Below are positions 1 to 64,000 of a DNA stretch of 64,000 nt, in pieces (positions within the stretch are counted from its first letter, which is position 1; every line of letters begins with the position of its first letter). The position numbers were made by a program, and so were the translations under genes. This stretch comes from an uncultured SAR86 cluster bacterium (GTDB taxonomy: Bacteria > Pseudomonadota > Gammaproteobacteria > Magnimaribacterales > D2472). Below the pieces are notes generated by a model that saw only the letters and a program-made list of their open reading frames with translations, ran no database searches and was not told the origin of the DNA. The stretch lies in contig CABYHU010000004.1 in the NCBI GenBank assembly GCA_902518715.1, positions 7,284-71,283 on the forward strand, read 5' to 3'.

Positions 1-912
1 TGAGAAAATTCTCTCTCCTTCATGCTCATCATGACCTTCTTCTTCGTCACCATGCTCATCACCATGGTCTTCATGACCTTCACCATGATAGGGAACTCCA
101 AAGATACTCTCTGAGCTTGAAACAGCGAGACCAACGTAACCCCAATCAGCTACTTTTGAAACACCAAATCTTGTTGCCTCTTGTGCAGAATCAGAATTAT
201 CTAGATATCCCTTATCTTCCTCATGTTCGTCATGGTCATCATCTCCATGATCATCCTCATCATCATGGTGCTCCTCTTCTTCATGAAGAACTGCACCACT
301 TGGAATATCATAATTTCCAAAGGAAGAGTCGCTATATGAGAAATATAGATTTAAACCACCAAGGTTATCTGCAACAGAAAAGCTTTGCCCATCACCAGAA
401 TTAACTGATTGAGTTTCAAAGCCTAACTTAAGCAATCTCTTTTCAATATCTGAAGTGGCAATTGTATTGTCTACGATATTGATAATACCTCCTGTTGCTC
501 CATTTGCATAAAGCAGTGAAGATGGACCTCTAACAACCTCAATTTGTTGTATATCATTGAGATCTACTTCATTTTTATGATCAGCACCAATTCCTGCAAC
601 ATCCCTGTTGACTAAACCATTGGTAAGAATCTTAACTCTCGAACCACTTAAACCTCTTATGATGGGTTGCCCTACAGCAGTCCCATAATCAGATGATGTG
701 ACACCCAATAGAGAGTCTAGGGTCCCGCCAAGGTCAGTTGTTCCGAAATCAGAAATATCGGTGCCACTTAAAATATGCAATGGATCACCAATTTTATCTT
801 GAGTTACATTCAATATTGATGCTTGAACAACTACTTCTTCAACTTCATCAGAATGAATGAAATTAGCCGAGAAAACGCCCAGCATCGCTAAAATTAATAT
901 TTTATTTTTCAT
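1..912 (-). CDS. TonB-dependent receptor, His-rich, ZnuD-like (runs off window start; not in ORF track)
   Basis: Hand translation from ATG 912 (SD AGGAG): MKNKILILAMLGVFSANFIHS signal, EEVVVQA TonB box, plug motifs GQPIIRGLSGSRVKIL, GADH and IEVVRGPSSLLYANGATGGIINIV, two His/Asp/Glu-rich loops; frame open to position 1. Confidence 0.9.
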   Translation of the reverse strand, partial: MKNKILILAMLGVFSANFIHSDEVEEVVVQASILNVTQDKIGDPLHILSGTDISDFGTTDLGGTLDSLLGVTSSDYGTAVGQPIIRGLSGSRVKILTNGLVNRDVAGIGADHKNEVDLNDIQQIEVVRGPSSLLYANGATGGIINIVDNTIATSDIEKRLLKLGFETQSVNSGDGQSFSVADNLGGLNLYFSYSDSSFGNYDIPSGAVLHEEEEHHDDEDDHGDDDHDEHEEDKGYLDNSDSAQEATRFGVSKVADWGYVGLAVSSSESIFGVPYHGEGHEDHGDEHGDEEEGHDEHEGERIFS

Positions 913-921
913 GTTTACTCC

Positions 922-970
922 TAAAAAAATTTAAAATTTAAAATTTAAAAAATTAAAAAATTAAATTTTT
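922..970. repeat. Pure A/T tract with (AAAATTT)x3 and (AAAAAATT)x2
   Basis: Read directly: AAAATTT x3 at 926-946, AAAAAATT x2 at 947-962. Confidence 0.75.
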
Positions 971-1245
971 GGTGGAGCTCTTTGATGATAATTTTTAGAT
1001 AATGATTGATCATTAAGACTCACAAGTTTAGAGTCTTCAATGTCAAAATCTATAAAAGTTATATTTGTCTCAGAATTTACTAAGTCTTGTGATTGGCTTT
1101 CTTCGCAATAATCGCAGTTGATTTCAAAAGTTTCATCTTCAATTTCAAAAGCTTCAGCAATATGTTCTATTTCATGAGTAGTAGCTAGGGCAAGAAATAA
1201 AAGCCCAAGCAGAAAAGGTGTCTTATTTTTATAATCAGTGGTCAT
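961..1245 (-). CDS. Putative RAPP-motif ribosome arrest leader peptide (DUF2946/CruR/CutF-like) with HExxH and CxxC
   Basis: Hydrophobic N-terminal segment FLLGLLFLALA, H24-E-I-E-H28, C44-D-Y-C47, C-terminal R89-A-P-P92-K-I; directly upstream of the TonB-dependent receptor. Confidence 0.75.
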   Translation of the reverse strand: MTTDYKNKTPFLLGLLFLALATTHEIEHIAEAFEIEDETFEINCDYCEESQSQDLVNSETNITFIDFDIEDSKLVSLNDQSLSKNYHQRAPPKI

Positions 1246-2293
1246 GTTTGAGACATACTAAACCATTAATAGAGCCACTCGCAAGGTCTTTAATAGTTTT
1301 ATCAGCTTCTGAAACATTTCTTGCTTCAACAGGCACAGGATCAATCTTCCCAGATCTAACTAAATCCATCAATTCACCCATCTCAGCTAAGCTTCCAACA
1401 TATGTTCCAGTGAGTGTTCTTGCTGTCAATGTTACTAGCGGCAGTTGAAGCGTAGTCTGGCCACCAAGCAACCCTACTAAAACATAAGTACCACCTCGAA
1501 CAAGACCGAAAAGACCATAAGCAAATTCAAAAGCTGGAGCAGCTCCAACAAAGTCAATCACACTTTTAGCTCCACCACCAGTAATCTCAAATATTTTCAT
1601 TGCAGCATCTTCATCATTGGAATTAATAGCAGCTGATGCGCCTGCCTCCTTAGCAATAGCTAATTTTTCATCATCAATATCAACAACAATTGGATTGATA
1701 TCATATACAGCTTTTAATATTCTGAGAGATAGCAACCCCATCCCTCCGGCTCCTACAACTACAACAGATTTTTGACCTTCTATAAGATTAGCTTTTTTAA
1801 TTGCGCTATATGCAGTTAGTCCTCTGCAAGCATAACTTCCAGCAAGATCGTCATGTGTATCTCCAGCATCAAAGAGATATTTCTTATCTGGAACTAAGAC
1901 ATACTCACCATATCCACCATCCCTAGTAATTCCGATATTTCTATTTGTTGTAATTCCACAATAGTGTTCATTTCCGCTTAAACAGACTTCACACTTACCA
2001 CACCCAATCCAAGGATATACCACATATTTTTTGCCTATCTCAAGATCCGTAACATTTTCACCAAGCTCAACAACTTCTCCAAAAACCTCATGGCCCATGG
2101 CAAGATCTTTTGCTGGGGAAGGAAGCTTTGCACCTCCACCTAGATCAAAAAAACCCTCATAAATGTGAACATCTGAATGACAGACACCACATGAAACTGT
2201 TCTCACAAGAATTTCGTCACCGACAGGAACAGGCTTTTCAATTTCAACCTTTTTTAAGGGTTTGCCGTTTTCTATGATTTTGTATGATTTCAC
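1235..2293 (-). CDS. Zinc-dependent alcohol dehydrogenase (MDR family)
   Basis: CGVCHSD, GHE, structural Zn CGKCEVC..C, Rossmann GAGGMG. Confidence 0.93.
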   Translation of the reverse strand: MKSYKIIENGKPLKKVEIEKPVPVGDEILVRTVSCGVCHSDVHIYEGFFDLGGGAKLPSPAKDLAMGHEVFGEVVELGENVTDLEIGKKYVVYPWIGCGKCEVCLSGNEHYCGITTNRNIGITRDGGYGEYVLVPDKKYLFDAGDTHDDLAGSYACRGLTAYSAIKKANLIEGQKSVVVVGAGGMGLLSLRILKAVYDINPIVVDIDDEKLAIAKEAGASAAINSNDEDAAMKIFEITGGGAKSVIDFVGAAPAFEFAYGLFGLVRGGTYVLVGLLGGQTTLQLPLVTLTARTLTGTYVGSLAEMGELMDLVRSGKIDPVPVEARNVSEADKTIKDLASGSINGLVCLKHDH

Positions 2294-2296
2294 AGT

Positions 2297-2536
2297 TTAT
2301 TTTGAAACTTCATATTTTATTATTGTACTATTTTTTATATCCTCCCATCTCTTTTTTTCAGTTAAATAGCACAAGATTGAATCTGATTCTCCGCTTTGAT
2401 TAAATGAGTATCCCTCTGGTATTAAGTCTTTATTAAGGGAGCATTTTTCAGTAATTAATCTTCCACTTTTTAAGGACTTAAAAGTAATTTTAACTTCACT
2501 AGACTCTAAAAGTTTTTTAAGATCTTTTATCTCCAT
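2297..2536 (-). CDS. Small hypothetical protein, possible SH3/Sm-like beta-barrel (WYL_2/DUF2693-like)
   Basis: Pattern LKKLL..VKITFKS..SGR....CSLN.DLIP...SIL.Y.....W; 3 nt upstream of the ADH start. Confidence 0.6.
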   Translation of the reverse strand: MEIKDLKKLLESSEVKITFKSLKSGRLITEKCSLNKDLIPEGYSFNQSGESDSILCYLTEKKRWEDIKNSTIIKYEVSK

Positions 2537-2611
2537 TTGTAGGCATTCTAACTTAGCGAAACAAAGTTTTGTGAAGTTTATTTCTTAAAGTTATTAGATT
2601 AATATAGAAAT

Positions 2612-3985
2612 ATGAAAAAGCTTTTCTTTGTTTTATTTTCTCTGATAATTAATGTTGATACTTTTGCAGCTTTTGAATCAACATATGAACCACTCCAATC
2701 CGAAAAGATACTATTTATTAATGGAAATATTCTCGATGGGGAGGGTAACGAATTGCTTGATACAGACCTTCTTATTGCCGATGGAAAAATAATTGCTATT
2801 GGAAAAGGCATTAGTGTTGATGACAAAGATGTAAAAATTATTGATGCAAAAAATAAATGGATAACGCCAGGAATTATAGATATTCATTCCCATATGGGTG
2901 TATATCCAGCTCCCAGTGTCAGAACCAGTAGCGATGGCAATGAAGCAACTAGTCCGGTAACAGCAGAGGTCTGGGCAGAGCACTCCATGTGGGTTCAAGA
3001 TCCTCAATATGCTCTAGCACTGAAGGGAGGAATAACAACCTTTCATGTTCTTCCAGGATCTGCAAACCTTATTGGTGGAAGAGGAGTAACTGTTAAAAAC
3101 TTACAACGTAACACCATCCAGTCAATGAAATATCCAGACGCAAAACATTCGTTGAAGATGGCGTGTGGTGAAAATCCAAAAAGGGTTTATGGAAATAGAG
3201 GACAAGCACCTTCAACAAGAATGGGTAATTTTGCAGGTTATAGAAAAGCTTGGATTGAGGCTGAAAATTATTTAAATAAGTTAGAAGCATATGATTCAAA
3301 ATCAGATGAAGAAAAAATGGTTGAGTCTCCACCTAAAAGAGATCTAAGACTCGATACACTCAGTGATGTACTCAAAGACGAAATACTAGTCCATATCCAT
3401 TGTTATAGAGCAGAAGAAATGGCTTTAATGATAGATGTCGCAAAAGAGTTCAACTATAAAATTACTGCTTTTCATCATGGTGTAGAAGCATACAAGATTG
3501 CTGATTTATTGGCAGATAATGGAATATGCGGAGCCCTTTGGGCAGATTGGTGGGGCTTTAAACATGAGGCTTACGATATGGTTCAAGCAAACATTGCAAT
3601 CGTTGATCAAGCAAGGGGTGGAAAGGGCTGTGCGATTGTTCACTCAGATGATGAGAGAGGGATTCAAAGACTTAATCAAGAGGCAGCAAAAGCAAGAGCT
3701 GCCGGTAACAAAGCAGGATATGATATCTCAAAGGCCAGAGCTATGAACTGGATAACCAGTAATCCTGCAAAAGCAGCTGGTATTTATGATGAAACCGGTT
3801 CCTTGGTTGCTGGGAAAAATGCAGATGTTGTTCTTTGGTCAGGTGATCCATTTAGTGTTTATTCACTTGCTGAACAGGTTTTTATCGATGGCGCCTTAGC
3901 ATTCGATCGCAACACAGGATTTGGGCCTGTTTCAGATTTTGATGTTGGTATAGTTGATCCAAGAGAGGACAGGGTCAATGATTAG
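2612..3985 (+). CDS. Secreted metal-dependent amidohydrolase
   Basis: Signal peptide; TPGIIDIHSH, KMACGENP, HIHCYRA, HHGVEAY, HSDD, GSLVAGKNADVVLW. Confidence 0.9.
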   Translation: MKKLFFVLFSLIINVDTFAAFESTYEPLQSEKILFINGNILDGEGNELLDTDLLIADGKIIAIGKGISVDDKDVKIIDAKNKWITPGIIDIHSHMGVYPAPSVRTSSDGNEATSPVTAEVWAEHSMWVQDPQYALALKGGITTFHVLPGSANLIGGRGVTVKNLQRNTIQSMKYPDAKHSLKMACGENPKRVYGNRGQAPSTRMGNFAGYRKAWIEAENYLNKLEAYDSKSDEEKMVESPPKRDLRLDTLSDVLKDEILVHIHCYRAEEMALMIDVAKEFNYKITAFHHGVEAYKIADLLADNGICGALWADWWGFKHEAYDMVQANIAIVDQARGGKGCAIVHSDDERGIQRLNQEAAKARAAGNKAGYDISKARAMNWITSNPAKAAGIYDETGSLVAGKNADVVLWSGDPFSVYSLAEQVFIDGALAFDRNTGFGPVSDFDVGIVDPREDRVND

Positions 3986-5237
3986 AATAATATACTTCCT
4001 TTCATTATGCTTTATATCAATAAGTGCCATTTCTCAGACTATTGTTATCAAAGGTGGGGAAATTCACACAGGGCTGAATCAAGAATCTTTTATTGGAGAT
4101 ATTCTTATCGAGGGAGATACTATTTTAGAAGTATCAACTAAACCTTTAAAAGCTGATGTCGTTGTTGATGCATCGAATAAAATTGTTACTCCTGGAGTGA
4201 TAGCTCCTGATACGCAAATTGGTATCTTGGAGATAGGCGCAATCAGCGAGACCAGAGACGGTGATAGCAATATGTATAGTATGGGTTTTAGTGTTTTTGA
4301 TGCTATAAATCCAAACTCAACTTTAATTCCATGGAATAGATCAAATGGAGTTACATCAGCAATTACTCTACCTGATTTTAATTGGGATCCTTTAAGTGGA
4401 ATGGCATCATATTTTCTTCTTGATGGAAGTCTAAGGGTTAATGGTGTGCCTGACGTTGCACTAACAGGCGAGATAGGCGCAGTAAGCTCTGGGTCTCGTG
4501 CAGAGAGTCTTATTTTATTGAAGGATCTTCTAGAGTTTGCGTCAACGTTAGATGAGAAAGATATCTCATCATCAAAGAAAATATCTGAGGTTATGGAGGA
4601 TTTTGAAGTTGCAGATTTGATGGAATTGCAGCCTAGAGATGTAATTGCGCTTTATAACCTTTTGAATAATAAGCTTCCATTAGTAATAAAAACTAACAGG
4701 GCATCAGACATCTTGAAACTGATAGATATTAAAAAGCTTTATGGACTTAATTTAATTCTTATGAGTGCTCAGGAGGCTGAATTAGTTAAAGGTGAAATTG
4801 CTGAAAACAATATTCCAGTCATAGTTAATCCTTTTGATAATATTCCTGATTCATTTGATGAACTTGCTTCAAATATTCGCATAGCTGCGTCTCTTGAAGA
4901 AGCTGGTATCAAAGTTATGTTCAGTGAATCTAGAACTCATAATTATCATTTGATTAGACAAGGAGCGGGGAATGCTGTTGCTAATGGGATGTCTTACACT
5001 GGAGCAATAATGGCACTCACATCAAATGTTGCCAAAAGTTTTAATATTGCCGATAGGGGCATTCTTAAAAAGGGCATGAAAGCTGACATCGTCATATGGG
5101 AGGACGATCCATTGGAGCCTGCAACGTTTCCAACAAAAGTCTTTATTGATGGAAATGATATGGATCTTACGACAAGATCATCAAGACTTACTGAGAGATA
5201 TACAGATAAAAGAGATTTACCTAATACTTATAAATAA
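3978..5237 (+). CDS. Secreted amidohydrolase-family protein with degenerate metal site
   Basis: ATG 3978 overlaps upstream stop; signal peptide; RGILKKGMKADIVIW; HxH replaced by PDTQ. Confidence 0.85.
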   Translation: MIRIIYFLSLCFISISAISQTIVIKGGEIHTGLNQESFIGDILIEGDTILEVSTKPLKADVVVDASNKIVTPGVIAPDTQIGILEIGAISETRDGDSNMYSMGFSVFDAINPNSTLIPWNRSNGVTSAITLPDFNWDPLSGMASYFLLDGSLRVNGVPDVALTGEIGAVSSGSRAESLILLKDLLEFASTLDEKDISSSKKISEVMEDFEVADLMELQPRDVIALYNLLNNKLPLVIKTNRASDILKLIDIKKLYGLNLILMSAQEAELVKGEIAENNIPVIVNPFDNIPDSFDELASNIRIAASLEEAGIKVMFSESRTHNYHLIRQGAGNAVANGMSYTGAIMALTSNVAKSFNIADRGILKKGMKADIVIWEDDPLEPATFPTKVFIDGNDMDLTTRSSRLTERYTDKRDLPNTYK

Positions 5238-5295
5238 TATAATTTATAAATATTTATGTTAAATTAAAAGACATATTCACATAGGAGATATAAAT

Positions 5296-6216
5296 ATGAC
5301 ATTTGGAAACGGGGTTTTAGTTTTTTTAGCTATCTTAATAATATATGTAATCTATCTGGGAATAAAAATTGTTCCACAGTCAAAGGTCTTTGTAATTGAA
5401 AGATTTGGTAAGTTTACTCGAATACTTGAATCAGGATTATCAATTATTATCCCATTTGTTGATAGGGTTGCTTTCAAAGTTGATATCCTCGAAAGACAGT
5501 TACCACCTTTTAAAATGTCAGTTATTACCGAAGATAACGTTGAAGTTGAGCTAGTCTCAACTGTTTTTTTTAGAGTTTTAGATGCAGCAAAATCAGTTTA
5601 TAGAATCAGAAATATAGATCTTGCTATCGAAAATACAGCGATATCAATAATTCGTTCTGCAGCTGGAAAGCTTGAGCTTGATGATCTTCAATCAAGCAGA
5701 GAAGCAATGAACCAAGAAATTGCAGCTCGACTAACTAAAGCAGCAGAAGTTTGGGGAGTTGAAGTAACAAGAACAGAAATTTTGGATGTTTTAGTTGATG
5801 AAAAAACTAAGGAATCACAAAGACAGCAGCTAAATGCAGAAAGAGAGAGAAGAGCTACAATTGCAAAAGCAGAGGGTGATAAAAGAAGTGTTGAGCTAAA
5901 AGCAGATGCAGAACTTTACGAAGCCCAAAAGCAAGCAGAGGCTGTGAAGGTGCAAGCTGATGCTGATGCTTATGCTGTCAAAATAAAAGCAGAGGCGGAT
6001 GCAGAACAGACGAGATTAATTGCTGAAGCTATTAAAAATGATGGGCAGCCTGCAATTAATTATGAAATTATGAAGCGGCAGGTAGATGGCTTGGCAGAAG
6101 TAGCATCCTCAAATCAGACAAAAACACTTGTTGTTCCAACTGATATTACAAAGGCTCTTGGTACACTTGAATTATTTTTAGATAGTTTAGATAAAGGTAA
6201 AACAAATGATGCTTGA
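5296..6216 (+). CDS. SPFH/stomatin-like (QmcA-type) membrane protein
   Basis: N-terminal TM, IKIVPQ..VIERFGKF, WGVEVTRTEI, AERERRATI.KAEG; SD AGGAG. Confidence 0.92.
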   Translation: MTFGNGVLVFLAILIIYVIYLGIKIVPQSKVFVIERFGKFTRILESGLSIIIPFVDRVAFKVDILERQLPPFKMSVITEDNVEVELVSTVFFRVLDAAKSVYRIRNIDLAIENTAISIIRSAAGKLELDDLQSSREAMNQEIAARLTKAAEVWGVEVTRTEILDVLVDEKTKESQRQQLNAERERRATIAKAEGDKRSVELKADAELYEAQKQAEAVKVQADADAYAVKIKAEADAEQTRLIAEAIKNDGQPAINYEIMKRQVDGLAEVASSNQTKTLVVPTDITKALGTLELFLDSLDKGKTNDA

Positions 6217-6496
6217 TATTCTCTTATACTCTGGAAATGTTTGGTTAATAATTGGATTATTGCTTGCCATCTTGGAACTGACTAATGGAACCCTTATATT
6301 TTTTCTTCCTACTGGAGCAAGCGGACTCCTCACAGGTCTTGTTCTTAAAATGCAGGAAAGCGGCTCTTTACCAATTCTTTTGGACAGCTGGTCTGGAGCT
6401 TTGACTCTTTGGGCAATACTATCTTTCATACTTTCCCTTGGTCTCAACTTCATTGTGAAGCGAAAAGAGACTTCAGATGATATAAATGATTACTAA
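6206..6496 (+). CDS. Short NfeD-like membrane protein (no OB-fold)
   Basis: WLIIGLLLAILEL..G..FFLP.G motif, overlaps SPFH gene. Confidence 0.7.
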   Translation: MMLDILLYSGNVWLIIGLLLAILELTNGTLIFFLPTGASGLLTGLVLKMQESGSLPILLDSWSGALTLWAILSFILSLGLNFIVKRKETSDDINDY

Positions 6497-6505
6497 TAAC
6501 TTTTG

Positions 6506-8032
6506 ATGAAAAAGTTCTCTGCACTTTCAGCATTATTTTTTGTTAGCTTTAATCTAAGTTCAGAGATAAAACAATTAAATTTTCTTTACACTAACGACTT
6601 ACATGCTCACTTGCAACCTCATATTGAGCAGTGGATAAGTAAGACAAGACCAGTCGGTGGGTTTGCAAATCTAGCTACACTTATAAAAGAGGAAAAATCT
6701 ACAAATCCAAATACCCTATATATCGATGCAGGCGATTATTTCTCTGGTCCTTACATAAGTACTCTCACAGAAGGCGAAGCTGTAATAGATACAATGAATT
6801 TGCTTGGAGTTGATGCTGCTTGCATTGGTAATCATGAATTTGATCATGGTTGGGAAAGCATGCTTGATAAATTTGAGATGGCAACTTTTCCTATTGTAAA
6901 TGGAAATATTTTCTATGAGGGAACTGATGAACTTATTTGGGATAATCCATATGTCATTCTTGAAAGTAATGGATTGAAAATAGGGGTCATTGGACTGCAT
7001 GGCAAGTTTGCATTTTATGACACAACGAACTTTAAAATGGTTGATGGATTAGAAGCTCGTGATGAAGAATATTACTTGAGAAAATATATTGAAGAGCTTG
7101 AGCCAATAACCGATTTAATTGTCCTAAGTGTTCATGAGGGCGTCCCTGGCAGGCAATCAACCAAAGGTTTATCTGATGTTGAAAGAACTCTTAGCAAAGA
7201 TATTGATCTAGCAAAAAATGTTCCTGGTGTAGATATTATGATTACAGGGCATGCTCACAAAGGAACACCTGATGCACTGCTTTCCAACGAAACGATTATA
7301 GTTTCAACTAATGCGTATTCGATTGAGTTAGGAAAGCTTGTTGTTAGCTATGATACTGAGAAAAATAAGATTGTTGATTACTCTAATGAGCTTATTACTA
7401 TCTTCGATGATGAAATTGAGGATGATCCTGAAATGTCAAAAGTTATTGATTATTGGGAGAGTCAGGTTCAGAAGATCGCACTTAAAGAAGTTTCATTCAC
7501 TACAGATAAAATGGTAAGAGCGTATGGTGAAGAGTCAAACATGGGGAATTTATTTGCTGATGCTGCAGAAGAGTATGATAAAAAAATTGATTTCGCAGTT
7601 ATTAACAGTGGCGCACTCAGACAAGACTTAGATCCAGGAGTTTTAACAAAGGGCGACTTAATATCCGCTTTCCCTTTTCCAAATACACTCGTGATGACCA
7701 AAATAACAGGAGCACAAATAGAAGGTCTTTTTAATCATGCTGCTGGAATGACGAATGGTGTATTGCAAGTTTCTAAAAGCTTTAAATATGTTATTGATTC
7801 TAATGGTGAGATTAAAGAGCTAAGACTTAACGGCAAACCAATTAATAGAAAGAAGACTTATTGGGTAGCTTCAACAAATTTTGTGACCCTTGGAGGCGAT
7901 GGCTACTGGGAGTTTACTGAATCAATTGAATACGAAGATACAAATATCTTCATAGTAGATGTAGTTGAAGATTATTTAAAAGATAAACCAAGATATAGCC
8001 CAGTTTACGAAGAAAGAATTGTAATAGAGTAG
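6506..8032 (+). CDS. Periplasmic bifunctional metallophosphatase / 5'-nucleotidase
   Basis: Signal peptide; TNDLH, DAGD, GNHEFD, GHAH, ES.MGNLFADA, NSGALR, FPFPN, GGDGY. Confidence 0.93.
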   Translation: MKKFSALSALFFVSFNLSSEIKQLNFLYTNDLHAHLQPHIEQWISKTRPVGGFANLATLIKEEKSTNPNTLYIDAGDYFSGPYISTLTEGEAVIDTMNLLGVDAACIGNHEFDHGWESMLDKFEMATFPIVNGNIFYEGTDELIWDNPYVILESNGLKIGVIGLHGKFAFYDTTNFKMVDGLEARDEEYYLRKYIEELEPITDLIVLSVHEGVPGRQSTKGLSDVERTLSKDIDLAKNVPGVDIMITGHAHKGTPDALLSNETIIVSTNAYSIELGKLVVSYDTEKNKIVDYSNELITIFDDEIEDDPEMSKVIDYWESQVQKIALKEVSFTTDKMVRAYGEESNMGNLFADAAEEYDKKIDFAVINSGALRQDLDPGVLTKGDLISAFPFPNTLVMTKITGAQIEGLFNHAAGMTNGVLQVSKSFKYVIDSNGEIKELRLNGKPINRKKTYWVASTNFVTLGGDGYWEFTESIEYEDTNIFIVDVVEDYLKDKPRYSPVYEERIVIE

Positions 8033-8034
8033 AG

Positions 8035-8111
<77 letters not shown>

Positions 8112-8133
8112 AAAGATTGCTATTATATACAAA

Positions 8134-8691
8134 TTAATTATTAGGGAAAGAGCAACCAGTTCCCCCAAGCCCGCAATAGCCATTTGGATTTTTTGCTAAA
8201 TACTGCTGATGATATTCCTCAGCTAAAAAGTAATTCTTCATCATCGAAATTTCAGTAGTAATGGGGCCGTAACCATTAAGCTCAAGTTCATCCTGATAAG
8301 TTTCCAAAGATGATAGAGATTCATCTTTATGTAACTCCGAATTAAGAAAAATCACCGATCGATATTGTGATCCAATATCATTGCCTTGTCTCATTCCTTG
8401 AGTTGGATCATGACATTCCCAAAAAACTTTGAGGAGATCTGCCAATGATATAACTTCGGGATTAAATACAACTTTTACAACTTCTACATGATTAGTTGTT
8501 CCTGAACACACAATTTCGTAAGAGGGATCTTCTAGTTCGCCGCCAGAATAACCAACCGAAGTTAGCCAAACTCCATCTAGTTGCCAAAACTTTTTTTCAA
8601 CTCCCCAAAAGCAACCAGCTCCAAAAATAATTGATTCATAATCTTGAGGAGTTTCACTATGAAGATCTAGGTTTGATAGAAAATGTTTCAT
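8134..8691 (-). CDS. msrA: Peptide-methionine (S)-S-oxide reductase
   Basis: GAGCFWGVE, HDPTQGMRQGND.GSQYRS, AEEYHQQYL.KNPNGYC. Confidence 0.97.
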   Translation of the reverse strand: MKHFLSNLDLHSETPQDYESIIFGAGCFWGVEKKFWQLDGVWLTSVGYSGGELEDPSYEIVCSGTTNHVEVVKVVFNPEVISLADLLKVFWECHDPTQGMRQGNDIGSQYRSVIFLNSELHKDESLSSLETYQDELELNGYGPITTEISMMKNYFLAEEYHQQYLAKNPNGYCGLGGTGCSFPNN

Positions 8692-9435
8692 CTATTTATT
8701 ATAGATTCCTTTTATTGACACTTCACCAGATGAAAAAGAAATAATTTCTCCTATTTTTTTTTCTAGTAGAAGCTCACCAGAATCATTTATTCCTAAATAT
8801 TTTCCTTTAATGATCTCATCATTCCTAGCAACAGAAATGATGGCATCGTTATGTATGCAAGACTGATTCCAAAGATTCTTCCAATCATTGAGACCATCAC
8901 TAAACAGAGCCTCAAATTTTACTAATATCTTATTAATGATTTTATCTCTCAAGTTTTTACCATTGAGATCTCCGAAATCTCCCCACCAAGATTCTTTTTT
9001 ATCTAACTCAAGATTTATTCCAATACCAACTATGGCTTTTGTATAGTTAGAAAAAACCTCCTTTTCAACTAATATTCCTCCTATTTTCTTTTTTTCAAAC
9101 ACAAGATCATTTGGCCACTTAAGCTTGATTGAGTCTAGATTAAATACTTCTGTGAGGGCATATTTAACCAAAATACCTGTAGCAATACTTATTGGTACAT
9201 CGAATTCTCTGTCCGCAAAGGCTATGGAAAGAGAAATATTGCCCTCTGGACTGTGCCATTTCTTTCCTTTTCGGCCTTTCCCCTTAGTTTGCTTATCTGC
9301 AGTTACTACTAGAATATCTTTATTTGAACTTATTCTTTTGCACTCATCATTAGTTGAGTCTATTAATTGATGAGTTTTAAGGTCAAAATTAGCCAAATTT
9401 AGGCCTTTTAGGATAATTTCCTCATTAAATTGCAT
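8692..9435 (-). CDS. birA: Biotin-protein ligase (group I, no HTH)
   Basis: IDSTN, QTKGKGRKGKKWHSP, LKWPND, KKIGGIL, GIGIN. Confidence 0.95.
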   Translation of the reverse strand: MQFNEEIILKGLNLANFDLKTHQLIDSTNDECKRISSNKDILVVTADKQTKGKGRKGKKWHSPEGNISLSIAFADREFDVPISIATGILVKYALTEVFNLDSIKLKWPNDLVFEKKKIGGILVEKEVFSNYTKAIVGIGINLELDKKESWWGDFGDLNGKNLRDKIINKILVKFEALFSDGLNDWKNLWNQSCIHNDAIISVARNDEIIKGKYLGINDSGELLLEKKIGEIISFSSGEVSIKGIYNK

Positions 9436-9451
9436 GAAAATAAAAAATTAG

Positions 9452-9480
9452 TTGACTTAATGCTATTCTAGATCAAAAAT
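9452..9480 (+). promoter_or_regulatory. Putative sigma70 promoter of tRNA-Tyr
   Basis: TTGACT (9452-9457), 17 bp, AAAAAT (weak -10). Confidence 0.45.
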
Positions 9481-9494
9481 ACACTCCTTTAAAT

Positions 9495-9579
<85 letters not shown>

Positions 9580-9622
9580 TTTCTAACCCTTTTTTTTAGT
9601 ATATTTTTTTATCAAAAAAAGG

Positions 9623-9658
9623 TTGAGTTTATAGACTTTTAGAGGGATAATACGCCAC
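9623..9658 (+). promoter_or_regulatory. Sigma70 promoter for tRNA-Thr/tuf with GC-rich discriminator
   Basis: TTGAGT-17bp-GATAAT followed by ACGCCAC. Confidence 0.65.
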
Positions 9659-9683
9659 CTTAAATTTTGGAACTGTAATTCGG

Positions 9684-9758
<75 letters not shown>

Positions 9759-9788
9759 TTATTGGCAATTTTTTTAGAGAGGCAAAAA

Positions 9789-10979
9789 ATGGCAAGAGAA
9801 AAGTTTGAAAGAAATTTACCACACGTCAATGTGGGAACAATTGGTCACGTTGACCACGGAAAAACTACTTTAACAGCAGCATTAACTAAGGTTTGTGCTG
9901 AAGTTTACGGTGGTGAAGCAGTTGCATTTGATGGAATTGATAATGCTCCTGAAGAAAGAGAAAGAGGTATAACAATTGCTACATCTCACGTTGAGTATGT
10001 ATCAAATGCTAGACACTATGCACACGTTGACTGTCCAGGTCACGCAGACTATGTAAAAAATATGATTACTGGTGCTGCGCAAATGGACGGGGCAATTCTA
10101 GTTGTAAGTGCAGCTGATGGTCCAATGCCTCAAACAAGAGAGCACATTCTTTTAGCAAGACAAGTTGGTGTTCCAAAGATTGTAGTATTTCTAAATAAAG
10201 CTGACCAAGTTGATGATCCTGAACTTCAGGAATTGGTTGAAATGGAAATAAGAGAGTTATTAAATGAGTATGAATTCCCAGGTGATGACACACCTATCAT
10301 TACTGGAAGTGCATTAAAAGCTCTAGAAGGAGACACTTCAGATATTGGTGTCCCAGCTGTTCAAAAATTAGTTGAAGAACTTGATGTTTCAATACCTGAA
10401 CCAGCAAGAGATACAGACAAGCCTTTCTTAATGCCTGTTGAAGACGTTTTCACTATCTCAGGAAGAGGAACAGTTGTAACTGGAAGAATAGAAACTGGTA
10501 TTGTTAAAACTGGAGATGCTCTTGAAATTGTCGGTATTAATGATACTACTGAAACAACATGTACCGGTGTCGAGATGTTTAGAAAATCTCTTGACGAAGG
10601 AAGAGCCGGTGAGAACTGTGGTGTTCTTCTTAGAGGTATAGACAGAGATGCAGTTGAAAGAGGGCAAGTTTTATCTGCTCCTAAATCAATTACACCGCAT
10701 ACAGAATTCGAAGCTGAAATTTATGTACTTTCAAAAGATGAAGGTGGAAGACACACTCCATTCTTTAAAGGTTATAGACCTCAGTTTTATTTTAGAACTA
10801 CTGATGTTACAGGCGCTTGTGAATTACCAGATGGGGTTGAGATGGTAATGCCAGGTGATAACGTCAAAATGACAGTAACACTGATTGCTCCTATTGCTAT
10901 GGACGAAGGTCTTAAGTTTGCAATACGTGAAGGTGGGCGAACAGTTGGTGCTGGAGTTGTTGCTAAGATCATTAAGTAA
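9789..10979 (+). CDS. tuf: Elongation factor Tu
   Basis: [29 protein letters not shown]; start moved to ATG 9789. Confidence 0.99.
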
Positions 10980-10995
10980 AAGAATTTAAGCGATT

Positions 10996-11030
10996 GCCAA
11001 GACATGGAAGTCTTGGCGCGCCTTTTTTTT
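10996..11030 (+). terminator. Putative intrinsic terminator after tuf
   Basis: GCCAAGAC-atggaa-GTCTTGGC stem then GCGCC and T8. Confidence 0.65.
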
Positions 11031-11055
11031 AATGGGGAAAGTTAATAACGTTTTT

Positions 11056-11131
11056 AGGCCAGTAGCTCAATTGGTAGAGCACCGGTCTCCAAAACCGGGG
11101 GTTGGGGGTTCAATTCCCTCCTGGCCTGCCA
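11056..11131 (+). tRNA. tRNA-Trp(CCA)
   Basis: AGGCCAGTAGCTCAA...CCGGTCTCCAAAACCGG...TGGCCTGCCA; canonical position before secE. Confidence 0.96.
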
Positions 11132-11155
11132 ATGAGGAAGAGTTTAGGAAGAATT

Positions 11156-11518
11156 ATGAGTAAACAAGAGTCATTTAAATTCTTAGACAAAGCGAAGTGG
11201 TTAATTTCATTATCTTTCTTTGTAGTTGCCGTTGTTGGCAACAGTTATTACACAGAAGTTGCATTCCTTTACAGAGTTTTGGGCGTTGTCGGTCTTATTG
11301 GCCTCGGAATACTTTTCATGGCACTGACTGATTTTGGAAAATCTTCAATAAAACTTATGGCAGAATCAAGAACTGAATTAAGAAGAGTTGTTTGGCCTAC
11401 AAGGGTTGAAACAACTCAGACATTTTTAATTGTTTTTATATCTATCCTTATACTTTGCATACTTTTATGGGGATTAGAGTCATTATTAAGTTGGTTAACA
11501 AAATTAATTTTAGGATAA
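11156..11518 (+). CDS. secE: Preprotein translocase subunit SecE
   Basis: ELRRVVWPTR.ET motif, three TMs; start set to ATG 11156 downstream of the tRNA. Confidence 0.95.
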   Translation: MSKQESFKFLDKAKWLISLSFFVVAVVGNSYYTEVAFLYRVLGVVGLIGLGILFMALTDFGKSSIKLMAESRTELRRVVWPTRVETTQTFLIVFISILILCILLWGLESLLSWLTKLILG

Positions 11519-11521
11519 GAA

Positions 11522-12049
11522 ATGGAGTGGTTTGTAGTTCAAGCATATTCAGGATACGAACAGAAAGTTAAAGCTGCTATGGAAGAAAGAATTATGTTGG
11601 CAGATCTAAAAGAGAAGTTTGGAGAAATTCTTGTACCTACTGAGCAGGTTGTTGAGCTAAAAAGCGGTGAACAGAAAAAAACAGAAAGAAAATTCTTCCC
11701 AGGATATATCCTCATACAAATGGAACTTGACGATGACACTTGGCAGTTAGTCAAACAAACTCCAAGAGTTTCAGGGTTTGTTGGAGGAACGAGAGAAAAA
11801 CCAAGCCCAATCACGGATGCTGAAGTTAATAGCATTATTAATAGAATCGAAGTAGGTGAAGAAGCTCCCAGACCAAAAACTATGTTTGAACCAGGTGAAG
11901 TCATCAGAGTATGTGACGGACCCTTTAACGATTTCAATGGCGTTGTAGAGGAAGTTGATTATGAAAGGAACTCAGTAAAAGTTTCTGTTCAGATCTTAGG
12001 GAGATCAACTTCTGTGCAATTAAATTTTATGCAAATAGAGAAAACTTAA
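11522..12049 (+). CDS. nusG: Transcription factor NusG
   Basis: WFVVQAYSGYE, FFPGY, KOW GPFNDFNG. Confidence 0.98.
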   Translation: MEWFVVQAYSGYEQKVKAAMEERIMLADLKEKFGEILVPTEQVVELKSGEQKKTERKFFPGYILIQMELDDDTWQLVKQTPRVSGFVGGTREKPSPITDAEVNSIINRIEVGEEAPRPKTMFEPGEVIRVCDGPFNDFNGVVEEVDYERNSVKVSVQILGRSTSVQLNFMQIEKT

Positions 12050-12484
12050 ATGGCTAAAAAGAAAAAAGTTGCAAATATTTTGAAATTACAAATACCCGCG
12101 GGAGCAGCTAATCCTAGCCCACCTGTTGGCCCTGCATTAGGTCAAGCGGGACTAAACATTATGGATTTTTGTAATGCATTCAATGATAAAACGAAAGATT
12201 CAGAGAAGGGTGTTCCTCTTCCAGTTGTAATAAGTGTTTATGAAGATAAATCCTTTGATTTTGTTGTTAAAACACCACCAGCAGCTGTCCTAATTAGAAA
12301 GGCTCTTAACATTCCTAAAGGAAGTGGAGAACCTAACAGAGAAAAGGTTGGAAAAATCTCAAGAAAACAACTAGAAGAAATTGCAAAAGTAAAAGAGCCA
12401 GATTTAAATGCCAATGATCTGGATAATGCGGTAAGAATTATTGCAGGTACAGCAAGAAGTATGGGAGTCGATGTAGAAATATAA
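12050..12484 (+). CDS. rplK: 50S ribosomal protein L11
   Basis: [13 protein letters not shown]. Confidence 0.98.
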
Positions 12485-12486
12485 TT

Positions 12487-13173
12487 ATGGTTACAAAAAA
12501 ACAAAAAAGTATTTTAGAAAGCGTTGATAGCATGACTGATTACTCATTAAGCGATGCTGTTAAGATTCTACAAGAACATAAATCACCAAAATTTGATGAG
12601 TCTCTAGATGTAGCTATTAAGCTTGGAGTTGATGGGAATAAATCTGATCAAAATGTTCGAGGAGCTTTAACACTTCCAAACTCTCTTGGTAAAGAAGTTG
12701 TTGTAGCTGTTTTTGCTGATGGTGATGCAGCTGAAGATGCAAAATCAGCCGGTGCTGATTTTATAGGTATGGATGATTTGAGTGAGAAGTTTACAAAAAA
12801 TGAGATCGCTGTAGATGTCGTAATCTCGACACAGGCAGCTATGAAAGTCGTTGGTAAGCTTGGCCAGGTTTTAGGACCAAAAGGGCTTATGCCAAATCCG
12901 AAAACTGGAACTGTTACTGATAATGTTGCCGACGCAATAAAGAATGCAAAATCTGGACAAGTTAGATTTAGAACTGATAAAAGCGGTATTGTTCATGGTT
13001 GCATAGGAAAAGTTTCATTTGATGATGGCAAGGTAAATCAGAATTTAACTGCACTTGTTGAAGAATTAAAAAGATTAAAACCAGCATCCGCCAAGGGTGT
13101 ATATATAAAAGGTATTTCAATTAGCAGCACAATGGGGCCTGGATTGAAATTAAATATATCGGAGCTGGCATAA
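12487..13173 (+). CDS. rplA: 50S ribosomal protein L1
   Basis: KFDES, LGPKGLMPNPKTGTVT, SSTMGPG. Confidence 0.98.
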   Translation: MVTKKQKSILESVDSMTDYSLSDAVKILQEHKSPKFDESLDVAIKLGVDGNKSDQNVRGALTLPNSLGKEVVVAVFADGDAAEDAKSAGADFIGMDDLSEKFTKNEIAVDVVISTQAAMKVVGKLGQVLGPKGLMPNPKTGTVTDNVADAIKNAKSGQVRFRTDKSGIVHGCIGKVSFDDGKVNQNLTALVEELKRLKPASAKGVYIKGISISSTMGPGLKLNISELA

Positions 13174-13219
13174 GTTTTTAGAGTTTTTTAAAACTCTAGA
13201 TTGTTGCGTTTATTCGCAG

Positions 13220-13330
13220 CCGTCGAAGACCGTAGGTGCTTATTAGCTTAATTTCCTACGCAGGTGGTGACTCAATTGCATTAGCATTTTGTCGCCAAAA
13301 ATGACCGAAAGGTCTAAATAGGAGAATTGT
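13220..13330 (+). promoter_or_regulatory. L10 ribosomal protein leader
   Basis: GAAGACCGTAGG...CTTAAT..CCTACGCAG signature upstream of rplJ. Confidence 0.8.
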
Positions 13331-13861
13331 ATGGCATTAGCCAAAAATGAAAAAGAAAGGATTGTTGAGGAAGTAAAAGCTGTTGTTGCAGATGCATCTA
13401 CATTGGTGATATCTGATGCAAGAGGTTTAAAAGTTTCTGAACTATCTGAAATAAGAAAGGAAGCAAACGAAAAAGGTGTGCATATTCAAGTGATAAAAAA
13501 TTCACTTGCAAAGCTTGCATTTAAAGATACCGATTTTGGTTGCACAGAAGAGGCTCTCAAAGGCCCTTCATTATTTGCTTTTTCTTTTGCTGAGCCAGGA
13601 GCTGCTGCAAAGTTACTCAAAACATATGCTAAAAACTTCGAAGCTCTCGAAATTAAAGCATTATGTGTTGAGGGCCAACTGCTAGATGGAAGCCAAATTG
13701 ATTTATTGGCAACACTCCCATCAAGAGAAGAGGCTATTACTTTAATTGCATCTGTTCTTCAAGCACCTATGGGCAAGTTTGCTACTTTATTAAATGAAGT
13801 TCCAAGTAAGCTTGCGAGGGTTCTTGCTGCAGTTCGTGACAATAAACAGGCTAGTGCCTAA
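13331..13861 (+). CDS. rplJ: 50S ribosomal protein L10
   Basis: [23 protein letters not shown]. Confidence 0.97.
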
Positions 13862-13875
13862 ATCGGAGAATTATT

Positions 13876-14265
13876 ATGGCAACAATAAAATCTGAAGACA
13901 TTCTTAAAGCAATTGAAGAAATGTCAGTTATGGAGTTGGTAGAGCTTATTTCTGCTATCGAAGAAAAATTTGGTGTTACTGCAGCTGCTGCAGTCGCTGC
14001 TGCACCTGCTGCAGCTGCTGGCGATGCTGCTGGTGGTGATGCTGCTGAAGAGAAAGACGAATTTGATGTTGTTCTTTCTGCAGCTGGCGACCAAAAAGTC
14101 CAAGTTATTAAAGCTGTTAGAGCTATAACAGGTCTTGGTCTTAAGGAAGCTAAAGACTTAGTCGATGGCGCTCCAAATACTCTTAAAGAGGGTGTTAAAA
14201 AAGAAGAAGCTGAAGAAATGCTTAAACAGCTTTCAGAAGCTGGAGCTACTGCAGAACTTAAATAA
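13876..14265 (+). CDS. rplL: 50S ribosomal protein L7/L12
   Basis: EEKFGV, Ala hinge, [11 protein letters not shown]. Confidence 0.98.
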
Positions 14266-14293
14266 TTTTACTAATACTTAAAGGGCAACATAT

Positions 14294-17200
14294 ATGTCAT
14301 ATAGCTACACTGAAAAAAAGAGAATAAGAAAAAACTTTGGAAGATTCCCAAAAGTCATGGATCTACCAACCCTGACAGAAACACAGCTGAATTCATATGC
14401 TGAGTTTCTTCAAGCTGAGGTCGATCCCGATAAAAGGGAAAATAAAGGTCTAGAAGAAGTTTTTCAGTCTCTTTTCCCTATAACAAGTGTTTCTGGCAAT
14501 GCTGCCCTTGAGTACGTCTCATATGAGCTTGGTAAAAATAGTTTTGATGTTCAAGAATGCCTCATTCAAGGACTAAGTTACTCAGCACCACTTAGAATTA
14601 AAGTAAGGCTTGTAATTTATGACAAAGAGTCTAACTTCGAAGAAGTTAAAGATGTAAAAGAAGGTGAAGTTTTTATGGGAGAGGTTCCTTTAATGACTTC
14701 AACAGGATCCTTTATCATTAATGGAACAGAGAGAGTTGTTGTTTCACAGCTCCACAGATCTCCTGGTGTTTTCTTTGATCATGACAAAGGAAAAACTCAC
14801 AGTTCTGGAAAAGTTTTATATTCTGCAAGAATTATTCCTTATAGGGGTTCTTGGCTAGATTTTGAATTTGATCCAAAAGACAGTCTTTTCTGTAGGATAG
14901 ATAGAAAGAGAAAGATACCTGCAACTATTCTTCTAAAAGCATTGGAAATGACTACTGAAGAAATTCTGCAGTCATTCTTTGAAACGGAAACTTACACACT
15001 TGATAAATCAAGAGTAAAAACTGAATTAAGGCCAGAGAGATTAAGAGGCGAAGTCCTTAGTGAAGACATAAAAGTTAAGAACAAAGTTATAGTCGAAGCT
15101 GGTAAAAGAGTTACTGCAAGACATGTTAAATTGCTCAGAGATTCTGGAGAGAAAGAAATTTCTTTTTCAAATGAATATCTTTTAGGAAAAGTTACTTCCA
15201 AAGATATATTTGATGAGGAAACTGGAGAGGTTACTTTAGCGTGTAACAGTGAAATAGACGAAGCAGTGTTATCTCTTCTTTCGGAAAAAAGCATAACAAC
15301 AATTGATACTCTCTATATTAATGAGTTAGAGAAGGGGCCATATATAGCAAATACGCTTAGAATTGATCCAACATCAAATAGGTTAGAAGCTCTTGTTGAA
15401 ATATATAGAATGATGAGACCTGGCGAACCACCAACTAAAGACTCAGCAGAAACTTTATTTAGAAATTTATTCTTTAACCCGGAAAGATATGATTTATCTG
15501 AAGTCGGAAGAATGAAATTTAATAGAAGGCTAAAAATAGAAGATGAAAGAGAGAATCCAAATGTGCTTGATCTCCAAGACATTATCTCTGTTATGAAAGG
15601 CATATTAGATATTAGAGACGGTCATGACTTTGTTGATGATATTGATCATCTTGGAAATAGAAGAGTCAGGTCTGTCGGAGAAATGACTGCCAACCAATTT
15701 AGAGTTGGGCTTATTAGAGTTGAGAGAGCTGTAAGAGAAAGATTAAGCATGGCTGAAGCAGATGAGCTTGGTCCTCAAGATCTTATTAATGCCAAACCGG
15801 TTACTGCAGCAATAAAAGAATTTTTTGGTTCAAGTCAGTTGTCACAGTTTATGGATCAAAATAATCCATTGTCTGAAATAACTCATAAGAGAAGAGTTTC
15901 TGCATTAGGTCCTGGCGGACTTACTAGAGAAAGAGCGGGCTTTGAGGTCAGAGATGTTCATCCAACCCATTATGGAAGAGTTTGCCCAATCGAAACACCA
16001 GAGGGACCAAATATTGGTCTTATAAATTCCTTTGCCTCTTATGCAAGGACTAATTCTTATGGATTTATAGAAACTCCTTATAGAAAGGTTGTGAAGGGAA
16101 CAGTTACTGATGAGATTGTTTATTTGTCAGCCATTGATGAAGGCGAGCATATAATCGCTCAGGCCAATGCTACATTGGATAAAAAGAATAAATTCGTCGA
16201 TGATCTAGTCCCTGTTAGACACGCTAACGAGTTCGAATTGATGTCGTCAGATATGGTTGACTTAATGGATGTTTCGCCTCAGCAAGTAGTTTCTGTTGCT
16301 GCATCATTAATTCCATTTTTGGAGCATGATGACGCAAACAGAGCTTTAATGGGTTCAAATATGCAACGTCAAGCAGTTCCTGTCTTAAGACCAGAAAAAC
16401 CTCTTGTTGGAACTGGTCTTGAAACAGTTGTTGCAAGAGATTCGGGAGTCTGTGTAGTTGCTAAGAATAAAGGTGTCGTTGAAAGCGTTGATGCAGGGAG
16501 AATCGTTGTTAGAGTCACAGATGCAAAAAATAAAACCGCTGAAGTTGATATTTACAATCTCGTTAAATATACAAGATCAAATCAAAATACCTGCATCAAT
16601 CAAAGACCACTTGTAAAGGTTGGCGATAAAGTTGTTGAAGGTGATATTCTTGCTGATGGACCATCTGTAGATAATGGCGAGCTTGCATTAGGACAAAACA
16701 TTAGGATTGCCTTTATGCCATGGAATGGTTATAACTTTGAGGACTCAATTCTTATTTCTGAAAAAGTTGCAAGAGAGGATAGGTTTACATCAATTCATAT
16801 CCAAGAACTAACTTGTGTTGCCAGAGATACAAAACTTGGTTCTGAAGAAATTACTGCTGATATTCCTAATGTTGGAGAAGGATCATTATCAAAACTTGAT
16901 GAGTGTGGAATAGTCTATAAAGGAGCAGAAGTTAACCCCGGAGATATCCTTGTTGGTAAGATTACTCCAAAAGGAGAAAATCAATTATCTCCTGAAGAAA
17001 AACTTCTAAGAGCGATATTTGGAGAAAAAGCTTCTGATGTTAAAGATACATCATTAAGAGTTCCAACAAGCACAAAGGGAACTGTTATCGGTGTAGAAGT
17101 CTTTACAAGAGATGGACTAGAAAAAGATGACAGAACTGTCTCCATTGAAGAAGAGCATTTAGCGCAAGCAAAAAAAGATGCTGATGATGAGACTAGGATT

Positions 17201-18364
17201 GTTCAGGAAGCAACAAAAATTAAAGTTTCTGGTTTCCTTAATGGTGAAACAGTTACTAAGGCTCCTGGTTTAAAAAGAGGATCTAAGATTTCATTGGATG
17301 ACCTCAAAGAAATGTCTTTAAACGATATTTTTTCAATAAGAACAAAAAAAGCTGATGTAAATACAAGGCTAGAGGAATCAGAACAGGCTCTAAAAAAGGT
17401 TCTAAGTGAAATCAAAGATAGATTTAATGACAAAAAATCAAAGATTATAAGAGGTCATGACCTTGCTCCAGGCGTTATTAAAATAGTTAAAGTATTTTTA
17501 GCCATTAAAAGGAGAATACAGCCTGGCGATAAAATGGCAGGTAGGCATGGAAACAAAGGTGTTATTTCAGAAATAATGCCAATTGAGGATATGCCTTATG
17601 ATGAGGATGGTAATCCGGTAGATATTGTTTTAAATCCATTAGGAGTTCCATCCAGAATGAATGTGGGCCAGATTCTTGAAACGCATATGGGATGTGCTGC
17701 AAAAGGTGTCGGCAAAATCATTGATGACATGATAAAAAATAAAGAATCAAATGCAGACATTAGAAAATATCTTGAAACTCTATATAACAAAGATGCTGTA
17801 AATCTTGAGGATCTTGGCTCTTTAACTAATGGAGATATTGATCAGTTAGCTCATAACCTCAGAGCTGGTGTTCCAATTGCATCACCAGTTTTTGATGGTG
17901 CTGCAGAATCTGAAGTTAAAAATATGTTAAAGCTTGCTGGTCTTCCTTCTTCCGGACAATTTACTTTATTTGACGGAAGAACAGGTAGAAAATTTGATCG
18001 TCCAATTACTGTTGGTTATATGTACATGATTAAACTCAATCATTTAGTCGACGATAAAATGCATGCAAGATCAACCGGATCATACTCTTTGGTTACACAA
18101 CAACCATTGGGTGGAAAAGCTCAGTTCGGAGGTCAAAGATTTGGTGAAATGGAAGTTTGGGCACTCGAGGCTTATGGTGCTGCTTACACTCTTCAAGAAA
18201 TGTTAACAGTTAAGTCTGATGATGTTTCTGGTAGAACTAAGATGTACAAAAATATTGTTGATGGCTCATTACAGATGGATGCAAATATTCCCGAATCATT
18301 TAATGTTCTTACAAAAGAGATTAGATCGCTGGGTATTAATATTGATTTAGAAACAGAAGAATAG
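14294..18364 (+). CDS. rpoB: RNA polymerase beta subunit
   Basis: [35 protein letters not shown]. Confidence 0.99.
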
Positions 18365-18374
18365 GAGAAATATT

Positions 18375-21300
18375 TTGAAAGAATTACTTAATTTATTGCA
18401 ATCAAACCAAGACGAATTCTCATCTATTTCTGCTGGCTTAGCATCTCCACAGATGGTTAGATCTTGGTCTTTTGGGGAAGTTAAAAAGCCTGAAACCATT
18501 AACTATAGAACTTTTAAACCAGAAAGAGATGGTCTCTTTTGTGCAAAGATTTTTGGACCGATTAAGGACTATGAATGTATATGTGGCAAATATAAAAGAA
18601 TGAAGCACAGAGGAGTTGTATGTGAAAAATGTGGTGTAGAAGTTACTCTCGCTAAAGTTAGAAGAGAAAGAATGGGACACATTGAGTTAGCAGCTCCTGT
18701 TGCTCATATATGGTTCCTAAAATCCCTACCTTCACGAATTGGTCTTCTTTTAGATGTAACGTTAAGAGAAATTGAGAGAGTCTTATATTTTGAGAGTTTT
18801 ATAGTAACTGATCCGGGAATGACTGATCTAGAAACTGGAGACATTCTTACTGAAGAAGAATATATTGAAGCTTATGATCAATATGGAGATGAGTTTAAAG
18901 CCGGAATGGGCGCAGAAGCAGTTAAATTATTGCTTGAAGAACTTGACATAGAAGAAGAGATAAGAATTCTGAGAGAAGAAATTCCTCAAACAAACTCTGA
19001 AACAAAATTAAAAAAGATTTCAAAAAGATTAAAGTTATTGGAGGCTTTTAAGGCTTCAGGGAACAAGCCAGAATGGATGATTATGGATGTTCTTCCAGTA
19101 TTACCTCCAGATCTAAGACCACTTGTACCACTTGAAGGCGGAAGATTTGCTACTTCTGATTTAAATGATCTTTATAGAAGAGTAATAAACAGAAACAACA
19201 GATTGAAAAGGTTATTGGAGCTTAATGCGCCTGATATCATTGTTAGAAATGAAAAAAGAATGCTTCAAGAATCAGTTGATGCGCTTCTTGATAATGGAAG
19301 AAGAGGAAGAGTAATAACAGGAACCAATAAAAGACCTCTTAAGTCTCTTGCTGACATGATTAAGGGTAAGGGTGGAAGATTTAGACAAAATCTTCTTGGA
19401 AAGCGTGTTGATTATTCAGGAAGATCAGTAATTGTATCTGGACCAAATCTTAAACTTCATCAATGCGGACTTCCAAAAAAAATGGCATTGGAGCTATTCA
19501 AGCCATTTGTTTATGGAAGGTTAGAACATAAAGAGCTAGCAACAACAATCAAAGCTGCAAAAAGACTCGTTGAAAGAGAGACACCAGAGGTTTGGGAGGC
19601 TCTTGAAGAAGTTATTAGAGAACATCCAGTTCTTTTAAATAGAGCTCCAACATTGCATCGTCTTGGTATACAGGCATTTGAACCCCTATTAATTGAGGGT
19701 AAGGCTATACAACTTCATCCATTGGTATGTGTTGCATATAATGCTGATTTTGATGGTGACCAAATGGCTGTTCATGTTCCATTAACAGTTGAAGCCCAAC
19801 TTGAAGCAAGAGCATTAATGATGTCCACCAATAATATTCTTTCTCCTGCTGATGGAGCCCCAATTATTAATCCAACTCAGGATGTAGTTCTTGGCCTTTA
19901 TTATATGACAAGAGAAAAAGTAAATTCTCATGGTGAAGGAAGAGTATTCTCAAATCCTGACGAAGTCCAAAGAGCTTTTGAATCTGAGCAAATAGATCTT
20001 CATGCAAAAATAAAAGTAAGAATTGAGAATGCCGAAAAAGGAGTATTTATTGAAGATACTACCGTTGGAAGAACCCTTATTTGGAGAATCACACCAATTG
20101 AGGTCGGATTCGACAATGTAAACAAAACCTTAGATAAGAAAGCAGTTTCGTCGCTTATTGATCTTTCCTACAGAAAAGCTGGTTTGAAAAAGACTGTAAT
20201 TTTTGCCGATCAATTAATGTATCTTGGTTTTGACTTCTCAACTAGATCAGGCTCATCGATTGGTGTCGACGATTTTGTTATACCTGATGAGAAATATGAA
20301 ATTGTAGACAAGGCAGAGGATGAGGTTAAAGAAATTGAAAACCAATTCTCGTCTGGACTTGTTACAAGAGGCGAAAGATATAACAAAGTGGTTGATATAT
20401 GGTCTAGAGCAAATGAAAGAGTTGCTAAAGCAATGATGGAAAAAATCAGTAAAGACAGCGTTGAGGATTCTGAGGGTAATGAAGTTGAACAAGCTTCTTT
20501 TAATTCAGTATATATATACGCTGATTCAGGAGCCAGAGGGTCGCCCGCTCAAATTAGGCAGCTATCAGGTATGAGAGGACTAATGTCAAAACCAGATGGC
20601 TCAATTATAGAAACTCCTATTACTGCAAACTTCAGAGAAGGTCTTTCAGTTCTTCAGTACTTTATCTCAACGCACGGAGCTAGAAAGGGTCTTGCAGATA
20701 CTGCATTAAAAACAGCAAACTCAGGCTATTTAACAAGAAGACTATGTGACGTTTCAATGGACTCAGTTATTACAGAAGAGGATTGCGGTACAGAAGATTC
20801 AATTGAAATGAGTGCAATCATTGATGGTGGTGAAATTATTCAAGACCTCACTGACAGAATTCTTGGAAGAGTCATAGCTGAACCCATCTTTGACAATGAT
20901 GGGAATGAGCTTTTCCCTAAAGATACTCTCATTGATGAAGATGCATTACTGAAGATCGAACCATTAAATCTCTCTACGCTTAGAGTAAGGTCTCCAATGA
21001 CTTGTGAGTCAAGTTTTGGAGTCTGTGCTAAATGTTATGGAAGAGACTTAGCGAGAGGACATCTTGTTCATCGTGGTGAAGCTGTAGGTGTGGTTGCCGC
21101 GCAATCAATTGGTGAGCCAGGTACGCAGTTAACTATGAGAACCTTCCATATTGGGGGAGCTGCTTCAAGCTCATCTGAGGATGATTCAATAATTAGCAGA
21201 AACGATGGATCTGTAATTTTTTCAGATGATATCAAAAGCGTTAAGAATAAAGATAAGCTAGAAGTTGTTATTTCAAGAAATTCAACTTTATCAATTTCTG

Positions 21301-22607
21301 ATAACCAAGGAAAGATCGTTGAGCAGTACAAGATACCTTATGGTTCTACTTTATTAGTTGCTAACAATGCAAAAGTGGAGCTTGGACAAAAAATTGCTAC
21401 ATGGGATCCATATACACGTCCAATAATTTCAGAAGCTTCTGGAAAGGTAAAATTTGCTGATATAGAAGAAGGTGTATCAGTAAGAGCTTCAACTGATGAA
21501 TTAACTGGATTAAGTAGTATCGAAGTTATTGATGGATCTGAAAGGCCTTCAGCTGGTAAGGATTTAGTTCCATCAGTCAGCCTTACAGATGGTAGAGGGA
21601 AACAATTAACACATCCTGAAAATAATCAACCATTTACATATGCTTTGCCTGCTTCAGCATTATTAAATCTTGAAGATGGTCAAAAAATAACTGCTGGTGA
21701 AGTTATTGCAAGGATTCCACTCGAAGGGTCTAAAACTAAAGACATTACAGGTGGACTTCCAAGAGTTGCTGACTTATTTGAAGCTAGAACGCCAAAAGAT
21801 GCGGCTGTTCTCGCAGAAGAATCAGGAATGGTTTCCTTTGGTAAAGAAACCAAAGGAAAAGTTAGACTTGTTATTACTCCAGATGGAGCCTCTAAAAAGT
21901 CTCAAAATGTAGAAATGTTAATACCTAAACATAGGACGCTCTCAGTGTTTGAAGGTGAGAGAGTAGAAAAGGGTGACATTGTCAGTGATGGTCCTTACAG
22001 TCCTCATGATATTTTAAGACTTAAAGGTATACCTTCTCTTACAAATTTCATTGTAAATGAGATTCAACAAGTCTATAGACTTCAAGGAGTTTCTATAAAT
22101 GATAAGCACATTGAAACTATTCTCAGACAAATGCTAAGAAAAGCATTAATTGTTGATGGCGGTGATACAAAATTCATTCAAGGCGATCAAGTGGAATATG
22201 CTGAGTTAGTTGAAGCTAATAAAATGGCAGAATCTAATGATCAACAGCCAGCAACATATGAAAGGGTTTTATTAGGAATTACAAAAGCGTCCCTTGCAAC
22301 AAATTCATTTATATCTGCAGCATCTTTCCAAGAGACAACAAGAGTCCTTACAGAAGCAGCTGTTACTGGAAAGAAAGATAGTTTAAGAGGCCTTAAAGAG
22401 AATGTTGTTGTTGGAAGACTTATCCCTGCTGGAACTGGTATGGATTTCCATGACAAGCTAAAAACTAAATCACCTGATTCGGATGAATACACTCTCTCTT
22501 CAGATGATCTTGAAGCAGCTCTCAGACAGGAGATTCAAGATACTAATACTGAGGCTGAAGAACAATCTGAGCCTGAATCTGAAAAACCAGTTGACGATAA
22601 CGAATGA
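18375..22607 (+). CDS. rpoC: RNA polymerase beta' subunit (TTG start)
   Basis: [12 protein letters not shown], Zn-finger Cys, [17 protein letters not shown]. Confidence 0.99.
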
Positions 22608-22625
22608 GCTATATAGAATCACGGC
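22591..22625 (+). promoter_or_regulatory. Putative str operon sigma70 promoter overlapping rpoC 3' end
   Basis: TTGACG-17bp-TAGAAT then CACGGC. Confidence 0.7.
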
Positions 22626-22640
22626 TTTTAGATAATTAAT

Positions 22641-23485
<845 letters not shown>

Positions 23486-23488
23486 GAA

Positions 23489-25582
23489 ATGGCTAGAGAA
23501 ACTGAATTAAGTAAATATAGAAACATCGGTATTTGTGCTCACGTTGATGCTGGTAAGACTACGACAACGGAAAGAGTGCTTTTCTACACAGGTCTATCTC
23601 ATAAGATAGGAGAAGTTCATGATGGTGCAGCTACTATGGACTGGATGGAGCAAGAGCAAGAGAGAGGTATAACAATTACCTCTGCTGCAACTACTTGTTT
23701 TTGGAGCGGAATGGAGCAACAGTTTCCAAAGCATAGAATAAATATTATTGATACACCGGGACACGTTGATTTCACAATTGAAGTTGAAAGATCCTTAAGA
23801 GTTTTAGATGGTGCAGTAGTTGTGTTTTGTGGTACATCTGGTGTTGAGCCTCAATCAGAAACTGTTTGGCGTCAATGTAATAGATATGAAGTGCCTAGAA
23901 TTGTTTTTGTTAACAAAATGGATAGAGCTGGCGCTGACTTTGAAAGAGTTGTCGATCAAGTAAGAGAAAGACTTGGATCAACAGTGGTTCCCATACAATT
24001 GAATATAGGCGCTGAGGACGATTTTAAAGGCGTTGTAGATTTAATTAGGATGAAAGCAATTTACTGGAATGAAGATGACCAAGGCCTTACTTTTGACCTT
24101 GAAGAAATTCCAGAGGATCTAAAAGGTAGATGTGATGAGCTAAGAGAGCAGATGCTAGAGACAGCTGCTGAGGCAAATGAAGAATTGATGGAAGCTTATC
24201 TTGAGAGTGGAGAGCTTACAGAGGATCAAATAAGAGAAGGACTAAGATTGAGGACTCTCAACAATGAAATAGTTCTTGCTATGTGCGGTTCTGCATTTAA
24301 AAACAAAGGTGTTCAAGCAGTGCTTGACGCGGTGATTGAGTTTTTGCCGGCTCCAAATGAAGTTGCAGCAATTCAGGGTGTACTTCCAGGTGAGGAAGAA
24401 AAAACTGACTCTAGGTCTTCTTCAGATGAAGAGCCATTCTCAGCTTTAGCTTTTAAAATAGCTACAGATCCATTTGTAGGAACATTAACATTTATAAGAG
24501 TTTACTCTGGTGTTCTATCGGTTGGTGATGGAGTGGTCAATTCAACACGAAGCAAAAAAGAGCGTGTTGGAAGAATGGTGCAAATGCATTCTAACAGCAG
24601 AAATGAAATCAAAGAGATCCGAGCTGGAGATATTGCTGCCTGTATTGGCCTTAAAGATATTACTACTGGTGATACCCTATGCGATACGAAAGATCAGATA
24701 ATTCTAGAAAAAATGGACTTTCCAGAGCCAGTAATTTCTGTAGCTGTGGAACCAAAATCTAAGCCAGACCAAGAGAAAATGTCATTAGCTCTTCAAAAAC
24801 TAGCTAAAGAGGATCCTTCTTTTAGAGTTCATACAGACGAAGAATCAGGCCAAACAATTATTTCTGGAATGGGAGAACTTCATTTAGATGTTCTAGTCGA
24901 TAGAATGAAAAGAGAGTTTTCTGTTGAAGCTAATATTGGTAAACCACAAGTTGCCTACAGAGAGACTATTAAGGAAACAATAGATATTGAAGGTAAATTT
25001 GTTCGTCAGAGTGGTGGTAAAGGGCAATATGGCCATGTTTGGCTTAAGTTAGAGCCATTGGGTCTTGATGACGACTACGAATTTGTCGATGAAATAGTTG
25101 GTGGAGTTGTACCAAAAGAGTACATTCCTGCTGTCGATAAGGGAATTCAAGAACAAATGCAAAATGGTGTAGTTGCCGGTTATCCATTACTAGCTTTAAA
25201 AGCAACACTATATGATGGCTCTTATCATGATGTCGACTCAAGTGAGATGGCTTTTAAAATCGCCGGGTCTATGGCTTTAAAAGAAGGTGCACTTAAAGCA
25301 AAACCAGTTATTCTTGAACCAATTATGAAAGTTGAAGTAGTAACTCCTGAAGAGCATATGGGAGATGTAGTTGGTGATTTAAACAGAAGAAGAGGAATAA
25401 TTTTAGGAATGGATGAGATTCCTTCAGGTAAAACTGTTCAATCAGAGGTTCCTTTATCAGAGATGTTTGGTTATGCAACAGATTTAAGGTCTCAAACTCA
25501 AGGAAGAGCGAGTTTTTCAATGGAATTTCTTAAATATGCAGACGTTCCATCTAGCATTGCAGAAGAGCTAAAAACGGCTTAA
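23489..25582 (+). CDS. fusA: Elongation factor G
   Basis: [25 protein letters not shown]. Confidence 0.99.
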
Positions 25583-25613
25583 TTTTTTTATTAAAATAAA
25601 TATTGTTTTTTTG

Positions 25614-25650
25614 TTGACATATTAGGCTCTAGAGACCTAAAATACGCCAC
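25614..25650 (+). promoter_or_regulatory. S10 operon sigma70 promoter with GC-rich discriminator
   Basis: TTGACA-18bp-TAAAAT then ACGCCAC; AT-rich UP-like region upstream. Confidence 0.75.
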
Positions 25651-25699
25651 ATTTTGCATTTTGCGAGATATTTTTAATAGAGGAATTTTAGTTTAAATA

Positions 25700-26011
25700 A
25701 TGGAAAATCAGGCTATAAGAATAAGACTAAAAGCTTTTGACTATAGACTTATTGATGCCTCTACTAGACAAATCGTAGAAACCGCAAAAAAGACAGGCGC
25801 AGTGGTAAAAGGTCCGATTCCACTGCCTGTTAAAAAAGAGAGGACCACTATATTGATTTCGCCGCATAAAGATAAAGATGCTAGAGATCAATATGAAATA
25901 AGAACTTATAAAAGGCTCTTAGATATTATTAAGCCAACAGATAAAACTGTTGATGCATTAATGAAACTAGATTTATCTGCGGGTGTTGATGTGCAGATAA
26001 GCATTAGCTAA
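25700..26011 (+). CDS. rpsJ: 30S ribosomal protein S10
   Basis: [32 protein letters not shown]. Confidence 0.98.
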
Positions 26012-26067
26012 GAGTAAACGCGTAAGCGGCCATAGAGGGTTTTAAGCCCCGTAATAAGGAGAATAAA
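26012..26067 (+). promoter_or_regulatory. Structured rplC leader resembling the 23S rRNA L4-binding region
   Basis: CGC-GTAA-GCG hairpin, GCCATAG, GGGT...GCCCCGTA hairpin. Confidence 0.6.
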
Positions 26068-26694
26068 TTGAGTTTAGGCTTAATTGGAAAAAAATCGGGA
26101 ATGTCTAGGGTCTTCCAAGAAGATGGAGACTCAATTCCAGTATCTATTGTTTCTGTATTTGGTAACTATGTCGCAGGTATCAAAACGAAAGAATCTGACG
26201 GTTACGACGCTGTTCTTGTCTCAAAAACTGAAAACAAAAAAAATCGCTCTAAATCACAAAAAGAGTTTTTCGCTAAAGTAAATGTTACTCCAGGAACACT
26301 CAATGAATTTAAGTTAAGTGAGAATTCTGATCGAAACATTGGTGATCATCTTACAGCAGACCTATTTAAAGTAGGACAACATGTTGATGTAACTGGAACA
26401 TCTAAGGGGAAAGGATATGCCGGGGTTATAAAAAGGCATAACTTTAAGATGCAAGATGCTACTCATGGTAATTCACTATCACATAGAGCACATGGATCTA
26501 TAGGACAATGTCAGACTCCTGGAAGAGTATGGAAGGGTAAAAAGATGTCTGGTCACATGGGAAATGAAAGAAAAACTGTTCAAAACTTAGAAATCATCAA
26601 TGTTGATGTTGAAAATAATCTTCTATTTATTAAGGGAGCTATACCAGGCTTTAATGGCTCAAAAGTAACAATCAAACCATCGATTAAGAAATGA
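26068..26694 (+). CDS. rplC: 50S ribosomal protein L3 (TTG start)
   Basis: GLIGKK.GM, THGNSLSHR, QCQTPGRVWKGKKM. Confidence 0.98.
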   Translation: MSLGLIGKKSGMSRVFQEDGDSIPVSIVSVFGNYVAGIKTKESDGYDAVLVSKTENKKNRSKSQKEFFAKVNVTPGTLNEFKLSENSDRNIGDHLTADLFKVGQHVDVTGTSKGKGYAGVIKRHNFKMQDATHGNSLSHRAHGSIGQCQTPGRVWKGKKMSGHMGNERKTVQNLEIINVDVENNLLFIKGAIPGFNGSKVTIKPSIKK

Positions 26695-27302
26695 AGTTAA
26701 GCGTATTGTCCACATCAAAAAGTAAGAAAGAAGATATTGTTCTTTCCGATGCTTTTGTTAAAGACTATAACGAATCTTTAGTTCATCAAGCAGTTGTAAC
26801 CTATCTTGCTGGCATGAGACAGGGCTCTCATAAGCAGAAGAACAGATCTGAAGTAAGAGGCGGTGGAAAGAAGCCATATAGACAAAAAGGAACTGGTAGA
26901 GCAAGAGCTGGAACCATTAGGAGTCCAATTTGGAGAGGTGGAGGAGTTACATTTGCTTCAAGACCAAGAGATTATTCAAAAAAAATAAATAAGAAAATGT
27001 ATAAAGCTGCATTGAGGTCAATTTTTTCTGAGCTTCTCAGACAAGAAAAGCTTATTGCAATAGAGCATCCAAAAATAAAGAATCCAAAAACAAAGGAAAT
27101 GGTAAGTTTCTTATCTAAACTATCGTTAGAGAATGTACTAATTATCACTGATGAAATTGATAAGAATTTACATTTAGCATCTCGAAACATTCCTCATGTG
27201 AATGTCGTCACAACCGCTGAAATTAATCCGGTTATGTTGCTTAAGCCACATAAGGTTGCAATTACACCTGCAGCTTTTAAGAAGATAGAGGAGCTTATCT
27301 AA
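26691..27302 (+). CDS. rplD: 50S ribosomal protein L4
   Basis: RQKGTGRARAG. Confidence 0.98.
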   Translation: MKLSVLSTSKSKKEDIVLSDAFVKDYNESLVHQAVVTYLAGMRQGSHKQKNRSEVRGGGKKPYRQKGTGRARAGTIRSPIWRGGGVTFASRPRDYSKKINKKMYKAALRSIFSELLRQEKLIAIEHPKIKNPKTKEMVSFLSKLSLENVLIITDEIDKNLHLASRNIPHVNVVTTAEINPVMLLKPHKVAITPAAFKKIEELI

Positions 27303-27595
27303 TGGATATGAAATTATATAAAGTTCTTAAAGCCCCTCATATAACTGAACAATCTTCTCAACTCAGCCAAGATTTAAAGCAAATTGTTTTTAAGGTCGAT
27401 AAAGGAGCTAACAAAAGAGAAATTAAGAAAGCTGTAGAAAATCTTTTCAATGTAACGGTTGTCAAAGTAACGACTTCAGTTGTTAAAGGTAAGACTAAAA
27501 GAAATAGATTTGGAGTTTATAAAAGATCTGATTACAAAAAGGCCTTTGTGTCTTTGAGTCCTGATTCTGATATTCAATTCGAGGGAGTGAACTAA
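27302..27595 (+). CDS. rplW: 50S ribosomal protein L23
   Basis: PHITE, EIKKAVE.LF.V, KKAFV. Confidence 0.96.
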
Positions 27596-27596
27596 G

Positions 27597-28427
27597 ATGC
27601 CTGTTCAAAAAGCAAAACCAACTAGCCCAGGCAGAAGATTTGTTGTCTCTCTTAAGAAAAACAATTTGCATAGAGGTAAGCCTTTCAAAGGCCTTATAGA
27701 GCCAAAATCTAAGAAAGGTGGAAGAAATAATAACGGAAGGATAACCGTAAGACATCAAGGTGGAGGTCATAAGCGTCATTACAGAGTAATTGACTTTAAG
27801 AGGAATAAGCTTGATATACCAGCTATTGTCGAAAGAATTGAATACGATCCAAACAGATCAGCTAATATTGCTCTTCTTAAATATGCTGATGGAGAGAGAA
27901 GGTATATTTTATGCCCCAGTAAAATGGAAATAGGTACGGAAATTATTTCCTCCGATAAAGCCGATATCAAGGATGGTAACTCGCTTAAATTAAAGGATAT
28001 TCCTCTTGGCACAAATATACATTGTGTAGAAATGAAACCTGGTAAAGGTGGACAGATAGCAAGAAGTGCTGGGACTTCTGCAAGACTTGTAGCAAAAGAA
28101 GGAATCTACTCAACCTTAAGATTACAATCAGGAGAGATGAGGAAAGTTCTTTCTGATTGCAGAGCTACTCTTGGAACAGTATCCAATCAAGAGAATAATC
28201 TTAAGTCTATTGGAAAAGCTGGAGCAAACAGATGGAGAGGAAAGAGACCAACTGTAAGAGGCGTAGCTATGAACCCTATTGACCACCCGCATGGTGGGGG
28301 TGAGGGAAGAACATCAGGTGGAAGACATCCTTCTACTCCATGGGGTGTTCCAACTAAGGGATACAAAACTAGAAAGAATACGAGATCTGATAACTTAATT
28401 ATCAGAAGAAGAGGTAAGAGGAACTAA
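27597..28427 (+). CDS. rplB: 50S ribosomal protein L2
   Basis: [22 protein letters not shown]. Confidence 0.99.
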
Positions 28428-28429
28428 CA

Positions 28430-28702
28430 ATGCCAAGATCACTTAAAAAGGGACCATTTATAGACTTATCTTTGCAGAAAAAGGTAGATGCTGCGATAGC
28501 TAATAATGATAAGAAGCCTATAAAGACTTGGTCAAGACGATCCATGATCTCGCCTACAATGGTTGGTCTTACGATCGCTGTTCATAATGGAAGACAACAT
28601 GTTCCCGTTTACATAAATGAAGACATGGTTGGTCATAAACTCGGTGAATTTGCATTAACTAGAACTTTCAAAATGCATTCAGGAGATAGAAAGGCAAAAT
28701 AA
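28430..28702 (+). CDS. rpsS: 30S ribosomal protein S19
   Basis: [16 protein letters not shown]. Confidence 0.98.
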
Positions 28703-29040
28703 TGGAAACTAGAGCATATTTAAAAGGAACCAGATTATCGCCACAAAAGGCTGGTCTTGTTGCGGATGTAATCAGAGGTAAAACCATTCAAGAAGCAATG
28801 GACTTCCTTTCGTTCAGCAAAAAGAAAGGCTCAGAAGTTATGAAAAAATTACTTGAGTCTGCAATTGCGAACGCTGAGCATAATGAGAATGCAGACATAG
28901 ACAAGCTTTTTGTTAAGTCAGTAATAGTTAATCAAGGATTGAGATTGAAGAGAATGAAACCAAGGGCAAGGGGAAGAGCAGACAGAATTATAAAGCCAAC
29001 TTGCCATATAGAAATTATTTTAGCGGACGGAGAAGCTTAA
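28702..29040 (+). CDS. rplV: 50S ribosomal protein L22
   Basis: [18 protein letters not shown]. Confidence 0.98.
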
Positions 29041-29696
29041 TGGGTCAGAAAGTACATCCAACAGGAATGAGACTTGGAATTATCAAGAAGCATAATGCTA
29101 ATTGGTATGCGAAAGGTAAAGATTATCCAAAATTCTTAAATGAAGATCTTAAGGTAAGAGAGTTCATTGGTACTAAGCTTAAATTCTCATCAATCAGCAA
29201 AGTTGAATTAGATAGATCTGCTCAAGCTTTTGTTGTGAATATCCACTCATCGAGACCGGGAATAATTATCGGTAAAAAGGGTGAGGAAATAGAAAATCTT
29301 AAAAAACAAATTAAGAAAATTGTTAATCTTCCGACGCAAGTAAACATAAAGGAAGTAAGAAAGCCTGATTTAGATGCAACAATACTTGCTGAATCAGTTG
29401 CCCAACAACTTGAGAGAAGAGTCCAATTTAGGAGAGCTATGAAAAGAGCTGTCCAAAGCGCATTAAGACAAAGTGCTAAAGGCGTAAGGGTAGAAATCTC
29501 TGGAAGGTTAAATGGTGCTGAGATTGCCAGAACTGAATGGTACAGAGAGGGAAGAGTTCCTCTTCATACTTTAAGAGCTGATGTGGATTATGGAACTGCT
29601 GAAGCCTTAACTACATATGGGATTATTGGAATAAAAGTTTGGGTCTATAAGGGCGAAATTATTGGAGATCCAATTAAAGAGGGAGTGAGCAGTTAA
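29040..29696 (+). CDS. rpsC: 30S ribosomal protein S3
   Basis: [18 protein letters not shown]; start set to ATG 29040. Confidence 0.98.
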
Positions 29697-29701
29697 GTAT
29701 T

Positions 29702-30112
29702 ATGTTACAGCCAAAACAAACAAAATATAGAAAAATGCATAAAGGCAGGAACAGAGGTCTTGCTCAAAATGGTAATACTGTTGCATTTGGAAGATTTGGA
29801 CTAGTTGCACAAACTAGGGGAAGAATTACATCTCGTCAAATTGAGTCTGCAAGAAGAGCCATGACAAGATATGTAAAGAGGGGTGGAAACATTTGGATAC
29901 GAATATTTCCTGATAAACCAATAACAAAGAAACCACTTGAAACCAGAATGGGTAAGGGTAAAGGAAATGTTGAGTATTGGGTTGCTCTTGTTCAGCCAGG
30001 AAAGGTTTTGTATGAAATGTCTGGTGTTAGTGAGGAAGTTGCGAGAGAGGCATTCAGATTGGCTAGTGCAAAACTTCCAGTTAAGACTGTGTTTAAGGAA
30101 AAAGAGAATTAA
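29702..30112 (+). CDS. rplP: 50S ribosomal protein L16
   Basis: MLQPK, RMGKGKG. Confidence 0.98.
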
Positions 30113-30114
30113 AA

Positions 30115-30333
30115 ATGGCTAATAAAGAATTAGATAAGTTAAGAGGTATGTCAGTTTCTGATCTCAACAAGAGTCTTGAAACTATATATAAAGAACAGTT
30201 TGAAGATAACTTAAAACTTAAGACTGGCCAGCTAAATGAAACACATAAAATTAGACTAAATAGAAAACAGGTGGCAAGAATTAAAACGGTTATATCTGAG
30301 AAAAATAATGCAGGTGATGAAAATGGAAAATAA
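30115..30333 (+). CDS. rpmC: 50S ribosomal protein L29
   Basis: TGQL..THKIR..RK.VARIKT; position. Confidence 0.93.
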
Positions 30334-30583
30334 GAATCCAAGAATATTATCAGGGGTTGTTGTAAGCAATAAAGCTGATAAAACTATCACCGTTAAAGTG
30401 GAAAGAAAAGTTAAACATCCTTTATATGGAAAGATAATGAGGAGATCAACTAAAGTTCATGCTCATGACGAAAACAATGTTGCAAATATCGGTGATTTCG
30501 TATCAGTGAAAGAGTGTAAGCCTTTTTCAAAAACAAAGACTTGGATTTTAGAGGAACCAGATTCAAGCGGAGGCGATTCCTAA
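30323..30583 (+). CDS. rpsQ: 30S ribosomal protein S17
   Basis: G.VVSNK.DKT, HPLYGK, HAHDE. Confidence 0.96.
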
Positions 30584-30951
30584 TGATACAAATGCAATCA
30601 ATACTTAACATTGCTGACAATAGCGGAGCTAGATCTGTGATGTGCATAAAGGTCCTTGGAGGTTCCAAGAGACGCTATGCAAATGTCGGGGACATTATTA
30701 AGGTTGCTGTTAGAGAAGCTATACCCACTGGTAAAGTAAAAAAAGGACAAGTGGTAAATGCTCTTGTAGTAAGAACAAAGAAAGGAGTAAGAAGAAGAGA
30801 TGGATCATTAATAAAGTTTGATGAAAATGCTGCAGTTCTTCTCAACCAGCAAAACGCACCTATTGGAACAAGAGTTTTTGGGCCAGTTACTAGAGAGCTA
30901 AGGTCTGGTAATTTTATGAAAATCTTATCACTTGCACCGGAGGTCCTCTAA
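30583..30951 (+). CDS. rplN: 50S ribosomal protein L14
   Basis: MIQMQS, ADNSGA, SLAPEVL. Confidence 0.98.
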
Positions 30952-31278
30952 ATGAAAAGTAATGTAAGAACAAGACTTAAAACTGGTGATGAGGTTGTAG
31001 TTATTGCGGGTAGAGATGTGGGCAAGACTGGAACGATTACAAGTATCAAGAAAAATAAAGCTTTTGTTACAGGCATTAATATTGTGAAAAAGCATACCAA
31101 GCCAAATCCACAGTTAGGGATTACTGGCGGGATCGTTGAGCAAGAATCACCAATTGATTTATCAAATATACAAATATGGGACTCAAAAACAAAAAAAGGC
31201 TCAAGGATCTCAATGAAAATAGATGAGAAGACAGGGAAGAAAGAAAGACTTAACAAAAAAACAGGAAAAGTAGTATAA
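30952..31278 (+). CDS. rplX: 50S ribosomal protein L24
   Basis: GDEVVVIAGRD.GK.G, KKHTKPNP. Confidence 0.97.
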   Translation: MKSNVRTRLKTGDEVVVIAGRDVGKTGTITSIKKNKAFVTGINIVKKHTKPNPQLGITGGIVEQESPIDLSNIQIWDSKTKKGSRISMKIDEKTGKKERLNKKTGKVV

Positions 31279-31281
31279 AAA

Positions 31282-31821
31282 ATGGCTAGTTTGCATCAAA
31301 AATACAAAGACGAAATTGTGCCTATTCTCAAGGAAAGGCTTGGGGAAAGCAATGTTATGGCTTTACCAAAACTCACAAAAATAGTTATCAACATGGGTGT
31401 TGGACAAGCTGTAAATGATAAGAAGCATCTTACAAACGCTGTTGATGATCTTCAATCAATTTCCGGTCAAAAACCACTTGTAACTAATGCAAGAAAATCA
31501 GTTGCAAGTTTTAAAATCAGAGAGGGTTGGCCTATGGGATGTAAAGTTACTCTGAGAGGTAAAAGAATGTATGACTTCGTTGAAAGGCTTATTAACGTTG
31601 CTATTCCTAGGGAAAGAGACTTTAGAGGACTAAATCCAAAATCATTTGATAAACAGGGAAATTATAGTTTTGGGATTAAGGAACAAATAATATTCCCAGA
31701 AATAAACTATGACAATATAGATCAAATTAGAGGTATGGATATTTGTGTTAATACATCAGCAAACAACCCTGCTGATGCAAAAGTTTTATTGGAAGAATTG
31801 AACTTCCCATTTAAGAAGTAG
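31282..31821 (+). CDS. rplE: 50S ribosomal protein L5
   Basis: [21 protein letters not shown]. Confidence 0.98.
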
Positions 31822-31826
31822 GAATT

Positions 31827-32132
31827 ATGACTAGAAAATCACTTATTGCGAGAGAAAATAAAAGAATGAAAACGGTTGCTAAATATGCAACTAAAAGAGC
31901 TGAACTCAAAAAAACTTTCTTAGATATGAATAAGACAGATGAGGAAAGATTTGAAGCATATAGAAAATTACAAAAGCTTCCTAGAAATGCTAGCCCATCA
32001 AGAGTTCAAAGAAGATGTTCAATAACTGGTAGGCCACATGCTGTATATAGAAAGTTTGGTCTGAGTAGAATTAAATTAAGGGAAGCCGCTATGCGTGGCG
32101 ATATTCCTGGATTAGTTAAATCAAGTTGGTAA
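31827..32132 (+). CDS. rpsN: 30S ribosomal protein S14 (long, Zn-free type)
   Basis: [23 protein letters not shown]. Confidence 0.97.
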
Positions 32133-32139
32133 ATATATT

Positions 32140-32535
32140 ATGAGTTTTCAAGATCCTATATCAGATTGCCTTAACAGAATAAGGAATGGCCTCATGAGAG
32201 GTAAAGATTCCGTTATCGTTCCTTATTCTAAGATAAAGCATGATTTAGTTAATGTATTAATTGAGGAAGGATATTTAAATTCTTGTGAAAAGATTGATAA
32301 TGGTGGCAAGGATGAGATTAGTGTCAACCTCAAATACTTTAATGGAAAACCTGCTATTAAAGATCTAAAGAGAATTTCTAGACCAGGTCTAAGAAAATAT
32401 TCAGGCACTAAAGATCTATCCAATGTAAAAGCTGGTTTAGGTATTTACGTTTTATCTACGAATCAAGGCTTAATGACTGACAGAGCTGCAAAAAGCAAGA
32501 ATGTTGGTGGTGAGATTTTGGTGGAGGTTTTTTAA
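32140..32535 (+). CDS. rpsH: 30S ribosomal protein S8
   Basis: DPISD..RIRN, RISRPGLR, GGE. Confidence 0.97.
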   Translation: MSFQDPISDCLNRIRNGLMRGKDSVIVPYSKIKHDLVNVLIEEGYLNSCEKIDNGGKDEISVNLKYFNGKPAIKDLKRISRPGLRKYSGTKDLSNVKAGLGIYVLSTNQGLMTDRAAKSKNVGGEILVEVF

Positions 32536-33078
32536 ATGTCTAGAGTTGCAAAACAACCTATTACTATTCCAGAAGGCGTCAAGGTTGAGCTGAATGAAGA
32601 TTTAGTTTCAGTCTCAGGCAAAAACGGTTCTATGGAATTTGAGCTAGTTAAAGATGTGACAGTAGATATTTCTGAAAACGAAGTCTTAGTTTCATATGGA
32701 GACTATCAAGAATCAGTTGCTATGGGCGGAACCACAAGAGCTATCTTAAACAATATGGTTGTGGGAGTTTCCCAAGGCTTTGAAAAGAAATTGGAGTTAG
32801 TTGGAGTTGGTTATAGAGCAAAAGCATCAGGGAAGACTTTAGATTTAACTTTAGGTTTTTCTCATCCAATTAAATATGAGCTTCCCGAAAGTGTTAGCGC
32901 AGAAACTCCATCACAAACAGAAATAGTCCTTAAAAGTCATGATAAGCAAGTGTTAGGGCAAGTTGCTTCAGAAATTAGGGCATTTAGACCACCTGAACCC
33001 TATAAAGGAAAAGGTGTTAAATATTCGGATGAGAGAATTAAGAGAAAAGAAGCTAAAAAAGCTGCAGGTGGTGCCTAA
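32536..33078 (+). CDS. rplF: 50S ribosomal protein L6
   Basis: MSRVAK, RPPEPYKGKG. Confidence 0.98.
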   Translation: MSRVAKQPITIPEGVKVELNEDLVSVSGKNGSMEFELVKDVTVDISENEVLVSYGDYQESVAMGGTTRAILNNMVVGVSQGFEKKLELVGVGYRAKASGKTLDLTLGFSHPIKYELPESVSAETPSQTEIVLKSHDKQVLGQVASEIRAFRPPEPYKGKGVKYSDERIKRKEAKKAAGGA

Positions 33079-33425
33079 TGAGTATTAAGAATGAATCAAG
33101 GCTTAGAAGAGCTAAAAAAACTAGAATGAGAATAAAATCTCAGGATCTTCCAAGGCTTACTGTATTTAAATCCTCTCAGCACATTTATGCACAAATTATT
33201 GATTCTAGTGGGGCAAAAGTCTTAGCTGCAACCTCAACGCTTGATAAGAGTATTAAATCAAAAGGTAGAAGCGTGCAATCTGCTAAGGAAGTGGGAGAAA
33301 AGATTGCAGATTTATCTATCAAGAATGGCATTAAGAAGGTTATTTTTGATAGATCAGGATACAGATATCACGGAAGGATAAAAATGATTGCTGAGGCAGC
33401 AAGAGAAAAAGGTTTGGAGATATAG
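33078..33425 (+). CDS. rplR: 50S ribosomal protein L18
   Basis: [18 protein letters not shown]. Confidence 0.98.
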
Positions 33426-33429
33426 CAAT

Positions 33430-33939
33430 ATGGCAAAGGAAATGGCAAATATGAACCAACAAGGAGATTTACTTGAAGAAAAGCTAGTTCAAGTGAACAG
33501 GGTTGCTAAAGTTGTAAAAGGTGGAAGAATTTTTGGCTTTACTGCACTTACTGTTGTTGGGGACGGCAAAGGTAAGGTTGGTTTTGGAAGAGGTAAAGCT
33601 AAAGAAGTTCCAATAGCAATCCAAAAAGCTATGGAAAATGCTAGAAGAAGTATGGTAGATGTTGAGTTAAATGGATCTACGATTTGGTATCCAGTGAAAG
33701 CTAAACATGGGTCTGCAAATGTTTACATGCAGCCTGCTGCAGAAGGTACAGGTATTATTGCAGGTGGTGCCATGAGAGCAGTTCTTGAACTCGTTGGAGT
33801 CCAAAATGTTCTAGCTAAATGTTACGGTTCAACTAATCCTGTTAATGTTGTTATGGCTACAATAAATGGCCTCAAATCAATGGAATCTCCTGAAACAGTT
33901 GCCGAAAGAAGAGGTAAGAAAGTAGAGGAAGTGCTATGA
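33430..33939 (+). CDS. rpsE: 30S ribosomal protein S5
   Basis: [18 protein letters not shown]. Confidence 0.97.
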
Positions 33940-34121
33940 CTGCAGGCAAAACTATCCAAGTAAAACTTATAAAGAGTGGCATTGGCAGAATAAAGAAACA
34001 TAAGCTATGTATTCAAGGGCTAGGATTTAAAAAATTGAATCAAGTTGTAACTGTTGAGGATACACCAAGTAACAGAGGAATGATTAATAAGATTTCAGAT
34101 ATGGTTGAGGTAGTTGGATAA
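33936..34121 (+). CDS. rpmD: 50S ribosomal protein L30
   Basis: [17 protein letters not shown]. Confidence 0.95.
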
Positions 34122-34122
34122 G

Positions 34123-34566
34123 ATGACTAAAGAAAATAATACACTTTCCCTAAACTCTCTTGCTAATGATGGCACTAAATCAAATAGAAAACGTGTAGGA
34201 AGAGGTATTGGTTCAGGTAATGGGAAAACAGCTGGAAGAGGCCACAAGGGTCAAAAATCTAGGTCTGGAGGATCTATACCTAGGTGGTTTGAAGGTGGAC
34301 AAATGCCACTCCAGCAAAGACTACCAAAATTTGGTTTTTCTTCTAGAGTGAACAATCTATCGACAGATATCAATTTAAGAATGCTTGATGGAATGGAGGA
34401 AGTAAGTTTAGAGATTCTCAAAGAGAAAAAACTTGTTAATAAAAAGATTAATAAAGTAAAAATCTATGGTGATCATAAGCTTTCAAAAGCATTAAATGTA
34501 AATGGGTTAAGTGTTACTAAGGGCGCACTTAAATCAATTGAGGAATCCGGAGGCAAGGTTAGCTAA
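34123..34566 (+). CDS. rplO: 50S ribosomal protein L15
   Basis: RVGRGIGSG.GKTAGRGHKGQ, FEGGQMP. Confidence 0.97.
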   Translation: MTKENNTLSLNSLANDGTKSNRKRVGRGIGSGNGKTAGRGHKGQKSRSGGSIPRWFEGGQMPLQQRLPKFGFSSRVNNLSTDINLRMLDGMEEVSLEILKEKKLVNKKINKVKIYGDHKLSKALNVNGLSVTKGALKSIEESGGKVS

Positions 34567-34568
34567 AA

Positions 34569-35864
34569 ATGGCAAATAGTAGTATGTCAGATTTATGGAA
34601 AAGGATTAGGTTTGTAATCCTGGCGATAGTTATATATCGAATTGGTACCCATATTCCAATTCCCGGTATTGATCCTCAAAGATTAGAAGACTTATTTACT
34701 CAAAATCAAGGAACCATTCTTGAGATGTTTAATTTGTTCTCCGGTGGAGCTTTAGAGAGAATGAGTGTTTTTGCCTTAAATGTAATACCTTATATTTCTT
34801 CTGCAATTATCATGCAGCTATTTTCTAACTCAATACCATATTTGCAGGAGCTTAAAAAGGATGGCCAGGCAGGAAGAAACGCCATAACTCAATTTACTAG
34901 ATATGGAACAGTTTTACTTGCTCTTATTCAAGCATCTGCACTTGCATTCACTCTAAATGCATCTGGTCTTAAATACTTAGATATACCTTTCGTATCTTTC
35001 TACATATCTACTGTAGCTTCTGTAGTCGCTGGAACAATATTCCTAATGTGGTTAGGAGAACAAGTTTCGGAAAGAGGAATTGGAAATGGTATATCCATAA
35101 TTATTGCTATAAGTATTTTGTCAGGAATGCCCGGAGCTATTGGTCAAGCTCTTGAGCAATCAAGACAGGGCGATCTAAACATATTACTTCTTATCGGTAT
35201 TGGTGTATTAGCTATGGCAGTTATTGCGGCAGTAGTGTTTATAGAAAGAGGCCAAAGAAGGATTACTGTTAACTATGCACAAAGACAACAAGGCAGAAAG
35301 ATGATGCAAGCACAAGCAAGCCACTTACCTTTTAAGGTAAATATGGCTGGTGTTATACCAGCTATATTTGCAAGTACTTTCTTGTTGTTCCCTCAATCAT
35401 TAACTCAATGGTTTGGCCAAGGTGACCCATCTGGATTTTTACAATCACTTACCCTTGCGCTTAATCCTGGTCAGCCGTTATATGTATTAGTCTTTTCAGC
35501 CCTAATTATATCGTTCTGCTTTATTTGGCTTGCACTTACATTTAATACTCGAGAAGTGGCAGATAATCTGAAAAGATCAGGAGCTTACATACCAGGCATA
35601 AGACCTGGTGAGCAAACCTCAAACTATATTGATAGTGTATTAGCTCGATTAACAGTTTTTGGAAGTATCTATCTGACACTAATATGTTTAATGCCACTTG
35701 CTTTAATTAATTTTGCTGGAGTTTCTTTTTATCTAGGTGGAACTTCAATCTTAATTATTGTAGTAGTTTTAATGGATTTTATGTCTCAAGTTCAATCTCA
35801 TATGATGTCTAGTCAATATGCATCTGTTATGAAGAAAGCAAATTTAAAGAATTATAGAAGGTAA
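34569..35864 (+). CDS. secY: Preprotein translocase subunit SecY
   Basis: [26 protein letters not shown]. Confidence 0.99.
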
Positions 35865-35866
35865 CT

Positions 35867-35983
35867 ATGAAAGTAAGAGCATCAGTTAAGAAAATTTGTA
35901 GAGACTGCAAAATAGTCAGAAGGAAAGGTGTTTTATTTGTAATTTGTAAAACTGACCCAAAACATAAGCAAAAACAAGGTTAA
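35867..35983 (+). CDS. rpmJ: 50S ribosomal protein L36 (Zn-ribbon type; not in ORF track)
   Basis: Hand translation [38 protein letters not shown]. Confidence 0.97.
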
Positions 35984-35988
35984 ATATT

Positions 35989-36345
35989 ATGGCAAGAATA
36001 GCAGGTGTAAATATTCCAGAAAATAAGCACATAGAGATTTCTCTTACTCATATTTTCGGCATTGGTAGAAAGAGGGCGCAAGATATCTGCAATGCCTTAG
36101 GCCTTGAATATTCTAAAAAGGTTTCTGATCTTTCTGAAGATGAGCTAGAAAAAGTAAGAGGCGAGGTTGCAAAATATACATTAGAGGGAGACTTAAGAAG
36201 AGAAGTCAGCGTAAATATTAAAAGACTAATGGACTTAGGAACCAACAGAGGAATTAGACATAGAAGAAAGCTTCCAACTAGAGGCCAAAGAACTAAGACT
36301 AATGCAAGAACAAGAAAAGGCCCTAAAAAGCCTATGAGAGGATAA
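35989..36345 (+). CDS. rpsM: 30S ribosomal protein S13
   Basis: [21 protein letters not shown]. Confidence 0.98.
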
Positions 36346-36348
36346 AGA

Positions 36349-36726
36349 ATGGCTAAAAGTAAAAAGACAAAAAGGGTAATAAGTGAAGGAGTGGCTCATA
36401 TTCACTCTTCATTTAACAACACTATCATTACTATTACTGACAAGCAGGGCAATGCTGTATGTTGGGCTACTTCTGGTGGCTCTGGTTTTAGAGGCTCAAG
36501 AAAGAGCACGCCTTTTGCAGCTCAGATTGCTGCCGAAAAAGTTGGAACTGTTGCTAAAGAAGATTTCGGTATGACAAGTTTAGATGTAAAAGTTAAAGGT
36601 CCTGGAGCTGGAAGAGAGTCTGCAGTTAGATCATTAAATGCATGTGGTCTTAAGATAAAGAGCATAACTGACGTTACACCTCTTCCTCATAATGGATGCA
36701 GGCCACCAAAAAAGAGAAGAGTTTAG
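36349..36726 (+). CDS. rpsK: 30S ribosomal protein S11
   Basis: [26 protein letters not shown]. Confidence 0.98.
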
Positions 36727-36735
36727 GAGAGAATA

Positions 36736-37356
36736 ATGGCTAGATATAGAGGACCATCATTAAGACTTTCGAGAAGAGAAGGCACAGATCTTTATTTGAA
36801 GAGCGGTGTTAGAGCTGTTGAATCTAAATGTAATATGGAAACTGCACCAGGAGTTCATGGGCTCAGAAGAGGTAGGTTGTCAGATTATGGATTACAGCTT
36901 AGAGAAAAACAAAAAGTAAGAAGGATGTATGGAGTTTTAGAGAAACAGTTTAGAAATTATTATAAGAAAGCTGCAAAGTCTAAAGGTAATACAGGTGAAA
37001 ACCTCTTATCTTACTTAGAACAAAGATTAGATAATGTTGTTTATAGAATGGGATTTGGATGTACACGTGCAGAGTCAAGACAACTTGTTTCTCATAAAGC
37101 AATACTCGTTAATGGCAGTACAGTAAATATACCTTCGTACCAAGTTCAGCCTGAAGATGTGATTGAAGTTAGAGAAAATAAGAAGGGCCAATTAAGAATC
37201 CAATCAGCTTTGGATCTAGCAGCACAAAGAGAAGAGTGCAATTGGCTTGAAGTAGATGCAAAGAATTTTAGGGGCGTATTTAAATCAGTACCAGATAGAA
37301 CTGATCTAAGTACAGAAATAAATGAAAATCTTATAGTTGAGCTTTATTCAAAATAA
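36736..37356 (+). CDS. rpsD: 30S ribosomal protein S4
   Basis: [22 protein letters not shown]. Confidence 0.98.
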
Positions 37357-37373
37357 GAGGGTTAGAGGTAATT

Positions 37374-38339
37374 ATGCAAATATCAGTAATAGATTTATTA
37401 GTACCAACCGAGATACAAGTCGAAAATGTTTCAGATACTGTATCGAAGGTAACGCTAGAGCCGCTTGAGAGAGGTTTTGGTCATACGCTAGGTAATGCCT
37501 TAAGAAGAATTCTTCTTTCATCAATGCCTGGTGCTGCTGTAACAGATGTTGTGATCGATGGTATTTCTCATGAGTATTCAACAATTGAGGGTGTTAGAGA
37601 GGACGTAATAGATATTCTATTGAATCTTAAAGATATGCCAGTGAAACTGATTGAAGGAAATGAAGCAGAACTTAAACTATCTGTTGATGGGCCATGCGAA
37701 GTAACATCTTCTTCATTTGAGGCTCCTGGAAATGTTGAGTTAACAGATGCCGATCACCATGTTGTTTCACTTGTAGATAAAATTAAATTAAATATGTCAG
37801 TTTTTGTAAGAACTGGAAGAGGTTATGAGCCTGCAGATATTAGAGATGATGAAAATAATACTGTAGGAGGTTTAAAAGTAGATGCTTCATTTAGTCCAGT
37901 TAAAAGAGTTTCTTATTCTGTAGAGAATGCAAGATTTGAGAAAAGAACAGACTTAGACAAATTAATACTTGAGTTAGAAACTGATGGGACTATCGATGCA
38001 AAAATGGCTATAGAGCATTCTGCAACTATAATGCAGCAACAACTTGCAGCCTTTGTTGATTTAGAAGCAATTGCAGAACAAGAAGCTAAAAAAGAGCAAA
38101 ATGACTTTGACCCACTACTCCTTAGGTCTATAGAAGAACTTGAGCTAACTGTAAGGTCAACTAATTGTCTAAAAGCAGAAAGTATTTTCTTAATTGGTGA
38201 TTTAATTCAAAGGTCTGAATTTGATCTTCTAAAAACACCAAATCTTGGTAAAAAGTCTCTTAATGAGATTAAAGATGTCCTAGCTTCAAAAGGACTTTCT
38301 TTAGGTATGGTGTTAGATAACTGGCCACCGATGGGTTAA
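37374..38339 (+). CDS. rpoA: RNA polymerase alpha subunit
   Basis: [27 protein letters not shown]. Confidence 0.99.
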
Positions 38340-38342
38340 AAA

Positions 38343-38753
38343 ATGAGACATCAGAAATCAGGCAGAAAATTAAATAGAAACTCAGCACATAGAAAAGCTT
38401 TGTTTAAGAACTTATCTCTTGCTCTTATAGAACATGAGATCATAAAAACAACTGTTCCAAAAGCGAAAGAGCTAAAAAAATATCTTGAGCCTCTGATTAC
38501 GGTTTCTAAAAATGACTCAGTAGCGAACAGAAGAAGAGTTTTTGATAAGCTAAGATGTAAAAAATCAGTTGGAAAACTATTTGAAGAGATTGGTCCAAAA
38601 TCGTCTTCAAGACCCGGAGGCTATCTAAGGATAATTAAAGCTGGCTTCAGGCCTGGTGATAAGGCTGACATGGCTTTTGTTGAATGGGTGGATAGATCGA
38701 GTGAAGATGCAGAAACTGATGTACCTGAACTAAAAGAATCTGAAGCTGGCTAG
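38343..38753 (+). CDS. rplQ: 50S ribosomal protein L17
   Basis: [18 protein letters not shown]. Confidence 0.98.
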
Positions 38754-41572
38754 CTAATCATTTCTTTAAGATATTTTCCTGTAAATGACTTTTTATCTTT
38801 AGCTACCTTTTCTGGTGAGCCATTTGCAATAAGTTGTCCACCTTGACTTCCACCCTCTGGCCCTAAGTCGATAATCCAGTCAGCTGTTTTGATGACGTCT
38901 AAATTATGTTCTATAACAATAATTGTATTACCCTGTTCTTTTAGTCTGTGAAGAACCTTAAGTAGCAACTCAATGTCATGAAAGTGGAGACCAGTTGTTG
39001 GCTCATCCAAAATAAATAAAGTTTTACCTGTACTTCTTTTAGACAACTCTTTTGCTAATTTGATTCTTTGAGCCTCTCCACCTGATAGAGTTGTAGCTGA
39101 CTGACCAAGTGTAATATACCCAAGACCAACATCATACAAAGTTTGAAGCTTCTTTTTAATTGCAGGAATTTGATCAAAGAAAGATAATGCATCTTCAACT
39201 GTCATATTTAATACGTCACTTATATTTTTATCTTTATATTTCACTTCAAGCGTTTGATCGTTGTATCTCGAACCATTGCAAACATCACACGTCACATAAA
39301 CATCTGCAAGGAAATGCATTTCAACTTTTATAAGACCATCGCCTTGACAAGCCTCGCATCTGCCACCTTTAACATTAAAACTGAATCTGCCTGGCTTATA
39401 TCCTCTTGCTCTAGCTTCAATAGTTTGAGCAAATAGGTCTCGTATATTTGAGAATAAACCAATATAGGTTGCAGGATTAGATCTAGGAGTTCTTCCAATT
39501 GGTGATTGATCTATATCAATTACTTTATCTAAATTTTCAAGCCCCTTTATTTCTTTACATTTAACCTCTTTTTTTAGATTCGCTCTATTTAGCATAAATG
39601 AAGACATTGGAAGTAAAGTTTGATTGATTAGAGATGATTTTCCAGATCCCGATACTCCAGTTACAGCAGTAAATAAACCAACAGGTATTTCTATATCAAT
39701 ATTATTTAAGTTGTTAGCAAATGCAGATTTTATTTCGATAAACTTACCATTTGGTTTTGCTCTTTTTTTTGGGACTTTTATCTCTCTTTTTTTTGATAGA
39801 AATTTTGCAGTTATTGAGTTTTTATCTTTTAAGATTTTTTCAAAATCACCTTCAGCACATACTTTACCTCCATGCACACCTGCACCTGGTCCCATATCAA
39901 TAATGTAATCTGCTTCGCGCATAGCATCCTCATCATGCTCAACAACAATTACAGTATTACCAAGATCTCTTAAGTTTTTAAGAGTCTCAATAAGCTTACC
40001 ATTATCTCTTTGATGAAGGCCTATGCTGGGCTCATCAAGGATATATGTTACCCCAACAAGTCCAGATCCAATCTGACTAGCAAGCCTAATTCTTTGAGCC
40101 TCACCCCCTGAAAGAGACTCAGCACTCCTATCCAATGCAAGATATCCAAGACCAACATTTTCAAGGAAGGAAAGTCTATCATTTATTTCTTTTAGAATTT
40201 TTTCAGCAATCTTTTTCTTATTACCTTGAAGTTTCAGTTTTGAAATAAATTCTAGACTTTCATTTATTCTCATTTCGGTTATAAGGTTTATTGGTGTATT
40301 TTTTATAAAAACATTTCTTGATTCTTTTTTAAGTCTAGAGCCATTGCATGCATCACATTTTTTATCAGAAAGTAGCTTTGAAAGTTCATTTCTCATATAT
40401 TCAGAATCTGTATCTCTAAATCTTCTTTGCGTGTTTGTAATTACTCCCTCAAACTTATGCTTTCTCACTAATCTGCTTCCGCTCCTCCATCTTTTAGAAA
40501 AATCTATAACATCTTCACTTCCCCAAAGGATAATTTTCTTTATTTCCTCGTCTAAATTCTTCCATTTTTCTGAAAGCGAAAAATTATAATGATTAGCTAG
40601 ACATTTAAGTTGATAAAAGTAAAATCTATTTCTTCTTGTCCAGCCTTTAATTGCTCCATTATTTATTGATACATCTTCATCTGGAATAAGTTTTGAAGGA
40701 TCAATAAATTGAATTACTCCAAGACCATCGCATTTATCACAAGCGCCAAACGGACTATTGAAAGAAAACATTCTTGGCTCAAGCTCAGGAATAGAATAAC
40801 CACACTCTGGACATGAAAAATTTGTTGAAAATAGAATAGATTCATTCTTACCATCCATGAAGTCAATCTCAATTATTCCATCCGAAAAGTTTGAAGCTGT
40901 CTCAACTGACTCTGCTACACGTTGCCTAAATTCCTCATTATTTTTTACTACAAGCCTGTCTACAACTGCTGAAATATTATGTTTTTTATTTTTCTCTAAT
41001 TCAGGAAATTCATCTAAAGAATAAATCTTTTCGTTAACTTTAGCCCTTACAAAACCTTCTTGTCGAAGGTCTTCATAAACAGCAAGATGTTCTCCTTTTT
41101 TACCCCTAACTATTGGAGCAATAATCATTATTTTTTGGCCTTTCTCAAAACTACATATTTGATCTGTAATCTCAGAAATAGATTTAGCTTTAAGCTCAAT
41201 ATCGTGATCTGGGCATTTAGGAGTACCAACTCGAGAATAAAGAAGTCTTAAGTAGTCATAAATCTCAGTAACAGTTCCTACAGTTGATCTAGGATTATGA
41301 GACGCAGATTTTTGTTCAATAGAAATAGCTGGGGAAAGCCCTTCAATTTGATCAACATCAGGTTTTTCCATCATAGATAAAAACTGTCTGGCATATGCTG
41401 AAAGTGATTCAACATATCTTCTCTGACCTTCTGCATACAAGGTATCAAATGCTAAAGACGACTTTCCTGAGCCAGACAATCCAGTAATTACAACAAGTTT
41501 GTTTCTAGGAATATCAACATCGATATTTTTTAAATTATGGGTACGAGCACCTTTAATTGATATGCTTTTCAT
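38750..41572 (-). CDS. uvrA: Excinuclease ABC subunit A
   Basis: Two Walker A ([16 protein letters not shown]), LSGGEAQRI x2, Zn fingers. Confidence 0.99.
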
Positions 41573-41629
41573 TTAAAATGTATGTAATAAGAAATATGGG
41601 TTAAACTTTTAATATTATAAGAGGTAAAT

Positions 41630-42070
41630 ATGAGTAGAGGTGTAAATAAAGTAATTTTAGTAGGTAATTTAGGTCAAAAACCTGATATGAAGTATACCCA
41701 AAGCAATACCGCAGTAGCCAACTTAAGTTTGGCAACCTCGGAATCATGGAAAGATAAAGACAGCGGCGATTTAAAAACAAAGACTGAGTGGCATAGGGTT
41801 GTATATTTTGGAAAACTTGCTGAGATTGCAGAACAATATCTTGATAAAGGATCTAAAGTTTATGTTGAAGGCAAATTGCAAACAAGAAAATGGCAAGATC
41901 AGTCAGGAAATGATAGATATACAACTGAGGTTCTGGGACAAGAGCTTACGATGCTTGATTCAAGAGGTGATTCTTCAGGATCCTCGTTTGAAAATAATAA
42001 CTCAGGTATGAGCGAAGAGGATGTAAATCAAGATAATGGCGAATTCTCAGAAGAAGATATCCCTTTCTAG
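41630..42070 (+). CDS. ssb: Single-stranded DNA-binding protein
   Basis: [18 protein letters not shown]-terminal EDIPF. Confidence 0.98.
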
Positions 42071-42073
42071 ACT

Positions 42074-42931
42074 TTGAACTACAAGCACATCAAATTTGAA
42101 ACTCAAGAATCAGTTGCCTTGATAAAGCTGAATCGACCAGAGAAACTCAATGCATTTACTTTAACCATGATGGAAGAGCTTTGTGATGCTTTTGATGTCA
42201 TAGATAATGACGACAAAATAAGAGCAACACTTATTACTGGTTCCGGAAGGGCATTCTGTGCAGGTGCTGATCTCTCAGGAGGAGAAAACACCTTTGTTAA
42301 AGAATTTGATACATCAGAAGAATATCCTCAAGATTACAATAAAGATGCTGGTGGGATTTTGACACTTAGAATGTATAAGTCACTTAAACCAATCATAACG
42401 GCCTGTAATGGTCCCGCTGTAGGTGTTGGAGCAACTCTTCAACTGGCAGCAGATATTAGAATTGCTTCAACAAGTGCAAGGTTCGGATTTGTTTTTTTAA
42501 ATAGAGGAATTGTGAATGATGCCAGTAGCTCATGGTTCCTTCCAAAAATAGTAGGCATATCAAAAGCCTTAGAGCTTTGCTTCTCTGGAAAGATTATTGA
42601 TGCTAACGAAGCCAAAGAGATTGGGCTTATTTCATATATTTTCGAAGACGATGAAATGCTTGAGAAATCTCTAGATTATTGTAAAGATCTTGCCAAGAAA
42701 TCTGCTCCTGTTTCAGTTGCAATGGCGCGGAGATTATTTTGGACTTCGCTTGGAGATAATGGACCTGAAAGATCTCATGATTTGGAAAGTATTTTCATAA
42801 GCTCAAGAGGAAAGTCTGGAGATGCTAGGGAAGGTGTGACCTCATTTTTGGAAAAACGAACTGCTGACTTCCCAAATTCAGTGTCAGAGGATTTGCCAAA
42901 AGATTTTCTAGAAAAAATTGAAAAAAAGTAA
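42074..42931 (+). CDS. Enoyl-CoA hydratase/isomerase (crotonase) family protein
   Basis: LNRPEKLNA, GRAFCAGADL, NGPAVGVG, EGVTSFLEKR. Confidence 0.92.
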   Translation: MNYKHIKFETQESVALIKLNRPEKLNAFTLTMMEELCDAFDVIDNDDKIRATLITGSGRAFCAGADLSGGENTFVKEFDTSEEYPQDYNKDAGGILTLRMYKSLKPIITACNGPAVGVGATLQLAADIRIASTSARFGFVFLNRGIVNDASSSWFLPKIVGISKALELCFSGKIIDANEAKEIGLISYIFEDDEMLEKSLDYCKDLAKKSAPVSVAMARRLFWTSLGDNGPERSHDLESIFISSRGKSGDAREGVTSFLEKRTADFPNSVSEDLPKDFLEKIEKK

Positions 42932-42938
42932 CAGCTTT

Positions 42939-44147
42939 TTAATCCTTGCTAAAAATTAAACAAGCATTTGTACCACCGAATCCAAATGAATTACTCATAA
43001 ATGAATTAATGTTTTCATTGTTTTCTTTAGTTACTAAATTAATATCACCAATTTCTTCTACGGCATCTTCAACATTTATTGAAGGTGAAATAAAGCCTTC
43101 ATTCATCATTATCATTGAATAAATAACTTCCTGAGCTCCAGTTGCACCTAGTGAATGACCTGTAAGGGATTTCGTTGAACTTAAGAAGGGATTTTGAGAA
43201 TTGAATACCTCTTTAATTGCATTTATTTCAGCAATATCTCCCACCGGAGTACTTGTTCCATGCGCATTAATGTAGTCTACTTGTTGTCCATATTGAGAGA
43301 GAGCTTCACTCATGCATCTAGCTGCTCCTTCTCCAGAGGGAGCAACCATATCGTAACCATCTGAATTTGCACAAAAGCCTTTGAGAGTTCCATAAATGTT
43401 TGCACCTCTTTTTAATGCATTTTCTTTTTCTTCAAGTATTACCATCCCAGAACCACCTGCTATGACAAAACCATCTCTATTTTGATCAAATGGTCTTGAT
43501 GCTAGCGAAGGTTGCTCATTAAATTTTGAACTCAATGCACCCATTGCATCAAATAGAGATGATGATGACCAATGCTCATCCTCGCCACCACCAGCAATCA
43601 CAATATCCTGTAAACCGTTTTGAATAAGGTTTGCTCCGTGACCAATACAGTGCGCGCTTGTCGAACAAGCCGAAGTAATCGAATAGTTAACGCCTTTAAT
43701 TTTTAATGCTGTTGATAAAACAGCAGAAACAGTGCTTCCCATTGCTTTAGGAACAGCATAGGGCCCAACTCGTTTTGGTCCTTTAGATCTAGTGATGTCT
43801 GCAGCCTCTATCTGAACCGAAGAAGAAGCTCCTCCAGAACCTGCAACAAGGCCAACACGCGGAGAGGATATATCATCTTCATTTAGTCCAGCATCCTTGA
43901 GAGCATCTTTAGCAGCGAGATATGCATATGCAGATGCATTGCCCATAAATCTTAAAACTTTTCTATCAATTAATTGCTTCAAATCTATATCAATAGGTCC
44001 ACATACATGACTCCTAAAACCCATATCAACATATTCTTGATTTAATTTGATACCAGATTTACCTGCCTTAAGATTTTTTGAAACAGTATCTAAATTATTC
44101 CCAATACAGGATATTAATCCCATTCCTGTAACAACTACTTCACGCAT
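42939..44147 (-). CDS. fabB: 3-oxoacyl-ACP synthase I
   Basis: [27 protein letters not shown]; start set to ATG 44147. Confidence 0.96.
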
Positions 44148-44148
44148 C

Positions 44149-44676
44149 TTAAAACTTGCTTGGATCAGCAAAAAGTCCAACCTTAAGGTTATCTGCTGAA
44201 TAAACATGTTTATCGTCCACAAACATATCAGCATCAGAAAAACCAACTACAGTTCCTCGGTTTATAACTCTTTTTATATCAAGAACATAGTTAACTTTTT
44301 TTGCCGTTGGTAGTACCTGGCCAAAGAATTTAACTTTTTCAGCTCCTAAAGCTCTTCCAATTCCAGGTAATTCATTCCAGCACAGAAAGAAACCTAGCAA
44401 TTGCCACATTGCATCAAGCCCCAGGCATCCTGGCATAACAGGATCTTCTTTAAAATGGCAATCAAAGAACCAGAGATCAGGATTTACATCGAGCTCTGCA
44501 TAAACCTCACCTTTTGAATATTTACCACCAGTATTATTTATCTTAGTGATGCGATCAAACATAAGCATTGGATCAACTGGAAGCCTACCATTGCCTTCAC
44601 CAAATAGTTGACCAAATCCGCAATCAACAAGATCTTCTTTTGAATAGGATTCTTTGGGTTTAAATGCTTTATTCAT
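44149..44676 (-). CDS. fabA: 3-hydroxyacyl-ACP dehydratase/isomerase
   Basis: [23 protein letters not shown]. Confidence 0.97.
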
Positions 44677-45625
44677 ATCTATTTTTTAAGCTTTCAGACA
44701 AGTTTAACATCTCATCACGAATTTCTTTATTAGATATCTGATTGATGCATTTACTAATTTCATTACTATAGTTTTGGATTAAAGAATTACATTTATTAAA
44801 AGCATTCGAAGAAGAAACAAAGTCTGCAACTTCTTCTATACTAAAGTCTTTATTCTTAAGTTTTTTTAAGATCTTTGAACTATCTTTTTTGCTTGAATTT
44901 TTAAGCGCGAAATAGAGCGGATAAGTTATTTTATACTCAAGGATATCTTGCATTTCCGGTTTTCCAATATTTCCCTTACTTACTCCATAATCAAGCAAAT
45001 CATCTCTAACTTGAAATGCAATTCCAATAAGTCTTGCAGCTTTTGAAATATTCTCAATAAATGGGATTGATTTACCAGAAAGCATTGCAGCACTTTTTGC
45101 AGAGGCTTCAAACAACCTCCCAGTTTTATAATAACTAATTTTTTTTAGCTGCTGGAGCGAGGTATTTAAATTATTTTTATTTGCAAGCTGCATTAATTCA
45201 CCCTCAGCAATTTTATTAGTAGCAGAGCTTAGTTCATCAATTACTTTGAAATTTCCTATTTCATTCATAAGCATAAAAGCTTTGGAGTAAATAAAATCAC
45301 CAATTAGCACGCCATGCGAGTTTGACCAAGCAACATTTACAGTTGTTTTGCCTCTACGAAGGTCAGAATTATCAATAATATCGTCGTGAACAAGTGTTGC
45401 AGTATGGAGAAGTTCAATGATAGCTGCGAGCTTTACTCTATTTTGCTGATTTTTATTCATTCCATAAGAGCTAATTAGACTGATAGATGCTCGCACCTTC
45501 TTTCCAGATTTATCAAAAATGTAATCATAAAGATCCTTAACCACAGGCTCCTTGCTTAAATTCTTCCTCATCAAGCTTTCAACTTTTTTGAGATCTTTTT
45601 TTAGATTATTACTTAAATTAGGCAT
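44669..45625 (-). CDS. ispB: Polyprenyl (octaprenyl) diphosphate synthase
   Basis: [27 protein letters not shown]; divergent from rplU. Confidence 0.88.
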
Positions 45626-45659
45626 GTTTATGGTTTGGATTAAAAATTATACCTAACTA

Positions 45660-45688
45660 TTGATAAATTCCGCATATCAGCGTATATT
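45660..45688 (+). promoter_or_regulatory. Putative sigma70 promoter of rplU-rpmA-obgE
   Basis: TTGATA-17bp-TATATT. Confidence 0.55.
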
Positions 45689-45710
45689 TTGCCAACTTTC
45701 GGATTTAATA

Positions 45711-46028
45711 ATGTACGCAGTAATTGAAACAGGTGGGAAACAGCACAAAGTAGAGGAGGGTCAAACTCTTCTAATTGATCTTATATCCGATGATAAAAAA
45801 AAGATTACTTTTGATAATGTACTTCTATATTCTGATGATGAGACTGTCGAAATTGGGCAACCATACCTTTCAAATGTAAAGGTTACTGCAAAGATTATTG
45901 ACGAAGTTAAAGGAGCTAAATTATCAATTCTTAGATTTAGAAGAAGAAAGCATAGTATGCGCAAACAAGGGCATAGAGCTAAATATACTAAAATAGAGAT
46001 TGATAAAATTAAACTTGAGAGCAAATAA
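45711..46028 (+). CDS. rplU: 50S ribosomal protein L21
   Basis: [21 protein letters not shown]. Confidence 0.97.
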
Positions 46029-46285
46029 TGGCACATAAGAAAGCTGGTGGTTCCAGTAAGAACGGCAGAGATTCCCAATCCAAAAGACTTGGAGTTAAAA
46101 GGTTTGGTGGTCAGCTTGTGAAGGCTGGTGAAATAATTATCAGACAAAGAGGAACAAACACTCATCCAGGTGTAAATGTTGGAATGGGCAAGGATCATAC
46201 ATTATTTGCAAAAGAATCAGGCGTTGTTCAATTTACTTATAAAGGTCCAAGAAAGAGGAAAACTGTAAATATAGTTCCTCAGTAA
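46028..46285 (+). CDS. rpmA: 50S ribosomal protein L27
   Basis: [16 protein letters not shown]. Confidence 0.98.
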
Positions 46286-46289
46286 ATTC

Positions 46290-47276
46290 ATGAATTTCAT
46301 TGACGAAGCTCTGCTTGAAATTAAGGCAGGATCCGGTGGTTCTGGTTGCCTGAGCTTTAGAAGAGAAAAATATATTCCCAGAGGCGGTCCAGATGGCGGG
46401 GATGGTGGTAGAGGCGGAGATGTTTTCCTTAAAGTTAATAAGAACATAAATACATTAGTTGATTTTCATCACAAAAAAGTTATTCAAGCCAAAAATGGCA
46501 GAAATGGTTCTGGTAAAAATATGAAAGGTCAAGATGGAGAATCTATTTTTTTATCAGTACCTCAAGGGACCGTTGTTCTTGATGCAGATACCGGTGATCT
46601 AATAATTGATTGCAATGAAGAAAAAGACTACTTGCTTGCGAAGGGAGGTGATGGAGGATTAGGCAATGCACGTTTCAAATCTAGTACAAATCAAGCACCA
46701 CGAAAAATTACAAAAGGTGAAGATGGCGAATCCATAAATATAAAACTGGAACTCAGGTCTTTAGCGGATGTTGGCTTAGTTGGATTCCCTAATGCTGGAA
46801 AGTCTACCTTTCTTAACACAGTCTCTTCGGCAAAGCCCAAAATAGCAGATTACCCTTTTACTACATTGAGACCTCACCTTGGAACAATTAAATACTCTGA
46901 TAATAGTTTTGTAATTGCAGATATACCAGGAATTATAGAAGGCGCATCTGATGGTCACGGGCTTGGTATTAAGTTTTTAAAGCATATATCAAGAACAGGA
47001 ATCCTTCTTTTCTTTCTTGAAGCTTTTTCAGAAATTTCGGTACAGGATCAATTTCTGAAACTGAAGAAAGAATTAGGAGATTTTTCAGAAAGACTTTTAG
47101 AAAAAGAGTTTTATATAGTTGTTACAAAAATTGATCTAATTGATGAAGAGACTAGATTAGAAACTTTAAATACTTTTAATGCTAAGGAATTTACAAATAT
47201 TTTTGGTATTTCTTCAGTAACGGGTGAGGGCGTTCAAGAACTTCTTGACGATATATCGAGAAAGATTTTTATTTAG
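46290..47276 (+). CDS. obgE: GTPase ObgE/CgtA
   Basis: FRREKYIPRGGPDGGDGG, GFPNAGKS, YPFTT, DIPG, TKID. Confidence 0.97.
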   Translation: MNFIDEALLEIKAGSGGSGCLSFRREKYIPRGGPDGGDGGRGGDVFLKVNKNINTLVDFHHKKVIQAKNGRNGSGKNMKGQDGESIFLSVPQGTVVLDADTGDLIIDCNEEKDYLLAKGGDGGLGNARFKSSTNQAPRKITKGEDGESINIKLELRSLADVGLVGFPNAGKSTFLNTVSSAKPKIADYPFTTLRPHLGTIKYSDNSFVIADIPGIIEGASDGHGLGIKFLKHISRTGILLFFLEAFSEISVQDQFLKLKKELGDFSERLLEKEFYIVVTKIDLIDEETRLETLNTFNAKEFTNIFGISSVTGEGVQELLDDISRKIFI

Positions 47277-47535
47277 AGATTTTTTTAACAGCAGCAGTTA
47301 GTCTACTCTTTGTTCTGGCAGCAGCATTTTTGTGAATAACTTTTTTTGAAGCGGCTGAATCAAGGACTTTTTCAGCAGTTTTTAAGAGGTCTGAAGCTTT
47401 TGCAGCATCATTTTCCTCAATTGCATATCTGACAGCTTTAACTGCTGTTCTTGTTTGAGACCTCTGACTATGTCTAAGCTTATATCTTGCTTTATTTTGT
47501 CTAGCTCTCTTTTCTGCTTGTTTTGAATTAGCCAT
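47269..47535 (-). CDS. rpsT: 30S ribosomal protein S20
   Basis: MANSKQA.KRARQ, IHKNAAAR.KSRL. Confidence 0.97.
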   Translation of the reverse strand: MANSKQAEKRARQNKARYKLRHSQRSQTRTAVKAVRYAIEENDAAKASDLLKTAEKVLDSAASKKVIHKNAAARTKSRLTAAVKKISK

Positions 47536-47558
47536 AAAATGTTATAAAAAGTTGTGCA

Positions 47559-47587
47559 AGTTTAATCATCTGTGCCTAAAATGTCCA
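47559..47587 (-). promoter_or_regulatory. Putative sigma70 promoter of rpsT
   Basis: Minus strand TGGACA-17bp-TAAACT. Confidence 0.55.
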
Positions 47588-47597
47588 CCCTTTCAGG

Positions 47598-48419
47598 TTA
47601 TTTCGTTAATAACCTCTTAAAGGCTTTATCAAGGATCTTTCTTGGAATGAGATTTAACATTTTATCTGTTATGCCAGCAACTATATATCTTGGTTTAGGA
47701 TTCTTAGAATTAACAATTTTCTCAACTTTTTTGGCTACTCGATGAGCTGGAATAGCTATGCTTCTTGCTCTTTTAAGAGTGCCATCCAGTTTTTTTATTG
47801 CTGATGCATATTCTGTATCCTTATATTGTTTTTCCTTCTCATCTTTTTCAAACTTATCCCAAATTGATGATTCAATTGCACCAGGACCAATTACAACTAC
47901 TTTGATATTATGGATTTGAAGTTCTCTTCGCATTGATTCAGAAATTCCTTCAAGTGCAAATTTACTGCCACAATATGATCCCTGCATTGGCAGACCAATC
48001 TTACCGGCCATTGAGCTTATATTAATTATAGTTGCTGATGTGGATTTTTTAAGCATTGGTAGGAATGATTGCGAGCAATTTAATGGCCCCATAACATTGA
48101 CTTCGAAGACTTTTCTTACTTCATTAGATTCTACATACTCCATAGGACCAGAAATATTAATACCTGCATTATTTACCAGACAATTTAAGCCATTTTTACC
48201 CAAATGAGATTCAACTAAATTAGCCGCCTCCTTAATTGCATAAATGTCTGTGACATCAAAAATAAGAGGAGTGAAATTTTCTCCACATATATCTGCTAGT
48301 TTATCCCCATCATTTTGATTTCTTATACTCCCGAAAACTTTCCAACCAATTTGTGAGAAGTGTTCACATATTGCAGCTCCAATTCCTGAAGAAGATCCTG
48401 TGACTAATATAGATTTCAT
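47598..48419 (-). CDS. Short-chain dehydrogenase/reductase (17-beta-HSD/RDH-like subgroup)
   Basis: TGSSSGIG, LVNNAG, YCGSK. Confidence 0.92.
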   Translation of the reverse strand: MKSILVTGSSSGIGAAICEHFSQIGWKVFGSIRNQNDGDKLADICGENFTPLIFDVTDIYAIKEAANLVESHLGKNGLNCLVNNAGINISGPMEYVESNEVRKVFEVNVMGPLNCSQSFLPMLKKSTSATIINISSMAGKIGLPMQGSYCGSKFALEGISESMRRELQIHNIKVVVIGPGAIESSIWDKFEKDEKEKQYKDTEYASAIKKLDGTLKRARSIAIPAHRVAKKVEKIVNSKNPKPRYIVAGITDKMLNLIPRKILDKAFKRLLTK

Positions 48420-48438
48420 GTAATCATTTTATACTAAA

Positions 48439-48789
48439 TGGTGGAGGCGGCGGGAATTGAACCCGCGTCCGTTAGTCCTTCAACCTCGCTTCTACATGTT
48501 TAGCTCATTCTATTATCATTTGCCTTGAAAACCCGAAGAGCAGGACATCAAGGTAGATCTCGATTTAAGTTTCATCAAGTTATGCTCGAGAAGCATAACT
48601 TAACTAGGCTACGTAAATGACCGCTGTTTCAGACCGTAACCATTCTTTACAGCAGGTTTAGCTATTTAAGCAGCTAAAGCGTAGTTGTCGTTATTTGCAA
48701 CTAAAATTTTGAAGTAATTTTTACAAGAAAACTTCATTCTTGACATGCGCTTTGGAATCCAATAAAAACGTCGAATCCTATTCGCCCCC
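48439..48789 (-). ncRNA. ssrA: tmRNA; tag ANNDNYALAA (48666-48698)
   Basis: 5' GGGGGCG..GGATTCGAC, 3' GGGTTCAATTCCC..GCCTCCACCA with G3-U70; tag reading frame; adjacent to smpB. Confidence 0.96.
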
Positions 48790-48813
48790 AAAAAGGGATG
48801 AAATTATACAATA

Positions 48814-49269
48814 TTATTTATTTTTAAGAGAAGATTTTAGTGTCCTTGCCTGGTCTCTTTTCCAATCTCTTTCTTTAATATCCTGTCTCCTGTCATATGA
48901 TTTTTTACCCTTTCCAACGACGATATCGCATTTAACAAGATTGTTTTTCCAATACATTTTTTTTAAAACGCACGTAAGACCCTTTTTCTTAACGGAATCA
49001 TCCAATTGAAAAATTTCTTTTTTATTTAATAAAAGTTTTTTTGATCTTGTCGGATCAAGGTTTTCATTTTTTAGAGAACTTGGTGGATCAATTTTAAGGC
49101 CAATAAGCCAAGCTTCTTCTTTAATAAGCCGCACATAGGAATCTTTAACATCAACTCTTCCTTCTCTAAGAGATTTAACTTCCCAGCCCTTGAGCATAAT
49201 CCCTGCCTCGAAAGACTTAATAAAAGTAAAGTTCCTTGAAGCATTTTTATTAGTGACAATTGCGGTCAT
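48814..49269 (-). CDS. smpB: SsrA-binding protein
   Basis: EAGI.LKGWEVKSLR, R.KKLLL, GKK.YDRR..IKERDW. Confidence 0.97.
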   Translation of the reverse strand: MTAIVTNKNASRNFTFIKSFEAGIMLKGWEVKSLREGRVDVKDSYVRLIKEEAWLIGLKIDPPSSLKNENLDPTRSKKLLLNKKEIFQLDDSVKKKGLTCVLKKMYWKNNLVKCDIVVGKGKKSYDRRQDIKERDWKRDQARTLKSSLKNK

Positions 49270-49315
49270 AACTTATAATTTTAACTTAGAATCAATAGAC
49301 GCAATAAAATTATAT

Positions 49316-49747
49316 ATGCCCTTAAAAACCATTCAATTTTACGGATATCTTGGAGTACTGCCATTTATACTTTTTACGATAGCACCATGGCTTAGTTCTG
49401 ATTTCTCTGATATCTCTCTGAAGGCAATATCATTTTATGGTGGAGTGATTATTTCATTCTTGGGTGGGACTGCTTGGGGATGGACTCCTAATAGCTCGGC
49501 CAATATAAGATTTGGGATAGCATGCACATTTATAAATTTGGTAATCATATTTTTTGTTTTTGAAAACTTTCTTATTGCTTTAGTGATCTGCTTTTTAGCA
49601 TTTCCATTATTTCTCTTTTACGAAACCAATAATAACTCTAGTTTTAAAAATGATAGCGAATATGCCGAAATGAGAAGGATTCTTACTTTATTAGTAACAA
49701 TCTGCTATTTTATATGTCTTGCATTTGTTTTTAACCCATATACCTAG
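49316..49747 (+). CDS. DUF3429-like membrane protein
   Basis: GYLGVLPF, YGGVIISFLGG..WG; start set to ATG 49316 to avoid smpB overlap. Confidence 0.75.
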   Translation: MPLKTIQFYGYLGVLPFILFTIAPWLSSDFSDISLKAISFYGGVIISFLGGTAWGWTPNSSANIRFGIACTFINLVIIFFVFENFLIALVICFLAFPLFLFYETNNNSSFKNDSEYAEMRRILTLLVTICYFICLAFVFNPYT

Positions 49748-49759
49748 CTGGAGGCAATA

Positions 49760-51097
49760 ATGGAACAGTTAAAATCTCATGGAAAATGGTCAGGAAAGTG
49801 GACCTTTATTTTAGCAGCTACTGGCTCTGCTGTTGGATTGGGAAATATATGGGGATTTCCTTATATGGCTGGCACCAATGGTGGTGGAGCATTTGTTTTA
49901 ATTTATCTAGCATGTATTTTAATAATAGGCTTACCAATTATGATGGCTGAAATAGTAATTGGAAGAAGAGCATCTAGCAGTCCGGTTAACTCAATGAAGT
50001 CTGCAGCTTTAGATTCAAATAGATCCTCCAATTGGCAGCTTATAGGATGGGGCGGACTTGTTGCTGGTATATTAATACTATCCTTTTACAGTGTCCTAGC
50101 TGGCATTTGTATAAATTATATTTTTATTTCAGCTCTTCCTGATTTTCAACTATCCTCTGAAGAGCAGTTCAGCATTACTACATCTTCAGCCTCTAATTTA
50201 ATGATTTGGCACACTGTTTTTATATTAGTTACTGCAGGAGTTATAGCTAGTGGGATTAAAAATGGAATTGGGAGATTTGTAAGAGTTCTTATGCCTCTTC
50301 TTGGTTTCATTTTGATTTTAATGGTTTTAAATGCAGTTATTAATGGTGATTTTCTAAGAGGTCTTCAGTTCCTATTTAGTCCTGATTTCAGTCAGGTAAG
50401 TCCTCAGACATTCTTAAGCGCCATGGGACAAGCTTTTTTTAGTTTAAGTTTAGGTATGGGGGCAATCATGACATATGGAGCATATATGTCAGATGATCAA
50501 AAAATATTAAGTACTTCAGTCACTGTTGGAGGTTTGGATACACTTGTTGCCCTAATGGCAGGTCTTGCAATATTCCCAATAATCTTTGCATCAGGACTTG
50601 AAGTCAATAGTGGTGGAGTTGGGTTAGTGTTTATAACACTATCACAAACATTTGAAACAATGTTTTTAGGACAAGTTTTTGGGCCTTTATTTTTTATACT
50701 GCTTGTTATTGCTTCACTGAGTTCCTCTATATCTTTATTGGAGCCAAGCGTAGCCTACTTTTCAGAAAAGAATATTATTTCAAGAAAGAGTGCCGCATTC
50801 ATCTTTGGCTTTTTAGCATGGTTTCTTGGAATAGGAAGCGTGCTTAGTTTTAATATTTTAAGCGACTTCCAACTTCTCGGAGATAGGACAATCCTTGATT
50901 CTATTGTTTTTATAGGAAATAACTTACTTTTACCTTTAGGTGGGCTTTTTGTGGCAATTTTTGTAGGTTGGTTTATGAAAAAAGAACTGATTCAAAAACA
51001 ATTGCAATTAAGCGATGGGTTTTTAAACACTTGGTACTTCTTTATAAGGTTTGTGGCCCCAATTGCAGTGGGAGCGATTTTAATTACACAAATATGA
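49760..51097 (+). CDS. Sodium-dependent transporter, NSS/SNF family
   Basis: GSAVGLGNIW.FPY, GGGAF, GQAFFSLSLG, LPLGG. Confidence 0.95.
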   Translation: MEQLKSHGKWSGKWTFILAATGSAVGLGNIWGFPYMAGTNGGGAFVLIYLACILIIGLPIMMAEIVIGRRASSSPVNSMKSAALDSNRSSNWQLIGWGGLVAGILILSFYSVLAGICINYIFISALPDFQLSSEEQFSITTSSASNLMIWHTVFILVTAGVIASGIKNGIGRFVRVLMPLLGFILILMVLNAVINGDFLRGLQFLFSPDFSQVSPQTFLSAMGQAFFSLSLGMGAIMTYGAYMSDDQKILSTSVTVGGLDTLVALMAGLAIFPIIFASGLEVNSGGVGLVFITLSQTFETMFLGQVFGPLFFILLVIASLSSSISLLEPSVAYFSEKNIISRKSAAFIFGFLAWFLGIGSVLSFNILSDFQLLGDRTILDSIVFIGNNLLLPLGGLFVAIFVGWFMKKELIQKQLQLSDGFLNTWYFFIRFVAPIAVGAILITQI

Positions 51098-51100
51098 TTA

Positions 51101-51547
51101 ATGAAAAGAAATTTCGAAGTAACTCGTATTCTCCCTTTTAAGCACACTCTAGTATTTGAGCAAGTAGCAAACTTTGAAAGGTATGAACAATATTTACCCT
51201 TTTGTAATGAATCAAGGTCATTAAATACTGACAACAAAGATTTTTCTCAAATTGGCGAGCTTGAATTTGAGATTGCCGGCGTGAGTTATAAAATTAAGTC
51301 AGGAAATGTTATCGAGGATGAAAGAATTCTGATAACTCAAATTAAAGGACCATTTGAGGAAATGAATGCTTCTTGGGATGTCGAACATCTAAATGATAAA
51401 AGTTGTAGGATTTCATTTAAAGCTAATGCAAAGGTTCCTTATTTTTTAGGGATCCTCTTAAGTGACTCAACAGTAGAAAAATTTGTAAATGTTTTTCTTG
51501 ATAGCTTTGTTAATGATTTAGCTGCAAGAAATAAAACAGAGAACTAA
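51101..51547 (+). CDS. ratA: RatA/PasT (Coq10-like START domain) protein
   Basis: V..FERY..YLPFC, GPF....W; position between smpB region and bamE. Confidence 0.8.
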   Translation: MKRNFEVTRILPFKHTLVFEQVANFERYEQYLPFCNESRSLNTDNKDFSQIGELEFEIAGVSYKIKSGNVIEDERILITQIKGPFEEMNASWDVEHLNDKSCRISFKANAKVPYFLGILLSDSTVEKFVNVFLDSFVNDLAARNKTEN

Positions 51548-51558
51548 AAAAAGAAACT

Positions 51559-51882
51559 CTATTCTGAAACAATTTTCCAAGATGATAAAAGATTTTTGTC
51601 ATCAAAGATTACAACAAGTTTCTTTTCAACAATTTTCTCATCTCCAATCGTAATAAGATTTAAGTAATCCCATCTGTTTGAGTGAAAAGGATCTTTTATC
51701 ATTGGCGAACCCAAAATGAACTGCACTTGATCCATTGATTGACCGACTTGAAGCTTTTCAATATCCTCTTCTTCAAAAATATTACCTTGAGTAACAGGCA
51801 CCTTATAGAAACTGAAAGATGAACAAGAAGAAATTAAAAAAATTAGTAGAAATGCAGTTGAAACTTTTAGATTTTCTTTCAT
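51559..51882 (-). CDS. bamE: Outer membrane assembly lipoprotein BamE
   Basis: Lipobox ISSC, QGN, QVQFILGSP...DPFH..RWDY; alternative ATG at 51891. Confidence 0.93.
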   Translation of the reverse strand: MKENLKVSTAFLLIFLISSCSSFSFYKVPVTQGNIFEEEDIEKLQVGQSMDQVQFILGSPMIKDPFHSNRWDYLNLITIGDEKIVEKKLVVIFDDKNLLSSWKIVSE

Positions 51883-51928
51883 AATATTCATCGATTATAC
51901 TAAAGGAAGTAAATTAATCTATAACTTT

Positions 51929-52339
51929 ATGAGCACACAAGACGCTGTTAAAAAAGCTGGACTTAAAGCAACTTTACCAAGAATGTTGATACTTGAGGTA
52001 TTGGCTAAAACTATTGATAGTGAAGTTCATCTAAGCGCAGAAGATATTTATAAAGATCTTCTCACGAGTGGTGATGATGTTGGCCTAGCAACTGTTTATA
52101 GAGTTCTATCACAATTTGAATCTGCTGGAATAGTTACCAGGCATAATTTTGAAGAGGGGCACTCAGTCTATGAGATGACCCAAGATCATCATCATGACCA
52201 TATGGTTTGCGTTGATACTGGAAAAACTATCGAGTTTCATGATCCAGAAATTGAAAAAAGACAGGATGATATTGCAGCTTCTCATGGGTATGAGATTGTA
52301 GATAGAAGTTCAGTTATTTTCGTCAAAAAGACTGATTAA
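51929..52339 (+). CDS. fur: Ferric uptake regulator
   Basis: GLKATLPR, HLSAEDIY, GLATVYRVL.QFE, HHDHMVC. Confidence 0.96.
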   Translation: MSTQDAVKKAGLKATLPRMLILEVLAKTIDSEVHLSAEDIYKDLLTSGDDVGLATVYRVLSQFESAGIVTRHNFEEGHSVYEMTQDHHHDHMVCVDTGKTIEFHDPEIEKRQDDIAASHGYEIVDRSSVIFVKKTD

Positions 52340-52345
52340 AAAAAG

Positions 52346-52373
52346 CTTGAAGTAATTCCACAAATCCCTATAT
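52346..52373 (+). promoter_or_regulatory. Sigma32 heat-shock promoter of grpE-dnaK-dnaJ
   Basis: CTTGAA-14bp-CCCTATAT versus consensus CTTGAAA-N13/14-CCCCATAT. Confidence 0.7.
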
Positions 52374-52391
52374 ATCTACTAGGGAGAAAAT

Positions 52392-52910
52392 ATGTCTAAA
52401 GAAAAGGATGAAAATATCACAGATGATATTCATTCCGAATCTGAAACTGATGAACTTGAGGAGTCCAATGAAGTTTCAGATGAAGAAAGAATAGCTGAAT
52501 TAGAAGACACGATACTTAGATTAAGAGCTGAACTTGATAATTCACAGAAGCGTTCTGTAGCTGAAGTTGAAAAAGCTCATAAATATGGTGTTGAGAGATT
52601 GCTTTTAGAGTTATTGCCTGTTGTAGACAATTTAGAACACGCTTTAAAGAATCTAAGTAAAGATGTTTCTGACTCTGATAAAGAGGGTATTGAGTTAACA
52701 CTTAAGTCTTTTGAGTCTGCTCTTGATAAATTTGGAATTAGTCCTATTTATCCCATTAGTGAGGATTTTGATCCTATTCAGCACGAGGCTGTCTCTGTAG
52801 TTAAGGATGGAAAACATGCTGACAATAAGATTGTTGAAGTGATGCAAAAGGGATGGAAACTTCATGAGAGAGTTATTAGACCATCAAGAGTTGTGGTCGT
52901 AAAAAATTAG
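52392..52910 (+). CDS. grpE: Nucleotide exchange factor GrpE
   Basis: LLPVVDNLE.AL, FDP..HEA, QKG.KL..RVIRP. Confidence 0.96.
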   Translation: MSKEKDENITDDIHSESETDELEESNEVSDEERIAELEDTILRLRAELDNSQKRSVAEVEKAHKYGVERLLLELLPVVDNLEHALKNLSKDVSDSDKEGIELTLKSFESALDKFGISPIYPISEDFDPIQHEAVSVVKDGKHADNKIVEVMQKGWKLHERVIRPSRVVVVKN

Positions 52911-52919
52911 AGGAAATTT

Positions 52920-54842
52920 ATGTCAAAAATAATAGGAATAGATTTAGGTACCACAAATAGTTGTGTTGCTGTTGTAGAGGGGCAACAACCAAAAGTTATT
53001 GAAAATTCAGAAGGTGGAAGAACCACTCCTTCAGTTATTGCTTATACTGATGGTGATGAAGTTCTTGTTGGAACACCTGCCAAAAGACAGGCTGTAACTA
53101 ATCCTGAAAAAACCCTATATGCCATTAAAAGATTAATTGGAAGAAGGTTTAGCGATGATGTTGTCAAAAAAGATGCTGATATGGTTCCATACAAGATAAT
53201 CAAAGCGGACAATGGCGATGCTTGGGTTGGGGTTGATGACAAAAAATTAGCACCACCACAAGTTTCTGCAGAAATACTCAAGAAAATGAAAAAAACTGCT
53301 GAAGATTATCTTGGCACAGATGTTAAGGAAGCAGTTATAACTGTTCCAGCTTATTTTAATGACTCCCAGCGACAGGCTACTAAAGATGCCGGGAAGATAG
53401 CAGGCTTAGAAGTTAAACGAATAATTAATGAACCAACTGCAGCTGCGTTGGCTTACGGCCTTGATAAAGGTAAAGGAGATTCAGTTATTGCTGTTTATGA
53501 CCTTGGTGGTGGAACTTTTGATATTTCGATAATTGAAATATCGGAAGTTGATGGCGAACATCAGTTTGAGGTGCTATCAACAAATGGAGATACTTTCCTT
53601 GGCGGAGAGGATTTTGATTTAAGATTGATAGATTTTTTTGTTGAAGAGTTTAAAAAAGATTCAGGGTTTGATTTGAAAAGCGATCCGTTAGCTCTTCAAA
53701 GATTGAAAGAGGCTGCCGAAAAGGCAAAAATAGAATTATCTTCTTCAGAGCAGACTGAGGTTAATCTGCCTTACATTACTGCAGATGCTAGTGGTCCGAA
53801 GCACTTTGTTCAAAAAATTACCAGGGCTAAGTTAGAGTCATTGGTAGAAGATTTAGTTGATAGAAGTATATCTCCTCTTGAAACAGCATTAAAAGATGCA
53901 AAACTTTCAAAGGATAAAATTGATGATATTCTTTTGGTTGGTGGTCAAACTAGAATGCCTCTTGTTCAGAAAAAAGTTCAAGACTTTTTTGGAAAAGAGC
54001 CGCGAAAAGATTTAAACCCTGATGAAGCTGTTGCAATTGGTGCAGCGATTCAAGGATCAGTTCTATCTGGCGATACAAAAGATGTACTTCTTCTAGATGT
54101 TACACCATTGACGCTAGGAATTGAGACTCTTGGAGGAGTAGCAACACCTCTAATTGAAAAGAATACGACTATTCCAACTCAAAAATCACAAGTTTTTTCA
54201 ACCGCCGAGGATAACCAAACTGCTGTTACAGTTCACGTAATCCAAGGTGAAAGAAAACAGGCAGCTCAAAATAAATCATTAGGGCAATTTAATCTTACTG
54301 ATATTCCTCCAGCAGCAAGAGGAATGCCTCAAATCGAAGTTTCTTTTGATTTAGATGCAAATGGTATTTTGAATGTTTCTGCAAAAGATAAAAATTCTGG
54401 CAAAGAGCAATCCATAGTCATTAAAGCTTCAAGCGGATTATCAGATGAAGACATTGAAAAAATGGTAAAAGATGCTGAAGCTAATGCTGAGGATGATGCC
54501 AAGTTTGAAGAACTTGTAAAAGTTAAAAATAATGCAGACATGTTATGCCATGCAACAAGAAAAACTGTTTCTGACTCGGGTGATAAATTATCAGATGAAG
54601 AAAAAGAACAAATTGAAGCAGCAGTTAAAGCTCTTGAGGATGCAGCTAAAGCAGAAAATGTTGAGCAAATTGAAGAAGCAACTAAATCATTAAATGATGT
54701 ATTAACTCCTTTATCATCTAAACTTTATAATCAACAACAAGATGGAGAGCCTAATCCTTCAGAAGGGGCTGAAGATTCTCAGGGTAGTGATGACAATACG
54801 GTTGAAGCTGACTTTGAGGAAGTTCAAGAAGAGGATAAGTAG
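52920..54842 (+). CDS. dnaK: Chaperone DnaK
   Basis: [25 protein letters not shown]. Confidence 0.99.
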
Positions 54843-54857
54843 TAATACTTCTTTACC

Positions 54858-55967
54858 ATGTCAAAAAGAGACTATTACGATGTTTTGGGAGTCTCTAAAA
54901 GCGCTTCGGACTCAGAGTTAAAAAAAGCTTTTAAAAAGCTTGCCATGAAGTATCATCCTGATAGAAATCCTGATGATGATTCAGCAGCAGAAAAGTTCAA
55001 AGAAGCTGCCGAAGCATATGATGTTTTATCTGATCCACAAAAAAAATCTACATATGATCAATTCGGTCATGCTGGAGTTCAGGGGATGGGCGGTGGTCCA
55101 AACTTTAATGACATGAATTTTTCTGATATTGGAGACATATTTGGAGATATTTTTGGAGATATATTTGGAGGTGGAAGGTCAACAACAAGAAGAGCTAGAA
55201 GGGGTCAAGATCTTCAATATAATCTTAATCTATCTCTAAAAGACGCTGTTTTAGGAACAAAGATTAAAATCAAAGTGCCAGTTCAATCACAGTGTAATGA
55301 TTGTTCTGGAACTGGAGCAAAGCCTGGAACTAAACCCAAAGTTTGTCCAGCATGTGGAGGTACAGGCCAAATTAGAATGCAACAAGGTTTTTTTTCACTT
55401 CAACAAACATGTGGAACTTGTGGAGGAACAGGCCAAGTTATTTCTGAATTTTGTTCGACATGCTCAGGAAAAGGAACTATTGAGAAGGTAAAAACTTTAT
55501 CAGTAAATATTCCAGCTGGAGTAGATACTGGAGATAGGGTTAGACTATCTGGAGAGGGAAACTGGGCAAGAGATGCACAGCCTGGAGATCTATATGTTGC
55601 TGTGCGAGTCGATGATCATCCTATTCTCGAAAGAGATGGCAAAGATTTATTCATAGAAGCTCCTATACCTTTTTATAAAGCTATCACAGGAGGCTCAATT
55701 GAAATTCCATCTTTAGAAAAGAATATCTCACTTAAAATCCCACCATATACTCAAACTGGAAAAATTTTTAGAATAAAAGGTAAAGGTGCTAGTCACATAA
55801 GATCGAGAGGTAGGGGTGATCTATTGTGCAGAGTAATTGTTGAAATACCCACAACACTTGATAAAAAACAACTCAAAGCACTTGAAGAATTTTCAAAATC
55901 AACAGATGAAAGCAAGAATTTCCCTGGCACCGATCAATTCAAAAAGGTATTCAAAGAGTTAGATTAA
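54858..55967 (+). CDS. dnaJ: Chaperone DnaJ
   Basis: HPD J-domain, G/F region, four CxxCxGxG. Confidence 0.99.
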
Positions 55968-56009
55968 ATTTCTCTTTGATTTATGCATCATTTTCTATAA
56001 AATACACTA

Positions 56010-56104
56010 ACTTTTAATCACGAAAGCCTTATTAAAGATTGATTTGGGTGCTTTTTTTAAAGTTTTTCAATTATAGGCTGGAGAAATAACCCAGGAGGAA
56101 AAAT
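56010..56104 (+). promoter_or_regulatory. S2 (rpsB) leader
   Basis: AGCCT/AGGCT stem, GGGTGC, TGGAG..ATAACCC conserved elements; promoter-like TTGATT/TAAAAT at 55976-56003. Confidence 0.65.
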
Positions 56105-57094
56105 ATGAGTATTGTCTCAATAAAAGACCTGCTTCAGGCAGGTGTTCATTTTGGCCATCAATCAAGATTCTGGAATCCGAAAATGGAAGAATATATATTT
56201 GATACCAGAAAAAAAATCAGCATTATCAATTTAGAAACAACCCAAAGTCAGTTAAATGCAGCTGCATCTAGAGTTGAATCTATTTGCTCAAGAGGAAATA
56301 AATTACTATTTGTAGGAACAAAAAGATCAGCAAGCAAATCAATTAGAGAAAAAGCATTATCACTTGGCCTTCCTTATGTAGATAAAAGATGGCTTGGTGG
56401 AACATTGACAAACTGGAAAACTATTCGAAGCTCGATCAGAAGGCTATCGGATTTAGAGGAAATGATGTCATCAGGCAGGATAGAAAAACTTTCAAAAAAA
56501 GAGGCACTTGAGATATCAAGAGAGCATCAAAAACTAATGGAATCTATTGGCGGTATTAAAAACATGAAAGGGCTTCCTGATGCCTTATTTGTTATCGATG
56601 TTAAACATGAAAAAATTGCAGTAACTGAAGCTCAAAAAATGGGAATTCCAGTTATTGGTCTTGTTGATACAAACTCTAACCCTGAAGGTATAGATGTTGT
56701 TATTCCTGGAAACGATGACGCAATCAGATCAATTAAGTTAGTCCTTGAAGTTATTGGTGAGGCCTGTGAGAGAGGTCTGGAATCAAAACAAGGTTATGCT
56801 CCAGAAACATCTAGCGATGAATCAGTTCCAGTTATACATAAAGTAAGTGAAGTAAAAATTACTTCAGGTAAGGCCTTAAATCTTGTTGATGAAGCAACGA
56901 AAGATGATTTTTTACCTGAAGAGAGCATTGAAGAAACTAATGTTGAAGATGATAAAAAAGAGACAGAAAATCAAGAAAATGCAGAAGTAACTAATGAGGC
57001 TTCCGCTATTGAGGAAACGGAAGTTAAGAGTGATGTTTCTGAAGAGGAACCAAAAGAAGAGAAAGCTGAAGAAAGCGAAAAAGGAGAAACCTAA
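56105..57094 (+). CDS. rpsB: 30S ribosomal protein S2 with long acidic tail
   Basis: [27 protein letters not shown]. Confidence 0.98.
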
Positions 57095-57957
57095 TGGAAA
57101 TAAAGGCATCCCAAGTAAAAGAGCTAAGAGAACTTTCTGGTGTTGGAATGATGGAATGCAAGAAAGCCTTAGTCGAAGTTGAGGGAGATATAGAAAAAGC
57201 TTTGGATCTTCTTCGATCTAACAGTGCTCTCAAGGCTGAAAAGAAATCGGCTCGCGTGGCAGCAGATGGCGTTATAAAAGTTCATGTTTCAGAAAATTAT
57301 GCAACTATGGTTGAAATCAACTCAGAAACTGATTTTGCTGCTAAAGACGATAGTTTCATTGAGTTTGCAAAGAATATCGAAGAAAGACTTGTCAACAAGA
57401 AATATCTTGATGTTGAAGATTTAAAGAAAGATGTTGAGGAAGATCGACAAAAACTTGTTCAGTCAATTGGAGAAAACATTCAAGTAAGAAGATTGGCTAC
57501 CCAAGAATTTGATAGCCCAAAAAAGGTCGGGACTTATCTTCATTCTGATAACAAACTTGCTGCTATGGTTTTATTAAAAGAAGAAAATGATGAACTCGGA
57601 AGAGATATTGCTATGCATATTTCTGCTTCAGCTCCTTTATCAATAAATGAAGATGGGGTTGATAAAGAAGTTCTTGAAAGAGAGACAAATATTTTTGAAT
57701 CTCAAGCAAAAGAGTCAGGCAAAGACGAAAATATCATGCAAAAAATGGTTGAAGGAAAGATAAAAAGATTTCTTAAAGAAGTTACACTGCTCTCTCAAGA
57801 CTTCATAAAAGATCCTGATACCTCTATTTCAAAACTTCTTGAAAATAGTGATAATGAGGTAATTTCATTTGAAAGATTCAAAGTTGGTGAAGGTATAGAA
57901 GTATCTTCAAAAGATTTTGCAGAGGAGGTTGCTGAACAACTCAATAAAGATGGCTGA
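57094..57957 (+). CDS. tsf: Elongation factor Ts
   Basis: VKELRE..G.GMMECKKAL, NSETDF. Confidence 0.98.
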   Translation: MEIKASQVKELRELSGVGMMECKKALVEVEGDIEKALDLLRSNSALKAEKKSARVAADGVIKVHVSENYATMVEINSETDFAAKDDSFIEFAKNIEERLVNKKYLDVEDLKKDVEEDRQKLVQSIGENIQVRRLATQEFDSPKKVGTYLHSDNKLAAMVLLKEENDELGRDIAMHISASAPLSINEDGVDKEVLERETNIFESQAKESGKDENIMQKMVEGKIKRFLKEVTLLSQDFIKDPDTSISKLLENSDNEVISFERFKVGEGIEVSSKDFAEEVAEQLNKDG

Positions 57958-58663
57958 TTTAAAATACTCAAGACTTCTTGTAAAGTTCAGTGGCGAATCT
58001 GTTGCAGGCGAAGAGGGGATCGGCATTGACCCCAAAATTTTAGACTCAATGGCCGTATCAATTAAATTATGTAAAGACCTTGGCGCCGAAATAGGAATAG
58101 TTATAGGTGGAGGAAACTTATTTCGAGGAGAAAGGCTCAGTCAATCTGGAATGGATAGAGTTGCTGGAGATCATATGGGAATGTTAGCAACTGTGATGAA
58201 TGGTATTGCCTTGAGGGATGCTCTTGAAAGGGCGAATGTTAAAACAAGAGTTATGTCAGCTCTCTCAATTTCAGGACTTGTTGAGCATTTTGATAGAAGA
58301 AGAGCTATTCAGCTTCTTAAAGATGGATATGTAGTAATATTTACTGCTGGAACTGGAAATCCTTTCTTTACAACTGACACTGCAGGTTGTCTTAGGGCAG
58401 TAGAAACTCAATCAGATATTATGCTAAAAGCTACTAGAGTTGATGGTGTATATTCAGCTGATCCCGAGAAAGATCCAAATGCAAAGTTTTATAAAAATAT
58501 TTCTTTTGAAGAAGCAATTTCAAAAAATCTTCGAATTATGGATGGTACAGCTCTGACGCTAGCAAAAGATCATAAGTTGCCAATTAAAGTATTTAATTTG
58601 AAGGATGAGAACTCGCTATCATCAATTGCAAAAGGGGAAGATATAGGAACATTAATATTATGA
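57950..58663 (+). CDS. pyrH: UMP kinase
   Basis: K.SGE, GGGNLFRG, GTGNPFFTTD; start set to ATG 57950. Confidence 0.97.
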   Translation: MADLKYSRLLVKFSGESVAGEEGIGIDPKILDSMAVSIKLCKDLGAEIGIVIGGGNLFRGERLSQSGMDRVAGDHMGMLATVMNGIALRDALERANVKTRVMSALSISGLVEHFDRRRAIQLLKDGYVVIFTAGTGNPFFTTDTAGCLRAVETQSDIMLKATRVDGVYSADPEKDPNAKFYKNISFEEAISKNLRIMDGTALTLAKDHKLPIKVFNLKDENSLSSIAKGEDIGTLIL

Positions 58664-59214
58664 ACACAATAAAAGATGAGACTACTGAAAGAATGCAAAA
58701 GTGTATGGATTCTCTATCAAATCAATTTAATAAAATTAGAACTGGAAGGGCTAACCCTTCCATATTGGACTCCGTAAAAGTTGATTACTACGGCAATCAA
58801 ACGCCTATTAATCAAACTGCAAATATAAGCGTTGAAGAAAATAGAACATTAGTAATATCTCCATGGGATAAGACACTAATGCCAGAAATCGAAAAGGCTA
58901 TAATTTCTTCTGATCTTGGATTAAACCCAAGCTCATCTGGCGATCTCATTAGAATAACAATGCCAGCTCTCACTGAAGAAACTAGACAAGACTATATTAA
59001 ACAAGCTAGGACTGAGGCTGAAAACGCAAGAATTTCTATAAGAAGCGTCAGACGCGACAGCAATCAAACTGCTAGAGATTTAAATACAAAAAGTGAGCTT
59101 TCTGATGACGAATTAAGAGATTTGGAGGTAGAAATCCAAGAAATCACAGATAAATTTATATCTATGATAGATGATCAACTTAAGCATAAAGAAGACGATT
59201 TAATTCAAATCTAG
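58660..59214 (+). CDS. frr: Ribosome recycling factor
   Basis: IRTGRANP, V.YYG..TP, P.LTEE.R. Confidence 0.97.
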   Translation: MNTIKDETTERMQKCMDSLSNQFNKIRTGRANPSILDSVKVDYYGNQTPINQTANISVEENRTLVISPWDKTLMPEIEKAIISSDLGLNPSSSGDLIRITMPALTEETRQDYIKQARTEAENARISIRSVRRDSNQTARDLNTKSELSDDELRDLEVEIQEITDKFISMIDDQLKHKEDDLIQI

Positions 59215-59222
59215 TCATAAAA

Positions 59223-59909
59223 ATGAACCTGAAAAATATAGCTATCATAATGGATGGTAATGGGCGTTGGGCAAAAAAAAACAATCTTCAAATTAAAGAA
59301 GGTCATGCTAGGGGAGTATCAGCACTCAAGGAAATAGTTAAGGAATCAGTGAATCAAAATATTGAATCTCTTACGGTTTATGCATTTAGCACTGAAAATT
59401 GGAAAAGACCAAAGTCTGAAGTCAAAGCCATAAATAATCTTATTGTTAATACTATTAATAATGAGCTGGATGAGTTAATTGAGCAAAATGTAAAAGTCAG
59501 ATTTTTTGGCGATTATTCTAATTTTGGCAAAAAAACTTATGAAAAGATCAAATTTGCTGAAGAGAAATCTTTCAGCAATAAACCTAAACTAAGACTGAAT
59601 ATAGCACTTGGTTATGGTGGTAAAATGGACATTATTAATATCGCTAGAGAGGTATCTAGATTGAAAATTAAAGCATCTGATATCAATGACCATACAATTA
59701 ATGAATTATCGCAAGTTCCTGAACCCAGTATTGATTTGCTAATTAGGACTGGAGGGGATACAAGGATAAGCAATTTTCTTTTATATCAAATAGCTTATTC
59801 TGAGATTCATTTTGTTAGAAAACTCTGGCCAGATTATTCAAAAAAGGATTTTAAAAGAAACATAAACAAATATTTTAATTCGGAGCGAAGATTCGGTGAG
59901 CGAACTTAA
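59223..59909 (+). CDS. uppS: Undecaprenyl diphosphate synthase
   Basis: IIMDGNGRWA, AFSTENW.RP, RT.G..RISNFLL. Confidence 0.97.
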   Translation: MNLKNIAIIMDGNGRWAKKNNLQIKEGHARGVSALKEIVKESVNQNIESLTVYAFSTENWKRPKSEVKAINNLIVNTINNELDELIEQNVKVRFFGDYSNFGKKTYEKIKFAEEKSFSNKPKLRLNIALGYGGKMDIINIAREVSRLKIKASDINDHTINELSQVPEPSIDLLIRTGGDTRISNFLLYQIAYSEIHFVRKLWPDYSKKDFKRNINKYFNSERRFGERT

Positions 59910-60723
59910 ACAAGAATTTTTAAAGCGTTCAATAACTGCAATTTTTATTTCAGCTATTGTTATCACTTTGATACTTTACTCATCAAATCTGATTTTGAAT
60001 ATCTTCATATCTATACTTTCTTTGGCTTTGTTCCTCGAATGGATGTCAGTTTCAGAATCAAGTAATGGAAAGAGATTAATTTTTTTAATAATGTTTATTA
60101 TCTTAATAACCGCCAATTATTATTTTGGAGGATTATTTGAACCAATATCATTTATAACAATGTTGGGAATAACGGTTTGGATTGTAGTTGCTTATCAAAT
60201 ATTCTTTAAGCAAGGGCGCTTATCTTCAAATTTTGCATTTAATAATTTTTGGGTTGGTTTGCTATTAATATCTGCTTTTTGCTTGGTATGTTTTCAATTA
60301 GTAACTGGATCTAGAATATTTCTATTAGCAGTTATTTTTAATATTGCAGTTTTTGATACTGGTGCATATATCATTGGTAAAAATCTAGGAAAAAATTCAT
60401 TTCTTCCCAAGCTAAGTCCTAACAAGACCATTGAAGGATTAATCGGCGGCCTCATTTCTAGTTTATTTTTTGTTATATGCGCATACTTATTCCTAGAAGA
60501 AATTTCTCTTGTACACGCATTAACAATGGTTCTTGCAATCCCATTCGCATTATGCGGAGACTACTTTTTTAGTTTTCTAAAAAGAAAAGCAGGTGTTAAA
60601 GATACAGGTAGTATTCTCCCGGGGCATGGAGGTTTGCTCGACAGAGTTGACTCTCATTTAGCGGCTATTCCAATGACTTTATTTTTTTCACTTCTCTCAT
60701 ATACAGCAGGATCATACTTTTGA
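59896..60723 (+). CDS. cdsA: Phosphatidate cytidylyltransferase
   Basis: SPNKTIEG, KR.AGVKD.G..LPGHGG.LDRVDS. Confidence 0.96.
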   Translation: MSELKQEFLKRSITAIFISAIVITLILYSSNLILNIFISILSLALFLEWMSVSESSNGKRLIFLIMFIILITANYYFGGLFEPISFITMLGITVWIVVAYQIFFKQGRLSSNFAFNNFWVGLLLISAFCLVCFQLVTGSRIFLLAVIFNIAVFDTGAYIIGKNLGKNSFLPKLSPNKTIEGLIGGLISSLFFVICAYLFLEEISLVHALTMVLAIPFALCGDYFFSFLKRKAGVKDTGSILPGHGGLLDRVDSHLAAIPMTLFFSLLSYTAGSYF

Positions 60724-61868
60724 AAAAGATATTCATTCTTGGTGCATCTGGGAGTATTGGAGAAAATGCTCTATCTGTTATCGACTCAAATAAAGAAAAC
60801 TTTGAACTAGTAGGTATTTCGGTAAATAAAAATGTTGAAAAGGCTAATAAGATTATCAAAAAGCATAATCCAAAGTACATTTACATAAATGATAAATTAG
60901 CAAAAGAAAATATACTAAAGACTGAGGATGCAGTTATTTGTGAAGACGATAAAGAGCTTTCCGATATCTTCAATTCAAGTGATGTTGATATTGTAATCTC
61001 AGCCATCTCAGGTTTTGCTGGAATTAAGTCGACTTTCCATGCAGCAAAATCAGGTAAAAAGATCCTTCTTGCTAATAAAGAAAGTATTGTTGCAGGCGGA
61101 TCATTGCTGATGGAAACTGCAAGAGAAAATAATACCGAACTAGTTCCAATAGATAGCGAGCATAATGCTATTTTTCAATGCTTACCTGAATCTAGATCAA
61201 CACAAGATGTTAAGCAAATAGTCATTACTGCCTCAGGAGGGCCCTTTCATGGAAAGAATATAGATGAACTCAATAATGTTGGAGTTCAAGACGCGCTAAA
61301 TCATCCTAACTGGGAAATGGGATCGAAGATTTCTATAGATTCAGCTACTCTTGTAAATAAGTGTTTAGAACTCATTGAAGCATGCTATTTATTTGATATG
61401 GATGAGAGCTTCTTTGAACTTGTAATTCATCCTGAGAGTATTGTTCATTCGATAGTTACATTTAATGATGGGTCTTCAATTTGCCAAATGAGTAATCCCG
61501 ATATGCGCGTACCTATTGCTAATGCAATGTCATATGATAAAAGACTTTCAATTCCATTCCAGCCCATTGATTTTAATAATCTCAAGCTTAACTTTGAAAG
61601 CTTTCCAAATGACAGAGCTGAAATTGTTCATCTGGCGAGAGAGGCTGTTCGAGAAGATAGCTCAAAGGGAATTTATTTTAATGCTGCCAATGAGATTGCA
61701 GTAGAAAATTTTCTAAATAAAAGGATTACATTTAGACAAATATATGAGGTAATTTTACGAACTTTTGATACAAAAGAGATGTCAAAGTTTAATAGTATTG
61801 AAGATATTTTTGAAATTGATCAGGAGGCACGCAATATATCTAATATGGTGATAAAATCACTAACTTAA
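60720..61868 (+). CDS. dxr: 1-deoxy-D-xylulose-5-phosphate reductoisomerase
   Basis: LGASGSIG, LANKES, PIDSEHNAI, HPNW.MG.KIS.DSAT. Confidence 0.97.
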   Translation: MKKIFILGASGSIGENALSVIDSNKENFELVGISVNKNVEKANKIIKKHNPKYIYINDKLAKENILKTEDAVICEDDKELSDIFNSSDVDIVISAISGFAGIKSTFHAAKSGKKILLANKESIVAGGSLLMETARENNTELVPIDSEHNAIFQCLPESRSTQDVKQIVITASGGPFHGKNIDELNNVGVQDALNHPNWEMGSKISIDSATLVNKCLELIEACYLFDMDESFFELVIHPESIVHSIVTFNDGSSICQMSNPDMRVPIANAMSYDKRLSIPFQPIDFNNLKLNFESFPNDRAEIVHLAREAVREDSSKGIYFNAANEIAVENFLNKRITFRQIYEVILRTFDTKEMSKFNSIEDIFEIDQEARNISNMVIKSLT

Positions 61869-61875
61869 AACACTT

Positions 61876-63210
61876 ATGATAACTATAATTTCTTTTCTAA
61901 TTCTTTTGGGTGTCCTTGTTGTAATTCATGAGGGCGGTCATTTCTTTGTTTTAAGAATGTGCAAAGTACATGTTGATAGATTTTCAGTAGGCATGGGCCC
62001 AGTTATTTATAAAAAGAAAGATAAAAAAGGGACTGAATTTGCTCTATCAGCATTACCTCTTGGAGGCTACGTGTCTTATTTATCAAAGAAAGCTCTAGAT
62101 GCTGAACCTGAAATGAAAAAAAACTTTACTGATGAGCAGTTAGATAACTTATTCGAAACAAAACCAAAGTGGCAAAGAGCTGCTGTAATGTTTGCTGGCC
62201 CTCTTGCTAATTTTATTCTTGCAGTAATTATATTTACCTTCATATTTTCGTCTCAACAAACGGTAAAACCAATTTTTCTTGTTGATGGTGAATATGTTTC
62301 TAGTTCATCTATATCTGGTGACATTAATAAAAACGATATTCTTGTTTCTATAAATGGTGAAAAAATCTTAAATCCTACAGAATATAGACTTGCACTTCTA
62401 GCTAATGCTGGTCTTACAGGTGAAATAAATGTAGGCTTTTTAAATGCTAAAAGCTCTGAGACATACTATAGAAATATAAGTGTTGTAGACTTTTTAAGTA
62501 ATTCAGAACAACAACAAGAACCAGAAAAGTTCTTTCCAATTGAGATAACATCTTACATATCTCCAGAAATTGGCTCACTTTCCAGACAGGGACCAGCATC
62601 ACTTGCTGGTGTTAAAGCAGGTGACAAAATTCTAGAAATAGATGGTCAAAGCATTAACCATTTTGCAGAGGTTTCAGATATCCTCACATCTTCACCTAGT
62701 AGTAACGTTAATCTTGTTATTCAAAGAAATGGAGAAACAAAAAACTTTTTTATAAACACTGAAATATCTGAAGCTGGTACTCCAATTCTTGGTATCTCAG
62801 CTGCATACAAAAGATCTATTTTTGAAGCTTTCACAAAGTCTGTCAGAGATACATACAATCTAAGTATAAAAACACTTTTATTTATAGGAAAAATGATTAC
62901 TGGAAATATGGGTGCAGAAAATCTTAGCGGTCCTGTAGGAATTGCGAAGATGTCTGGCGAAGCATTTAGCGCAGGTTTTTTACCTTTTCTATATTTAATG
63001 GCTATTTTAAGTATCAGTTTAGGCGTATTGAACTTGCTGCCAATTCCTGTTTTAGATGGCGGGCAACTTACCATGCTTGCGATAGAGGCGATAAGAGGAG
63101 AACCACTTCCTGCAAGAGTTGAAAATTTTGCATATACTCTAGGTGCATTGATGGTAGGATTTCTTCTAGTTTTTGCTGTTACAAATGATATTTTTAGGTG
63201 GGTAGGTTGA
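61876..63210 (+). CDS. rseP: RIP metalloprotease RseP
   Basis: HEGGH, PLGGYV, AGP.AN, PDZ domains, NLLPIPVLDGG. Confidence 0.96.
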   Translation: MITIISFLILLGVLVVIHEGGHFFVLRMCKVHVDRFSVGMGPVIYKKKDKKGTEFALSALPLGGYVSYLSKKALDAEPEMKKNFTDEQLDNLFETKPKWQRAAVMFAGPLANFILAVIIFTFIFSSQQTVKPIFLVDGEYVSSSSISGDINKNDILVSINGEKILNPTEYRLALLANAGLTGEINVGFLNAKSSETYYRNISVVDFLSNSEQQQEPEKFFPIEITSYISPEIGSLSRQGPASLAGVKAGDKILEIDGQSINHFAEVSDILTSSPSSNVNLVIQRNGETKNFFINTEISEAGTPILGISAAYKRSIFEAFTKSVRDTYNLSIKTLLFIGKMITGNMGAENLSGPVGIAKMSGEAFSAGFLPFLYLMAILSISLGVLNLLPIPVLDGGQLTMLAIEAIRGEPLPARVENFAYTLGALMVGFLLVFAVTNDIFRWVG

Positions 63211-64000
63211 TGAAATTTTTCAAGCGCCTAATTTCTTTCCTATTACTTCTTAATATAACCACCGTTTTAGCTTTTGAAGAATTTATCGTTAACGATATCC
63301 GAATAGCTGGTCTTCAGAGAGTCTCAACGGGAAGTATTTTTAATACCATACCGATTTCTGTTGGAGATAAAATCGATGATCGAAAGATTGTAGATATAAC
63401 AAGAGCACTTTTTGCTACAGAGCAATTTGATGATATTCAAATAGGAAGAGATGGCAATGCCTTAATAATAACTGTTGCAGAAAGACCATCAATATCTTCA
63501 ATTGATATTTCTGGAAATAGTGCGCTTAAAACTGAAATCTTACTTGAAAGCTTTGATGGAATTGGAATAACAGAAGGACAAGTTTACAAAAGGTCAACGC
63601 TTGAGAGAATGAAAGCTGAGTTAGTAAGATCTTATTCCTCTCAAGGTAGATATGGAGCAGGAGTTGTAATATATGAAACGCCTCAACCTAGAAATAGAGT
63701 TTCTATCTCAATTGAGATAGATGAGGGAGAAAGCGCAAAGATAGATGGCATAACAATTTTAGGAAACAACATATTTTCTGATGAAGATTTGCTTGATGTT
63801 ATGGAGTTAAGCGAGGGTAGCTGGCTGTCTTTTCTTTCAAATGATGATCAATACTCTAGGGAAAAGCTACAAGGTGATCTTGAGAATCTAGAGTCTTATT
63901 ACCTTGATAGAGGGTACTTGCAGTTCTCAATTGAATCAAGTCAGGTAAGTATTTCAAGAGATAGAAGCAGTATTTATATTACATATATAATTTCAGAAGG
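63210..64000 (+). CDS. bamA: Outer membrane assembly factor BamA (partial, runs off window; not in ORF track)
   Basis: Hand translation MKFFKR..signal..FIVNDIRIAGLQRVS, V.ERPSI, Y.SQGRY, PRNRV; follows rseP. Confidence 0.93.
   Translation, partial: MKFFKRLISFLLLLNITTVLAFEEFIVNDIRIAGLQRVSTGSIFNTIPISVGDKIDDRKIVDITRALFATEQFDDIQIGRDGNALIITVAERPSISSIDISGNSALKTEILLESFDGIGITEGQVYKRSTLERMKAELVRSYSSQGRYGAGVVIYETPQPRNRVSISIEIDEGESAKIDGITILGNNIFSDEDLLDVMELSEGSWLSFLSNDDQYSREKLQGDLENLESYYLDRGYLQFSIESSQVSISRDRSSIYITYIISE

What the first reader, a model, noticed from the sequence alone, without database searches (positions are those of the whole stretch)
913..1245. Candidate metal-sensing RAPP ribosome-arrest leader controlling a ZnuD-like receptor
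Seen: the 94-aa ORF has basic residues plus a hydrophobic signal-like segment (aa 6-21), H24-E-I-E-H28, an acidic stretch, C44-D-Y-C47, a 41-residue spacer and R89-A-P-P92 two codons before the stop. It ends 48 nt before the ATG of a TonB-dependent receptor. Established: RAPP-type motifs stall ribosomes (ApdA, ApdP, ApcA; SecM has RAGP). DUF2946 leaders with CxxC plus RAPP-like ends regulate downstream copper genes (CruR before the Bordetella TonB receptor BfrG, CutF before Rhodobacter cutO). Inference: the spacer approximates the exit-tunnel length, so the His/Cys ligands would be outside the stalled ribosome, at the Sec translocon, where metal binding could release arrest. The target here looks like a zinc rather than copper importer and no Zur box is visible. 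This may be an undescribed zinc-responsive, protein-regulator-free uptake switch in a streamlined marine bacterium.
Basis: partly seen in the sequence, partly recalled or inferred. Interest (0 to 1): 0.9.

Follow-up and report, generated by a model that had tools for sequence, protein, structure and literature searches.

The report
Metal-sensing ribosome-arrest leader before receptor
A tiny conserved gene ahead of a zinc-receptor-like outer-membrane importer looks like a self-stalling leader peptide that unmasks the importer's ribosome-binding site, a compact marine variant of the known copper-sensing CruR/CutF switches.

Summary
Every stated motif is in the minus-strand ORF 961..1245 (94 aa).

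The ORF is conserved. All 70 fetched loci, from seven genera of the same family, carry a small ORF of this kind. It has an export-type N-terminus, a His motif, CxxC, a divergent spacer of fixed length (40 or 41 aa in 62 of 62 parsed) and [R/Q]APP 1-4 residues before the stop. A 35-48 nt A/T-rich gap, a strong Shine-Dalgarno site and a TonB-dependent receptor follow.

One new point: the Ala-Pro-Pro, tail and stop codons are predicted to pair with the gap and the receptor's Shine-Dalgarno site in 62 of 62 loci. A ribosome arrested on APP would therefore expose that site.

The Pfam DUF2946 model does not hit the protein, the spacer is about 4 aa shorter than in DUF2946, and the gene is often not first in its operon. 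I read it as a new variant of the known CruR/CutF kind, not a new kind.

Zinc is plausible but unproven. The receptor is closest to ZnuD, the own genome shows Fur but no Zur, and a sister genus has a Zur-like regulator. Arrest and metal response are inferred, not shown.

The parts
961..1245 (-). Leader ORF, 94 aa (stop codon 961-963)
   Evidence: Homologous small ORFs are present in 70 of 70 fetched loci. There are 148 cluster representatives among 1.84 billion proteins.
1183..1230 (-). Residues 6-21: basic n-region (K6, K8) and hydrophobic core F11-A21, with A19-L-A21 before T22. Read as an export signal or membrane anchor.
   Evidence: Sequence reading. F17 is invariant in 28 sequences. AlphaFold2 gives one helix, residues 9-33, with block pLDDT 94 for residues 11-20. 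No signal-peptide predictor was available.
1162..1176 (-). H24-E-I-E-H28, a His motif directly after the hydrophobic segment
   Evidence: H28 is conserved in at least 90% of 101 representatives. Other genera have HSFAH, DP[FL]xHDH or HSFADHHDH at this position.
1105..1116 (-). C44-D-Y-C47 (CxxC)
   Evidence: C44 is invariant and C47 is conserved in at least 90% of 101 representatives. Ten of the 101 lack the second Cys.
982..1104 (-). Spacer, residues 48-88: 41 aa of divergent sequence but fixed length
   Evidence: The spacer is 40 (21 loci) or 41 (41 loci) in 62 parsed loci. Among 97 representatives it is 40-41 in 83, 42-44 in 13 and 46 in 1.
970..981 (-). R89-A-P-P92 codons (AGA GCT CCA CCA), the putative arrest site
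   Evidence: A90, P91 and P92 are invariant in 28 sequences. P91 and P92 are invariant and R89 and A90 are conserved in at least 90% of 101. Arrest itself is inferred from CruR, ApdA and ApdP (PMC12992588, passages).
913..960 (-). 48-nt intergenic gap, 44 of 48 bases A or T, ending in the receptor's Shine-Dalgarno site
   Evidence: The gap is 35-48 nt in the 62 relatives parsed.
918..922 (-). Shine-Dalgarno AGGAG of the receptor, 5 nt before its ATG (910-912)
   Evidence: GGAG is present in all 62 parsed loci. Only 72 ORFs of 200 aa or more in the own genome have GGAG at -16..-4.
974..978 (-). Hairpin stem 1, 5' arm (GCUCC of the Ala90 and Pro91 codons). It pairs with GGAGU at 917-921.
   Evidence: strand folding gives MFE -13.2 kcal/mol, z -2.09, with 5 of 200 shuffles as stable. 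The Shine-Dalgarno site pairs with the APP region at P>0.5 in 62 of 62 loci.
961..970 (-). Hairpin stem 2, 5' arm (last base of the Pro92 codon, Lys93, Ile94 and the stop). It pairs with 925-934 in the gap.
   Evidence: The stop codon is paired in 56 of 56 unique junctions. In all 18 loci with a TAG stop, its G pairs with a C in the gap.
1..912 (-). 5' part of the ZnuD-like TonB-dependent receptor. The gene runs off the window; it is 747 aa in G000:C4:5952-8195.
   Evidence: NCBIfam ZnuD scores 198.1 bits end to end, against a cut-off of 950, while the copper receptor model scores 53. The best PDB match is ZnuD 4rdr at 122.8 bits; FepA scores 46.8 and OprC 27.9. The protein has 36 His, 0 Cys and six His/Asp/Glu-rich stretches.
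1235..2293 (-). Zinc-type alcohol dehydrogenase gene. Its stop (1235-1237) lies 11 nt inside the leader ORF.
   Evidence: An orthologue sits on the same strand at -11 to +36 nt in 30 of 62 loci.

Best explanation
The 94-aa ORF is a cis-acting regulatory leader of the CruR/CutF kind.

Proposed mechanism (steps 1-4 are inferred unless marked otherwise):
1. The leader is translated by coupling to the upstream alcohol dehydrogenase gene. It has no Shine-Dalgarno site of its own, and the two frames overlap by 11 nt.
2. Its N-terminus is an export signal.
3. When the ribosome reaches R89-A-P-P92 it arrests, with the two Pro codons in the P and A sites.
4. The arrested ribosome covers the Ala-Pro-Pro, Lys, Ile and stop codons. 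These form the 5' arm of a hairpin whose 3' arm is the U-rich gap plus the receptor's Shine-Dalgarno site. Arrest therefore frees the Shine-Dalgarno site and start codon, and the receptor is translated.
5. At the moment of arrest, C47 is 44 residues from the P-site Pro and H24/H28 are 63-67 residues from it. The His/Cys module is thus just outside the exit tunnel.
6. Metal binding to this module is proposed to release the arrest, as proposed for copper and CruR. The ribosome then terminates, the hairpin re-forms and import is switched off when the metal is plentiful.
7. The metal is most likely zinc (about 55%), otherwise copper or another divalent metal.

Shown by computation: conservation of the ORF, its motifs and its spacing; synteny with the receptor; and the predicted hairpin.
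Inferred: the arrest, the direction of the response and the identity of the metal.
For: ORF and motifs: 70 of 70 loci carry the ORF. The spacer is 40 or 41 aa in 62 of 62 parsed loci. Invariant columns are C44, P91 and P92, and H28, C47, R89 and A90 are conserved in at least 90% of 101 representatives whose mean column identity is 17%.

Rarity of RAPP: it is absent from the 847 long ORFs of the own genome. This fits the reported avoidance of RAPP in proteomes (PMC12992588, passages).

Synteny: in 28 of 29 loci a long ORF begins 37-48 nt after the leader's stop. One locus was too short to tell. By eye, 27 of these are orthologues of the window's receptor and one (L015) is an orthologue of its second receptor.

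Hairpin:
- The Shine-Dalgarno site pairs with the APP region at P>0.5 in 62 of 62 loci at 37 C, with a mean of 0.94.
- There are 12-28 ORF-to-gap pairs, median 19.
- The G of a TAG stop pairs with a C in the gap in 18 of 18 TAG loci.
- No shuffle of the gap (0 of 25) was as stable in 32 of 57 junctions, and at most 1 of 25 in 44 of 57.
- The receptor's Shine-Dalgarno site is the second most sequestered of the 72 GGAG sites in the own genome, with P(unpaired) 3.5e-6 against a median of 0.034.
- For the window's own junction, z is -2.09.

Precedents:
- CruR: RAPP and CxxC are required, and spacing matters (PMC9426467 section 9).
- CruR arrests in vitro with the two Pro codons in the P and A sites (PMC12992588, passage).

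Zinc:
- The receptor is closest to ZnuD.
- The ligand set is His plus Cys.
- The own genome has Fur only.
- Most of the 49 relatives that are at least 85% complete have a single Fur-family gene.
- In sister genus g6 the second Fur-family gene scores best as Zur (106-122 bits).
- The g6 receptor orthologues, 53-60% identical, carry an AT-rich palindrome upstream.

Expression: contigs of seawater RNA libraries from 4 studies cover the leader ORF (973-1271), the dehydrogenase gene and the receptor gene. The tool warns that DNA can be present in such libraries.
Against: - Nothing here shows arrest, metal binding or regulation.
- In one genus (21 of 62 loci) the motif is QAPP, whereas replacing the Arg abolished arrest or regulation in CruR (PMC9426467 section 9; PMC12992588 passage).
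- Ten of 101 representatives lack the second Cys.
- The pairing of the Shine-Dalgarno site with Pro/Ala codons is nearly automatic in an A/U-rich context. The site stayed sequestered in most synonymous recodings and gap shuffles. The native codons beat all 25 recodings in only 12 of 57 junctions.
- RNAalifold on a MAFFT alignment gave no consensus structure.
- AlphaFold2 predicts no folded metal site, only helix 9-33.
- The ZnuD score is far below the model's cut-off, 198 against 950.
- The palindromes in g6 match the published E. coli Zur motif with only 2-3 mismatches. Matches at that level are common by chance in these genomes: the own genome has 22 matches at up to 2 mismatches.
- ZnuA was not found in the own genome.
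- Rho is present, so CruR-type termination is not excluded.
Confidence: 0.6

Rival explanations
1. It is simply a copper-responsive CruR orthologue. Copper binds the CxxC of the nascent chain and relieves arrest, and Rho then terminates transcription before the receptor. The hairpin is incidental.
For: The anatomy is the same as CruR (PMC9426467 sections 9-11). Rho is present in the own genome. The 3' half of the leader has slightly more C than G, 23 against 17. Profiles cross-hit bridging short forms at 20-25 bits. Six of 101 representatives have weak PF11162 hits.
Against: The gap is 48 nt with one C and no YC dimers, against 162 bp in B. pertussis. The Pfam model does not hit the protein. 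The receptor scores 53 bits on the copper-receptor model against 198 on ZnuD. It shares only plug-level similarity with seven receptors that follow true DUF2946 genes. None of the copper partners seen beside those genes (PCuAC-like and SCO-like by eye) is present here. The leader is not first in the operon in 30 of 62 loci.
Confidence: 0.15
2. It is an arrest leader that senses no metal. It would be a secretion monitor, or a constitutive coupling device, whose arrest is released by the pulling force of Sec-dependent export. The His and Cys residues would serve folding or disulfide formation.
For: Many RAPP-type arrest peptides have localisation signals and monitor export (PMC12992588, passages). 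The N-terminal hydrophobic segment is conserved. Ten of 101 representatives lack CxxC.
Against: The downstream gene is a metal-type receptor, not a Sec or YidC component. C44 is invariant and H28 and C47 are conserved in at least 90% of representatives. The fixed distance to the arrest site parallels the metal-sensing CruR, whose signal peptide was dispensable (PMC9426467 section 9).
Confidence: 0.1
3. The polarity is as in CutF. Metal binding induces or prolongs stalling, so the receptor is switched on when the metal is abundant.
For: The output device, a stem-loop over the ribosome-binding site, is the CutF type (bioRxiv 10.1101/2025.02.05.636593, Discussion).
Against: The target is an importer. 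Switching an importer on when its metal is abundant makes little physiological sense. CutF uses PPP and CxxxC and depends on EF-P, whereas RAPP arrest is described as refractory to EF-P (PMC12992588, abstract passage).
Confidence: 0.05
4. It is a stable small periplasmic metal-binding protein, a chaperone or metallophore-like partner of the receptor, and the C-terminal APP is structural.
For: It has an export signal, His/Cys ligands and an acidic composition.
Against: The spacer is hypervariable but of fixed length. The only invariant C-terminal residues are APP, 1-4 residues from the stop. AlphaFold2 predicts disorder after residue 33. RAPP is otherwise absent from the long ORFs of the proteome.
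Confidence: 0.05

Closest known systems
CruR (Bp2923) of Bordetella pertussis, Pfam DUF2946 (PMC9426467; abstract and sections 9-11 read)
   Same: It is a small exported uORF with CxxC, a spacer of conserved length and RAPP a few residues before the stop. It sits directly upstream of a TonB-dependent transporter and is proposed to release arrest on metal binding.
   Different: CruR is 145 aa against 94 here. Its spacer is 45 aa, and 43-47 in 25 of 27 DUF2946 ORFs, against 40-41 here. The DUF2946 segment between the signal peptide and CxxC, with its semiconserved Cys, is missing here and a His motif stands in its place. The gap is 162 bp in B. pertussis against 48 nt here. CruR's output is Rho termination, whereas a Shine-Dalgarno hairpin is predicted here. 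CruR genes head their operons, whereas this leader follows an alcohol dehydrogenase gene in 30 of 62 loci. The Pfam model does not hit the protein.
CutF of Rhodobacter capsulatus (bioRxiv 10.1101/2025.02.05.636593; abstract and Discussion read)
   Same: [quoted passage not shown]
   Different: CutF has CxxxC and a PPP motif, depends on EF-P, is stalled by copper and controls a detoxifying oxidase. Here the motifs are CxxC and RAPP, the target is an importer, and the opposite polarity is expected. Here the 5' arm of the stem is made of the arrest codons themselves.
RAPP/RGPP uORFs upstream of TonB-dependent receptors, surveyed by Fujiwara et al. (PMC12992588; passages read, supplements closed)
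   Same: C-terminal RAPP, a signal sequence and a downstream TonB receptor. The class is described as widespread in Gram-negative bacteria.
   Different: The passages I read do not describe this subfamily, a ZnuD-type target, the 40-41 aa spacing, the QAPP form or the hairpin. Its supplementary lists, which I could not open, may include members.
SecM, ApdA and ApdP monitoring substrates
   Same: An arrest core of the RAPP or RAGP type at the peptidyl-transferase centre, an export signal, and control of the downstream gene by exposing its ribosome-binding site (the secM-secA mechanism is recalled, and is cited in the CutF Discussion).
   Different: Those sense export machinery activity, not a metal. 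They share no sequence similarity with this leader outside the core.
ZnuD with Zur repression (PDB 4rdr; Zur review PMC6103462, passages read)
   Same: The receptor's nearest characterised relative is ZnuD.
   Different: The score is 198 bits against the model's cut-off of 950. The own genome has no Zur gene, and control would be translational.

Membership tests
DUF2946 / CruR (PF11162) | Match to the Pfam model at or above its gathering score (23.7 bits) | tested here: not met
   No hit at E<=10 on the protein or in the own genome. Six of 101 family representatives hit weakly, best E 0.0053.
DUF2946 / CruR (PF11162) | Invariant CxxC | tested here: met
   C44-x-x-C47 is present. C44 is invariant and C47 is conserved in at least 90%. 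Ten of 101 representatives lack the second Cys.
DUF2946 / CruR (PF11162) | RAPP a few residues from the C-terminus | tested here: met
   R89APP92 is followed by 2 residues. Among 62 loci, 41 have RAPP and 21 have QAPP, with tails of 1-4 residues.
DUF2946 / CruR (PF11162) | [quoted passage not shown] | tested here: not met
   The spacer here is 41 aa, and 40-41 across the family. In true DUF2946 ORFs from 22 genomes the mode is 45 (12 of 27) and the range 43-47, with two outliers. The principle of fixed spacing holds, but the value does not.
DUF2946 / CruR (PF11162) | N-terminal export signal | tested here: inconclusive
   K6 and K8, a hydrophobic stretch 11-21 and A-L-A before T22 were read from the sequence. 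AlphaFold2 gives helix 9-33. No signal-peptide predictor was run.
DUF2946 / CruR (PF11162) | First gene of its operon, with a long gap before the next gene | tested here: not met
   The dehydrogenase stop overlaps the leader by 11 nt, and this layout (gap -11 to +36 nt) is seen in 30 of 62 loci. The gap to the receptor is 48 nt.
DUF2946 / CruR (PF11162) | Detectable homology by profile comparison | tested here: inconclusive
   Local hhalign gives 19% probability over 15 columns at CxxC. Global hhalign gives 15% over 114 collinear columns. The leader profile hits two short borderline DUF2946 forms at 24.9 and 22.0 bits. The DUF2946 profile hits family member P0133 at 24.0 bits but the window protein at only 7.3 bits.
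RAPP-type ribosome arrest peptides | Ribosome arrest at the RAPP codons | not testable with these tools
   Only the motif, its position and its conservation could be tested.
CutF-type output (stem-loop shielding the next ribosome-binding site) | mRNA structure that sequesters the downstream Shine-Dalgarno site and would be opened by the stalled ribosome | tested here: met
   This is a prediction only. It holds in 62 of 62 loci.
ZnuD (NCBIfam NF038289) | Score at or above the model's cut-off (950 bits) | tested here: not met
   The score is 198.1 bits. It is an end-to-end alignment and the best of 19 families. ZnuD is also the best PDB match at 122.8 bits. The receptor is ZnuD-like, not a shown ZnuD.

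The most novel reading that the evidence does not exclude
This is the first zinc-responsive arrest peptide. A His2Cys2 module is held a fixed 41 residues from an RAPP arrest site. It would fold on zinc just outside the ribosomal exit tunnel and pull the chain out of arrest. That would be a natural counterpart of the laboratory experiments with zinc-finger domains fused to arrest peptides, which I recall but did not check. The arrest codons themselves form the anti-Shine-Dalgarno arm. In the window's genus this device would have replaced Zur altogether. It is embedded in a constitutive operon of an abundant, streamlined marine gammaproteobacterium. Sister lineages show the intermediate states: a Zur-like regulator plus the leader, or a Zur-like regulator alone.
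Probability: 0.35. Interest if true: 0.8.

Novelty: new variant of a known kind. Interest (0 to 1): 0.62.

Why it matters
No zinc-sensing riboswitch or leader peptide was found in my literature searches (none of the listed papers links ZnuD or zinc uptake to an arrest peptide). The CruR paper notes that no riboswitch is known for copper or zinc. If this family responds to zinc, nascent-chain metal sensing would extend beyond copper.

It would also show how genome-streamlined ocean bacteria regulate trace-metal import without a dedicated transcription factor.

The system is compact and well suited to experiment: 94 codons, a 48-nt gap and a hairpin made of the arrest codons. Nature has supplied variants for comparison, namely RAPP against QAPP, CxxC against a single Cys, and 40-, 41- and 44-residue spacers.

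Even if the metal is copper, the family is an unannotated branch of the CruR kind. It has 148 cluster representatives, none carrying a name, and current Pfam models miss it.

Tried and rejected
- RNAalifold on a MAFFT alignment of 42 junctions gave no consensus structure. The Shine-Dalgarno columns were misaligned and the pairs are mostly A-U. I used per-sequence folding instead.
- The probability that the Shine-Dalgarno site is unpaired did not discriminate native from synonymous or shuffled versions in most loci. Any Ala-Pro-Pro coding sequence pairs with GGAG. Only ensemble energies were informative.
- AlphaFold2 on the 101-sequence alignment gave no folded metal site, so no fold search was made.
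- A Fur-box consensus found no match in the window at up to 3 mismatches.
- The promoter scan found no sigma-70-like site on the minus strand in 850-2700. It found 4 sites, all on the plus strand, against a shuffle mean of 7.2.
- No inverted repeat of note lies in the divergent region 2537-2611.
- The published E. coli Zur motif matched the g6 sites only at chance level for these A/T-rich genomes. A 15-nt core found nothing near the Zur-like genes. My 17-nt palindrome search was circular for the three sites it was derived from, and its matches at up to 3 mismatches were no more frequent than those of the reversed control.
- Laid RNA-library contigs do not cover 922-972. The tool skipped that stretch as a repeat. 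This says nothing about read-through or termination in the gap.
- The search for homologous proteins returned mostly near-identical proteins without names and did not help link the family to DUF2946.
- Three other strongly sequestered Shine-Dalgarno sites in the own genome lie inside upstream coding regions and have no RAPP leader.
- I considered a structure search, a complex prediction and an atlas search and did not run them. They would not bear on arrest or on the identity of the metal.
- Supplementary tables of PMC9426467 and PMC12992588 are closed. They may already list members of this family.
- The assignment to SAR86 is my recollection from genome size and G+C content. It was not tested. 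The two named relatives are titled only as uncultured Gammaproteobacteria or Pseudomonadota (L111, L112).
Full report
**1. The observation**

The window's minus strand carries a 94-aa ORF at 961..1245.
- K6 and K8, followed by a hydrophobic stretch F11-A21;
- H24-E-I-E-H28;
- an acidic run;
- C44-D-Y-C47;
- 41 residues from 48 to 88;
- R89-A-P-P92, then K-I and the stop.

The next ATG (910-912) lies 48 nt further on. It opens a TonB-dependent receptor with a Plug domain (E 9e-18). The window is G000:C4:7284-71283 in a 1.07-Mb assembly of 24 contigs with about 34% G+C. On the contig the receptor is 747 aa. A second receptor of 868 aa follows 49 nt after it.

**2. Conservation**

A search of 139 genomes of the same family with the 94-aa protein matched 82 at E<=1. 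I fetched 70 loci.

- All 70 contain a small frame that ends in APP plus at most six residues.
- In the 62 I could parse, the distance from CxxC to [R/Q]APP is 40 residues (21 loci) or 41 (41 loci). The motif is RAPP in 41 and QAPP in 21. The tail is 1-4 residues. One partial ORF and seven loci where my start rule failed were dropped.
- Identity between genera is only about 21-31%. In 28 aligned sequences the invariant columns are F17, C44, C47, A90, P91 and P92.

A profile search of 1.84 billion cluster representatives found 148 at E<=0.001.

- Of the 97 that have both motifs, the spacer is 40-41 in 83, 42-44 in 13 and 46 in 1.
- Ten of 101 complete representatives have lost the second Cys.
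- In those 101, C44, P91 and P92 are invariant. H28, C47, R89 and A90 are conserved in at least 90%. Mean column identity is 17%.
- None of the best 120 database relatives carries a name or a DUF2946 annotation.

In the own genome RAPP is absent from all 847 ORFs of 150 aa or more. The leader is the only ORF with RAPP at its C-terminus.

This pattern is a divergent spacer of fixed length, with invariance confined to a few ligand-type residues and the last residues before the stop. It is what one expects of a cis-acting arrest peptide, not of a folded protein. AlphaFold2 accordingly predicts only helix 9-33.

**3. Surroundings**

*Downstream.* In 28 of 29 loci a long ORF starts 37-48 nt after the leader's stop. 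One locus was too short to tell. By eye, 27 are orthologues of the window's receptor and one (L015) is an orthologue of the second receptor. The gap is nearly pure A/T and ends in AGGAG or GGAGG.

*Upstream.* In 30 of 62 loci from several genera, an orthologue of the zinc-type alcohol dehydrogenase lies on the same strand at -11 to +36 nt. In the window the frames overlap by 11 nt. The leader has no Shine-Dalgarno site of its own. No promoter-like site was found on the minus strand between 850 and 2700. In these genera the leader is therefore an internal, translationally coupled cistron, unlike cruR genes, which head their operons (PMC9426467 section 10).

In the QAPP genus (21 of 62 loci) the neighbouring gene is divergent. 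A conserved TTGTAA-17-TATAAT-like promoter ends about 8 nt before the leader's ATG.

**4. A hairpin made of the arrest codons**

Folding the end of the leader, the gap and the start of the receptor gives the same design everywhere.

- The Ala-Pro codons (GCUCC or CCUCC) pair with the receptor's Shine-Dalgarno site.
- The tail and stop codons pair with the U-rich gap.

For the window the MFE is -13.2 kcal/mol, with z -2.09 and 5 of 200 dinucleotide shuffles as stable. Stem 1 pairs 974-978 with 917-921. Stem 2 pairs 961-970 with 925-934.

Across the loci:
- The Shine-Dalgarno site pairs with the APP region at probability above 0.5 in 62 of 62 at 37 C (mean 0.94), and in 61 of 62 at 15 C.
- In 56 unique junctions there are 12-28 ORF-to-gap pairs (median 19), and the stop codon is always paired. 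In all 18 loci with a TAG stop, its G pairs with one of the few C's in the gap. This is at least one compensatory change between clades.
- Shuffling the gap gave no version as stable (0 of 25) in 32 of 57 junctions, and at most 1 of 25 in 44 of 57. The mean difference was -3.9 kcal/mol.
- Among the 72 ORFs of the own genome with a GGAG site, the receptor's is the second most sequestered, with P(unpaired) 3.5e-6 against a median of 0.034.

Two caveats apply. Related genomes are not independent. Pairing of Pro/Ala codons with GGAG is close to automatic, and the native codons beat all 25 synonymous recodings in only 12 of 57 junctions.

A ribosome arrested with Pro91 and Pro92 in the P and A sites was the position mapped for CruR (PMC12992588, passage). 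Such a ribosome would cover the whole 5' arm and leave the Shine-Dalgarno site about 40 nt beyond its leading edge. This is the CutF and SecM type of output (bioRxiv 10.1101/2025.02.05.636593, Discussion). It is not the Rho-dependent termination shown for CruR.

**5. Relation to DUF2946, CruR and CutF**

The Pfam model does not hit the protein or the own genome. Six of 101 relatives hit weakly.

I collected 27 true DUF2946 ORFs. Their spacer has a mode of 45 (12 of 27) and a range of 43-47, with two outliers caused by duplicated motifs. This matches the 45 reported for CruR.

- Local profile-profile comparison aligns only the CxxC region (19% probability).
- The global mode aligns the signal, CxxC and RAPP collinearly. 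It shows a deletion of the DUF2946 segment between the signal and CxxC, and a shorter spacer (15% probability).
- Bridging sequences exist. The leader profile scores 24.9 and 22.0 bits on two short borderline DUF2946 forms that also have a His motif after the membrane segment. The DUF2946 profile scores 24.0 bits on family member P0133 but 7.3 bits on the window protein.

My reading is a probable distant branch of the same superfamily that works in the same general way. It fails the family's formal tests.

**6. Which metal**

Evidence that points to zinc:
- The receptor aligns end to end with the ZnuD model at 198 bits. The heme-receptor subfamily scores 123 and the copper receptor 53.
- Its best solved relative is ZnuD 4rdr at 122.8 bits, against FepA at 46.8 and OprC at 27.9.
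- It has 36 His, no Cys and six His/Asp/Glu-rich insertions.
- It shares only plug-level similarity with receptors that follow true DUF2946 genes. Several other true DUF2946 genes are followed by ORFs that look PCuAC- or SCO-like by eye.
- The own genome, 85% complete, has one Fur-family gene. It scores as Fur at 172 bits, above its cut-off of 146.
- Of 49 relatives at least 85% complete, eight have a second Fur-family gene. In genus g6 that gene scores best as Zur, at 106-122 bits against a cut-off of 167.
- The g6 receptor orthologues are 53-60% identical and have an AT-rich palindrome upstream. Two of those genomes also have the leader, which my first search had missed. One has the palindrome but no leader.

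This series fits a picture of Zur control and leader control of one zinc importer.

Evidence against, or limits:
- The palindromes match the published E. coli Zur motif only at a level that chance gives in these genomes.
- ZnuA was not found in the own genome.
- The ZnuD score is far below the model's cut-off of 950.

I put zinc at about 55%.

**7. Expression**

Six seawater RNA-library runs hold 56-69% of the sampled words of 1-2600. Contigs from four studies cover the dehydrogenase gene, the leader ORF (973-1271, some without a single difference) and the receptor gene. The tool warns that DNA can be present in RNA libraries and that contigs show neither strand nor transcript ends.

**8. What is known, and the verdict**

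- CruR: PMC9426467, abstract and sections 9-11.
- CutF: bioRxiv 10.1101/2025.02.05.636593, abstract and Discussion. The earlier papers PMC8456105 and PMC9973294 were seen in the search listing only.
- Survey of RAPP/RGPP uORFs, including a class upstream of TonB receptors: PMC12992588, passages.

These establish the kind. Several things are new here:
- an unannotated, compact subfamily in abundant uncultured marine gammaproteobacteria;
- its own spacing rule;
- a His-plus-Cys ligand set;
- an anti-Shine-Dalgarno arm made of the arrest codons;
- an internal position in the operon;
- a QAPP clade;
- a ZnuD-like target that may make it the first zinc-responsive example.

Searches listed no paper that links ZnuD or zinc uptake to an arrest peptide.

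Arrest, the direction of the response and the metal are inferences. I rate it a new variant of a known kind, with interest 0.62.

Noticed in passing
window 1235-1245 (minus strand); loci L002-L068: The stop of a zinc-type alcohol dehydrogenase gene lies 11 nt inside the leader ORF. The same dehydrogenase-leader-receptor order, with gaps of -11 to +36 nt, is kept in 30 of 62 loci across several genera. This suggests translational coupling, and a zinc enzyme co-transcribed with the putative zinc importer.
   Followed up: partly
loci L013-L070 of genus g4 (e.g. L018, about 1420-1490 in the leader's orientation): In the QAPP clade the leader has its own conserved promoter-like element (TTGTAA, 17 nt, TATAAT-like) ending about 8 nt before the ATG, so the mRNA may be almost leaderless. 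An imperfect inverted repeat overlaps the -10 box. Three of the nine g4 genomes that are at least 85% complete have a second Fur-family gene.
   Followed up: partly
L113, L114, L115 (genus g6); L116, L117: Genus g6 has a Zur-like second Fur-family gene and an AT-rich palindrome upstream of the receptor orthologue. G062 and G067 also have the leader, which the single-protein search missed. G063 has the palindrome but no leader. A perfect 17-nt palindrome of the same type lies before a 127-aa membrane protein gene in G063 (L122).
   Followed up: partly
G000:C4:3296-5902 (left of the window); L015: A second TonB-dependent receptor (868 aa) follows the first after 49 nt on the same strand. In L015 the leader directly precedes the orthologue of this second receptor, not the ZnuD-like one. 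The leader can therefore serve either receptor.
   Followed up: no
window 2297-2536 (minus strand): A 79-aa ORF ends 3 nt before the dehydrogenase start. It may be the first gene of the transcription unit. The divergent region 2537-2611 shows no palindrome of note.
   Followed up: no
whole own genome: Only 72 ORFs of 200 aa or more, counted from the first ATG, have GGAG at -16..-4. Strong Shine-Dalgarno sites are thus uncommon in this genome, and the receptor's AGGAG stands out.
   Followed up: no
window 51929-52339 (plus strand): This is the only clear Fur-family gene of the assembly. It scores as Fur (172 bits, cut-off 146) and lies between a small lipoprotein-like ORF and a GrpE-like ORF, both read by eye.
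   Followed up: yes
proteins P0024, P0027, P0037, P0072, P0096, P0100, P0101, P0130, P0131, P0138: Ten of 101 family representatives keep the first Cys, the His motif, the spacing and RAPP but have lost the second Cys. They are natural variants useful for testing what the sensor needs.
   Followed up: no
proteins P0030, P0055, P0110, P0137: Several database representatives share an unrelated C-terminal tail (CLLYTSPSPRD...) in place of the true end. I recall this as translated sequencing-adapter sequence, meaning chimeric short contigs. I left them out of the alignment.
   Followed up: no
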